The position numbers and the translations under genes were made by a program. This document shows positions 1 through 64,000 of a stretch of 64,000 bases of DNA, piece by piece; position 1 is the first letter of the stretch, and every line of letters starts with the position of its first letter. Source of the DNA: Klebsormidium nitens (Eukaryota > Plantae > Klebsormidiophyceae); the NCBI GenBank assembly GCA_000708835.1, contig DF237315.1:8213-72212 (forward strand), written 5' to 3'. The notes under the pieces are model-generated. The model was not told the DNA's origin and did not search any database. It saw only the letters and a list, made by a program, of their open reading frames with translations.

Positions 1-1935
1 ATTGCAAGTGGAAAGTAAAGAAGGTACGGATGGATTCAAGAGGACCGTTGGCTGTTTGGGAGAATTTCAAGTCTGGTGCCAGGTGTGAGGCTCGTGCACT
101 TAGACCAACAAGAGGAGCATGCTTCAACATTCTTAAGTATGCCATCTGAGCGCTTCATGTGCAAACATATAAGGGCGCTGATTGGAGATTGAACCTCGTA
201 ATCAACGACTATGGAAGTTCGCAACATTTCGAATGTTGTACTTGTACCATCTTTGCATCCACAAGTATGCACCCGAAATAGGCCTGCACCTATGCGATGT
301 TGCATGACAAGCGAAGAAGAGTGGCCTCAGCATTGTGAAGAGTGTTGCAAAATGCGACTTGATGCTGCTCAATTACCCACTTTTCTCGCTACGGGCAAAG
401 ATCATTTGCCAATCACTCCTTTCAATGTCCCAATTGTAGAGCGTTGCATGTTGGCTTTCAAGCTGTAAGTATTCATTTGCTACACTACCCGATCGAACTC
501 TTGACTAGAAAATTGTGTCTGATCGTATCTGTTCCCGGCATGAAATGTACATGTACTCTCCAAAATGTTTCAACAGAGAAAGCGCAGTGATTGAAAAAAC
601 ATATCTTTCACGTTATAAAGTACATCTGCTCTTTTCGCAGGAGTTTCCATCAGAAGGCACATGAGGGTCCGTCAAAACAATATCTAAAAGCTGGGATAGT
701 AACATGCTGCTGGTTCAATCCATCGATCAACCGACCATGCACTTCTTTGAGATTTAATCTAAAGCCATGGGTCGAAGCTTGGAGCGGTGCAACTCGGGTC
801 GTCCTGGCTGCTGCTGAAGGTATGCTATGGATGCTGGGATTGAGAATTTGACATCGCCGACTTAGATTTCATATAGGCCCGCAGTCCGCTGTTATTTTGC
901 TTGCAGTCGAGGCTGAGTTTGGTCGAGAAGGTCAAAAATGCGTGCACGTATGGCCAAAAACTGCGCATACGTAACTGGCCCTACGAGCATACGTGTGCGA
1001 GGCGCACATTCTTGCCCTCAAAATGTCCCACTCGGGAACAGACCCATCGGACAGACCCCGTAGCGGGATTTTAAGGCCACCGGCAGAGACGGAAGGGGGG
1101 ACACGTGGCACCCTGAGATTGGCAGATTTTATGCCGGATTTCAGATGGTTAGTTGCTGTGGCGGTTGCCGTTATCCGCGCGCGTGGTACCTACACTGGCG
1201 ACGGTTGTTGAAAGCCACGGGTAGCTAAACTTGGAGTTAAATCCAGGTAGGTAGGTTGTCGCGACCTTGACACCTCCACCCGCTTTCAAATGAGCGATAC
1301 TCAACAACGTGCAGGAGTGTCAACAGTGAACATGCACTACGGCACTCTAGTCTTTGCACTACTGTAGTACTCCGTCGGAGTGCTGCACAGTGCATATGCC
1401 GCGTTCCTAGATGCCAGCAGGATGCCAGGTTCGTTGGCAGCAGCTTGTAGGATAGATGTGAGACTCATCTGTGCACAAGCTCTTTCTCGATCTGCTCTGA
1501 TTACTCCTACCCCGAAGAGGCAATTCAATACTTCCATCTCAATAGACCCATCGCCAGAAGAATGGAGCATGGTCGATCATGGAAAGCGCTCTAAGGCGGT
1601 CCCTACTGAGCCGATGCTTAGATGAGGACATGCCCCAAGCTTAAGACGAGCACCGTAGCGCATCTCCTCCTGCGAAAGGGAGAAGCTGAACACCTCCCTC
1701 AGGGTGAGCTAGAACCCTTAAGGACCTGAGGGCTCCAGCTTTGTTGCAAAAGGCTTCAGCACCGCTGGTGACCAAATCGCAGCTATTGGGAGACAGCTTG
1801 ACATGACATTACCAATCTGGTTTTGGAGCAGTCATAGACAATAGATGACACGGAATCTTCCCTCTGATACTGCTGACATCAGCTAGTTTAAGGCTCAGCT
1901 GTAAGGGATCAGGGTCACACGCCTGGCTTCCAACA

Positions 1936-4900
1936 ATGGGCCTTCCAGTCATCACAGGTCTTGCATTGATGCTCCTTTTGAACATCCCCATTCCCACAGA
2001 AGCTGACGATCTAAGCAGTGGCGAAGCTTATCAAAAATGCTCGCTTGGCAAGGGGCTTCCCAGCTTCTACACCAGCAATGTGGACAGAGGCCAGAAATGC
2101 GACAATGGAATTCTAACCACTACGCCACAATCTTTGACGGATCAAAGGCCTTTTCTAGTCAAGTTGACAAACGGGACTGCAGCTGACGTGGTTGATCAGA
2201 TGTGCTCTGGGAAGTATAATGGAACGTGTTCCTTCAAATACAAGGCCACCATCCATGGCATGACAGTGCTGATGGACCAGAGTACGCTGAAGGGGTTTAT
2301 GTATGATTACAAAGAGTTCATCGACCATGTCGAGGCTGTAGGAACAGCGTGGGTAGGAGCTGTCAACGTGGAATCATCACCACCGTGGGGTCTTGACAGG
2401 ATCGATCAAACACCAACGCAGTCAAAACTTGATCAAAAATACACCTGGGACACTACCAGGGATGGCTCGGGGGTGCACGTTTACGTGATTGATACGGTAA
2501 GCATACCTCAATATAATTTGGCTGATCTGGCTGATCACATGATGAAAAGAGTGTCCAAATAGCTGGTAAGAGCCTGGAACAGCTTTTCTTGGAATGCAGT
2601 ATTATGACACAGGATTCAATGGCAAAGATCAAGAAGTAAGGCTGTAGGAGATGGTAAGAGAAACCAGAGACTTTATCGCCTGCATTTTGCAATGCTGCAT
2701 GTTTGGAGCTCAACCAAAGCAATAGCTGCCTGCTTTTACTGCCCTGACGGGGCTTTATGAGGCTCCTCAACTCACATCCAAATTCTGATGCAGGGGATTC
2801 GAGCAACTCATAAAGACTTCTGGTATCCAGACGGGAGAACAAACTCGTCAGGATGGGCTCTAAATCGAATTGGCAATGGCGTTGACCTGGTGGCTGACGG
2901 GCAGGGTACAAACGATTGTCACGGGCATGGGACTCACTGCGCTGGTGTCGTAGGGGGGGTCTGGTCAGGGGTTGCTAAAGAAGCTATTCTTCATCCAGGT
3001 AATCTTACTCAATGACAAGCAAGTATGCTTCATGCTGTCTCACGCGATCTACAGATCTCATATCTTAATTGTCAGGAACCTTCGAAGTGCTAGTGCCGAT
3101 TTGATGTGTTGACAGTACTTGCCAGAGACCTGTTCAAACTGCTAAAATCTGCCATGGTGGCATGTAGAACGTATCGATTTCCAATTTTGGGTAGTAAAAT
3201 TGGTAATCTGCAAAGGAAACTGGTGGTATCACTTACTTATCCTGACATCTTATCCTTGTTTGCAGTTCGGACCATGGACTGCAACGGTAGCGGCTCTTAT
3301 GACGCAATCATTGGTGGCCTGGATTGGATTGGACAGAACTACCAGCTCCCAGGAGTTGTCAGCATGTCCTTGACAACCCCAGCTTCTCCAACTCTTGATG
3401 CCGCAGTTGCAAGTCTAGTTGATCTGGTAAGCACTCCAGCAATTAGCTCAGACTGCGGCACGCGCAGAAATGCCCTTACAAGAGTCAAAAGCCGCACTAG
3501 ACTGATCTAGATGGCAGTAAGGAGAGCAGGGTTTTAAAGAACACCGTCCTTCAATGCATCTCAACCTCTTCGTAGCTGGAATCGATGTGGAGCAAAGTGT
3601 CTACGTTTGGGCTCGACAGGTGCGAAACATGTGACGCGAATCTGGACATGAACATCTGTTGTTATATGAGTTCCATTCACTGAGTCAAGAGCACAGTCTC
3701 TAAGTAAAAATGAGCTCCTTATACAGGGCCTGGTGGTAGTTGCCGCTGCTGGTAACTACCACGCTGACGCCTGCGGCTACTCGCCTGCTAGAAGCTCGGC
3801 CGTCATTTCCGTCCAGTCGTCGAACAACATTGACCAGCAGTCGTCCTTCTCCAACTACGGCTCATGCACTTCGATCTTCGCTCCGGTACGGATCGAGCTC
3901 GACGTGCCATTCTTGATCAGCCTTTATATTTTATGGGGAGACTCCTCATCATCTGGATTGCAGTGCATGCTGATCCAATTACTGCATCAAGTCGGCAGCC
4001 GACGAACATGCTTGTAGTTGTCTTACAATAGGAGCGCTCGTGTTTATGTCTTCAGAACAATGATCCGCTGCTCGTTCCTTTCCGCAGGGAGAGGTTATTA
4101 ACAGCTGCGGAATTTCATCGGACATCTCGATTGTCGCCCTGTCAGGGACGTCGATGGCATGCCCAGCTGTGGTAAGCCTTAAATCGACGCTAACATCGTC
4201 CTTGTCGGTTGATCGGTGAAGGTGTTTGACGTTGTGTTAGCAGCAATCTGCTGGTACACCTTCTTAGCTGCGAGCAACCTGTCGTGGTACTTTTCGGTGT
4301 GTCTCTTTTGACACGGATCACACGCGTACAGCCTCTCAAGTAGTTCCCGTCTTTGTCTGCAGGCTGGTGCTGCGGCTGTTTATCTATCTCAGAACCCATC
4401 GGCCCGGCCAGCTGACGTGAGCCAGGCCATCCTGGATGCTTCTCTGCCGTCAGCTATCTCCGTGACCTCAGGTTGGTCAGTCCTTACATCCGGAGCAAAA
4501 AATTGTGTCTCACGTGCTTTCTGCCGCTGCCTCGAAAGCCTGTACGTCACATCCTGATCGGTAGCACCACCAACATCACGTCCTCAGCTTTACCAAAGGC
4601 GGCAGCTTTTGCCCACCTTTCAATTGATTCCAAAGTCCTAAGTCGAGCCCGCAGATTAGAAACCGAGCTTCTGACTCACCCTTCCCTCGTGCCAGATACT
4701 GCGTCGCCGAAAAGACTGCTGAACATCAACATGCAAACCCCCTACATGACGGTCAGCCCCCGTACAATTGTCCAAACTGAGAACTCGACGGTGACGATCA
4801 CAATAAGCCTCAGCAGTGCTCCGCGCTACAACGTTGTTGTGCAGTTCGGCCTGGGGGACTCCACAGTCGGTGAGCCTATCTTTGACCTTGTTTTTCCTCA

Positions 4901-7900
4901 ACAGTCGACGGCCTTACAATGACTGCCAGACACTTCAAGATCCAGGGCGTTTTGGCAGCTTCATGCTGGTGCGAAGCTGATGTTTCGATCTGTGACGTCG
5001 TGAGGATCTTGTGAGGATCTTGGGCATTTTGGATGCTACAAAAGCAAGTTAAAAAACCTACTATTGTCTCGTTCTACTCACGACTATTCCTTCCATCAGA
5101 TACATCACGTGGACATTTTGCAAACGGAAAAGCCGTGGAAGTAAACACCCATGCCAGTATACATGAGTTAAAATCGGTTTGCGACCAACTTCGGATGCGA
5201 ATAGGAAGCTCGTGCATTACACTTCCGAACCTGCTTGTCCATCACATAACTTCCGCCGTACTCGCCCCTTTTTCAGGGCTCTTCGTTGAACAAAGCCGCT
5301 TAACCTACTTCAGCCCCTCGGACTGGCGGACCAACCGCACAGTAGTTTTGCAGCTTCTCACATCCCCAGGTAAAGTTCCAGGCTTGATAAACTCCGTTTG
5401 AATCTTATACAGGCTACTTCAGCGATGCTTCGAAGTACTTCACGACCACGGCTTGGAAAAGCCCTGTAACTGTCAGGTTCATTCTTCCATTCAATCAAGG
5501 TGAGGCTTTGCGACGCAAAGCTTTCATCTTAAGGTTGCACTGGCCTACAATAGCACCCGCTGTTTCTTGATAGATTCAAAAGCGATTACTTTCGCATGCA
5601 GGCCTTCTCAGAATGCGTACACGTAATTCCTTCTGCCAAGTCCTGCCTCGTTTTGGACGTCATCCGTCATTTTAAAGGCTGTGGCTCATGTGCAAAGTAA
5701 ACGGTCCGTTCAGCTTGAGATCCTTCATTCGACTATGATTATATTCTCAGAAAACGAGGTTAGGCTCCACCGTGTTCTCGTCACTTCACAAGCCTAACCC
5801 GGTCTCCACTGCTTGTAAATGCAGATTTCCTGGACCACACGACGTCCATGACTTTCACTTTCCTAAGCAAAGACCCCAACTTCAACAAGGTTTTGAGCGG
5901 CCAAGTGACAAGTCAAGACACAGGTAACAAGTCTTGCCCTCTTTTAAGGCACGCCTGCAACTAAAACAGCTTCGCGTGAAATGAATCTCAGAGTGTCAGC
6001 AGCCCGACAATGGTTTCATAATAAACCAGGTCTCTGCCAATCCGATTAACTTGATGCTGGTCGTTCCTGAACGTTCACTGCAATCCATGCCCCGCCAGAC
6101 CAGATCGCTGAAGAATTGCAAAGGCTCGGACAATACCGGGAAACAAGCCATCTGGATCGAGCTTGGCATCCTTCTCTGTTCAGAGTCATGTATTGGCCGG
6201 AATGAAGTCGAGTTCTCATGCGTTATTCAACCACCGAGAACGCTCCTATCGTTCACTCTATTGTACTAAAAGTTTCAGCCGGCAGAATTAAGATGCCGGA
6301 CATGAGTTGCGAGTTGGAGCACCGAATCGAGCAATTATTGGTCAATGCAAACCTGTATTCACTTGTGTTGTGCAAAGACGTGTGCCGGCCTTGCGGCGGC
6401 ACTCTGGACTACCCCAAGGTCATTCCCCGCCTTCCATTCTATCAAGAGGGCTCGACCCACTTCTCCCCCACAACCATAACCACAGCCAGCTTCTCGGGAT
6501 CTTGCGGTGGTGCGGGCCCCAACATGATCTACATGCTTATGCCTCCTTGGGACATGGTGAGTTAACCAGCCGGATCAAAGATTGTCTATACAGGGCGATC
6601 CTTGCGTCAAGATTCAGTTTGGAGTATGCTATGATCGATACCGACGAATGCTGCACATATGGTACGCCAGAAAGTGACAAGGTTCAAAGAGACCGCGCTT
6701 CTTTGTCATGGCCTGGCGGAAAGTAACAAGTTCTAACCAATTGCTTCAAAGTTTTGCGTTCTGTCAAGCAAAGTGACAAACCTCTCTTCTCCGCAACTCA
6801 GCGACAAGCCTGTTTCTGGTGCAGACCGTGACCGCACATGTCTGCAACAGCCAGTTCGACACAGTTTTGACTATTCTGAAACGGACCGGAAAGACGTCCG
6901 CCGGAATCCAGACGGTTGTGCAGGCCTGCAACGACGACTCCTGCAGTATTCAGAGCCGAGTCACAAACGTTGCCTTGACAAAGAATACTGTTTACTACTT
7001 CGTGAGCCTCCCAACCTTCCTTCCACGCTTCCAGGATATCACTCCAATTTTGGATGCCGGTCCTCTTGTTTTCGATGCTTCAAAGCTGCTTGTACTCATC
7101 CAAGCAGCGTATTCGCTCTGCACTGCAGCACATCAAAACAGTATAAAGAAAGCTGCGATTTGCAGGAAGAACACCGCTCTGATAGCGGCGGGTACCTGAG
7201 TTGCTTGGCTGGTTTGCGACGTTCATCCTCGATGCCGCAACTTAGTCCATTCGGCTCGACATAAGGCCCGTTAACAAGACCCTAAACATCAAATGTTTTC
7301 CCTTTCAGGTGATCAACGGCTACGCAAAGGACAACGGTCTTTACGGCATCAACGTGACGTCTCCAACGCCTCGTGAGTGCGCTACCTGAACAATCAATAC
7401 CAGAGGTTTTTGTCACATGTTACACAAAAGTTACTCTTCCTTGTTGTCATGTACAGCGTCCGCTTCCGGATCCGATTATGACCGCGGAAAGGATCCGTTT
7501 AGAAGAGGAGATTCTTCTAGAAAGTTTGAACAACTGAAACAGAAAAAGGGGCACCTCAATTGAAAGGAATCTCTTAGCCAATCCCGCTGCTCCGAAAGAT
7601 GAATTCAACCAACTTTTTGCATCGGTTCAGCTCCTTCGGGACAAAAGTGGCTGGCGCCCAAGGCGGTCGTGGCGCCCCCGACCACATCCAGTTTGACCGT
7701 GGCCGAAGCGGCAGTCTTGGCGGAGGCTAAAGGGACAGTCAATATTCTCTCCGTGGACTCCCCCGCACCTTCTTCCCCGGTCATGGTGGACGGCAAGCTC
7801 TTCACAAAGTGGAACACGATGGGGTCTCTGCCACCCGCGAGCTCGGGGGCGCCGCTGGCAGAAAACCCGACTGCGAACGCGCCCTACTGGAGCGTCTCGC

Positions 7901-10900
7901 CTTGGACGGACTGCTCTGCGGAGTGCGGCGGCGGAGTCCAGGTGAATAGACGCTCCTCTTATTGGAGCGAATGTACACTATTGTTGAGACGCCCCATCCG
8001 ATCCTGTGACGAAGTTCATACACATATACGTGAACCTTGTGTTTCTGCTGCTTTAGAGGGTAGATTGCTACATAAGTGCTTAGGGTCCGCAAATAGCCAG
8101 GTGACAAATCTTGACATCCCCTGCGAAGACGAGATCGCTCGAGAATGCGACTCGTGAAACAACGTTCTGAACGAGAGGCTGGTGCCAGATCACAAGTTTC
8201 AGCAGCCTCGCGCTTTTCAAGAGCCGACAAGTTCCTCACGCTTCTCTGCTGCAGGATCGTGTGGTCACGTGCCTCGCGACGGACGGCAGCCCGGTCTCCG
8301 CAGACAACTACTGCGACGTGTCCGTACGGCCGTCCGAAAGGCAGCCCTGCAATACTCAGCCCTGCATGACGTATTCAGTCTACACTGGGCCGTGGAGCGA
8401 GTGCTCTGTCAGCTGCGGCGGCGGCAGCCAGGATCGCTCGTCTCACTGCCAGGTAAGAGGCTCTTGATCATTTGACGTCCTTGACTATAAAACGCTGCAA
8501 GTGCTCGGGCCAAAATGCTTTCCTTCACATCGAAGTGCGTCAGATTCGGGTCCTCAAGCATCTTCGAAGGGGCGAAGGTCCTTGTACCGTCTAGGAATAT
8601 AATAGGCAGCCACGGGAGGTTGGAAAACCTGGACCACTAGAACGCTTTCAAATGTATATCTACAAAGATATGCTGACTTCGTTCGAACGTCCCACAGAAA
8701 AATCACTAGCCTCTTGCATCGGGGTTTTCTCATTCTACGGTCTTCTCGCAATCATCCAACGGGATTAAGTCGTGCATCCTTTTCCTCTCAGGACCAATTC
8801 GGCAACACCGCAGCCCCCGAGGCCTGCGGCCTCTCGGTGGATGACCTTGCAAATAGAGCGGGCAACACTCAGGCCTGCAACACAGGTCCGTGCGGAGACT
8901 ACTACTTTTCCCCGGGGCCGTGGTCGGTGTGCAACGCCCCCTGCCAGTGGGGTCACGCAACCAGGGACGTCCCTTGCGTGCAGAGGGCGTCAAACGCGAC
9001 GGTGGATCTTGGCTTGTGCTATGGAGGTGAGCGATCACTTGGATATGCCGCAGACGACAATCTCAGAGTTTGCCAGGCATTAGTTCCTCAAAATCCAGGA
9101 TGAACTGTTTTCGTACACGTCACAAGATGATCAGAAGCTCAAGCTATGCTCCGTGGTACGAAGAGTTGTGTAGAACGTAACGTGATAAGGATAGGTATCC
9201 AGATGCACTCAGTGTCGTACCAAGAGTTGCCCCGTCAAATCGATTCCTCTTCGCCCCTGCGCAGCCTCCTTGTATGGATCCCCTGTCGAGTACTTCTCCA
9301 GCGAGAAGGCCTGCAACACCCAGCCCTGCGGCGCCTTCTCTTGGATGGTCGGCCCTTGGAGCGCCTGCCAATCAGGAAATGGCACGTGTCACAATGGCAC
9401 GCAGACCCGCCTGGTGGAGTGCCTGGACTCGAACGGCAACACTCGGACACCTGCCACGTGTTCGGAGCAGCCCGCGCCAGCAAATGTCACCACGTGCAGC
9501 ACGCTCAGCAACTACTGCGATCCTTATGAGGGAGGCTCAGCCTGCTCGGAACACGGGACCTGCGACAACACCGGTGAGCCTTTGCCCAGATCCAGCAGTC
9601 AATTTTCTGCAGGGGGACCAAACACCCCTGAAAAGCCGCGAACCATGTTCCGCACCGTCAGATGAGAGCTTTTCCAACTTTGACGGCCACGATTGCATAA
9701 TCTCGATGTCCCAAGGCCGATGCGGTCCTCGGTTGGTCTGAGGGGGGGGTAAAGAAGACTGGTTAGGAAAAGATTGATGATTTGTTGGGTGTAAAACTCA
9801 CCTAAACCAGCCCTCTACTACTCTTGAATGGCACTTGGCCGGGACACCAAAAATTCGGGGTTTCGAAGGTGACCCTGTGGAGGTTTAAACCCACCAGTTT
9901 TCGTTTTCGGGCAACTAGCCGTTTAGCTGCTGAAATATGGTTCGGGCTGCTGACCTTTTTTCCTGAGGCGTTTGGTCCGCCCGATTTGTTGCTGGGAAAG
10001 ATCACGAACAGTTTCATCTTTATTGATACAATGAATCGGTTATCCACAGACCTCGAGGCGACCCAATCTTCTCCTTTTCACGGCAGTGAGGATGCTTCAG
10101 ACGTCTGCAGTCCGAGCTCAAAGGATCCCAAGACTCCTACCCAAGTTGTTCTCGTAAGGATTGCCGCTTCATCGAAGCTCTCGTGTTTGTGCCAGACACT
10201 GGTTTGAAGCAAGCAAATCTGAACTAGAGCTCAGATCTGTGACTTTATTTAGCAGGGACCTGCACTTGCCAGGCCGGATGGGGCGGCCCCCTCTGCGACC
10301 TTCCAACCGCAGGGCCGTGCGCGGGCGGCCGGCCGGACGTCCGCGGCGCGTGCTGCCTGTCCGGCGTCCTCGACGTCCGCGGCGCGTGCTGCCGGAACAG
10401 CACGCTCGCCGGCGCGCCAATGCTCCTGGACGGCGCCGGACGGTGCTGCGCGTCCGGGTCCGTGGACGCCTGCGGCGTCTGCGACGGCGCCGGCAAGTTC
10501 GTCGACAGCACCGGCGCGTGCTGCGAGACGACGCGCGACGAGTCGGGCGTGTGCTGCGCGAGCGGGCTGCTCGACGAGTGCCTGGTGTGCGACGGGGACG
10601 GCACCAGCTGCGCGTCCGCGGTTACCCTAACCCTGACGCTGACCACGCCGCTAGACGCCGCCGTTAACGCGACGGTGGTGTCCGCGAACCTCGCGGTCGG
10701 CGTCGCGGCCGCGCTGGGCCTGGCGAAGCGCGCAGTGCACGTCACCGACTTCGTGGCCGTTAACACGACGGAGGGCGCGGGCCAGATGAGCAGCCCGGAC
10801 CCGAGCGCCGGGAAGAGCCGGCCCCTGGCCGAGTACGTCTACGTCGATCTGATGGTGCAGCCGCTGGGAATGAGCGACAGCTCAGTCGTGGGGCGGAGCG

Positions 10901-12476
10901 CGTCTGTCATTGCCGCTCTCGACACGGCTCTTGGCGGCGGAAACGGGCCGCTCGCGCTGAGCCAGTTTGGCTTCCCAGATGGGGTGATGCTCGAAAGCGT
11001 GGACCCCGTTGTGAGGCGAGGGATCTGCGGGAATGGCGTGTGCGAGGTGAGAAGCACATTATTTGGATACATACATAAAGGATGGTGGCCTGAGTTATGT
11101 TTCGTCCGCAACCTTGGACTCAGAGTGATGCTATTATCTGAAAAGTCGTGCTTTCTTTCTTTGTCGTATGACCGCAAAGTCAGAATTCCGAAAGAAGTAA
11201 CTTTTTGCTGAGTCACCCTCCTGCCGTGGGGGACAGAGAAATGAAGCACACCGTGACTAAGCTCAATGCATCTGATTAATGAGCATGGCTCAGCAGGAGT
11301 GTAGAGTACAGGGATAAAACAGCACGACTCGAACTTTGTCTATGAAAGAGTACCGTTCAAACCGTCCTTAAGATCTCTTGCGCACCCCTTTCTAGATCGG
11401 CGAGCGCTGCACGCCGCTCGGCACCAGCGCGAGCGGCCCCGCCAACGACTCCTCCGCGGTGCCACAATCGCCCCCCCAGTGCTGCTACAAGGACTGCCCG
11501 TACGTCGCTCAGGCTTGTCCCCTCGCCCTGACTGGCCCCCTCAGCGGCCAGGTTTGCGGCGCGCGCGGCCGCTGTCTCGACGCAACTGGCACGTGCGACT
11601 GCTTCGTGGGCCACACGGGCACCGACTGCAGTCTGTGCGTCCGGGGTTTCGTACCAACCGCATCGGGTTTGTGCGTTAACCCGGAAAGTGGAAAGCAGAA
11701 CGGAACGGTGGCCGGGTTGGAGGGAACCCCAGGTTCCGGGCCCACTGGCGCGCCGTCGGGGTCGGGGAGCGGCTCTGGGGTGGCGGCGACCGCGGGAACG
11801 AACAGCACGAAGCTGATCATAGGGCTGGTACGTTTCCGTTCTGGGGTGTCCAATATCAGACAATCTGGATTTTCGCTGCCTTGGACACTCCTTTGTGAGC
11901 AGTTGCAGCTTTGTGTGAGATATAGATGCAAGCAAAAGGTTCCGTTTGAGGTACTGTTCGTTTGGGAGACGCCTGTTTGGTGCAAATCTAGGTAAATCTG
12001 TTCCAGCTTATGATGAACGCGCAGCAATACGTGAACCATTCGTGAACCATTGTTTTGTGTGTATACAGCCAGGAGGACGCTTGTCCAGACTATTACAATT
12101 TGGCCACCAGTTGCGCGCTTTTGAAACGGTCAACAAACCCAGCAAGTGAGACTTGTGCTCCACTTTTTTCCAGGTTGTCGGTCTGGCCGTCGTGATTGTG
12201 GCCGCGGCTGCGGCCGCGGTGATCATCCGAAAGAAGCGCACGCCCCGCCAGGGCGCGCCTGCTGCCGCTGCGACTGCGTCCGTCAGTCCCTTGACGGCTC
12301 CCACTGCTTCGACTTCCGAAGCATCCCAAGTCCCGACTGAAAAGGATGCAAAGAAGGAGACCGGCGAGTCTGCTGTGGGCGTTGGCTCGCAGGCAGAAAC
12401 GGCAGAGCCGACCTCCCCGAGATCGATCCCTCACCTGAACGGCGAAAGCACGGAAATAGCTCCGGCACAGCATTAA
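1936..12476 (+). CDS. Multi-exon type I membrane subtilisin-like serine protease (S8, proteinase K/aqualysin type): signal peptide, I9-like prodomain, S8, bacterial-type middle domains, 4x TSP1, EGF, Cys-rich repeats, SEA-like segment, EGF, TM, short tail
   Basis: Hand-spliced GT-AG exons give an intact triad: VIDT|GIR (2496/2794), HGHGTHCAG (~2920), AAGN (~3750), GTSMACP (4145-4165). PWGLDRIDQ motif at ~2380. TSP1 motifs include WSVSPWTDCSAECGGG and GPWSECSVSCGGGSQ. TM LIIGL|VVGLAVVIVAAAAAAVII followed by RKKR; stop at 12476. Some middle exons (5.4-6.4 kb, 7.4-7.7 kb) are not fully resolved. Confidence 0.9.
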
Positions 12477-13113
12477 AGTACAATCCGACGGATGGTTCTT
12501 ACTCTGTCGTGTGGGGTGGGTGGAGAGGAAGGGAACGCTATTTATAGGGAGCGTAGTTGAGCAGTGCTTGCCAAACAGGTGCGGTCCGCTTGCAGCAATT
12601 ACGTGTATTACCGGCACTCAGGCGCACGCTTAAAAAAGTTTTTTGTGAGGATAGGGGCGTACAACGGTATGTCTCTTGCCAGACCCTGTTGGCGAATTTG
12701 CTGCATGGACGGGCGGATGCCTCGAATTCGATCTAATCCGCAAGTGGGCGCATGGGCACGTTAGACAGTCGTAAGTTAACATCGACAAGACTGGTACGCT
12801 ATGCAACTCCAAAATAATGATCGACAAGAATCAGGCGGCTTCCTTAGAAATACACGCCATGCTTTCATAGCAGGCTTTGATATGAGAGCAGGAAGCTCTG
12901 AGATGATAACGTGCCTTTTCTCTGATTCTCTGCCCCGTTCTGATTCTCGAGAAGGTAGTGCCCCTTAAATTAATCTGCCTCTCCAGCTATTGACCCTTCT
13001 TACCCGCAAACGATTTGAAACGCTTCTCCTTACGTCCTTGTGAGCTGATGGCAATTTCTGGTCGAGATCGGTGAGTCTGGTTGCAGGATAGTAAATACTT
13101 CTGCCCTCAGAAT

Positions 13114-13277
13114 CCAACCAGCACTCCGTGAAAAGCGAACCAGGGCTTTTAATAGCTTTGGCTTCAAAAATGTAGGGGGTCGCTTCATCGCTTCCCAACC
13201 AGCACTCCGAGAAAAGCGAACCAGGGCTTTCAATAGCTTTGGCTTCAAAAATGTAGAGGGTCGCTTCATCGCTTCCC
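13114..13277. repeat. 81-bp tandem duplication (2 near-identical copies)
   Basis: ccaaccagcactccg...cgcttcatcgcttc begins at 13114 and at 13195; it reads as a duplicated 27-aa block in minus-strand ORF 13030-13509. Confidence 0.9.
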
Positions 13278-14469
13278 TTGATTCGTCTGTGCAATTTGAT
13301 GCACCGGCTGCCTCTATAGACGGCGCATCATAGGAACATTGCTTTTTGAGGGTGTCAGCTACTCTGTTAATTCCAACATGTCGCGGGCTATGTTCATGCA
13401 GTCCAGGTCGAATTGGATAACCTACGTGAGCTTCCCATCTGGCCAGGCGCTGTGTCCATATTGTTGTTCGTCTGCTCTTTACGTGGGCGCTTGATGTGGC
13501 GCTGCACATGGAAGCAAGCTTTACTTGTGATCATTGGTTTTCAGTAGACGGTGGGTTCATCCAGTACGGTTCTATTGTCATGCAATTGAGCAATTCGTTT
13601 ATGATCGGGTTCCTGACTCTTGACACGTAATTGACGGATGCAACTTTTGAGTATTTGAAGATGTGGTAACCGTAAGGTAGGTACGAGCTATGAGTACGAG
13701 CTATGAGTACGCATCCTGATTGCTGCCGGAAAAGGGAAAGTCCGAAGCCCAAGTTATCGATTTCTCAGCGGATAGTACGTAGGGCGCGGCATATAACGCC
13801 GAGCGAGCTGCTGCGATGGTCGAACCCGCCCGCCAATATCGCCGCACCGCTCGGGCCGTTACATGGTGACGTCATGCGGAAAGTCAAACCTGCCGTCCGT
13901 CCCTAAACTCCTATTGCGCCTTCTGAAATGAGGTGCACAGACTACAGTGTCAACCGTCGGATGCCTTGGTCAAAGTCAATCGGACGGTCAAAGGTCTGGA
14001 CCCATGATCTGAGATTTCAATGGCAAGTTTGACCCAAATAGCAATCAAAGCACTCATTACTCAATTGAATGCGTGAACATTGCGCCAATCAAAAGTAAGT
14101 TTATAACTGAGCATCCAATCAAACTCAAAGCCGCTCATGAGATTCTTCCGTGCAGCTTCTGTTCCAACTTCGAAGTCTGCAATGTGCATCTTGAGCAAGC
14201 TCGGATTCCAGTCTCGCTCATGCAGGCTGTCCCGACTCCCCTCGCATCCGATTTCTAGCTACGGTGCCTATCCTTTTGTCGGAGGGCTCTCCTCCTCCCC
14301 GTTCCTCACCTTCGAAGACCCACTTCTTGAACACTTGCGGCAGCTGACAGGGCCACAGGGCGGATTTTCTGCTACCCCTATTCTTGATTGATTCGAACCA
14401 CCCAAGTTTTATCAACACTTGTCCCGCTGCAGAACCCCGCTTTTTCCGCCTCCCCCCTCAAATTTCGAG

Positions 14470-17400
14470 ATGGCCAACTCCCACGAAGCCTCCCCAGAGC
14501 CCATTCTCCTGACCCCCGCAACAGAGCCCCTGCCATGGCTCGGGTGGGATCCCTTTAACACCGAGCACCTGGACAAGAAAGTGGGGATCAACCTGCCCCA
14601 CATTGCGGTGGTCCTGGTGCATTGGTTCATTTCAATTGCGATGAGGGGGCCGGCGCAGATTGGGGCCAAGATCGCCCATGTGGTGCAGTATGTCGTGGAC
14701 CCGATCCTTGCCTTCTTCACAGGTAAGGGGGCTTCTGAGTTCTATTTTTCTTTGTTGCATCGTTCGTAGCTACAGGGGCCAACTGCAAGTTTGAGATCGA
14801 AGTTTAGGTGACTCTACTCATGTTCCCAGTCAGCTGCTTCTTGCCCCTTTTTCAATCCCCAACTTCTTGGTTGCCCGATCTATTTTAAAAAGCTCTTCTT
14901 GCTCTTTGGAAGGGAACCGTGAAGATCTTGGTTGCTGTTGGGGAGGTTATAGATTTATTGACTCTGGGCAAAGCTAGGGAGGGGCTTGCACAAGATCTCA
15001 ATCAACGCAGAGGTTCTGCAACGATTGGTTCCAATCGTGCTTCACATTGCAATCACTAAGTTTGGGCATAGAAGGACAAGGAATTGAATCGGCGTGATTG
15101 TCCAATGGCACTGGTCAAACAAAAAGATAGGATGAATGCCTCTGTGCTTCTGGTGTTTGAGCAGGATAGCTTTACTGATCCACCAAATATATCCCTGGCT
15201 TTTTCTGTTATGTAATTTGACTTACAATCATGCAAGGCAGTTTCTTGCCAGAGGCAGGAGCAATATACAGCCTTGGCCTTTTCCAGAAGGAAAAGTCCTA
15301 GATCTTCGATTTGTGGCAGAAAACAGGCTTTGTTTCTCAAAGAAAGAACCACCTTAATGGGACTCATTTTGCCAAGTCTGCCATGCGTGTATTCAGAGTT
15401 TGTCTCTTGCTCTTGAAAGCTTTAAAAGTGGACCGTTTCAAAGGAGCCGAAATTATTCAGTAGTAGATCCTGCGGGTGCGGTGGACCTGCTTTTGAAGAA
15501 ATTGACCTGGATGATAAAACTCTCCTTTCTGGATCAATATGCAATCATTGATGCACGGATCTTAGGTCACACTTCATGAGCTTCTTGAGGGCTTGCAAGC
15601 ACCAGCTGGTAGTCACCTAAATTGCTTGATAGACACTTCTTTTGTCATCACAAGCAGCCTATGAGCCTATGACTTTTCATACGATTGGTTGTTTCTCCTG
15701 GAACCAGCTTGTAGCCAGTGCTTCAGCAGCCATTACAATTGTCAGAGTATTATCAAACCTTTCTGCTGGGACACCTTTGAAGGTATGTCTTTTAAGGCTG
15801 GAGTTAACATCACGACTGGTATCCTCTTATGCATCTTGCAACACTTTCCCAGGTCGCATTTGAACTACTCCTTCTCTTTGAAGGAACAGTGCAAACCACG
15901 GTAGCCCGATAAATTGTCTTCATTTCTTGGACCATGTTGTTGCACTAGAGCAACGCAGAATCAGTGCAGGTCGAGCCGCTTCTAAGTTTCACAAATCACG
16001 TCCCACGTTTGTGCAAGAAGCCTCCACAAAACCCCATTGGTTTGCTTCAGTCTGCATGACATACCAGCATGCTGCTTGCAAAGGACAGTTTCACTACAGA
16101 GAAGAAATTACCGGATTGTTAATGTCTACCTTCATAGGAAGCAATCTTCTGCCCATCGAAGAAGACAATCTCTCTCTTGGCAGGAAGCTATTACCCCTTC
16201 GCGGGCCCCTGGAGCGAGCGGCGCGCAATTTGCCTGATCAACAACGCCGATCCCAATTACGGTGTGCCTGAACTGGACGGCAAACCGCTATACAGCCCGG
16301 CTGATTTTCCATTTGAGCCCACGGACGCCGACAAAAACGGCTTCCACGAGTGGGTGGTGCATTTCCTGGCGCTGACTATCAAGGTTAGTGACTGGGGTGA
16401 GGGGTTGACCCTAGTGGATTATAAAGGACAAACCATAGGCATGGTAGACGAGCAAGTGCTGCAGTGTCTGGGCTTGGACTTGGTGCACCGGTGGGTCTTG
16501 CTGCCCTAGAGAAAGCCTGGTCACAGTTAGCAGGTATATTCTAGCCTATTTCTGGGTATGCTATTTGAAAGCTGGTCGCTTCGTTTAAGAATCTGCAACC
16601 AGTGTGGCTATTGGCATGAGAAACAGACCGAAGCGGGCCCTGCTCATAAGCTTGTAGGGAGGAGCTCCTCAAGCGCAACCTTTTTGTACGAAAGACTGGG
16701 CTAGTGTTTTTGCCTGACATCTGAGTCCGTGTCAGTATTAAGGTGGCCCTGCTCTCGGTGTACGAAGGACACTGCAGAACAAGAGGTTTGCAAGCGGAGA
16801 CGCTCCCTGATTTTGCATTAAGCTTTCAGATCGACCTTGTAGAGAAGACCCACTGAAGGGATTATCTGTCACCAGAAGGAACCTCAGAAAGCATGAAGTG
16901 AACGTAAGCTGTAGGGCAAGTGTTTTAGACCATTCTAAGTGACTCGGATCGCCATTGCGAACCAATATTTCCATCATTTCTTGAGCATCTACTCGACCGA
17001 CTTCAAACCCTCTGCTGAACCCTCACCCAAGGTTGATCAAGTCCATATGTACGAAGCAGGATTTTAGGCATGATCATACTAATCCCACCATCTCTTTCAG
17101 GATCGTCCGTTTTTAGTTCTAACTTTTTGACACGCTTAACCACCCGCCTAACCCACCTTAAATCCTGCAGGCCGCTTACGAGCAACCCGAAGTCATCCAG
17201 GAAATCGTGAGGCGCGAGTGGCCCAGCTTTGAATACCTGGAGCACTTCACGACAGCGCCCGACGTGCCGAAACCCGAGACGGACGAGCGCAAAGTCGAGC
17301 GCGCAAAGCGGCTGCACCGCGAGAAGTCGATGCGCGCGCGGGGGCATGTGGAGGCACCCACCGCCAGGCAGAACATCGTTAACAAGGTGGGTTTGAAAGC

Positions 17401-20400
17401 TGAAAACTTAATCGAATGCAGAATGTAGAGATCCCGCTTTTTCCGATGATATCTTGTATAATGTGCAAGCTTTTGTCAGCCCTGGTCGCTATCAGGTTAA
17501 ACTAGTCTTGTGTACGATGTTACTCTTATGCAACTCGCGTCTTCCTCTTTGCAGGTATCGGCGGACCTTATCCCCGAGACCCACGCGTTCCTGATCAAGA
17601 ACGGCCACTCCCTGGTGCTCTTCTTCCGAGGAACAGAGCCGTCCAAGCTCGCCGAATGGTGGTCCGACTGCGACGTGAGTCCTCAACCCGTGCCTCAAAG
17701 AAACAGCTTTTGTTACCTGATTCCACTTCCTAGACGCCCTGTTTATTGGACAGGACGTTCGCCCTGAAGCGTCTTGGCCATCCGAACCTCGTCCCGTGTG
17801 TTCCTCAGCTGCCGTATGAAAGTACGCCCGTCTTTGAGGTTGACCGTTACGTTGACACGTCCGCAGGCAATCCATGTGAAATTGAAGGGAGCATCACACG
17901 GGCGCTTGGTCCTTTCTCTCCGAGCTGACTTACTCCCTCGTAAGCCTATCTGAAGCCGACGTCTCCTAAGTAAACGACTTCAACCTGGGTTCCTCCTTGT
18001 CCAACTTCCTCCCAAACATCCCCTAACCTCTCCTAACCTTGCGTGAGACCCCTGCGCAGCTGGACCCGTCCAAGTCGGGCGACCTGACCACACCTCTGTG
18101 AGTCTCATTCTTCAACCCTTAACCTCCTACAGTATCTCCTAACCTCTCCTAAACCTCGCCTTTTACCCCCCCACGCAGCTGGACCCGTCCGAGCCGAGAC
18201 CTGACTACACATCCGTGAACATTACTTCCAACCCTTAGTCTTCCATTAACCTCTCCTAACCTCGCCTCAAACCCCCGCGCAGCTGGACCCGTCCAAGTCG
18301 GGCGACCTTATTACACCTCTGCGAGATCTGCTCTCGAACCCTTAAACTCTACTCAACGCCCTAACCTCCCCTAACTTCTCCTAACCTCCCCTAAACCGCT
18401 GCAGCTGGACCCGTCCAAGCCGGGCGACCTGATCAACATCGAGGGCCGCGTGCACCAGGGCTTCTACGACGCGCTCTTCTACCAGCCGCACGATATCCCC
18501 GACGATGAAGGGAACCCAATTCCGCAGCGCAGCATCTTCAACAAGATCTGCGCGCGCCTGCACCAGGAGCTGCAAGCGCCCGGCGGGCGGAACCTCAAGG
18601 TCTACGTCACGGGGCACTCCCTCGGTGGGCGTTTGTGCCGCCTCTCTAGTTGTTTATGGAAGGGTGCCTTTTGAAAGCATTTCTCCAACAAGCTCAGGGG
18701 CTTTTAAGGTTCCACGCTTCACGGGGCATTCCTTTGGTGGGCGGCTGTGACCACCCGCTAGTTGCTTTCCTTGGCCGCATTTTTTGAAGGCGGCCTGCAA
18801 ACCGAAGTGCGTTTAAGCGCTCAAGAGGGCCTTGAAATTGTGGGGCGATCCCTCGGTGGGCCGTTCTGATGCTTACCTTAGCCCTGGTCTGACGGCCAGC
18901 CGTCAGGAACTAATTCATATCCGGACACACCGCCCGGCAGCCGCTCTTTTCCGTGCTTTCGAACGCCTGGAACGCCAGAATCGAGAAAGACTTTGCAAAT
19001 TCTCGCTCTCGTCAAAGACGTTGATCGTCACACAGTGCAAATCTCGTCGCTGGAGGCGGCCTGACGTCCGTGTTCGCGCACACGCTCGCGCACCCCGGAA
19101 GCACCCACCTCTGACGAGACCAAGGGCCTAAAACTCTTAACTCGAAGGCTCTGAAACCCTCACGGTTATCAATAACCCCAAAACTCTTCCAGGTGGCGGC
19201 CCGACGTCCGTGTTTGCGCACACGCTCGCGCACCCGGGGAGCGCCCACCTCTGACGAGACCAAGGGCCTAAAACCCTTAAGTCGAAGGCTCTGAACCCTC
19301 ACGGTTATCAATAACCCTAAAACTCTTCCAGGTGGCGGCCTGACGTCCGTGTTCGCGCACACGCTCGTGCACCATGGCAGGGCGCCCTCCGACAAGCCTA
19401 AGGGCCTAAAAAAATCACTCGAAAGCTCTGAAACCCTCAGATTATCGATAACCCAAAAAAACCCTTAATTTCGAAGCTCTGAAACCCTCAGGTTATCAAT
19501 AACCCTAAAAGCGTTCCTGGTGGCGGCCTGACGTCCGTGTTCGCGCACACGCTCGCGCACCCCGGCAGCGCCGCCCCCCTCATAAGGTTTCTTAAAGACC
19601 GGAGATGCGGAAGCCAAACAATACAGCCAAATTGAAATACTAATAAGACCTTAAACCATCCATGTCTTATCCAGGTGGCGGCCTGACATCCGTGTTTGCG
19701 CACACGCTCGCGCACCCGGGCAGCGCCCCCTCCGACAAGCCCAAGGGGCTCCCCCTCACCGTGGGCTTCGACTCCGCGAAGCTGATCTACCCCCACTTGG
19801 CGGGCGTGGTTTCCTGGGCGGGCCCGCTTGCCGGCAACTACGACTTTGCCGAGTTCGTCATCAAGCACTATAAGGGGAAGGTCTTCCGGATGGTGCACTC
19901 TTCGGACATCGTTACCAAGGTCGGTCCGCATGCAGGATAATCTGGACATTTGTCCATGACTGCGTTCGTATGTTTAAGAGTCGTCCTGTTGCGTCCGGTT
20001 GCTCATTTGATCGTCCTGCTTGCGGCCGGATAATCTGCATAGTCATTTTGTTGGCGTTCAACTTGTTCAGAATCACGTTCAGCTGCGTTTGCATCGTTGA
20101 AGAAAGTAATCTGCTAGCGTGAGATCCTGCAAATCTGGCCCAAAGCGCGTCCAGTTGACTGAAAAGTAGGTCTGGTTTGCGTCCGAGAATCATTGGAGGA
20201 GCGTCCGGATTGCGCTCGACATATGCGCAGAAGCTGTCGTGTCCGTCTTCGATGCATCCGTCAGCATCCTTTGAACTTTCCAAACCAATGAAGAAGGGGC
20301 CGAGTGCCGTCAAAATGTTAGGCAGATGTGGACAGTCGGCTTCCGTCCGAGTTTCAAGCGGGCGCGTCCGAACTGCGTCCAGATTGTCCACAAAGACCGG

Positions 20401-23075
20401 GTTCCCTTGTCTCCGTTTCAGGCCCTAATGCCCTGAACGTGGCACAGGATCCGAAATCCCAAATTTTAACCTCTTCTCTGACTCCATCTAGCTGATCTAT
20501 TGAAGATCTGCTGAAGATTCTCAAACTCCACTCTGCTGAGGATTTTGATTTTTCCGCAGATCCCCGCCGGCCTTGGGTACTACCACCACCCGCAGGAGTA
20601 CTTCCTCGCATACAACGGCGACATCTACAGCGACGCGGAGGTGAGCCCCTCGCTGACGCCACAGCAGCGGTTGATGACGTCAGGGCGGTGGCTCGCCCTT
20701 TACTTCCAAAGCTGCGGTAACGCGGATTAGACCGTTCGTAGGGAGGGTCGGGCACCAAATCTGGCGGACTCTTTGCTCCTCCAAGCTGCAGATACGCCTC
20801 CATTCCGTTTCCTTTTTCTGTAGAGCCGTAGAAATTGAACCTTGATCCAAAGTCCCATGGGTCGAGGAATCGGTGTGAGAGCTTTTGAATCCGTGTGAGA
20901 GACATGGCAATGTATATTGTAGTTTCCTCGATTTCATGAGCGACTGCTTTGCTGACTCACGAATGTACCCGGGTTTGGGATAAGGTTAGCCTGCGCTGGA
21001 CCGCGTGATAATGAACTCGGGTTTTTGGCTTCGGTTTTCTCCCGAGCATTTCAGAAAAAATTTTAGGAGCGGTCAACAAACGATGACGGTTCGTTTTAGA
21101 AAGTAACGTTTAGTCTGCTGCAAGCGATAAATGTTTCAATCTTGAGGTTCGGCATCGGGGGTGTCGAAACAAATACAGGTACGGTACCACGAAACCGAGA
21201 ATTATTACTGGCTTGCGTTCTGCAGGAGATCGAGGCATGGCGCATTTTGGAAGGCGACTTCTTCGACCTCTTCTACGTGCAGAAGGCGCTCTACGGCTGG
21301 ACCCGCTTCGCCCCTAACGGTCGGTTTGTGTTAACCCGGACGGCTGCTACTAGTCAAGACCATAACCGGATTCTTGTCTACTTGCTACTGACCTGTCAGG
21401 ACGTGAAGCACAAGGGGGTGCCACGCTAGGCAATGCTTTTGCGAATTGGCAGTATGCCCGGTCGAGGCGAATGCTGATGTCTTCTGGAACTGCGGAACAC
21501 TGTTTGGCTGGTCAGAGTTCTCGCAATTCCCGCTCAACTCGCGCATGATGCCGCTTAAGCAGTCCGGGAATCTATAGTCTCTGAGTCCCTCAGCGTTTCT
21601 ATTTTTCAAACTCACTTCCCCTGAAAATTGGTTTTGCTGCGGCCCATTGCCTTCTCGAACCCTCCAACGCACGACTCTTCGAGCAGATGCAAGGGCGGTT
21701 GTAAGCCTTCGTCCGGCCGACGAACACTTCCGAACTCGTTCGCGGGCAACAAATCCGCAAACCACGATCCCAACCCTAGATCCTGCACCCTTCACCCGAT
21801 AGGTCTCGATTTCATTTTGACTAAGGGCATGTTGACTGAGAAAAGCACCCGAGGGACGGGTGGGGTTGGTTTGGGGGTTAGGGTGCGTATGGGTGCAGAG
21901 CGTGTGTCTCTTACGGGTTCAGGTTTTAAGGTTTGTACGTGCCCCCGAGCACTAATCCTGCGTTAACATGCGCTTAGTCAACAAGAAATCAAGAAGTACC
22001 TTGATTCCTATCCCCGGAGTATCGTACTGCTTTCTTGTTTCGGAACCTTTGACGCCAAATAACCAAATATGAAATGTGAAATGTTCGGCAGACTCAGCGT
22101 TACCTGCTAAAACGTAACGTTATATCGACCACTATCGCGCTTCAGATATCGCTTGAAGATTTCAGCAGGCCATATTATTACTTTGCCGAAATTACAAAGC
22201 AGTAACACGGTATCAACCGTAAACGCAGACAAGCCGAAACTCTTCGGTCCTCTCTTTGCAGGCGTGCCCAGCGGCCTCCCGTTCATGCCCGACGCCGTGG
22301 CTTGGTTCTGCCGCAACAGCGCGCGCACCGTGCTGCGCGTCATGTTCTACTTCCTGGGCTTCATCGTCCCGGGTGAGGACCTGGTTCTACTTGTCGCTCT
22401 CGCGGGATCCATCGCTTAAGTTTAGAATCAGGTGTATGAGTCCTGAGGAACCAGCCTTATCGAGCTTCTACGTTACCCCGGGTGAGGACTTGATTAGTCG
22501 CGGGGATTCATTGCCTGAGTTTTAGAATCGAGTATTTATCGAGCTCCTACATCATCCTGGGTGAGGACCCGGTTCTACTCGTCGCTCTCTGGCAGCGCGT
22601 GCCGCCGTCAGGAATCAGTCGCCTCTAGTCACGATCTACAGGCGTTTTGAAGAGGCCCTCACATGCAACGGGCGGAAAGACGTACCAGCGATAACACTCC
22701 CGTGCCGATATAGGATTAGTCGCTTCCGTTCGTTCAGAATCTCTTCTGCTTGGCCTGGATTATGAACCGGAACAACCGTTCTACTGTTCCTGTGGCTTGT
22801 GCCGCTCCTCGCCATTACTTGGACGCTCCTGAAGTGCCATCGGAGGCTTTTTCACGCACTCCGGACGCTCCTCTGCATAATTCGGACGCTGTCCCCTGTC
22901 CGCAGGCCACACGGTGTCCGGCGTGACGGACCACTGGCCGTGCGACTACGAGCAGAAGGTGCGCGTCGCGGCGCTCGCGCTCGGGAGGCTCAAGAAGACG
23001 CCCCCCGCGAGCGCAGCAAGCTGGAAACCACCAACATGGCGCGCGCGCGCCACCTCTAGTTGCGCGCCGCCGCCG
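14470..23075 (+). CDS. Multi-exon class-3 triacylglycerol lipase, similar to plant oil-body lipase OBL1; 3' end unresolved at the assembly gap
   Basis: Exons 14470-14722, 16184-16383, 17171-17386, 17555-17674, 18405-18624, 19675-19919, 20560-20640, 21226-21319, 22262-22372, 22906-~23075. Motifs: AAYEQPEVI, LVLFFRGTEP..W.SDCD, VHQGF, VTGHSLG|GG (Ser), RMVHSSDIV (Asp), GVTDHWPCDY (His). A 30-nt exon LPYESTPVFE near 17810 is probable. Confidence 0.9.
18020..18435 (+). repeat. Intronic tandem repeat (~105-120 bp) copying branch region, acceptor and first ~30 nt of lipase exon 18405
   Basis: gcag|ctggacccgtcc(a/g)ag.. starts at 18060, 18179, 18283 and the true exon at 18405; each is preceded by runs of ctaac. 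Confidence 0.9.
18600..18865 (+). repeat. Intronic repeat copying the end of the GHSLG exon plus its donor
   Basis: True ggggcactccctcg|gtgggc (18624/5); copies ggggcattcctttg|gtgggc (~18736) and ggggcgatccctcg|gtgggc (~18855). Confidence 0.8.
19045..19745 (+). repeat. Intronic tandem repeat (~140-190 bp) copying acceptor and first ~60 nt of lipase exon 19675
   Basis: g(t/a)ggcggcc(t/c)gacgtccgtgttcgcgcacacgctcg at 19052, 19193, 19332, 19520 and the true exon at 19675; the copies at 19193 and 19332 keep CAG. Confidence 0.92.
22350..22590 (+). repeat. Intronic repeat copying exon end plus donor (ccggg|gtgaggac), 3 copies
   Basis: gg|gtgaggac at ~22372 (true), ~22481 and ~22560, with shared ttctact(t/c)gtcgctctc and agttttagaatc. 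Confidence 0.8.
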
Positions 23076-23162
23076 GTGCGTGGTCGCGCGTGCGTCGTGA
23101 GTCGTCGTCACGTCGCGTACGTTCCGGGAGTACGGTCGTTGGACGGTCCGTTGGGGACCTAA

Positions 23163-23314
23163 NNNNNNNNNNNNNNNNNNNNNNNNNNNNNNNNNNNNNN
23201 NNNNNNNNNNNNNNNNNNNNNNNNNNNNNNNNNNNNNNNNNNNNNNNNNNNNNNNNNNNNNNNNNNNNNNNNNNNNNNNNNNNNNNNNNNNNNNNNNNNN
23301 NNNNNNNNNNNNNN
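23163..23314. other. Assembly gap (N run)
   Basis: 152 N; the motif cctctagttgcgcg occurs both left (~23053) and right (23315) of the gap. Confidence 0.98.
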
Positions 23315-25081
23315 CCTCTAGTTGCGCGGCCGGCCGCCCGGTGAGTTGGGTTGAGCTGCTCTGATAGTGTCACTGCATTCCGGAGAGGTCTTGAGGCTTG
23401 GGCAAATTGTCCTTCTCGGGCCCCTTAACCTCGCACCAAACATGCTGTTTTCGACGAAGTGTTCGATAGCTACCGCAAAGGCGGGGAGGAAGGTATATCG
23501 TCGACTTCCGGAAAAAAGGCACCTACTGAATTGCAGACTGGCCGTGCAACATCTTGGGTGCGACTTTAAGGGGCCCGAGCTTATAGCAGATAATCACTTC
23601 AATGTCCGTCGGCAACTTCAATAGTAGCTTAACAAGGCACTGCGACTTCCAGCAATCTCAAGTCATGGTGCTTAGTTTCAAGGAACGTTCCTTCTCGGTT
23701 TGTCAGGTCATCCCTTTCAGTCTGACGCCTCCCTGAGACTGCCGGCGCGCAGCTGCAGCCAGCCAAGGCCGGGATTGTGGTGCCAAGCCGGATATGGAGG
23801 CGCTATCTTATAACCGAGCCCGTATCCTGAAGCGGGCTCTTATATACGCCTATAAAGGCAGCATAGAGACTGTGCTTTGTGTGCACAGAGTACATATTAC
23901 GAGGCGCCCTGGCATTCGGCGTTGACACCGGCAACCTGAGTGCGTTGCGAGTTTCCCGCCGATGTGTGGCTCCCATAGATAAGCTTGCATAGAGAATCCT
24001 GATATCTTTTGTGTTGCAAGTCCTGCTGGTCGGGTCTCGGTCAATAGGCAGTCGGCCAGTGTGTTTTATAAGTGTTTGATAAGGCCCCAGCCCGCTGGCT
24101 GCTTAAGTGTAAGTCCTTGGTTGAGATTGAGTCGTTTGCTATAAGCCCGGATTACACTAAGGTAACAGTTCAACAGGGTTTTTGGGTCGACAGGGTCCCG
24201 ACTTGTCTCTGGCGGGCTCTTACAGAAGACGTTTTTGGCGAGATCGATCGACGACATTTCCAGATGATGAAACACAAGCGACTGACTCGGCCCTCGGCCG
24301 GAAAAGGAATAGAGGTACTGTATACAATAGACCAACTAAAAAGAGACAGTATAATACCTTGTTGCTAGAGGAATCGCTCGTCTTGCTAGAGCAGCTTTGG
24401 CAACGCGTTGGCACAAATAGCCGCGATCTGAACCACATAATACGTACAGAATACAGCGGTGCTCACGTACGTACATGCATGGGGCTCATGGGCTTTACTC
24501 ACAATGGCCAGTATATGTACTTATAAATAGCTATAATCGTGGCGCAGCTAGTTAGCTCGTTGAAGTGTGGGTCAATTCCACTACTGATATGTGCCAGTCA
24601 TCACAAATCCAGATGATCTAAGAATCACGCATGTTCGCTCTGAGTACGTCCGCGTCCTTAGAGCACCGAACTGGTGAAGGGGCCGGCCCTACTTATATCT
24701 CTGAATCTTATTCCTTCACGGTCCGACGATGGTGCCAGTGAGTTGGATTGACTGTAATCATTTGCAGCTAGCTATAGCTGTGAATTGAGTGCCATGCATG
24801 TACGTATATCGTATACATTTGCCTAATTGCCAATCACGGATTTTAGCGCAATACAATGCTTACCAAAAGGGCGTCGCCAACTATATTAGGCAAGCAAAAC
24901 TAAACGTTGCAACAATTCGATCAGATGTATCTACCGTCATTCAGCAACCGTGGCATGGGTCTCCTTGACCAGCCACAGACGAATTACATAGAGCATATCT
25001 TGGCTAGCAACCTAGCTTAGAGAACGACTTGCGTGCAGAATGTGAGTGACAATATATCTTGGACCCTGAAGAGCGCTTCTG

Positions 25082-27958
25082 CTACAGGGCTGTCCGTTTC
25101 CTTGCGGAGTTCATGTACGGCCGGATGACCCACTCATCCTCCGCCTCTGACTGATCCATCGTGCCTAGCTTTACTTGATACAGCCGGAGCTCAAACCTTG
25201 GTCCTACTTCCTTAAGCTCCACGGACTTGGCACCTTTCGGCTTTTCGTATATGTGGTGCCTGCAAGTATCACTTTTCAAAAATAAGCAGGAAACTCAACC
25301 GAAAGATGGTAGACTAGACACCAAAGTAGGAAGCAGAAAGGAAAGCTAGGAGCCTCATTGTAATTGATGCCGAAGCCCGCAAAGCCCGCAGAATCAAGTG
25401 TCGTGCAGCACGTGCCAGCAACCAACAGCAGTTCGAACACAGGGGAAGCGATTGTATGGAATGAGCCGCAAATTCTTACCTGAAGGAGATGTAGTCGCTC
25501 TGATTGGCAAAGGTGATTATCCGTTTTGACTCATCCTTGGGGACGGGGAAGAGGAACTTGAGGATGTTCTGGGTTCGCAGTCCGAGCTGCAAAGGAAAGG
25601 GAACCATTTATCCTCCAGATCAAATGAGACCGCTACGAGTTTAGGAATGGCAATTGCTGCGATCGAGTGGCAAGCCGGAGTTGTGAGCCAATCAATGGTC
25701 TGGTAAGCATGCAGAGCCGTTCGACAAGAGGACGAACTCAGCAAGCCGAAACAGCTTCCAGAAAATCAGCCTTCTCTTGGACAGGCGCCTTTCGCACAAC
25801 CAGTAATCGAAGAACAGGATTCAGAAGAAACAGCCATCAACGAGCGAGCCTCAGTGGCAGTCAAGTTTCAAACGGACGGGTCAACAATCCAATGTCCTTG
25901 ACTCCTCTCAATTTTGTCGCTGACTGAACATGTCCGGAAGCATTATACCCAACACCACAACAGGTCCCCGCACCGAACAAGACTCCATTGATTTTACTGT
26001 CGATCGCCCCTTCGACTTCACCGCGACCCCAAAAGGCGTTCCAGAAATTCTCCGCTTCTCCTCAACGTTCCTGATCGCCCTCCGATGCAGAATTCAAGCT
26101 CAGCCATGCAGTTGCCGAGAGGCCGCTGCTTCTGTTTGCGCGTTCAAACTAGACGCATGCGTGACCAAGTTCCCAGAGGGCCTCAAAGTTCGGCCGCATT
26201 TAGACAGATTTGAAACGAAGATAGCCTCACCAGATCCTATCCCTCGTCCAGGATAGCACAGAAGCATACAGACAAACGTCTCAATCTCTCACCTTTGTGT
26301 TGAAATTGTTCAGGATCAGGTGCGGAAACGCTTCCGACATCGTCCCGACAGCCGCACGGTCCTTGATGTCGTGCCGCGTGACCACGTTGGACAGTCCGAA
26401 GTAGGCCGTCGGTCCGAACGGTAAGTGGCACACGACCAGACCGTCCGGCTCCCCTCGGTGCTCGTGGACCATTACGATGTCGGTAAAATCGTTCGAGCGG
26501 CAGGCCTCGACAATCTGGGAGATGACTTGCCCGCCCCGATTGATGCGCTGGGCGTTCGGAAACACGATCTTGAGCTCCTGGTAAGGCAAACATGGTTGTT
26601 AGCTCAGTTTGGATCAAATTGGGGGCGCACATTCTTTCACAGTCAATCAGCAATAGCAATGATGCAACTCAGAGAGTTCTGTATCTGGTGGTCCTGACTT
26701 TAAGAAGCTTTGGAAGGTGATCCTAAGATTCGACCTGTGTGACAACTATGAAGGAGCTTCAACGACATCTTTGTTTGTCCGTGCGTTGGGATGGTGGCGT
26801 GCTCTGACACCAGAAAGCAGACAGGGCTGCAGTCATCCATGTAACCGCACAGCTTGAATCATGTCACAAAGCCAGACTGTCACTTCTGCAATGCGCTTCC
26901 CCCATCGCACACATCAAAAATGTGAATCAATTCCAGCTTTGATCGGCACAGGTTCAGTCGTGTAATCTGCACCCATCAATGATAGGGTCCCGCGGATCGT
27001 GATGGTTTCTGCGCCCACCTTGACAAACTGCGTGAGGCGGCTGCTCGGATCCCTCGACGTTGTGAGCAAAATTTTGGGGTCCCTCTCTCCCGCCCTGGCA
27101 TATTCATCATCTATGTGCGTGCGCTGCTCTGCTGTGACATCATCTTCTAACTCGATTTCTTGCCGCAGGGCCGCCTCCTCGTTCCGCAGCTCAGTTGGAA
27201 TTGGCTTGCCCTCTGAAACAGAAGCGTAGGGTTCAGGCATGATTCTGAACATGCTCAATACAAAAGACGGGCCACATCATCCGGATCCAACCTATTTGGC
27301 CTCCATATGAGAACAGAGGACACGAAAGAGGACAGCGAATATCTGCACATTAAGTCCTTTTTTTAAACCATCTTAAAGAAAAGCCTGCTTCTTCTCTTAC
27401 CACACCACGTTTGTTAAAAGAAGCCTGGTCTCTGCCTACCACCACCATGATTGCTAGGAACAAATCCTAGTTCTTTGCGTACCACCACTTGATGGGAGAA
27501 TGTTCTGACCTGTCCTTAGAACCCCAAAGCTGATACGGGTGTTTTCAAGTTTCCAGTCTACAAAAAACTGCCTCAAACTCTGTGCTTGAAGAAGCATCTA
27601 CGTGCGGTGCATATCTCTAGCCTGGTTCACAACCGGTGGCGTCGGAAGAACCTCAAGTTTTAGGGTTTGGACAGGCCATTACCGTCCCCTCTCCCCAGAC
27701 CGTCTTTCACCGACGGATTGCTGAATGCTGGCCTGAAACTGACTCTGAAACACTAGTTGCAGGAACAGAGCTCTTGGTTCGGGAAACTCGACAAGCAAAG
27801 AACAGCTCACAGAGGCCGCTAGACTTGACTTGACAACACGGCTTACCCGCAAGCGCCTCCCTGATCTTCCGCTTCCTTTCATAGACCGCTCGCTCCTTGC
27901 CCTCAAGGCTCTTCCTATAAAGGTACTCCCGTCGCAAGCGCGCGTTACGCCGCAGCAT
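25082..27958 (-). CDS. IMP4: U3 snoRNP protein IMP4 (Brix domain), 5 exons
   Basis: Exons 27958-27847, 27212-27019, 26577-26293, 25586-25480, 25259-25082. They translate to MLRRNARLRREYLYRKSLE..., HEHRGEPDGLVVCHLPFGPTAYF, LFPVPKDESKRIITFANQSDYISFRHH and EVGPRFELRLYQVKLGT, all canonical IMP4 motifs. Confidence 0.96.
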
Positions 27959-30900
27959 GTCTGCCGTCAACCGCACCACTATCTTCCACAATTAATAACA
28001 CTCAAAAAAGGTGGTGGCACAGTCGTTAAGGATCCTGCGTTTTGCAACTTTTAAATCTTACTGTGGAAACAAGCCAAACTGCCCGGAACGGAAGAAGAGC
28101 CTTGAAAAGTTTGGTAAGTTGAACAGTGAAGATGTCAGGGTAGGCGAAGCAGGCGAAGCTCAAAGCTTGTTGCAGCAAAATTTTGGGGTTTAGGTAAACC
28201 CCATTGCAGGTAAACCCCATTGCAAAAGCGAACCTGTCTACGCGCACTCTTTTGAATTCAAAACATGGTTTGGCAAAGTCGGGTTTGGTTTGCCCTGGCT
28301 TGCTGCATTTCTTCTTGCTCTTCTTCTTGCTCTTCTTCAAGTTGAACTTGCGTGCATCAGATTAGAGCTCGCTGCCTGATCCAGGTCTGTTTGGTCCTGA
28401 GATCTTTGAGCATCTGGCAGTGGTGGTTGGAGAAGCTCACGATTCTGGCGTCTTTGTGCCATCAGATCAAGCACATGCAGGGGGGCGGGTAGTGTCAGCG
28501 AAAGTCAGCTGATCTGAAGCATTTTAGTGGCTGCGGGAGTGACGTGGAAGTGCTTCCATCCCAAAGTGCAGCTCTTGAACGCAGAGCTATCGAGTACGAA
28601 TGGAGCGCTGGCTAAACATGCACTAGATGGGTGCCAATTTTGCCGTGCAAAGCCACGATTCGCTGGCCCCTGATGAGGATGAGGCCTTGCCAACACGCTG
28701 GACTTACCAGGTCAGTTAGAGAGGAAGACGAGAGCTTGTGGTGCATATGGATTTTGAAGTGAAGGCGGATTTATGGATATCTCCATCTAGATCCAGCCTC
28801 AGGCTGGCTCCAAAAGGCTTTCCATTTTTGACACCACCACAGTTCCCAAAAAGTTGCTGAAGTAGATCTACCGTACTTGCCCCATCAGTTTGAGGAAGGC
28901 AGCTGATGGCCATGTCAATAGACAACTTTTGGTGCTGACAAATGATGACTGGAGATCCATGACAGACACATCGGAGATGTTGGCAAACTGCGCAAGGGGA
29001 TCAATCTGGAAAAGGCGGCAATCCGAATGTAGGCAGGCTGTTTGTAGCTTCCTCTGGCACCATTAATCAGATTAACAGAATCAGATACAGTATGTGGAGC
29101 CCTACAAGCTCTGGAGGAGGTGCATCATTTTGTATCCTATCTGTAGGGGGCTTACCTGGTTGACATGCTTGACTCACAGGTAAGTTTGTCGTCAGTAGCC
29201 TCTTGGCATGTACTCTAAAGGCTCAGCTTTCAGAATTTTCACACGGACTCTGAATATTGGATTCCTGGTTCCTTCATTCAGGAAATCGACCATTACTACG
29301 AGGTAAAGTTGGGGCGCAGTTCAGCGGTACCACCGCAAGAGAAGAAAGGTCAGTTGCACAACCTGAGGCCAAGGAAAGACCCGCTCTGTGTGGCAACTTG
29401 AAGGCCCTTTCCTTGCCCTGTTCAGTTCACTCCTTAAACGGTTGGCCCACACACTGCATACCATCGGTCTCTCAAGCACAATAAAAGCACTCCTGATAAG
29501 CAATTAGAGGTTGAAGGATGGAACTGCTTCAGTTGATCACAAGGCAACAACTTTGAAAGCTTCACACATTCCTTGTGAAATCAGATTCAATGAGTTGCTG
29601 GTTACAATTGCCTCAACTTTGTGTCTTTTCTGAGCCCGTCACTTTGTCTCTGGCAGTTCCTCGCGAGATACAAGGGTGGGGTGCTAGGCGTCCTCTCGTC
29701 CAGCTTGGAATGGGGTCAACTACTAGTACACAAGTAAATGCAGGGCCGGCTGCAGCCGGACCCACAGAACGGAAGAAACGAAGCGGGGCGAGACCAGGTA
29801 AGCCACCAGGCCAGTCAAACTTGCCAGGTCAACCAGATACGCAGCTCATTCTCAGGCAAGAATTCAATTTGGTTCAAGACCTCCACCCATGTTAGCAATC
29901 AGCAGTGGAACGCCCTTGAAAGAAGTGCGCGATTCAATCGACGAAGATAGAAAAGTTCTCCATTTAACGAAGTTATCTCATTGTAACTGTTGCCCTTCTC
30001 TCTCATTCTTGCAAAGATTGTGTCCAAAGTGAATTCAAGACTGCATACCAGCAACTTGCCGACTTTGATTGCTCACTGGGTAAACTGAAGAAGAACGACA
30101 TCAGGCAGTCTGACTCCGCTCCAAAATCGAAGAAGCAGACTTATTGCTGCCGTTGATTTGAGGAAGAACTTGATTGGTGAGATGAACCTCTCGAACTCTT
30201 CTGCTCTAGCCTCCTTCTTACTAATCTTTCATCTTTCTGTCATGTAGAGAGACAGGCCAACGTTGGGTACAACCTGTGAGATTGCTCGTGCAGGTGGTGG
30301 TGACGTCACATATGGAGCTGCCGCTAATGGGAGAGCGCCAGTTGGTGGCTCGGAAAGGGTCTCTGTAGCGGTAAGCTGTTGTTGGCAGTCTCAAGCCCGC
30401 GTCCAGCGCTCAGGAGAAAGTGTATGGCCTCCTCACGCACAGACTGAGTTCGGAGCCAGACTCGAGAGGCTCAGACTCGAGAGACTTGGTTTGCAATGGT
30501 CCATGGCTTCAATGCAAGAAGTATACATTGCGTCAAATTCGCTCTGCAATTGAGTCAAACTCGCTTCAAAATTGAGTCAGATAGGTTCTGTGACATTGTA
30601 GGTACGATCTGAACCTGCAATCCTTTTTGCCGTCAAACATCCCTCTTGCCAGAAGGCTCGCCTACCCTCTCAAGATTCCAGTCAATGACAAGCTTTCAGT
30701 TTTCAGTTGCTGTCTATTCCAGATCCCTTGTTGAGAGAGGTGCGGCATAATCTCTCTGCAGGTGAGGCGAGGGACCGGCAGACTGGCCGGCAGTCCTTCA
30801 GCCAGTGAAAGCTCGCTCAGCAGCTCGGTGAGCTGTTGCCACACCCTGTTTGTTTGGAAAAATCAGAAGGTCTTCAACCTCCTTAAGCGTGTGGGCGCTT

Positions 30901-31389
30901 GCGTATGAGCTGGAGCACCTTGCCTTTTGACCACGACGAGGATTTTTTCCGGTTGGAACACTGGGTTCACGGTTTCGGAGGAAAAAGACTGGTCCGGCTC
31001 GGAAAAAGGTCCAAAGGAAGGGCAACAGAAACGAGCTACTGTTGTCGCTCGAGCCTCCTCGCGGCATCCACTGCAGAGCAGAAGACATCACGGTCGCTTC
31101 GATTTTGCGTCTCTTATGTCGTGCCTGTTTGTCTTGCTGAGAGCTCTTGGTGAAATTTGATGGCAGACCGATCGAGATGGACAAATCTTCTTCGTACCTT
31201 TCGGTGACATCGCTAATGAAAACGTCTCATCACGCCTCTGCAGTCAATAGCCTTCTTCCGAACATCTGGCCCGCTTTCTCTGATGGTCATTTTCTCTAGA
31301 TCGTCGATTGGAGCGACTGGAACAGACGACAATAACCAACGGGTCGACATGATCGAGGCATCACCTATCTTGAAACCCTTCTTCTCCAG

Positions 31390-34527
<3,138 letters not shown>

Positions 34528-35522
34528 GTTGCTAGCGGTCCGGATATCCCCACCGCTTAGGAAAGGGATAGGAGCTTTGCAAAATGAAGATTCGAGCAGC
34601 CTTGTATGCTAGGTGCGCTGCAATCAGTACTGGTAGGAGGTAGACGAAAGCTGCAAGTGATAGTCTTTGATTGACGGCTCCGACGTATGTCGGCCAATGA
34701 ACGAGGTTCAACCGATTGAACTATCCAGTTACTGCACGCGATTCTTTGTCCTAGGACACGACAACCTGAGCCAAGCAAAGTAAAGAACATACTTTCTGAG
34801 GCATTCGACGCTCGGAAGCAGTCAGTCCTCCAAGTATACAACACTTTGGGCTGTTGCTTTCCTAGAATTATCTTGCCAGCTGAAAAGTCTGTCATGCCTC
34901 GCAAGTTGAAGAAGTTAACATGGATACTCTCCTCTCCTTGAAACTCTGCACGTGGCGCGCGCTCCGTTGGTGTGCACGTTGGACGGGTGGCATATACTTT
35001 GATCGTTCATGACTCATGCCCAAATATTAGTTGGCTCATGATGGCACCTGTCACGCGTAAGGATTCTTCAATGAGTTACTCTACAGCTGCAACTTCGCGA
35101 TAATCGTTGCTATAATGTTGTATGTATACCTGCCTTTTGATGCGCAATTTTTTGATGCGCAATTAAGCACTTTGCAGATCTCAATGATCGCCGGCTGGCC
35201 CATTCAATATCTAGCTACGTATATCTGTCCGTTCAGTGGCCGAACTAGAATAGGCGCGGAGTTGGGGCTGCTAAAACTCGTGGAATACTCGACTCATCGA
35301 TATACATGATCCATTGCATGACAGCCACATGTATAGGAAATGACGTACGTGAAAGTGTTTACTTGGAATGGCTAGGTTTGGACGTTGCAGGTTTTCATTG
35401 CTTCTAAAAGTGGCAATATGCGGGGGACTCGGGCTGCGCCATTTCTTTCCACATCCCCCATTGGGCAGTACTTAGCCGAGTCTTTTGCACAACAAGGCTT
35501 TGCCACCTGTACCCACTTGGCA

Positions 35523-37599
35523 CTACTTGCTCTGCTCTAGTACGCGGGTCTGCTCCGCGAGAATTTCCGTTATGGAGGTTGCTTCGGGGTCCTGCGAGAC
35601 GCGAGCTAGTCCATATAAGCAAACGTACTCAAGATAAGCTACGCGGATCAACCACGCTTCATCGCGCTTTACATCTGCGCAGGACAGTACGTTGCAAACC
35701 CGACCACGTTTATCGAGCTTTGCATCTGCGCAGGACGATAAGTTGCAACAAACAGCGCTGTTGATTACCCGGTTAAAGATGCTTTGACAACGGTGAGGAG
35801 TAGTATGATAGCGTGACAATCAACAAGACCCTAAAGGCTCCTCTAGAGCGCAGAGGCTATAGAAGGCGAGCTGATGCGATACGCTCACGTGGCAAGCTCA
35901 CCTGAACAAACTTGTCAATCGACTGCTGGTCGGGAAAGGGCGGTCCGTTGAAGCCGGCCCCGCACAACACCAGGTGAATCTCGCGCTCTCTGTCCAGTTG
36001 GGCAAACCTTATGCTCCTTTCCCGCTCGTGCGCCTCTAATGCATCCAAGATCAAGCGTTCCCACTCGGCGAGGCTCGGGCCTGACTCCGCCACAACGAAA
36101 GCCCGCACTGTCTCCAGGAAAGCGGTCGGCTCATCTGCGTCTAGCATTTTGACCACGCTCACCTCTGGCCTCCCTACTTTAAAGCTTCGGGAGTAGTCTT
36201 TGAAGGCTTTGTAATACTTGACATCCCCAATCAGCGGAGAAGCTATTACTGTCACGGGCCAGACGCTCTTCAACTCCGCGAGTCTCCGCTCAATCTGTAT
36301 GAGCTGATCTAGCGTCAGAGCCCTGACGAGCGGCCGTTCCGTTGCAGGGTCGAAGCTCCGCTCTCCGAGCATGAAGCGGATCGCGAAAGCGACGGCTTCC
36401 GCCGGATCCAACCGCAGCTTCGCCGGGAGACACCGAAAGCAGTCCCAGTCTGAGCGATCCAGGTCGGGGGAAACCGGTGTGATGCAGGGGAAGCCAGCCA
36501 TTCCGAGCACAAGGTGACCGGAAAGGCACACGAATCCGGTCATGAGCATGTATCGTCCGTTGGCAAAGTTTGTCTCGTCCGGATTGTCTGCCCTGACATC
36601 CGCCAGAAGATGGTCGTAGGATTCCGCTGTGTAAGGACCGATAAAGGAGGAGTCGGGGAGAGGAAATGTCTGCGCGCCACAGTAGGGGCAAGCCGCGGCG
36701 AAGTCTTCGTCCAGCTCCGAAAAGTTACCGTATCCCACTCCTTCGTACTCGCTTGTTGGTGTTGTCGTCTCCTTCGAGCTGACCTCATTTTCCCCCTTTC
36801 CCGAATTCAAGCTGGTGTCTTGAGCGAAATCGGGGGCTTCATCTTTCACCTCAAACAGCTCATACCCTCCCCCCCAATCCAAGTTCTCTTCACCCAGCTT
36901 CTCCTTCCGGTTCAGACACGCCGCTGCCCCGGTCGCTTGAGCGATCTCCGAGCGCTCAAAGTTTCTGAGCATGCCCCGAAACGGCAGGACGGGCGGCCGG
37001 GACACATACTCGTGCGTACCTTCCCGACGAAGCGCGGCGCGGTGGTACCTCTCACAGTACGACCGGCGCGCGACGAAGATCTCGTCTCCCCAAAAACGAG
37101 CGTCCAGAGACAGGGTCTGTCTCGCTTCTTCCCGCGAAACCCTGTGGAAACCTCTGGGCAGCTCTGTTTCGACGTGCCCCCGGCACTCGGTCCATTCGTA
37201 CCGTCCCCATAGCGCGTCAGACTCCAACACCGGCTCGAAGGTCGGGAATAGAATTCCCGGGCAGTAGACAAGCAGCTTGAACAGCCCCCTCCATCCGCCC
37301 GGGGGATCCCCCGCCCCTGGATCGTAGTAACCCAGCTCCTCAACCAGCCCTGCTGCATGCGTCATGCACAGCTCCTTCCAGGTGACGTCATCCAAGATCT
37401 GACGCCACTCCTTGCAGACTGCTCCTAACGGGACAAGGTCTTTTGGATGGGGCCCTACTTTGGCAAAGACTCGCTGCAGGATGTCTGGGGCCAGATATGG
37501 AAGAGCACTGCGCGCTTCTGAAACGCCATACTCTGCTTCAACATCTCCGGAAGAGGAGAAAAATGAGCAGGGATTGCGGAGCTGTGCGGTACGCTGCAT
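35523..37599 (-). CDS. EID1/EDL-like F-box protein, copy 1 (open frame; large exon 37599-35902 plus small terminal exon 35591-35523)
   Basis: F-box LPYLAPDILQRVF...CKEWRQIL..TWKELC. EID1-family-like GGWRGLFKLLVYCPG, RGH, FRGM.RNF.RS, CPYCG and FVCLSGH. Donor CAG|gtgagc at 35902; acceptor cgcag|GAC at 35591. Confidence 0.8.
35651..35748. repeat. 52-bp tandem duplication in intron
   Basis: accacg.tt.atcg.gcttt.catctgcgcaggac...gttgcaa at 35651 and 35703. Confidence 0.8.
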
Positions 37600-37800
37600 G
37601 CTGGGATTTTCCTAGGGGATCAAGTTGTTGCCAGGTCTGCAAAACTTATCATACCGCTTGAATTTTCTGGCCTACCGGCGGCTTGCACTGCTCCGGGATG
37701 CTCCGGGATCCAGGTGTCGCCAAGATGTCAAAAGTTGAAAGGATTTCAAATCATGCTACAGCAACAAGTTTACGTCGCTCTAGCTGCGCGTCACGTGTGC

Positions 37801-37890
37801 GCGCAGTCACGCGACCGGAGCGCGAGGGTTTACGCGAGGTTCGAGGTTTCCTTCCGAACGCGGCCGCGAGACAGGCACGGCCGACATTTC
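37801..37890. promoter_or_regulatory. Conserved block in putative bidirectional promoter, unit 1
   Basis: gcgcagtcacgcg, cgcgagg, cggccgcg..acaggcac.gccgac are shared with 42795-42903. A CACGTG lies just upstream at ~37792. The block sits in the 374 bp between divergent start codons. Confidence 0.5.
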
Positions 37891-37973
37891 TTGCTCGCGC
37901 GGGGCGCCTGCTCGATCATTAAGAGACTCACGCGTGTCATCAAGTGCAGGCAAGTGTAGTCGAACAGCTGACC

Positions 37974-39320
37974 ATGGGGGGAAGTCAAGGGGGGCGGAAG
38001 CGCCGTCAAAGGGCGGCACGGAGCTCGAACGAAGCCGGTCAAGCTGGTGACAGCGTCTTTGATGCATTATATCCAGAGCTTCTGGACTGCATCTTGCGGC
38101 GGGCGGCGGTCCACAGCTCGCGGGCTTGGAAACGGTTGGCTCTGGTGAACAAAGCCTTCCAAGACTCTGCACTGCGCTGCTCAGGAACCTTGGTGCTCCG
38201 CCGAGGGGGTCTGCTGACAAAGGGGCCGTTGAAGCTGCGACCTCTGCAGGGCGCAGAGGCGTGTGCTGCCCTTTCCAAAGAGATCGGCGCTCGGCCGAGG
38301 GTTTCGAGGCTGGTCCTGAAGGGGGACGTCAAGCTTGCTGCCGCTTTTTTGCCCGCCATTTTAGAGTTTGGAGCCCGCTGGATCTCCTTGGAGGTAGATG
38401 CTCCTGAAACACACTTTGCGAGATATTTGGATCTACTTCCCAAACTGCAGGGATCTTTGAGACGGCTGAAGATCAGTATCAGACGATACTATAACGGTGA
38501 CAGTGATAGGAGAAGCAACAGCAATGCACGCCTAGACTTAAGCGACGTCTTGAGGGAATTCCCGGACCTCGAGAGCCTCACCATCAAGGGTGGACAACCA
38601 CTGGCACTTCCAGCAAGCAAGCAGGGAAATGATCCGGACGCAGAGGACTGGGAACTGCCAAGCAGCAAGCTTCGTAGTCTAAGCATTAGCGAACCAGGTG
38701 TTTGGGATCTGCAGCAGTTCATCTCCTACCTCCCAGCTTGCGTTTGCAACCTGCGCTTGTTGAGGTTGCATTGTTCCGTCAGCTCTCAACGTATTTGGCA
38801 CCGAGTCATAGCTCGGCACACCACCTTTTTGCCCCTGACTCAACTGCAGACATTGCAACTCGATGTACATTATGACAAGACGCTCTCGAGTGCCCTGCTG
38901 GAGGAGGTCACAGACCGGTGCACGTGCTTGCGCCAGCTTTTCCTTTTCTGCTACCCCCGTGTCTCTTACTCTTCGAGGCCCCCTCTGAAGCTTCCCAACT
39001 TTGCAGAGAAGTGTCCCGAATTGGAGCGCCTTGTAGTCAGTCAAGGCGGATCGGTTAATAGCTCTAGTGAGTTCGTACAGATTCTTCGCGAAAGAGGCGT
39101 AGCTGTACCTTCCAGAGCGCAGCAAAACACCAAGATTCTGATTCTTGAAGACGAAGACAACGAACACGCAGAAAAAGTCGGCAAACGATGCTCCGTCACT
39201 TCTCTCACTTGCATCGGTTTGTTTTGGGCAACTCCAATTAATCTGAACGATCCTGTAAATCGCAAGCGCGCTGTTGGGAAGCCTACAGCTGTTCAGAAGT
39301 GGTGCGACGCTTTTTTGTAG
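37974..39320 (+). CDS. Intronless F-box / LRR (RNI-like) protein with basic N-terminus and C-terminal BRCT-like segment, copy A
   Basis: ATG at 37974; GRKRRQR; F-box-like FDALYPELLDCILRR...LALVNKAF; LxxLxL repeats (LRRLKISI, LESLTI, LRSLSI, LRLLRL, LQTLQL, LRQLFL, LERLVV). Confidence 0.8.
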   Translation: MGGSQGGRKRRQRAARSSNEAGQAGDSVFDALYPELLDCILRRAAVHSSRAWKRLALVNKAFQDSALRCSGTLVLRRGGLLTKGPLKLRPLQGAEACAALSKEIGARPRVSRLVLKGDVKLAAAFLPAILEFGARWISLEVDAPETHFARYLDLLPKLQGSLRRLKISIRRYYNGDSDRRSNSNARLDLSDVLREFPDLESLTIKGGQPLALPASKQGNDPDAEDWELPSSKLRSLSISEPGVWDLQQFISYLPACVCNLRLLRLHCSVSSQRIWHRVIARHTTFLPLTQLQTLQLDVHYDKTLSSALLEEVTDRCTCLRQLFLFCYPRVSYSSRPPLKLPNFAEKCPELERLVVSQGGSVNSSSEFVQILRERGVAVPSRAQQNTKILILEDEDNEHAEKVGKRCSVTSLTCIGLFWATPINLNDPVNRKRAVGKPTAVQKWCDAFL

Positions 39321-40922
39321 CAGACTGAGTATTTGGATGATGGGAAGAGTAGCGCAAGCTGATACAAGAGACTATCCTGTTTCAAGCTGAAACCGATTGC
39401 GAATATTATCTTCTAACGAGTATGCCTTAATTTCTCTTAGACAAGGTGCTGAAGAAGTGTCGTGTGATTACAGCAAGGACTCGAAGAACAAAAGATGGCA
39501 AAATGCAGCACTCCTGGATGTCAGAAGAGAGCCGGCACTCCTTTTCGCATTGAAGCGACGAAGGTTCAGGGCCAATATATATGCATGATGTAAAAGTAGC
39601 AAGATCTCATGTGTACCTGTTCCATGCACCTGGATTTGTTTGGTACCCACACGAGGGTACAAGAAAACGACTTGAAGCCTCATTCAGGTCCTCAAACGGC
39701 CGGGTAATTACTCAATCTCAAACGCGGCATGCATAATTGATAACTGGCAGATTTAGCAACAATGTGTATTCTCCGCAGATGAGACGCAACATTTCTGGTC
39801 CGCCACGCCTATTATGATGCTTGTCAGTGCTTGATGGATACTTAATTAGTATGCTTGCCTCTTTTCAGGAGAACTTAGCGCTCATACAAAAGTGAGTACT
39901 CCCTTGGGCAAGCGCAATATGCTGGGGGACGTTACAACCGCGACTCATTCCATTTGTCGTCTTATCAAAGAACTAGAAAACTCACGTGCAAGGCATGAAG
40001 TGCAAGCTAGCTTGAAGAAGCAGAACAATACATGATCATCGCGGGAAAAAATGGCAAGTCCAACGAGCATATTTGGGCTTCAATAAATCTAGATGCATGC
40101 CTGTGGTAAAATGGCGCCAGCAAAGGTCATATTTCTACTCGGACTGTAGTGTGCAACTTCCAGAGGTGAACTGGATCGAAGAAAGTTCAGAGATGTTCGC
40201 CCTACTCAAGAATCATGTCAGATGGAGATTTGGATTTGTAATCGACCCGCCGCAAGTCAGACAACGTCCTCGTTTCTATGCATCCATAATAAAACACCCC
40301 CACTAATTGAAGAAGGCAACTGCAACACGTCATGTAAGCTCGATCGGGGGCAGCGCTCTGCTGAGTTGTGTACAAAAGCTTAAGAGTCTGTGACCACTAC
40401 GCACTCATTTCTCAATCTTTTGACTACGCGGACCTGCTGATCTAAAAACCTCCACCACGGAGATAAGCATGCAGTCCTGTAAAAGAAGCTGAAACCGTTA
40501 GCCTTGACAGCGCGCGACGCTGACCACCTTCACCTGTTCATTCGAGGCCGGTGAGAAATGACCTGTAGTATTCAATAAGCAACACGTTCATGAGTCAGTA
40601 TCTGGAAAAGCAACTTCTGCTTGACGTTGACCTTTTGAGTGGCCACACGACGCGACAGATTCAAAGATGGCTCCCCAATCCAGGACTGAGGAGCCTTTGG
40701 TCCAACAATAAAGGATGAAATGCTCAAACCTCAGTCCTCAACGGATCCGCAGGACCCCTTCTCGGCCTAAGCCTCTAACTGACCCGGAACCGTCTCAGAC
40801 TTTCCACCCTCTTACAATCTCAAGAGTCGAGACAGAACTTCTAAAGTATGAGTCTTCTGACAAAGGATACCTCAACGAATGTACGCGCCCCACGTGGCAT
40901 GAAACTCACCTCCATATTCGTT

Positions 40923-42577
40923 TCAACCGCTTGGTCCGGAACTAGGGGGAGTGGAAGCCGGCATCACGCATCGCTCGCTGGCTTCGGCAGTCCCTACTGC
41001 ACGGGACATTTTTTGCTTCTCCTCACGCTCGTGCGTTTCAAAAGCTTCCAAGATTGAGCGCTTGCATTCGGCAGCGGTCATGCTTCCGGTCCCAACAAAT
41101 GCCCCGACAATTTCCAAGAGATCGGCTGGAACATTTGATCTTAGCACCTTCATTATGCTGCCGACGCTATAGCGGTGCGGATACATGAGATCCTCGAACA
41201 CCTTGTAAGAAAGAAGGCGGCCTTTGTCGAGAGGCCAGATTTCTTTGAGCTGCGTAAGCCTCGCCTCAACGGCCATCACCGTTTCTAGCTCTAAGCTGCT
41301 GATGTATCGCTGCCCTTCTTCCCGTGCCAAGCCTTGCTCTCCGGCCATGAAACGGACCATGAAGGCGACCGCTTCCGCTGGCTGGAGCTGCAGACGGTCG
41401 CCGGAATGCGGCACCGCTAGACCGCGGCCGAAATTTGGATGGCCAGCAACCCCAAGCACCAGGTGGCCGGCAAGGCATACGAAGCCGGTAATCAGCAGAA
41501 ACCTCCCCTTCCAAACGAAGCCCTCGACATGAAAGTCGTTCACGACATCTGACGTCATCACGTCGTAGCTCTCTGCAGCGTACGCCCCCGGGAAGACTAT
41601 GCTCGGGAGATGGAACGTCTGGCCACCGCAGTATGGACAGGGGCCGGCGTTTCGTGGGCTTGAAACCTCCGCTTTGGTTTCTTCCCCGCTAGATCCCCTC
41701 TGAGACTTGGCCCCTTCTTTCAACCCACTCTGCGATCCGTCACACGCTTTCCCAGCTACGTTCTCTTGGCTGAACTTGGACGTTGCAGCACTGACACGCA
41801 TAATTTTGTCGGCTTCGACTTCGTTCTTCTCGGTCAGAAACGTAGCAGCCCCGGTAACTTCGGCAAGTCCCGAGCTTCTGAAATTCTTGACGACGCCTCT
41901 GCAGCAGAAGATGGGAGGGGGGTTGTATTGGCGCAACAAGCCGCGCTTGCAGGCGGCATCGAAGTGGCAGCACAGACGCGAAACAACAATCTCATCCTCC
42001 ACGGAAAGGAACAGGGCCTTCTTCGACTCCACCCCCTTGCGATATTCCCTGAGTTCTGACTGTACGTGCCCCCGGCCGTAGGTCCAATCGTACTTTGCTT
42101 TCAGGGTCTCAGACTGCAACACTGGCTCAAAGGTCGGGAAGTGAACCCCCGGGCAGTGGACAAGCAGCTTGAACAGCCCCCTCCATCCCCCTGGTGGATC
42201 ACCCGCCCCCTGGTGGCAGTACCCGAGCTCCTCCACCAACCCCCCCGCGTACATCAGGCACAGCTCCTTCCAGGTGACGTCATCCAGGACCTGACGCCAC
42301 TCTTGCAGAATGCTCCCAAGGGGCCAAGGTCCTTAGGATTGGGCCCTAACTTGGCGAAGATTCGTTGCAGGATGTCTGGGCCTAGATAGGGCAGCGCAGT
42401 GCGCGCATCTGCAACGGTACATACTGCTGCACCAGTGTAGTCAGAAACAGCAGAGAGTGAGCAGGGATTTTGAAGGCTGTTTGGTGTGTTGCATGCTGGA
42501 GGGATCTTTGTAGGCGTTACTAACTTGTAAGTTGTCTGGAGGAGAGACGTTGTCACCATATTCAGAGAAGTGTCCAT
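40923..42577 (-). pseudogene. EID1/EDL-like F-box, copy 2; 1-nt deletion within the F-box (~42301)
   Basis: ORF 42577-42254 carries LPYLGPDILQRIF and then leaves frame at tgc aag ag tgg (copy 1 reads tgc aag gag tgg). The rest continues in ORF 42254-40923 with GGWRGLFKLLVHCPG, CPYCGG and FVCLAGH. Confidence 0.75.
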
Positions 42578-42794
42578 TTAGAAGGCTTATCTGCAGACTG
42601 CATCCACTACCATTGAAGGTCCATTAGTTGGCAGGCTAGCCCTTTGGCGCGTCTCTATCGTCTCTGGGAAAAGTCTCCGCCGATGCACGCCGTGAGCACG
42701 CCCCAGGGGTATTCTGCTCCGCCCTGACCATTCGACTTAGTAAGCTAGTTAGTTCAAGCTTGTGAGCTACCGGCCAGCTAGTCCGACGCGCGGC

Positions 42795-42903
42795 GCGCAG
42801 TCACGCGGCCGCCCCCGGTCCGGCGCGAGGTTTGCAAGATCGGATGGTCAGGGTTTACACTTCTGAACGCATGCGGCCGCGGAACAGGCACAGCCGACGT
42901 TTT
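42795..42903. promoter_or_regulatory. Conserved block in putative bidirectional promoter, unit 2
   Basis: Aligns by eye with 37801-37890 while the surrounding non-coding DNA is diverged. Confidence 0.5.
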
Positions 42904-43087
42904 GGAGAATGAAACAGGACGGTACGTCACGTTTCGATCCCTCTCCAACGCCCTGGACGTCCCTGCTCATTACTGTAAAACTTAGACTTGAACTTCGCAG
43001 GTGGGCGCTTCTCAGACACGCACCATTTAAGGGTCTCTTTTAAGTGCAGGCGTGTTCCTCGTTTCAGCCTGCTCTTTGCGCCCTTCC

Positions 43088-44443
43088 ATGGCGGGTAGTC
43101 ATGTAAGGCGAAAGCGCCGCCAGAGGGCGGCGGCTGAGAGCGCCGCAGCTGATCAACTTGGTGGCGACAGCATCTTTGATACACTTCTGCCGGAGCTTCT
43201 GGACTGCATATTGCGCCGCGCGGCGGGGCAGAGCTCGTTGGCCTGGAAACGCATATCCTTGGTTAACAGGGCCTTCCAAGAGTCTCTTATGCGCTCCTCA
43301 GAAACGTTGGTGATCCGCCGAGGGGGCCCGCTGACTAAGGGCCCGCTGAAGCTGCGACCGCTGCAGGGCGCTGATGCATGCGCTGCTCTTTCAAAGGAGA
43401 TTGACGCAAGGCCGAGGGTTTCGAAGCTGGTCTTGAAGGCGGACGCCAAGACTGTTGCCGCTCATTCGCCCGCCATCTTAGAGTTTGGACCCCGGTGGAT
43501 CTCGGTGGAGGTGGACGTTCCTGAGCCGCACTTCACGGGTGTCATGGAGCTTCTTCCGAACCTGGAGAGCTCCATGAGACGACTGACCATCAGGGTTCGA
43601 CAAAAGGTCACCGGTTACATGTATCAGGGCGGCAAGAGCATCGCACACCTGGACATAGGCGTCGTCGTGCGAGCTTTTCCGGACCTCAAGAGACTCAACA
43701 TCAAAGGAGCATACCTTCTCCAAGTTCCAGCCAGCAAGAACGATGCATTAAACGCTGAGGACTCATTGAGCTGTAAACACAGTAGCCTCAGCATCCGCGA
43801 GCCAGGAGTTTGGGATTTGCAGCAGGGTTTGTCCTACCTACCAGCTTGCCTAACCAGCCTCCGCTCCTTGCGGTTGCAATGCGCGGACGCATTTCCTTTG
43901 CACGGGGTTCGAGCTCAGCATATCTCTTTTGCGCCCCTCATGCAATTGCAGACACTGCGGCTCGATGTGCGTCACAATATGACGCTCTCCAGTTCTCTGT
44001 TGGAGGAGGTCGCAGAGCAGTGCGTTTGCCTGCGGCAGCTTCTAGTTTTCGTCAGCCCGTGTGCCTCCTACGCTTCGAGGCCCTCTGCGAAACTTCCCAA
44101 CTTTGCAGAGAAGTGCCCAGACCTAGAGCGCCTTGTAATCAGTCAAGGCGGGACGGTTGCCAGCCCTGGGTTTGTGGAGCTGTTCCGCGAACACGGCCTA
44201 GCTGTGCCTTCGAAGTATTCGAGCACGCAGCGAGACACCAAGATTGTAATCCTTGAAGACGGAGACACCGAACACGCGGGACGCTGCGGCAAGCGATGCT
44301 CCGTGGCTATTTTCACTTGCATCATCTCAATCTGGGCAGACCCGGTCGATATCAACGATCCTGCGACCCGCAAGCGCGCTGTCGGGAAGCCCGCAACGGT
44401 TAAGAAGTGGTGTGACGCGTTCTGTGAGACAGAAGGCCCTTAA
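43088..44443 (+). CDS. Intronless F-box / LRR protein with C-terminal BRCT-like segment, copy B
   Basis: ATG at 43088; clear paralogue of 37974-39320 (PELLDCILRRAA, LTKGPLKLRPLQGA, EPGVWDLQQ, LPNFAEKCP.LERLV.SQGG, RKRAVGKP..V.KWCDAF). Confidence 0.8.
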   Translation: MAGSHVRRKRRQRAAAESAAADQLGGDSIFDTLLPELLDCILRRAAGQSSLAWKRISLVNRAFQESLMRSSETLVIRRGGPLTKGPLKLRPLQGADACAALSKEIDARPRVSKLVLKADAKTVAAHSPAILEFGPRWISVEVDVPEPHFTGVMELLPNLESSMRRLTIRVRQKVTGYMYQGGKSIAHLDIGVVVRAFPDLKRLNIKGAYLLQVPASKNDALNAEDSLSCKHSSLSIREPGVWDLQQGLSYLPACLTSLRSLRLQCADAFPLHGVRAQHISFAPLMQLQTLRLDVRHNMTLSSSLLEEVAEQCVCLRQLLVFVSPCASYASRPSAKLPNFAEKCPDLERLVISQGGTVASPGFVELFREHGLAVPSKYSSTQRDTKIVILEDGDTEHAGRCGKRCSVAIFTCIISIWADPVDINDPATRKRAVGKPATVKKWCDAFCETEGP

Positions 44444-45689
44444 GAATCATTGATAGGATGGAAGAGTAGTGCACGGTGGTGGAACAATCTGCCTTGGTGG
44501 CGCTTAAGACGGGTATCTTGGCTCGAAATGTGTATGCTTGTTTCCTCGGATTAAGGTGCTGAAGATTCCGGTGTGCTTTTTGTAGCAAGGATTGTACAAG
44601 ATAGTTGGCACTAACTGCTACCATTTTCTGAAGAGAGCCTGCACTTGTGCTTCACATCGAAGCCTCAGATGCCCTGCATCACGTACTAAGATCGATTATA
44701 TGCTCTATAGTTCTTCATGGATCTGGATATTATTGAGTTTCACATTGCCATGCACCGATGTGACTTGAAGCATGTCAGCTCTATGCAGCTATGCAGAGCG
44801 CGTTGAGCAGAACATCGATACAAATATGAACACGCGGTATGCATGGTTTTGAACCTGGCAGGTTTATCGATATTGCGCATATAATGGCTTCGCAAAGGAA
44901 TGAGGGCGGTACGCAAATTGACCGCGCTGACTATGCGCCTATGATTCCGTGCAAAGTCGATTAGATATCAATGAAACTTTTTCATGCCGCTTCCCAGAAA
45001 ATTGCGCGGTGGCTCATGGTCAATCTCTGCCTGCATCATGACTTCAAGCTGGATGTAACTTGAGATGCTCGAGAACTGAAGTTATGATTGGATGGAGCAT
45101 TATATAAGAATTATGATGCATAAAATTGAGTGACCGTAATTGGCCGTACTTCTTGCATGAGGAAGTACGGCCTCTGTACTGCACGTCGACAAAACGTGTA
45201 CGGAATCAATCAAAACACTGCATTAAAAGTACGTGCCATGCACCTTACATGGGATGGAATGCAAGCTGTTGCGGATGCACCTTCCCGTATAGGACAGGAC
45301 AGGACTCAGAATGCATCCAAAACGACGGCCAGTCCAAATTCCATGCATCGGTATTGTCAGGTAGACAACCCTATAGTGCGTTGTTGTACGTCTTGATGCA
45401 TGTCATCAGCAGGTTCCAGTTGAATCATCAGGACATCGCGGCATGATCTCAGAAATGACTTCTTTTATTCGTTCGATCATGTCTCCCTGAATCCTTATTG
45501 TATGCTGTTCAACCCTTGAACCGAACACTTTCGCGTGTTTCTCGAGGCAGCTCTGTCTCTCAGGACAAGTAACAACAGAGCTTCTCAGCTTGTTTGCCTT
45601 GGCGCCCTTGCGAGCCCGTGTCCTTCGCCGCCGCTACGAGAACAACCATTGGTATGCACCAGTTTCGACGATCACCAGCGGACTGCATT

Positions 45690-48600
45690 CTACTTCTTCC
45701 CTGACAACAGGTTGTCCAATCCGAGCATGTTCTTGACTTTGTCGATTCCTTTTTGCATCGACTCCATCCCCCACGACTCGCGCTCCACGTTGCCGAGGTC
45801 CGTCTGCGCCGTCTGCTTGTAGCTGGCACCCCCGCCGCTGCCCCCCTGGCCTGTGGCGTCATCGAGACCGCCTTCGCCCTTGGGACCTGCAAACAACGAT
45901 AAAAAGGTTCAGACTTCGTCCCAAAAAAGGACTGCGATGAACACAGGCGCAGACTTGCAGTGCAGTCTCTCACGTTCGTGGTCGTCATTGGAAGGCCCGA
46001 CAGCAGTCCCACCGGCCGACTCTTTTAAAAGCAAACGCTGATATACGTGGAGACAACTTGGACACCCGCCAATTGCCACAACTACCCTCGTCCAAACGCC
46101 CCAAGTACTAGCCCTCAAAAGCCCTTCGCTTAGTTTGGTTCGATCAACGGCTGGCGAGAAACCTGGAAAGCCCGCTGTAAGACCCGTTCTTCATCCGTCC
46201 TTTTGAACGGCTGGTCTTCCGTAGCCGGTCACTGTACTTGAGAATCTTCGAAGAGAACCTCTTACGTCTCGACAACCCGTACATCGAATGATTTCTTGAG
46301 AGAACAATGATTGACTTGATTTCTTCTCGGATGAAAGTCTGAATAGATTCAAAATCAACGAGGGCCAACCTTTGCTTTCCATATGGCGACGAAAGGACGC
46401 CCCGAAGCCAGAAAGCCATCCTCGAGAAAGCAGGAGCGGAAAAGAACCCCAGATGACCACCCAGAAACAACAGCAATCCGTTTATAGGAACTCACCAATA
46501 GGGTTCATCATGTGCCCCAGCTGTCCATTGACCCACTCGTACGCCGCTAGCGCGACAGGACCCTTTAGGAGCGGCCGTACCTGCACAACGAGCACGTCGG
46601 CAATTCATTACAGCTACGCTTTGCACCAACACTCCGTGTGTCTCAATTTGGGCCCCGTCGGAGCTGATTCGACTTGTGTTACAGAGGGTGGACGGCGCAA
46701 GCGGCACCTTCAACAATAGAGAAAACTGCGTGGACGAAGGCAGGTCCTCCGACCGTTCGGGGGGGAATCATTCATGCTGAACAAGATTCTTTGGCGGAGT
46801 CCTTCAAACGATTGTTGTCAGCTGATGCATAAATTAATGTGACATGTAATGCAGACCCGAAGTAAGAGTCCACATCCTTCTCACATCGAGTCTTATCAAG
46901 ACGGACAGGGCTGCGATGAGGAAGGGCACAAACACAATGCTGTTGTCAGACTGATCAGAAGTATTGTCCTTTTCCTGAGTGACCATGCAGTCAAGAGCAA
47001 CCGAAGGGCTTGAGGCGTGTTTCTCAATCCGCCTGGAACTCTTGACAGAGAATCCATGCTTATTACTGACAGCATCGACCACAATCTGAAAAGCGCAAAG
47101 AGGTCGTCCAACACAATCATGCTCCTTTCGAAACCCCCAACTTGACTGACTTTCCGCGTATTCATTCCATCAAACTGGCAGTACAAACCAAGGCCCAAAC
47201 ATGCTCAATACGACCCCTACCCTTCCATGCCCTGTTCCTTCTGGCTCTGAGAGGAAGAGCACAAGCCTGGTTGACTTCATCAAGTTGACAGGCAGCCAGA
47301 CGAGGTGGGGGCTATCTCAAACATGAGACAACAGGCAATCCCACGGTAAAGAAAGACAAGCAACTCAAACAAAACTCAAGCAAATCGTTCTTCTTAGAGC
47401 AGGATTGCTACCAGAACATCCTGTTTGAAGTTCCGACTCTGTTCACTGGACTTTTTGAGTTGACTAGTTAACTCCTTCAAAAACTTGAAAGCGGTTCAGA
47501 TCGAGATCGAATCGTCGTTGACCCTTGACAAAGGCCCTAAAAGCAGTTCAGGAACCCTGAACTGACTCCTCACCTCTTCCAGAAACTTGGTGTACTCTGG
47601 CCCCGCATACACATCGTTCATCTCCACAAAGCCGTCGTACCGCTGCCAAAAGTGGTAGACGCTTGGCTCATATGCGTCCTGGCTGCACTCGAACGCGCGC
47701 ACCGGCGACTTGGAGTCTGCTACCTGGAGGGGGGGGAGAAAACGAGAAGTAATCTTAACACGGGCAATAAGAAAGACGTTTCACAAAGAGTCATCAGGAC
47801 AGCTGGGCCTGGCACTCAGCCATATGATGCAACCAATCGATAGCCCCCGTTTGATGAGCTGTAATGCAGCCTGTACTCGCGTGACTGGAAAAAGAGACTG
47901 CGATGAGGGATAGATGCTGAAGGTTTTAAGATGCGTGCGCAATTCATTTAGAGGAGGTTGTACAGCTCGTGTTCTAAGTATGTCATTATAAAAATGGTCA
48001 CTAGAGGCGCCAGTACAATTATGGTATCTTACACCAGAAGCACTTGCACAATCCACCCGGCTACTGAAAAGGAGAGCTTTGGTCAATGATGGTGTGAGGC
48101 TGCTAGACCAGAGGACTTGCTGCTTCCATAGGGGCCCCCAAAAAGGGGGCTGACTAAATGAGTAGAACAAGGAGGTATGCGAGTCAGTCAGTCCCAGGGA
48201 CTGACATAATCCAGTCACGTCTGAGGTTTTTGTGAGTACTGCTGACAGAGAGTCTTACAATTCGTCTCAGAAAACTGGAGAAAGTGGACGAGTCTGCGGG
48301 TACAGTAAAGTAGAGATTAATAGCAGGTTACGAAGGTATTAGTCAATAAACAACGCAGAGACGCGAAATGCTAAGATGATCCAAGAATTTTAAGGGGCTG
48401 GGTAAGTTGGATGCAAATATTGTGCTTCCGAAGTTAGGGGCTCTCTCTCCCATGATGGAAGAGGAGGAAGGAGGGCAGTATTGAAAATTGATTGGACATT
48501 AGCAAACCCTAATATGGCATTCTCCTAGGTGGTGGATATTCACCGGTGGTATTCTCATAATTGACCGAAGAACCTTCCTTGCACTGCTTGACTTCCGATA

Positions 48601-49571
48601 AACAAAGTGAAGGGGCATCATAAATGGATTCATATAACTGGACTTGATGCATCGTCTCCGGCACCAGACATGAATGTTGACTATCTCCGATTAACACGAA
48701 CCGACAAAACTTGGGTAGCAATAGAGCATCCCCATGGGCCGCACCTTGATTGATGAAAAGGAACCGGCTTGAATGCTCTCACTAACAAAGGTTCAAAATA
48801 ATGTCAGACTGATTTTGAGCTGCAGTCAGAAGCTTCTTGTCAGCGGTGATTGAAGTGAAGCAAGTCACAGATCCTAGTGCTTTTGTCAGTGCTGCTTCTG
48901 TCAGAGAGAGCAACTACAGTATCAGGGTCCTCCCTCGGGTACTTTCACAACGAAAGAAACGCAATGTTCATCAGAATCATATCCAAGTCTTCCCTTTTCA
49001 GAAAGAGGCCGTCGTGCTTCTGGAATCACTCAAATAAAGGATGGAAACCAGTTGCAAATGTGTCCAAGGAGTCCTTTGACAAACATGTGTATACCGAGCA
49101 GTTGGACAACACAGTCCGCAAATGAAAGCTTTGGATTTCTTTGTGCAATTGGCAGCCCTACACTGTCACGAAGACAAAAGCAAAAAGTGCACCACCCACC
49201 ATCGGCCGGAAGTGCTCCACGATACCCCGGCACAACGCTTGCACCTTTTCCTCCTTGCCCTCCTCCGCAGCCAACGTCACTGTAAGCACCAGGCTCCGCT
49301 CTTTGTCCTTCCTCTTCGCCGCCTTGACCTCCAAACCCCGTCTTAACCTGTTCACTTCCCTCCTTGCGCTTGTGGCCGGCATTGCTATCCTTCTCCCCAC
49401 ATATGAGCTGCTGTACTGTGAAAGATGAGCCTCTGCAACGGCTTGCCTGCTACATCTCCTGCCAGGCAGCAGTGCCTGACTTCTACAATTCAGTGAAGGA
49501 GTAGAGGGAGTGGCATTCTTGAGCAACGAGGCTTGCCCTGCATTCTGCACTAGACTTTGGCAGGTGGCCAT
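45690..49571 (-). CDS. Probable plastid-targeted protein with ABM (dimeric alpha-beta barrel) domain, 4 exons
   Basis: Exons 49571-49200, 47723-47574, 46580-46496, 45886-45690 splice in frame with GT-AG. Ser/Ala/Arg-rich transit-peptide-like N-terminus ending VKAAK. ABM-like LVLTVTLAAEEGKEEKV...FECSQDAYEPSVYHFWQRY...YAGPEYTKF. Gly-rich C-terminus GPKGEGGLDDATGQGGSGGGASYKQT. Confidence 0.8.
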
Positions 49572-50164
49572 GATTTCTGGCCCTGCTGATGGCAGAAATT
49601 GAGATTGTTAGTTTGCTGCGATTTGCGTGGGGTTTGCGTGCCGCTTTTCCAGGAGAAGAGAGATAATGGGTAATAGAATGATAGAAGCAGAATGTGCCAG
49701 AGACCCAAACCTGTCGGGAACGATTCCGCCGGGCAATCAAGATACAAGGTGGGCTTCTTCCAGGAAAGATACAACTTGGCCGAATGCAGACAAAGCGCAC
49801 CTCTCTCGCTAATTGGAAGCTTGTCGCTTCTTGTATGTAATACCGGCCTAGCACATACGGTATCTCCTCGCCCTTCTCCCTCAGCTCTTCAGTGACTCTG
49901 AGAGAGGCAACTTGTCAAAGTCCAGATATCCAAATCTTGAAGCTTGCAAAATCTTGCACCAGCCAATCAGCTTGCAGCATTTCGAAGCCTTTCGGACAGA
50001 TTCAACCCTTTATGACGATATTTTGAGCTTGTTAGCGTCCGAAACCGAGCGCTTTTGTCCGCAGGCTGGCAGTAGTAGGTATTACAGGTAGGTAGACCGT
50101 GACGTGCTAGCCATGTGCGAGGAGCCAGAGGAGAGTGCTCAGAACTTCCAAGTTTCTGCAAGCA

Positions 50165-52737
50165 ATGCAGTCTGCAGAGCGCACGAGGGTGTTTTCAACA
50201 AGCCTTTTAGTTCGAAGGTCGCGCACCGAAACCCTTCAGAAGGAAGCAGATCGACATGTGGTCGCGCCAATGGCGAGGACCAAGCAGACGGCCAGGAAGT
50301 GCAGTGGTGGCGGAAGCAGGTTCCGAAGATCGCCACCTCCCCTTGTGGCCAGTGACTCACGTCCAACGGGCAAGGCGTACTTAGAAGTGCTCAGGCAGCT
50401 CGAGCAGTCTCAGAGTCCCGTGTCCTCCGAGCACGTGACTGGTGTGGTTGCTGGAGTGATCGAGCAGAGCGTTTCGGACGCCCGCACCGCTCTGCCTGAT
50501 CTGGGCCCCGACCTCCTCCAGCGCATCTTTGCAAAAGTGGGGCCGCATCCAAAGGACTTGGTTCCCCTTGGAGCCGTAAGCAAGGAGTGGCGTCAGGTTC
50601 TGAATGAAAGCACGTGGAAGGAGCTGTGCTTGGAGCATGCGGGGGGTTTGATCGAGGAGCTCGGGTATAGCAACAAGGCGGACGGGCCCCTGGGAGGATG
50701 GGCTGGGTTATACAAAGTCTTAGTGTATTGTCCAGGGTGTCACCTCCCAACATTTGAGCCTGTACTGCAAGCGGAAGCTTTGCGTGAGGACTACAACTGG
50801 ACGCATGGCCGGGGCCATGTGGAAGCAGCTCCAAAGGGGTTTTGCAAGGGAAAGGAAGCGAAAGAGGCTCTGTATCTAGCAACCTCAGATGAGGTGGTCA
50901 TCTCGCGCCTCTGCTCTCATAGACAGGCGGTTGAGATGTGCGATGCAGATGAGGCTTCGGCTCCTCCGATCCTGGCTTGCAGGGGCTTCGTCAAGTCCTT
51001 TGAGAGCTCAAAGCTTGCCCAAATGAGCGGGGCCGCTGCATTCTTGAGCAAGAGCATTGAGGCAGCGGGGGCGGCAAGCGGACCCGCAGAGTCTCCTCGC
51101 AAAGGAAGTGACCTGGAAGGAGCTGCGATCACTTCTAATGTTGAAGGAATGGTAGATAAGGAGGATCTGGATGAGGAAGACTCAAATGCTTTCGACATAG
51201 ATGACTCTGAAGAGTACTCCTTTGGGGACGAGGATGAAGGTAGAAGCGAAGGGGAAGCCAGCTCTGACTTGGAGGAAGCCAAGGAACTAGGGCCGCCATG
51301 TCTTTACTGCAGCAGCCCAATCTTCGCCCTGCCTCGCAAAGCCTTCGATCCTCTTTCGCATGTAGACTACGACGAGCTGCTATCAGAGTCTTTCTGTGAT
51401 GCTTACGACAGGCATGAAGACGGCGATGATTCGGAAGAGGACGAGCGCGATGACACAAAGTTTGTGCTAGCGTCGGGGTTTGTGTGCCTCAGCGGCCACA
51501 TTGTTCTTGGGATGGCTGGATATCCCAAGTTGGTTGCACTTGGAGTGCCGCACTCTGGAGAAGCTCTGAAGCTTCCGCGTCCGCAAGCAATTGAGTTCCT
51601 GCTCAAGTTTTTGGTCGGGAAGCGAGGTTGGGACCACAGGGAGGGGCACCAGTTCATTCAGGGCCTTGGGCTAGATCAGCTGATCCAAATTGATGCCAGG
51701 CTCATGCAAAAGAGGAGGTCTGGCCTGTTGAGGAACGTGGAAAGTCGGACGATTACAGGACTTTCGGTTTTCTCTATAGAGGGCCGGAGTCTCCCGTGGG
51801 CATCGTTGACGTGCTAGAAGCAAAAGTGCCAGCGAGCCTCTTGGAAGTTGTGCAAGACTTTGTCCTGACGGGGAGTCCCGGCTTTGTCGAGTGCGAGCGG
51901 TCCATTTTCGACGCGTTTGAGGCTGTAGACCGGAAAGAGGAAGAGGCGATGGCGTGTAGAAACAGAAGACAGGTGGTGGATGAGGCGTTACGCGGGGCAG
52001 GTGTAGGGTACCCCTTATGGCAGAATCTTCCCAAAGACCTGTCAAACACTCTGAAGGCTCATGTTGAAACAGGGAACCCAAGCCTTGCCGAGTGCAACAG
52101 TCTAATCCTGGAAGAGCGCGAGACGATCAAGCAAGAAGAGGAGCGGACCAGAGCTTTGGAACTCAGGATGAAAACAATCTCTGAGGCGTTGCGGCAAGCA
52201 GGCTTCGACTCCCAGTACCACCTGGTCCCACACCAGCAGTCGCTGAGGGCGTACATAGACGTGAGTCTCACTGCTTTTGTCAATTCACTCAACAAATGAT
52301 TGTATATACCGAAGAGAGACCCGTGCTATTACCTCTGCTGATTGCAGCTTGCTTAGTTTGCATTCGCCTCCAAGCTGTTCTGCACGAATCTGAGCATCAA
52401 GAGCAGCTGCTGCATGTCTTCTCCAAATCTTGTGGTGCCTTGGTTGAGGCAAGGAGTTGGATGGTTTCAATTTGCTGTTTTCATTCATGCCCTAATGATA
52501 CGCAATTGATGGTTGACTTTGACGTGCACTCCTTTTCAGGACCCGGGTTCGATTACTGTGGAGGAGGTCGTTGCGCAGCAAAGAGACGTGCGAGTGCAAA
52601 GCGGCAACTGTATTGGGGTCACAGACGGCAGACTTTGTGGAAACAAGGCGGCTCTTGCCTGCTCTAACAAACGTTGCGGGAACTGCTGCCGCAAACTTGT
52701 AGAACCCTGCCGTACGGCAAAGCATAGGAAGTCCTAG
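50165..52737 (+). CDS. EID1/EDL-like F-box, copy 3, with histone-H3-like N-terminal motif, acidic insert and SHI-like zinc-finger terminal exon; frameshift at ~51710
   Basis: In-frame ATGs at 50165 and 50270. F-box LPDLGPDLLQRIF; GGWAGLYKVLVYCPG; FVCLSGH. After 51710 homology continues in the +1 frame (EVWPVEE...GIVDVL) to donor GAC|gtgagt at 52260. Terminal exon 52540-52737. Confidence 0.75.
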
Positions 52738-53719
52738 GATAGACTCGATTGAAACCCAATAGGAGGTTCTACTCTGCCAGTCTTTCTCGAAGAGAGTCTT
52801 GCTTGGTTGCACTTCATCGACCGACTTACTAGAGCAAGTCAAGTGTGCGGGTGCTTTAAAGTTGTGATGGCAAATCTTGGGCCCATCGTGATTGGCTTGA
52901 TGTACCGTATATTCGGTCGTCAGTGTATACGCTTTAGACAACTTATGATGCGCCCACCTACCATACAAGGCCGAGGATATAACTTAAGCTCATGGCCTGT
53001 CGACGACCTCTGCATGCCTCATCAGTAGCTGCTTTCAGTACGTGAGCTTACGGGCTCAAGTGCATTGCAAATGCACATGACCGTCTTAACACGCATATGT
53101 ATATATTCTAGATGCCACGATGTGCATTGCATATAACTGCCACTTACATAGAGCTAAGCTACAATTATGCTCGACCGTCATAACATATGTGCAACTTTTG
53201 AATTATGCACTGAATGCATTGATTGATGCATATTTACCCACCGCGCTAGACTCGATCACATCCATGCGTATCTCGCGTATGATCTGAGCTTCACCTCACG
53301 ATGACCTTGCATGCTCCGATGTTAGACATAATAGCATGCAATGCGGTGCATGTCGAGCCTTACATACAAGCACGTAGCCGAGCATGTGCACATGCCCGGC
53401 AGCGCCCCTGCCGCTTCCACGATTGTGTCCAAAATAAAGCCAACATAACCACCATTGCAGATAAACTGTGGCCATGAATTAAACCTCAACATTGAGATTG
53501 GATGACCGGCGAACTGAAATAATTGGAACGTCAACTAAAGATATTACTAAATAGCACAAGCATTTCATCGTATGTGGGACGCGTCCATTAATTGCAAGCC
53601 ACTCAACACACTAGAGCCCCAGATTCGCTTGCAACATATAAGATCAAGCTGACCATCTCCCCTTCCTTCTACAATGCGTTGCTCGATTTGGAAGCGGCTG
53701 TGACGAATATGAGCTGGAG

Positions 53720-54060
53720 CAGGTGTGGCCCACCGCCTGCCCCGCACAGCGCGGCTACGTGTCACCCAAAGGATATCAAAGTTGGGCCTTCATTCCAAAG
53801 GTGCTGGTACCCTTAGCCTTCTTCATCCTCTGGTTCGAATTAAAGGGACTGGGAGGCTCGTCAATAGTACCCATGTACAAGCAATCCAGCGACGTTCGTC
53901 GGCGCCTCCGCTACAGGGTTGCCGTCGAGCTCTTCGACTTGAGCTTTCAGCTTCAGCCAGATTGCGCCTTCCGCGGATAGCCCCCCCGGATCATGAGAGC
54001 GGCTATCGCAACGACGATCACCACCACATCTTAGGTGATCTCAACCCAAGTGAACTGTGC
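53720..54060 (+). other. Degenerate coding-like segment duplicated at ~62930-63230
   Basis: Shared strings cc(c/t)atgtaca(a/g)gcaatcca(g/a)cgacgtt, agcccccc, aggtgatctc(a/g)accca(a/g)gtga; peptide LVP.AF.I....G.GG....PMY.QS.DV..RL.YRV in both copies. Confidence 0.6.
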
Positions 54061-55208
54061 TTCGTTCGGTAGTTGGCTGCTATGTTACGCCGCTGCATAA
54101 CGAAAAACATTTATGGGGTCAGAAGCAATTAAAAGACTTCACACATGGGATTTGTTTGCCTCGTCCTTTACTTGGGTGTTGCACGAAAAAGTCTGAACAC
54201 AGACTGCGGCAGCGGTGCGGATCCACGAATTGTTCCGAAAATGAATAACCATCACAGTGGCCGCAACAGCTCGAGAGCAACGCACAAAGGCAATTGTCCG
54301 GTGACAACCTCCATTTCGATGCTACAGCGATTCGAAGTTGGCATCCTTCTGAAGCCTGATAACAACAATTCAGTCGACGGAATTTGAGTGCAAGGAATCA
54401 GCGTTTGAGGACACTTCAAATAATCTATTGCAGCAAACAACTGCGCGTTTCGGTCAGGACTACGGCAAGGGAAACTCGAGCAAGTGCATTGTCAAGAGTC
54501 GTGAAAACAGGGATGAGCTTATTCTGACCGGAGGATCTTTCGAGGAAACGGTTCTCAATCGGACGTATTGTAACAGGCTATGCTGGCCAGGGTCCAATCG
54601 ATGCGCGCTGATTATGATCTCTCTCCCTCGTCTAGAAAATGCATCCGTCAAGCACTTTCAAGCGACTGATCAGGTGATGGGGTGCCTAAGGTAAGAAGCA
54701 TGCAAGATTTCCTTCCCGTACCTGACCTTTCATCACTTTTGTCCGGACGGCCTCGCCCGAAACTTTGAAGCCCATATAGAATAATCGAATGAAGCTTGCG
54801 AAAAGACGCTGATTCAGCATCGAACTGCGAGCTTTCGTGCCTTCAAAAAGCTAAACCATTGGCAAACAAAAGCGAACCCCTGTCCCGCTTATCTTGAAGC
54901 GGTCGTATCTCGGGTCCACCATTGAGAACTCTCACGAAGCCCACGATACCTCTTCACACCCCCCCTACGACACGAACAAACCTTCTCCAAAACCCCTCTT
55001 ACGTTTCAGTAACCCCGTAGAAAGTCTCTCAGCCTGTAAATCAAGATTCCGCAGTGATATTCAGCCCTCGCAGACGTCAACTCCATCCTGAAGAACGCCC
55101 CTCAAACCCATCCAAAGCCCCCTCGATAACCCTACAATACCCTGTCAGAACCCTTTCGGACACGTCATGAACCTGCCTAGCCAGTGGGAAACGCGACTTT
55201 TTTCCCAC

Positions 55209-55389
55209 CTGTAAATTCCAGCCCTCGTAGACATTCGTGTCCATCCGCGGGTGGTGCGTGCGTGCGCTGATCACGTGCTCCGCCCGGGAATCCAGGACGA
55301 TGACGTCAGCACGGGAGCCGGGCGCCAAGACGCCTTTCCGGGGTAACAAAATGAAGGCCTGCGCGCTGCGCGACGGGTGAGACGCAGAG
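55209..55389 (-). pseudogene. Orphan exon of dihydropyrimidinase (PYD2-like cyclic amidohydrolase)
   Basis: PRKGVLAPGSRADVIVLDSRAEHVISARTHHPRMDTNVYEGWNLQ|gtggg resembles the C-terminal PRKG.I..GSDADI...H.S..D.NVYEG motif. The conserved Asp of GSDAD is replaced; no other exons were found nearby. Confidence 0.75.
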
Positions 55390-56094
55390 CTGTCAGTACC
55401 TGTGTCGCTTCGTCTTTTGTATCCTCTTCTCGTGCTTCGGTCTTAACTATTTTCTTGTTGGCCAAATGAAGTTGAGAAGCAACCTACCGCTGACTGCCGA
55501 GGAGCTGCAAAGAGAACAGGTGCCAATGCAGGATGCTAGTCGCTGCTGACTTGGGTGGCACCTCACACCGACTCATTCTGAGTTCCGCAAACCCATTCGA
55601 CTTTGTGATTGGAGCTGCGTCCTGAATGCGATTTAAGGGCGGGAGTCACAACTCTGTATCTTGCGATTATTTTTCGCTTTAAGGTCGATTACTAGGGGAA
55701 TGACCAGTGACAGGCGTCAGGCGGTCTTAGTGCCGCTTCACTCATCGTCGTTTTGGAAAGCTCCAGCTTGGACAAAAGTGAGTTACGTGGACGTTCTCGT
55801 GTCTCATTCCAAGACGTGTGCCTAGATTGCCCCCAAAGTGGGGTTGCTACGAGAATCATGGTCACGTTCTTTCGAGTAAGCAACTCTTGAAGCGCCATGC
55901 TTTATTGTGTCGACGTTCCTTTCCGCCCTGCCACAGACGGATGCCTAATGACCGCCAAGACGGCTGTGAACAAACACCAAACTAGCAGTGCGGGCGGATT
56001 TCTAAACGGTGCCATGTGGACCCTACATGTCAGACGGACTCAAGACTGACAAGTCAGACAGAATAGGACCTGCAAGTCAGAGGATCAAAATTAC

Positions 56095-56197
56095 AGCGGA
56101 ATAGTCACAATCGAAGCCCGCATACTCGTTGAAAGGGTTCCCTAGGTCGAAGCCCCGGTTGTTGTACATGCCGTACTCGAAGTCGATCAGAGCTTGC
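56095..56197 (-). pseudogene. Orphan exon of choline/ethanolamine kinase
   Basis: After acceptor ttccag the minus strand reads LIDFEYGMYNNRGFDLGNPFNEYAGFDCDYS, matching IDFEYG.YN.RGFDIGNHFNEYAG.DCDYS. There is a frameshift just after the acceptor and an H-to-P change. Not in the ORF track. Confidence 0.8.
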
Positions 56198-56580
56198 CTG
56201 GAACCACAGATTACACGTGCGTCAGAAAGGGTGACCGTTCCGTTGAGGTTATAAGGCGGTTCTGGACCCTAACCCCTTCCGTTCTCAGTACATCTGGTCC
56301 TTTCAATCTCTTTTCTCCTTAAATCGACCCGCCAACACCCTCATAAGCCTGATTCAATACTGAGAGCCGGGCCATTTGATCGTAGGCACTAGAAGAAGCG
56401 GGGCATATAAAAGGATGGAGCGGATAAAGGTTGCCCTGTCAAACACTAACGCCATCAAAAAACTTAAAAGCAAGCGGCGTGTCTGCTAGGTGGCTCTTCG
56501 GCCGTTCACGCAACCTGACAGAGCAGGAATCACCAATCGGAATGCAGAAAGTGGACGGAGTGCAAACTCAGACGCTGGAT

Positions 56581-56885
56581 GAGACTTTCCCGCTGACCTG
56601 TCCTAGTGCCGTACGAGTGACCCGTTCAATGAAAAGCTTCTCGTCAACTGCCGCCCAAAACAGCACCAATCTTCAACACATACCAGGGGAACTTAAAGAA
56701 GATCGCCCGCTGACCTGTTTTAGTTTTCGCCTGAAAAGTTGCCCGACAGCAGGTCCTCTCGTAAGATGAACTTCTCAGCAGCAGAACTTACCGACTTTCC
56801 AGGGACACTTTGGAGGGAAAGAGATTGCTCCGCTGACCTGTTTTTGCTGTCGCACATAAAGTTGTGCGGACAGCAGGTCGTTGTG
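56581..56885. repeat. Degenerate ~120-bp tandem repeat
   Basis: ccgctgacctgt at ~56590, ~56707 and ~56830; gacagcaggtc at ~56745 and ~56868. Confidence 0.65.
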
Positions 56886-57149
56886 GCTGAAGACCACCGG
56901 CAAGGCGAGCTCGCCGCAGGTCGCTGAAGAATCACTGAAGCAAGGGGGATCGGAGACGAGCGTTAGAAATGAAGAGAATCACTGAAGCAATGGCGAGAGG
57001 CTTAAAGACGATTGTCTAGGCGTTCTTGCAATGCCTCATTCCAAATCGAAGGGGCGGCGCGAGATAGGGGTCCCTAAATCTGCGAAGCGAAATGATCGAG
57101 GCATCAGAGTCCGGCAGATGGTAGGTTCGAAGTTGAGGCATGTGTTCGC

Positions 57150-57440
57150 GTCTATAGCACACATCCGTCCAACGCATAAGTACAGCGGATTGGAAAGAGC
57201 AGGTCAAAATCCGTAACTTTGTCGCACATACCCGTCAGGCGCGGAAGCACAGAACGGAAGGTCGATGCTTTTTGAGTGCGTAGCACACTTCCGTCGGAAT
57301 GGTGATCACAGCATTTTAAAAAAAACAGAAGGTCAATAGTGTGTAACTATGTAGCACATTTCCGTTGGAATCCTAAGTACAGCGGATTTGAAACCAGAAG
57401 ATCGATCTTCGTCACCTAGTAGCACACTTCAGTCGGATTC
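57150..57440. repeat. Degenerate ~65-bp minisatellite
   Basis: (t/g)(a/c)gcaca(c/t)(a/t)tccgt core recurs at ~57154, 57222, 57281, 57352 and 57420, with agtacagcggatt and aggtc in between. Confidence 0.7.
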
Positions 57441-59059
57441 GTGAGCCCAGCAAATTTGAGCAGCAGGACAATTGACCGCCTCTTTGCCCGCGCCTATTTG
57501 TTGCTTGCCTATCCTTTCCCTCTTCCTTCCGTTCCAGATTTGCTCGTCAACCAAAAAATCAGGGATTATGCATCTCCGCACGAGGGATGCTAAGCTCGTC
57601 AAAAAATCATGCTTCGGGAGGGCTGCCAACTTGGCAAGTCAAAGAGGAGGACACAAAAGGAGAGAGCGCAGAGTATGACTCGCTCTTACCTTTAACTCTT
57701 TGATCTGTCCCTTCAATTTTGCAACGCCTGCGGCTTTGAAAGACGCAAAGCCTGCGGCTTCGAAAGAGGCCTGGTTCCTGGGGTCGTCAAACCGAGACGG
57801 TCGCAGCTGAAAACAGGTAGACAGCAGACTAGATCAGCAAATGGGTCCAGGTTTGATTGGAGTCATTGCAACTAGTGCTTTGTTCTAATATTCTGACCAG
57901 GATTCGAAGAACCGTAAGGACAATTCGCAAGTTTGGAAAAGACGAAACAGTTCCTGTTATTACGCCCTCGCTACGGTTCTTACTGAGAGCTGCGCGAGTT
58001 TCTCAGCTACAGAAGAGAGCATCTATTTCACCTTACGGTTTCAAATGTACACAAAGCCTTTCAACAACTTTCTTTCTGCAACTTCTGCGCCCCGTTGCAC
58101 TGAAACCAGCGGACCAGATTCTGTTTGCTTCCTAAGTTCTCCTTGAATCATCAAAATGCAGAAAAGAAGCATAAGGGAGATGGGCGCAGCTGACTGGCCC
58201 CACTCTCCTTATCTACAAGGCTAGACAGGTCAGACTCAACGCATTTGACAATCCAAGAACGTCTGAAATGATGCTAAGGTCGTACCCCTGTGCCTCTCCG
58301 CACTACTTGCGCCCCCCAGCTTGCCACAAAACAAGTATCCATTTCCTCACCCATGTGCTTTTAGAAACTGTAGCTTTCAAAAACAAAGGTCTGAGCTTTT
58401 GAAGCGCCCAACTCATCATGAAACCACTCAACAATATCCCATGTCAAATATTCGAGACCTGTAACTCTTGATTGAAGCAAGATTGCCTTACAGGGGCAAA
58501 AAGAAGCGACTTGCCGGGTCAACCCCAATGGATCCCGGCCATGAGACCACGATGCGAAGCCCTGCCACTACCCGCAGCAGCTCGGCAATCTGCATCAACC
58601 TGAAAGCAGCGGCAAAAGGTCTGATAAGTGCTTCTGAGAAGTAATGCTGGCCGCTGATGCTATAAGCTGCCTCGATATTCAAAAGCCCAATGTTTACTAA
58701 CTGATGCTTCATGACAGTGCCCCAATCCTGGTCAATTTGTTCCGCACTGATGTTAAGTACGCGGCCCTGCTGCTCATACAATTTACACTGGGGTATACAC
58801 GATTGCCAAAAGGATCTGACTTATGCATCATTCGCTTCATTGCTGATCCTTGAAAAGACTCCACTAATCACGCTGACACCTGAGAGCTGGGGCAGTAGAC
58901 GGGCTAAACTGGGAACGACAGGCAGATTGGTCGCTCCATTTCAACTTTCTGCAACAGCGATAACTTTTGACCTTGTAACCGGAGCAGCCAACAAAGTTTG
59001 TGCAGCTGGCGGCCCTATTTTATATATATGGAAAGTACAGCAAAGGTTGCACCACCCAC

Positions 59060-59330
59060 CATCGGCCGGGAGTGCTTCAAAGTGCCATGGCATAACGCTC
59101 GCCCCTTTTCCTCCTTGCCCTCCTCTCCTGGCAATGTCATTGTGAGAACTAAAGCCCGCTTCTCGTCCTTTCTCTCTGCCGTCCCAAGCTCCAAGCCCTG
59201 TCCTAACCTGTTTTGATTCTATCCTTTGCGCTTGTAGCCAGCATTGTTGTTGAAGGGACTGCGAAAAATTGCACCATGCGCTGGCAGCATTCCGGACGGC
59301 TTCAACACTTTTGGACGATGTCCTAAGCAT
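59060..59330 (-). pseudogene. Degenerate copy of ABM-gene exon 1
   Basis: RLGQGLELGTAERKDEKRALVLTMTLPGEEGKEEKGRALCHGTLKHSRPM|gtgggt aligns with 49200-49340, including the donor and intron start. There is an in-frame TAG upstream and no downstream exons were seen. Confidence 0.8.
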
Positions 59331-59589
59331 GTGACTCGCAGTGTCATTGTGAGCGTGAGTCCTCCAAGACGTGGACTTTGTGCAGCACTGCGGTCACTGC
59401 ACTTTTGAAAGTTTCGTCCGCAGCTAAGGTAAAGAGATTCGCTAGGCAGGAGAGATGCACACATCTATCGATGCACAGAGCAGAAAAGACGCAAAATGGG
59501 TTGAGCAATGCAGCCCTCTTGAGCGCACGAGGGGTCCTCGCAATGCTGCAGCCTTTCAAAGGAGATTAGGTAGATTGACAGAGGCCGTG

Positions 59590-62010
59590 CCCTTAGCGGT
59601 GGTGGAAGCAAATTCGTAGACAACCACCTCCTCTTCTGCCCAGCGACTCGCCCAACGGGCAAGGCTTACTTAGAAGTTGCTCAGGCAAGCTCGCAGAGCA
59701 GTCTCAGACGCCCATTGCGTCGGAGCCGGCGGCGGCTGTAGTGGTCAAATGACAGGCATTTCGAACAGCCGCGGATCTTGGCCCCGACCTGCTCCAGCGC
59801 ATCTTTGTGAAACTGGGGCCGCACCCAAAGGACTTGGTCCCCTTGGGAGCTGTCAGTAAGCAGTGGCGTCAGGTTCTCGATGAAAGCACGTGGAAGGAGC
59901 TGTGCTTGAGGTATGCGGGGGGGCTGGTCGAGGACCTGGGGTACGGCCATGGTGCAGACGCCTCCTTCGGCGGAGGATGGGCCGGGTTATATAAATTGTT
60001 AGTGTACTGCCCAGGGTGTCACTTCCCGACATTTGAGCCTGTGCTGCAGTCGGACGCTTTGAGTCTGAACTACGAGTGGATGCATGGCAGGGGCCATGTG
60101 GAAACAGTTGAAAAGGGGTTTTGTAAGGGGAATGAAACGAACGAGGCCCTGCATCTGGCGACACCAGATGAGATTGTCATCTCGCGCCTGTGCTCACATA
60201 TCCAGGCGGTAGAAATGTGCGACATACATGACGAGTCGGCTCTTCCGATCCTGGCTTGCAGAGGCTTCGTGAAGCGCTTTGAGGGCTCAGAGCTTGCCAA
60301 GATGAGCGGGGCCGCCGCGCTTCTGAACCAGAGGAGGAAAGAATCCAAAGCTGAGGGGGCAGCCAGCTCTGATTCGAAGGAGCCCCAGGAGAAGCCACCG
60401 TGTCTTTACTGTGGCAGCCCGACGTTTGCCCTGCCTCGCCAGGCGTTTGACTCCCGCTTCTCAGACTACGACAATATGATGAGGGAGTCTGTCCATGAAG
60501 CTTACGAAAAGCTTGAACAGGGCCATTTCACGGATGAGGCGGACGATGACGAAAACGACTCGGTGTTTACTTTAGGGACGGGCTTTGTGTGCCTCACTGG
60601 CCACATTGTGCTTGGGATGGCGGGATACCCCAAGCTAGTTGAAAGCGTACTGCCGCAATCTGGAGAGAGTCTGAAGCTTCAGCGTCCGCAAGCGGTGGAC
60701 TTCTTGCTGAAATTTGTGGTTGGGGGTGACACTCTGGAACGCGAGGAGGGGCACGAATTCGTGCAAGGCTTGGGGTTAGATCAGCTGATTCAGATTGAGG
60801 CCCGGCTTGCGCGACTGAAGAAAGTCTGGCCGGTGGAGGAGAATAGGGAGTCTGAAAAGGAGAACGAGGGGCCTGCCGATGCAAACCAGGCCAAAAAAGA
60901 TCCTGAGAAATCCCTTGAGGACAATGAGGAGATTAGATACAAAACTTTTGGATACATGTATCTGAGAGGCGACTCTCTTGCGGGAATTGTAGATCTGCTA
61001 GGAGCAAGCGTGCCAGCCGATCTCTTGAAAGCCTTGCAGGATTTCGTTCTGACAGGGAGTACGAACCTTGCGGAGTGTGAGCGTTTGGTTTTAGAGGAGT
61101 TCGAAACCCAGAGGTGCAAGAAGGAGGAGGATAAGGCCCGTAGGTTCAAAAGTGCTGCGGCAGAGGAGGCGTTGCGTGAGGCAGGTTTTAAGCACCCCTT
61201 TCTGGATCTTCCAAGCAGCCTTTCGACTATGCTGAAGGCTTTTGTAGAAACGGGTTTTCCAAGCCTTGCAGAGTACGAACGGCTGATTTTGGAAGAGCGC
61301 GAAGTGCATCAGCAGCAAGAGGAGCGGAAGAAAGTTTTGGAACTTAGAAAGAACACAGTCTATCTGGCATTGCAGCAGGCTGGCTTTACCCCCCCAATGG
61401 TTCCGCACCCGCAGTCGCTGAGTGCTTACATCGGGGTGAGTGTGCCACTCATTCAGAATGTTGTTCTGAGTACCCTGTTTGTCGAACTCGAAGCAAGTAA
61501 CCTGGTTTCAAACTCGAAGCACAGGCCCGCACTGCTAAACGTGTTGATTGCAGCTTGCTAATTATGCAATTCAAGTTTGCGGTCGCTCTCGAAGTTGTCC
61601 TGCTGTTCAGATTGCATCCGAATCATTGCTACCTGCCTATCTTGGTCGTTCAGTGCCTTGCCTGAAGCAAGCATCTGAGTTGTTTGGACCGATGCTTGCT
61701 GCTTAACAAAGTAACCCAGCAGTAGTTGTCTATGGCTGACTAGACATGCACGTTTTTGCAGGATTCCAGTGCAATCACTTTGGAGGAGGTCGTTGCGCAG
61801 CAAAAGAGCGCGCAAGTGCAGAGCGTAAACGGAGTGGAGCTTGCTGCACCACGAACGAGTGCACAAGAGCAGAGCCACAAATGCGCAGTGGTCACAGACG
61901 GCAAAGGCTGTAAGCATCCGGCGGCTAAAGGGTGCTCCAATGGAGGGTGCGGGCCTTGCTGTCGTAAAGCTGCGGAACCCTGCCGGTTAGGAAAGCACAG
62001 GAAGACCTAG
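59590..62010 (+). pseudogene. EID1/EDL-like F-box, copy 4; disrupted 5' end, intact body and zinc-finger terminal exon (61762-62010)
   Basis: DLGPDLLQRIFVKLGP frame is open to donor GGG|gtgagt at 61435. Upstream there are frameshifts relative to copy 3 and an in-frame TGA at ~59748. The ORF-track start at 59807 is GTG. Confidence 0.65.
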
Positions 62011-64000
62011 GGTGAACTTCCTCATTTGCGCATCCTCTTGATAAGGGAATCCTCTAACCGTTTTTCATCAATTGACAGACCTGCCACAGGCTTCCCCTGA
62101 TCAAAGGAGTTATCGTTTGGCCGAAAACTTGACGTACTCGGGCCCCGACTTAAGTCAAGTGAACGGTTCTAATACCTCGATTGAGATGTAGACGGTATGC
62201 CGATCAAAAGCTGGTCCATTGACAGACGGTCACACAGCGACTGTACATGTATCATGATTACATTTGAAGCGCTTGTGCAAGTGAACTAGCATGCTGTGAT
62301 TCACACCATATAACTCAGGGCCGTCCTTGTGGATATCTTAAAGCCTGGGCCGCGCGGCGGTCCTTTGGCACATATGTGTGCCAGCACCGTGACATGTACC
62401 ATGAGCGGACGTGCGACGCGTGCCAATTATGATGCTCAAATATCTCGCGCGCTAGCTCGACAATTCATAAAATTGTAGTGCCGATTTGTCAAAACCTTAT
62501 AATGATGTGAATGATCGATCACTAGCTGGCTACACATGGTTACTAGAGCGCTCGATCGTAGTATATAAGTGCTCAGATCGTCAGTATGAATACTATGCTA
62601 CGTATATATTATACAGCCATATAGCTATACTGCCGCAATTGCAGAGGTGCTTCCAATTGCATACTGCAGCCACATCCGACCGACCGTGAAGTATGATCAC
62701 TCATTCACTGCCCTGCAGGGCATTGCATGCCTTATACCAACTTTAGGCGCGGCGGTATAGGTGGACTGCACTCATGTGCATAGTCGCACCGGTGGTCACT
62801 TACCGAAGGATGAAGATGCAATATTGTGGATTCACCATCCAAACCTCTTGACAATATGCGCGCATTCATTGGAAATTACATGGTGACTCGTCCAGCATCC
62901 AGTCGCGAGCCAGTCGAAAGAAGAGCCTTCAGGTTTGCTTGCGGCGGATACAAACGTCGGGCCTTCGCTACAAAGCTACAAAGAAGCTGGTGCCCTTCGC
63001 TTTCCTTATCCCCCGATCCAAAAGGGAGGGAATGGGGGGCCCGTCCTTTCATCCTATGTACAGGCAATCCAACGACGTTTGGCAACGCCTCCCCTACCGG
63101 GTGGGCCGTCGGGCTCAGCCTCCGCGAGAGCGCGCCTCCCGTAAACAGCCCCCCCGATTACGAGAGCTATTGCCACGATAATACCCCCGACGTTGAAGGT
63201 GATCTCGACCCAGGTGATCTTAGGCTTCCCTCTGTGCTATGTCCCGCCAAAGAAAGCCACTGCAGAACCGACGAGGAATTAAACGCCGCCACGAATACAG
63301 CGTCAAGGACCTGCCGGCCTCGTTTTAGTATGCCTGGAAATGTTGCAAAAATCTGCAGGATATGGACATCCGCAACAGTGCGCAGGCGCACCAAACGCGA
63401 CCTCGCAAGATACCCTACAGCCAAAGGAAAATCTCTCACGACATCCGTCCCAATCCTCCCCCCCGGACGATCCTACAGAGGCCTGAAAGAGACGGCCCGA
63501 CCTCCTTCGCTGCCATCTCAACCACGCAAAGTCCAATCTTCGAAGAAGCTCAGCAAACCCTGATCCTGGATTCGTTGAGCAGAGGGAAAAACGAAGGCGC
63601 CAGAACAGATCACATATGCGAAAAAGACACGGATTTGAAGCAGGTGGGGCGCCCATCGAACTTACTCAAAGGAAACACGAAAGACGAACTGAAACACACG
63701 ATGACGCCAACATCAATGTCGCCGGATTTAGAGTCTAGGCCATCAGCCGAGGGCCACATGTGACGTCCGCTCAAGGAAAGTTCACTTGCCGTCTTTGGGA
63801 AGAGGACGGCAGATCTCGGTGCGACAAGAAAGATTCCCTTTCAGCCATCCCTATTAGTTCTGATGAACCTCACAACGGTCACAGGTAGAGGCAAGACAGC
63901 TTTGTACCCAGCACGTGTTGACATGAAACAAGAATAGAACCGAATGACCGCGCCTTCACCTGTAGAGGGCCACGAAGATCTTCGGAAAATGCCTACGAGG

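Follow-up and report, generated by a model that had tools for sequence, protein, structure and literature searches.

A histone H3-like tail, apparently maintained by selection, at the N-terminus of EID1-like F-box proteins of Klebsormidium

The 14 codons that begin at position 50270 of the window, i.e., of the whole 64,000-nucleotide stretch of Klebsormidium nitens DNA that was analysed, are probably one member of an inherited, selection-maintained histone H3 tail with which the proteins of a Klebsormidium clade of EID1-like F-box proteins start and which is proposed to dock in H3-tail pockets, a reading that we favour with moderate confidence. Members of the clade are predicted, from their sequences, to be substrate receptors of SCF ubiquitin ligases. 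The gene in question, designated copy 3, is P0001 of K. nitens.

Positions 50270-50311 (+) read ATG GCG AGG ACC AAG CAG ACG GCC AGG AAG TGC AGT GGT GGC and encode MARTKQTARKCSGG, and the H3-like tail occupies positions 50270-50323 (+) with the codons MARTKQTARKCSGGGSRF. In agreement with the preliminary description, this start was in frame with the open reading frame at 50135-51817 and with its F-box-like domain at 50492-50632 (+; residues 75-121 from M50270), where PF12937 aligned with residues 80-121 at 28.6 bits versus a cut-off of 24.3. Also as described there, the nine consecutive residues after the Met are identical to those of H3 and in register with the initiator Met, G12 and G13 are as in H3 and S10 is replaced by Cys. 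The tail is basic, with no acidic residue before D28. Matches between the first 40-60 residues and PDB sequences were essentially limited to histone H3 N-terminal tails, with E 0.04 for a single sequence (alignment MARTKQTARK-GG) and E 6.7e-5 for a profile of the groups A and C that are defined below.

HMMER alignments to H3 ended at H3 residue 20-34, and likeness of the tail to H3 ended by residue 17-22; past about residue 17, likeness to an approximate H3 query was no better than for shuffled sequence (P 0.2-0.8). The histone fold (alphaN, alpha1-alpha3) was absent from copy 3, in which Pfam reported the F-box only. One candidate for a further H3 remnant, RPTGKAYLEVLRQL as a derivative of H3 alphaN (RPGTVALREIR...), was rejected, as its local alignment equalled that of shuffles (P 0.2-0.8) and HMMER alignments stopped short of the region. 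The shifted-frame peptide RKQVPKIAT, previously taken for an echo of H3, did not withstand comparison either; the same frame of P0002 reads REQVPTTTSS, and the likeness did not rise above that of shuffles.

H3-like starts were noted in five other intact genes of the EID1-like F-box clade, from K. nitens and a second organism, and the tail was thus sampled in six genes, including copy 3, from two organisms only. The second of these, sample SRR23617307, was treated as a Klebsormidium-like organism because the CPR5_C neighbour was shared and dS was 0.45-0.85. The starts form three groups, which are group A (P0003 and P0002, start MARTKQTARKCSGGGSR), group B (P0004 and P0005, start MARERITGRKTTGGKAP, written MARERIT[GA]RKTTGGKAPLH) and group C (P0039, start MGRVKQTARKGSGG). 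PF12937 was detected in P0003, P0004, P0002 and P0007 with 28-33 bits, and the F-box codons gave omega values of 0.04-0.10. Residues R2, T6, R8, K9, G12 and G13 are common to all three groups, in which positions 1 and 7 also hold a small residue and position 11 holds Ser or Thr; the common residues represent the H3K9 neighbourhood plus the extreme N-terminus. At the modifiable residues by which histone mimics are judged, matches to H3 comprised R2, K4 and K9 in groups A and C and R2 and K9 in group B. Group A keeps T3, K4 and Q5 of H3 and group B keeps T11, K14, A15, P16, L20 and A21, while K4 is lost in group B (now Arg), S10 is kept by no group and the Ser11 codon is AGT in group A and TCC in group C.

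Because the H3 residues that are retained differ between groups A, B and C, the tail most likely originated from H3 coding sequence. Derivation from an H3 gene, as had been suggested earlier, is thus backed by these residues and not by the shifted-frame echo. A tblastn search with an approximate H3 query revealed no H3 gene within the window and the fetched loci. In the tree, group A was sister to the tail-decayed clade of copy 1 and copy 2, and groups B and C were outside, which indicates that the tail is ancestral to the clade. Word-based searches for further long proteins, in which residues 1-40 of P0003 or P0004 were the query, returned the family itself only and were uninformative on other H3-tailed proteins. 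Counting against the reading as a mimic are the loss of K4 in group B and of S10 in every group, and the consideration that any selected function, e.g., nuclear import, would conserve ancestral residues, which are here H3-like.

Comparison with orthologues and paralogues, a check that the preliminary description had called for, indicated that the tail is far more conserved than its flanks. Thus, positions 50270-50323 were identical to P0003 and to P0002 at 52 of 54 nucleotides, whereas the flanks were about 60-70% identical. Change in the group A tail was synonymous only, with no amino-acid change in 17 codons at a gene-wide dS of about 0.8, and each of the three pairs had a dN of 0 (40 non-synonymous sites) as opposed to 0.19-0.22 gene-wide. 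The dS of this tail was low as well (0.10-0.34 versus 0.73-0.85), which may reflect some nucleotide-level constraint or gene conversion. For the group B tail, dS was 0.69, dN 0.027 and omega 0.04, compared with an omega of 1.0-1.6 for the following 27 codons (the linker), and the single amino-acid change, G7 to A7, was in the direction of H3.

Copy 4 carries a pseudogenised 5' part at 59430-59806 (+) with a deleted start codon and frame-breaking indels, and the decayed remnant of the tail reported there earlier was confirmed; as a neutral control, its tail codons were 61% identical to those of copy 3 compared with 96% identity among intact copies. The start of copy 1 (P0007) at 37564-37599 (-), MQRTAQLRNPCS, is a decayed group-A-type tail in which R2, T3, Q5, C10 and S11 are kept. 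The F-box of copy 2 is interrupted by a 1-nt deletion, and the echo MVTTSLLQTTYK attributed to it is present in the sequence but is not convincingly H3-like. Taken together, these results indicate that the tail is in register with the Met and under purifying selection at the amino-acid level, that it is older than the split of the three paralogue groups and that it decays in copies that have lost function. The motif is short, as would be expected of a chance resemblance or of a neutral captured fragment of an H3 gene, but either origin is highly improbable in view of nine consecutive identities in register with the Met, carriage by six genes in two organisms, the deficiency of non-synonymous change and decay only in pseudogenised copies; the tail being far more conserved than its flanks, the objection that it is a neutral captured fragment therefore fails.

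Conservation of this kind might also be sought in a generic basic N-terminal signal for nuclear localisation, other targeting or stability, with an H3 likeness that is historical and involves no histone machinery. Consistent with such a signal, which we consider unlikely, the tail is basic and disordered, its first acidic residue being D28, group B has Arg in place of K4, and ancestral residues would freeze under any selected function. Targeting signals, however, accept K/R swaps and need no T6, A7, G12 or G13, the group A tail shows no amino-acid change despite the gene-wide dS, the one change in group B goes towards H3, and it is the residues of the H3K9 site that the groups have in common.

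The remainder of the protein bears on a further alternative. A conserved linker motif, TGKAYLEVLRQL, at 50366-50407 (+; PTGQEYLDAV in group C) is predicted to form a short helix between two disordered stretches, and an Asp/Glu-rich tract at 51155-51274 (+) is predicted to form a disordered loop inside the conserved core. The long acidic tract noted in the preliminary description is present (20 D/E in 40 residues from 51155), and it is much shorter in group B. In the AF2 model the tail was disordered (pLDDT 31-38 for residues 1-30) and lay about 60 residues ahead of the F-box. Neither a Foldseek search of the full AF2 model against the PDB (best E 1.1) nor a wide VIA-align search with the core domain (best Z 4.0) gave a meaningful match, and a faint precomputed match to EID2_C (PF27778) was not reported by hmmscan at E<=1. 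The long acidic loop within the conserved core would suit a tail that serves as a pseudosubstrate or regulatory handle, i.e., one that folds on its own acidic loop or substrate pocket, or that is modified at K4/K9 or ubiquitylated, so as to switch the ligase, and automethylated histone-mimic motifs are known in histone methyltransferases, e.g., SetDB1 (preprint 10.1101/2025.01.21.634156). We regard this as improbable, since the AF2 model docked the tail nowhere (pLDDT <40, weak evidence in itself) and since group B, with its much shorter acidic tract, has a tail.

Whether the tail is exposed depends on the start codon. In P0003, P0002, P0004 and P0005 (four of the five genes checked) an in-frame stop occurs just 5' of the tail ATG with no in-frame ATG between, and the tail is therefore the predicted N-terminus of these proteins; the interval from tail to F-box contains no Met. 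Copy 3 is transcribed but atypical and derived. An upstream ATG at 50165-50167 (+), which the annotation of P0001 uses as start, shares the frame of the tail ATG without an intervening stop and adds 35 codons, whereas the equivalent ATG in P0003 and P0002 opens short uORFs of 4 and 11 codons, respectively. This in-frame AUG may thus add 35 residues before the copy 3 tail and bury the motif. The free H3-like N-terminus envisaged earlier for use of 50270 accordingly agrees with the upstream stops of P0003, P0002, P0004 and P0005, but is not assured for copy 3 because its mRNA contigs include the in-frame ATG at 50165.

Transcript contigs from four runs of four independent studies supported an exon 1 at 50158-52260 (+), its pieces (50158/50162/50182-50325 and 50296-52260) aligning with 0 mismatches and 0 gaps, so that position 50270, over which a transcript had been sought, is covered. 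Assembled 5' ends were at 50158, 50162 and 50182, with no depth at 50004-50154. The sole RNA-supported intron (GT..AG, 279 nt) is at 52261-52539 (+), the joint 52260>52540 having been found in all four runs, and is followed by the coding part of the last exon at 52540-52737 (+), which encodes a Cys-rich C-terminus and ends with a stop at 52735-52737; transcript contigs end at 52846-52895. The only Pfam match of the Cys-rich last exon was DUF702, at E 0.54. Relative to P0002, copy 3 contains a 1-nt deletion at 51717-51718 (+), on which RNA contigs and genome agree, and the resulting frameshift to a stop at 51815-51817 is predicted to truncate the protein after the core domain. The conserved C-terminal coding region at 51721-52260 (+) is out of frame with the N-terminal part but still open, with an omega of 0.27 versus P0002, and the annotated intron that would bridge the lesion (51627-51781) was not seen in RNA contigs. 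Omega on the copy 3 branch was about 0.29 and thus not relaxed. The public gene model of the P0001 locus is corrected by these results, as its start codon, unsupported intron and frameshift need revision.

For copy 3 alone, there is a substantial chance, though short of an even one, that the motif is buried and the gene decaying, with a start at 50165, a truncated or NMD-targeted product and a tail that is a relic. Such decay is suggested by the presence of the upstream ATG, with A at -3, on mRNA contigs of two of the three K. nitens runs, by the RNA-confirmed deletion after 51717 and by the unseen rescue intron. Yet the distance from the upstream ATG to assembled 5' ends is about 3-10 nt, and in one run the transcript begins past it; AUGs close to the cap are poorly used. 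Likewise, the tail ATG, with A at -3 and G at +4, is in the better context, P0002 and P0003 show no coding conservation of the 35 upstream codons, and omega is unrelaxed both on the branch and after the frameshift.

For the clade as a whole, we infer that the tail functions as a histone mimic. The Met would be removed, because residue 2 is Ala or Gly, and a free H3-like N-terminus would be exposed. This N-terminus could then dock in the H3-tail pockets of readers, writers or erasers centred on R2/K4 and K9, and docking would link chromatin proteins, as substrates, to the SCF complex or, alternatively, put the receptor under the control of histone-modifying enzymes. A bolder version, which is possible but doubtful, is that of a decoy histone, in which the tail recruits H3K9/K4 readers, writers or erasers for ubiquitylation, or K9/K4 marks on the receptor steer the ligase to chromatin, and in which all streptophyte EID1/EDL proteins may descend from a tailed ancestor, the land-plant start MILTKQYRC being a relic of the tail.

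The nearest known parallel to the proposed docking is PAF15 (PCLAF), an endogenous protein, not itself a histone, that presents an imitation of A1-R2-T3-K4 of H3 at its extreme N-terminus once the Met is removed. The H3-like N-terminus of PAF15 is bound by a histone reader, the UHRF1 PHD finger, with a Kd of 2.2 uM versus 1.5 uM for H3, and this binding is coupled to ubiquitylation (PMC7060239). PAF15, however, is a substrate of a reader-bearing RING E3, whereas the algal mimic is on the substrate receptor of the E3 itself. The two have no sequence relationship, and PAF15 matches H3 loosely (VRTK...) whereas residues 1-9 of the algal tail are identical to H3. Internal histone-mimic motifs of the ARKS/ARKT type occur in G9a, LIG1 and influenza NS1. 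An internal histone-mimic motif is likewise reported for SetDB1 (preprint 10.1101/2025.01.21.634156). These are also short H3K9/K4-like peptides in non-histone proteins that are used by histone writers or readers, a use that is predicted for the algal tail, but they have 4-6 residues, occupy internal or C-terminal positions and arose mostly by convergence, in contrast with a tail that is N-terminal, 13-22 residues long, in register with the Met and apparently derived from an H3 gene. With H3 itself the likeness comprises residues 1-9, 12 and 13 in group A and extends to about residue 21 in group B; there is no histone fold, and apart from the tail the protein is an F-box protein.

Land-plant EID1/EDL proteins are homologous to the algal proteins over the F-box and core (GxW..LGKLL.YC.GC, GH, DxxYVSxxCxH, FRGxxKxF), as reflected in an hhalign comparison of A3 with P0088 (97.4% probability, E 1.2e-11, 154 columns, F-box plus core), and land-plant matches were named 'EID1-like F-box protein 2/3' and 'phytochrome A-associated F-box protein' in their sources. 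They differ in being about 250-350 residues long, in having neither acidic loop nor C-terminal helical repeats nor Cys-rich end, and in their starts (MILTKQYRC... and MSLPRKQARQTS), of which MILTKQYRC is at most a faint echo of the algal tail.

To our knowledge, histone mimicry is found mainly in pathogens and a few animal proteins, usually as motifs of 4-6 residues, and a literature search located no description of H3-tailed F-box proteins and no paper dealing with the EID1 proteins of Klebsormidium. Here, in an alga closely related to land plants, an apparently selected H3 tail of 13-22 residues is located at the very N-terminus of a predicted substrate receptor of ubiquitin ligases, which suggests that the ubiquitin system is linked to histone readers or modifiers in a way that has not been described. 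If the tail engages such proteins, it would be a natural, genetically tractable decoy histone wired directly to protein degradation, and if the decoy-histone version in particular is true, it would be an endogenous mimic-based mode of targeting not described for any E3 receptor. In plants, EID1-like F-box proteins regulate light and ABA signalling, and the finding, if true, would offer a new angle on their original role.

In the EID1-like (EDL) F-box gene copy 3 of Klebsormidium nitens, the codons at 50270-50311 on the forward strand (ATG GCG AGG ACC AAG CAG ACG GCC AGG AAG TGC AGT GGT GGC) read MARTKQTARKCSGG within an open reading frame at 50135-51817. A search of PDB sequences with the first 40 residues returned essentially only histone H3 N-terminal tails, aligned as MARTKQTARK-GG, and a profile of related N-termini gave an E value of 6.7e-5 against PDB sequences. 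The H3-like start proposed in the preliminary description was thus borne out and, judged from sequence, the likeness is real and far exceeds chance. The F-box lies, as had also been proposed, on the same protein (Pfam F-box-like PF12937, residues 80-121 from M50270; 28.6 bits versus a gathering score of 24.3). P0001, annotated as 'F-box family protein' with its start at the upstream ATG 50165, was 100% identical over the common part.

Six intact genes with an H3-like start were noted in the two organisms covered, i.e., K. nitens and Logan sample SRR23617307. Group A comprised copy 3, P0003 (on the same K. nitens contig, about 3.1 kb beyond the window end) and P0002 (from SRR23617307), all of which read MARTKQTARKCSGGGSR[F/Y]R. 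Group B comprised P0004 (another K. nitens contig) and P0005 (SRR23617307), which read MARERIT[G/A]RKTTGGKAPLH[K/R]L and aligned in the PDB search to H3 residues 1-24, extending as far as residue 34 where the H3 chains were full-length. Group C was a single SRR23617307 gene with a GC..AG intron (P0039 and P0010) that read MGRVKQTARKGSGG. R2, T6, R8, K9, G12 and G13 were invariant in all three groups; positions 1 and 7 were always occupied by small residues and position 11 by Ser or Thr, the Ser11 codon being AGT in group A versus TCC in group C. T3, K4 and Q5 were retained in group A and T11, K14, A15, P16, L20 and A21 in group B; since each group retains H3 residues absent from the others, the pattern is consistent with inheritance of an originally longer, genuine tail of H3 as opposed to convergence. 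S10 was replaced in every group (by Cys, Thr or Gly), which means that a phospho switch at S10 is not conserved; Cys at position 10 was conserved inside group A and in its decayed relatives. The family was small (84 matches among 1.84 billion representatives), and profile comparison over the F-box and core (hhalign 97.4%, E 1.2e-11) shows homology with the EID1/EDL F-box proteins of land plants. Land-plant EDL2 proteins (among EID1-like P0088, P0094 and P0080) begin MILTKQYRC, with TKQ in H3 register, and Cryptomeria EDL3 has MSLPRKQARQTSKA immediately ahead of the F-box; these sequences, noted post hoc, may be relics of the same H3-like tail.

Evidence of selection on the tail came from Nei-Gojobori counts. 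In group A, none of the three pairs differed at any of the 40 non-synonymous sites of tail codons 1-17, compared with a gene-wide dN of 0.19-0.22 (binomial, about 7.6 changes expected versus 0 observed; P ~2e-4 per pair), and the only changes were 1-3 synonymous ones. In group B, dS was 0.69 and dN 0.027 (omega 0.04) for the tail, as opposed to an omega of 1.0-1.6 for the 27 codons that follow, and the sole replacement, G7 to A7, was towards H3. Copy 4 served as an internal neutral control over its 5' part, upstream of 59807, where the ATG is lost and indels break the frame; tail-codon identity to copy 3 was 61% there versus 96% in intact genes. These results contradict the possibility, raised at the outset, of a neutral fragment conserved no better than flanking DNA. 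In a maximum likelihood tree, group A was sister to the copy 1/copy 2 clade (support 100/99), while groups B and C fell outside both, within a clade supported 97/96. Starts of the copy 1/copy 2 clade were decayed, although copy 1 (P0007), which reads MQRTAQLRNPCS, still keeps C10-S11. From this placement, the tail is ancestral to the clade, retained three times and lost once. Separately, 42 nt at 50366-50407, coding TGKAYLEVLRQL, were identical at 41/42 positions in copy 3, pseudogenised copy 4 and P0002 from the other species (dS 0 versus ~0.73 gene-wide), a conservation at the level of the DNA.

P0003, P0002, P0004 and P0005 each have an in-frame stop upstream of the tail ATG and no further in-frame ATG in the interval; Met is also absent between the tail and the F-box, which is strongly constrained (omega 0.04-0.10). 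The tail ATG must therefore be the start in these four, for AUG starts on the exons seen. Residue 2 of the tails was Ala or Gly, either of which permits Met removal. An upstream ATG was position-conserved in the three group A genes (window 50165; about 2900 in locus L001; about 90 in L002); it opens an upstream reading frame of 4 codons in P0003 and 11 in P0002, suggesting that the uORF is regulatory. In copy 3 and P0002 alike, a further ATG lies out of frame, 14-16 nt ahead of the tail ATG.

Copy 3 is atypical, and for it alone the tail might be a buried relic. Only here, as opposed to P0003 and P0002, did the upstream ATG share the frame of the tail ATG with no stop between them, and ATG 50165 was on the mRNA in 2/3 K. 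nitens runs, 3-7 nt from assembled 5' ends; the 35 codons upstream of the tail were not conserved as coding sequence, and 50165 and 50270 are both candidate starts. Assembled contigs from four transcriptome runs (four studies), compared over 49400-53900, were identified as RNA by a GT..AG joint (52260>52540). They covered 50158/50162/50182-50325, 50296-52260 and 52540-52846..52895, with no differences from the genome and no depth at 50004-50154; the anticipated transcript over ATG 50270 was thus found. The contigs broke at 50296-50325, a stretch common to copy 3 and P0003, and one ran on into the leader specific to P0003, which shows that this gene is expressed as well. Relative to P0002, a 1-nt deletion after 51717 shifts the copy 3 frame to a stop at 51815-51817. 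The annotated P0001 intron that bridges this real deletion (51627-51781; 155 nt, GT..AG) was absent from contigs of all four runs, 52261-52539 being the sole RNA-supported intron; the main mRNA thus carries the frameshift. Since the downstream frame is still open to a stop at 52735-52737 (omega 0.27 versus P0002), the frameshift would be either recent or bypassed in a minor isoform.

An AF2 model of P0003 (37-sequence alignment, mean pLDDT 73) predicted disorder at residues 1-29 (pLDDT 31-38), a short helix at 34-47 (TGKAYLEALKQL), disorder at 48-76, F-box helices at 80-131, a confident core at 143-270 and 345-500, an acidic disordered loop at 275-326, helical repeats at 551-721 and a low-confidence, Cys-rich C-terminal end. 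No convincing match to the core was found among solved structures. The core contains a CxxC...C..GH pattern (residues 345-415 of P0003, equivalent to ~51290-51500 of the window), nearly invariant across 37 family members, that suggests a zinc site. The last exon (52540-52734, forward strand) encodes a Cys-rich end (C..CSN..CG.CCRK...PCR..KHRK), common to P0003, P0004 and P0006, that weakly resembles the SHI/STY DUF702 zinc finger (E 0.54).

Elsewhere in the window, two paralogous forward-strand genes of ~460 residues each (37944-39320 and 43052-44443), neither with a Pfam match, lie head-to-head with copy 1 and copy 2, an arrangement that looks like a duplicated two-gene cassette. The copy 2 F-box (42290-42310, reverse strand) has a 1-nt deletion, giving GAFCKSGVRSW... 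in place of GAVCKEWRQVL; the annotated product thus starts downstream and lacks the F-box.

The sequences indicate that the family carries on an F-box protein a selected, H3-identical N-terminal peptide, predicted to be disordered, with R2/K4 and T6-A7-R8-K9 as its central determinants. A non-histone protein with an H3-like N-terminus can be read like H3, e.g., PAF15, which binds the UHRF1 PHD finger with a Kd of 2.2 uM versus 1.5 uM for H3 (PMC7060239). The tail could likewise dock into H3-tail pockets of chromatin proteins and would then either deliver these proteins to SCF or expose the receptor to histone-type marks; alternatively, the tail might be a generic basic signal, or might serve as a pseudosubstrate or regulatory handle. 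A full-text literature search turned up neither an account of an H3-tailed F-box protein nor one of Klebsormidium EID1-like proteins. Histone mimicry as such is an established type of mechanism; what appears new here is its occurrence on an SCF receptor, as an N-terminal tail that is H3-derived, in register and maintained by selection.
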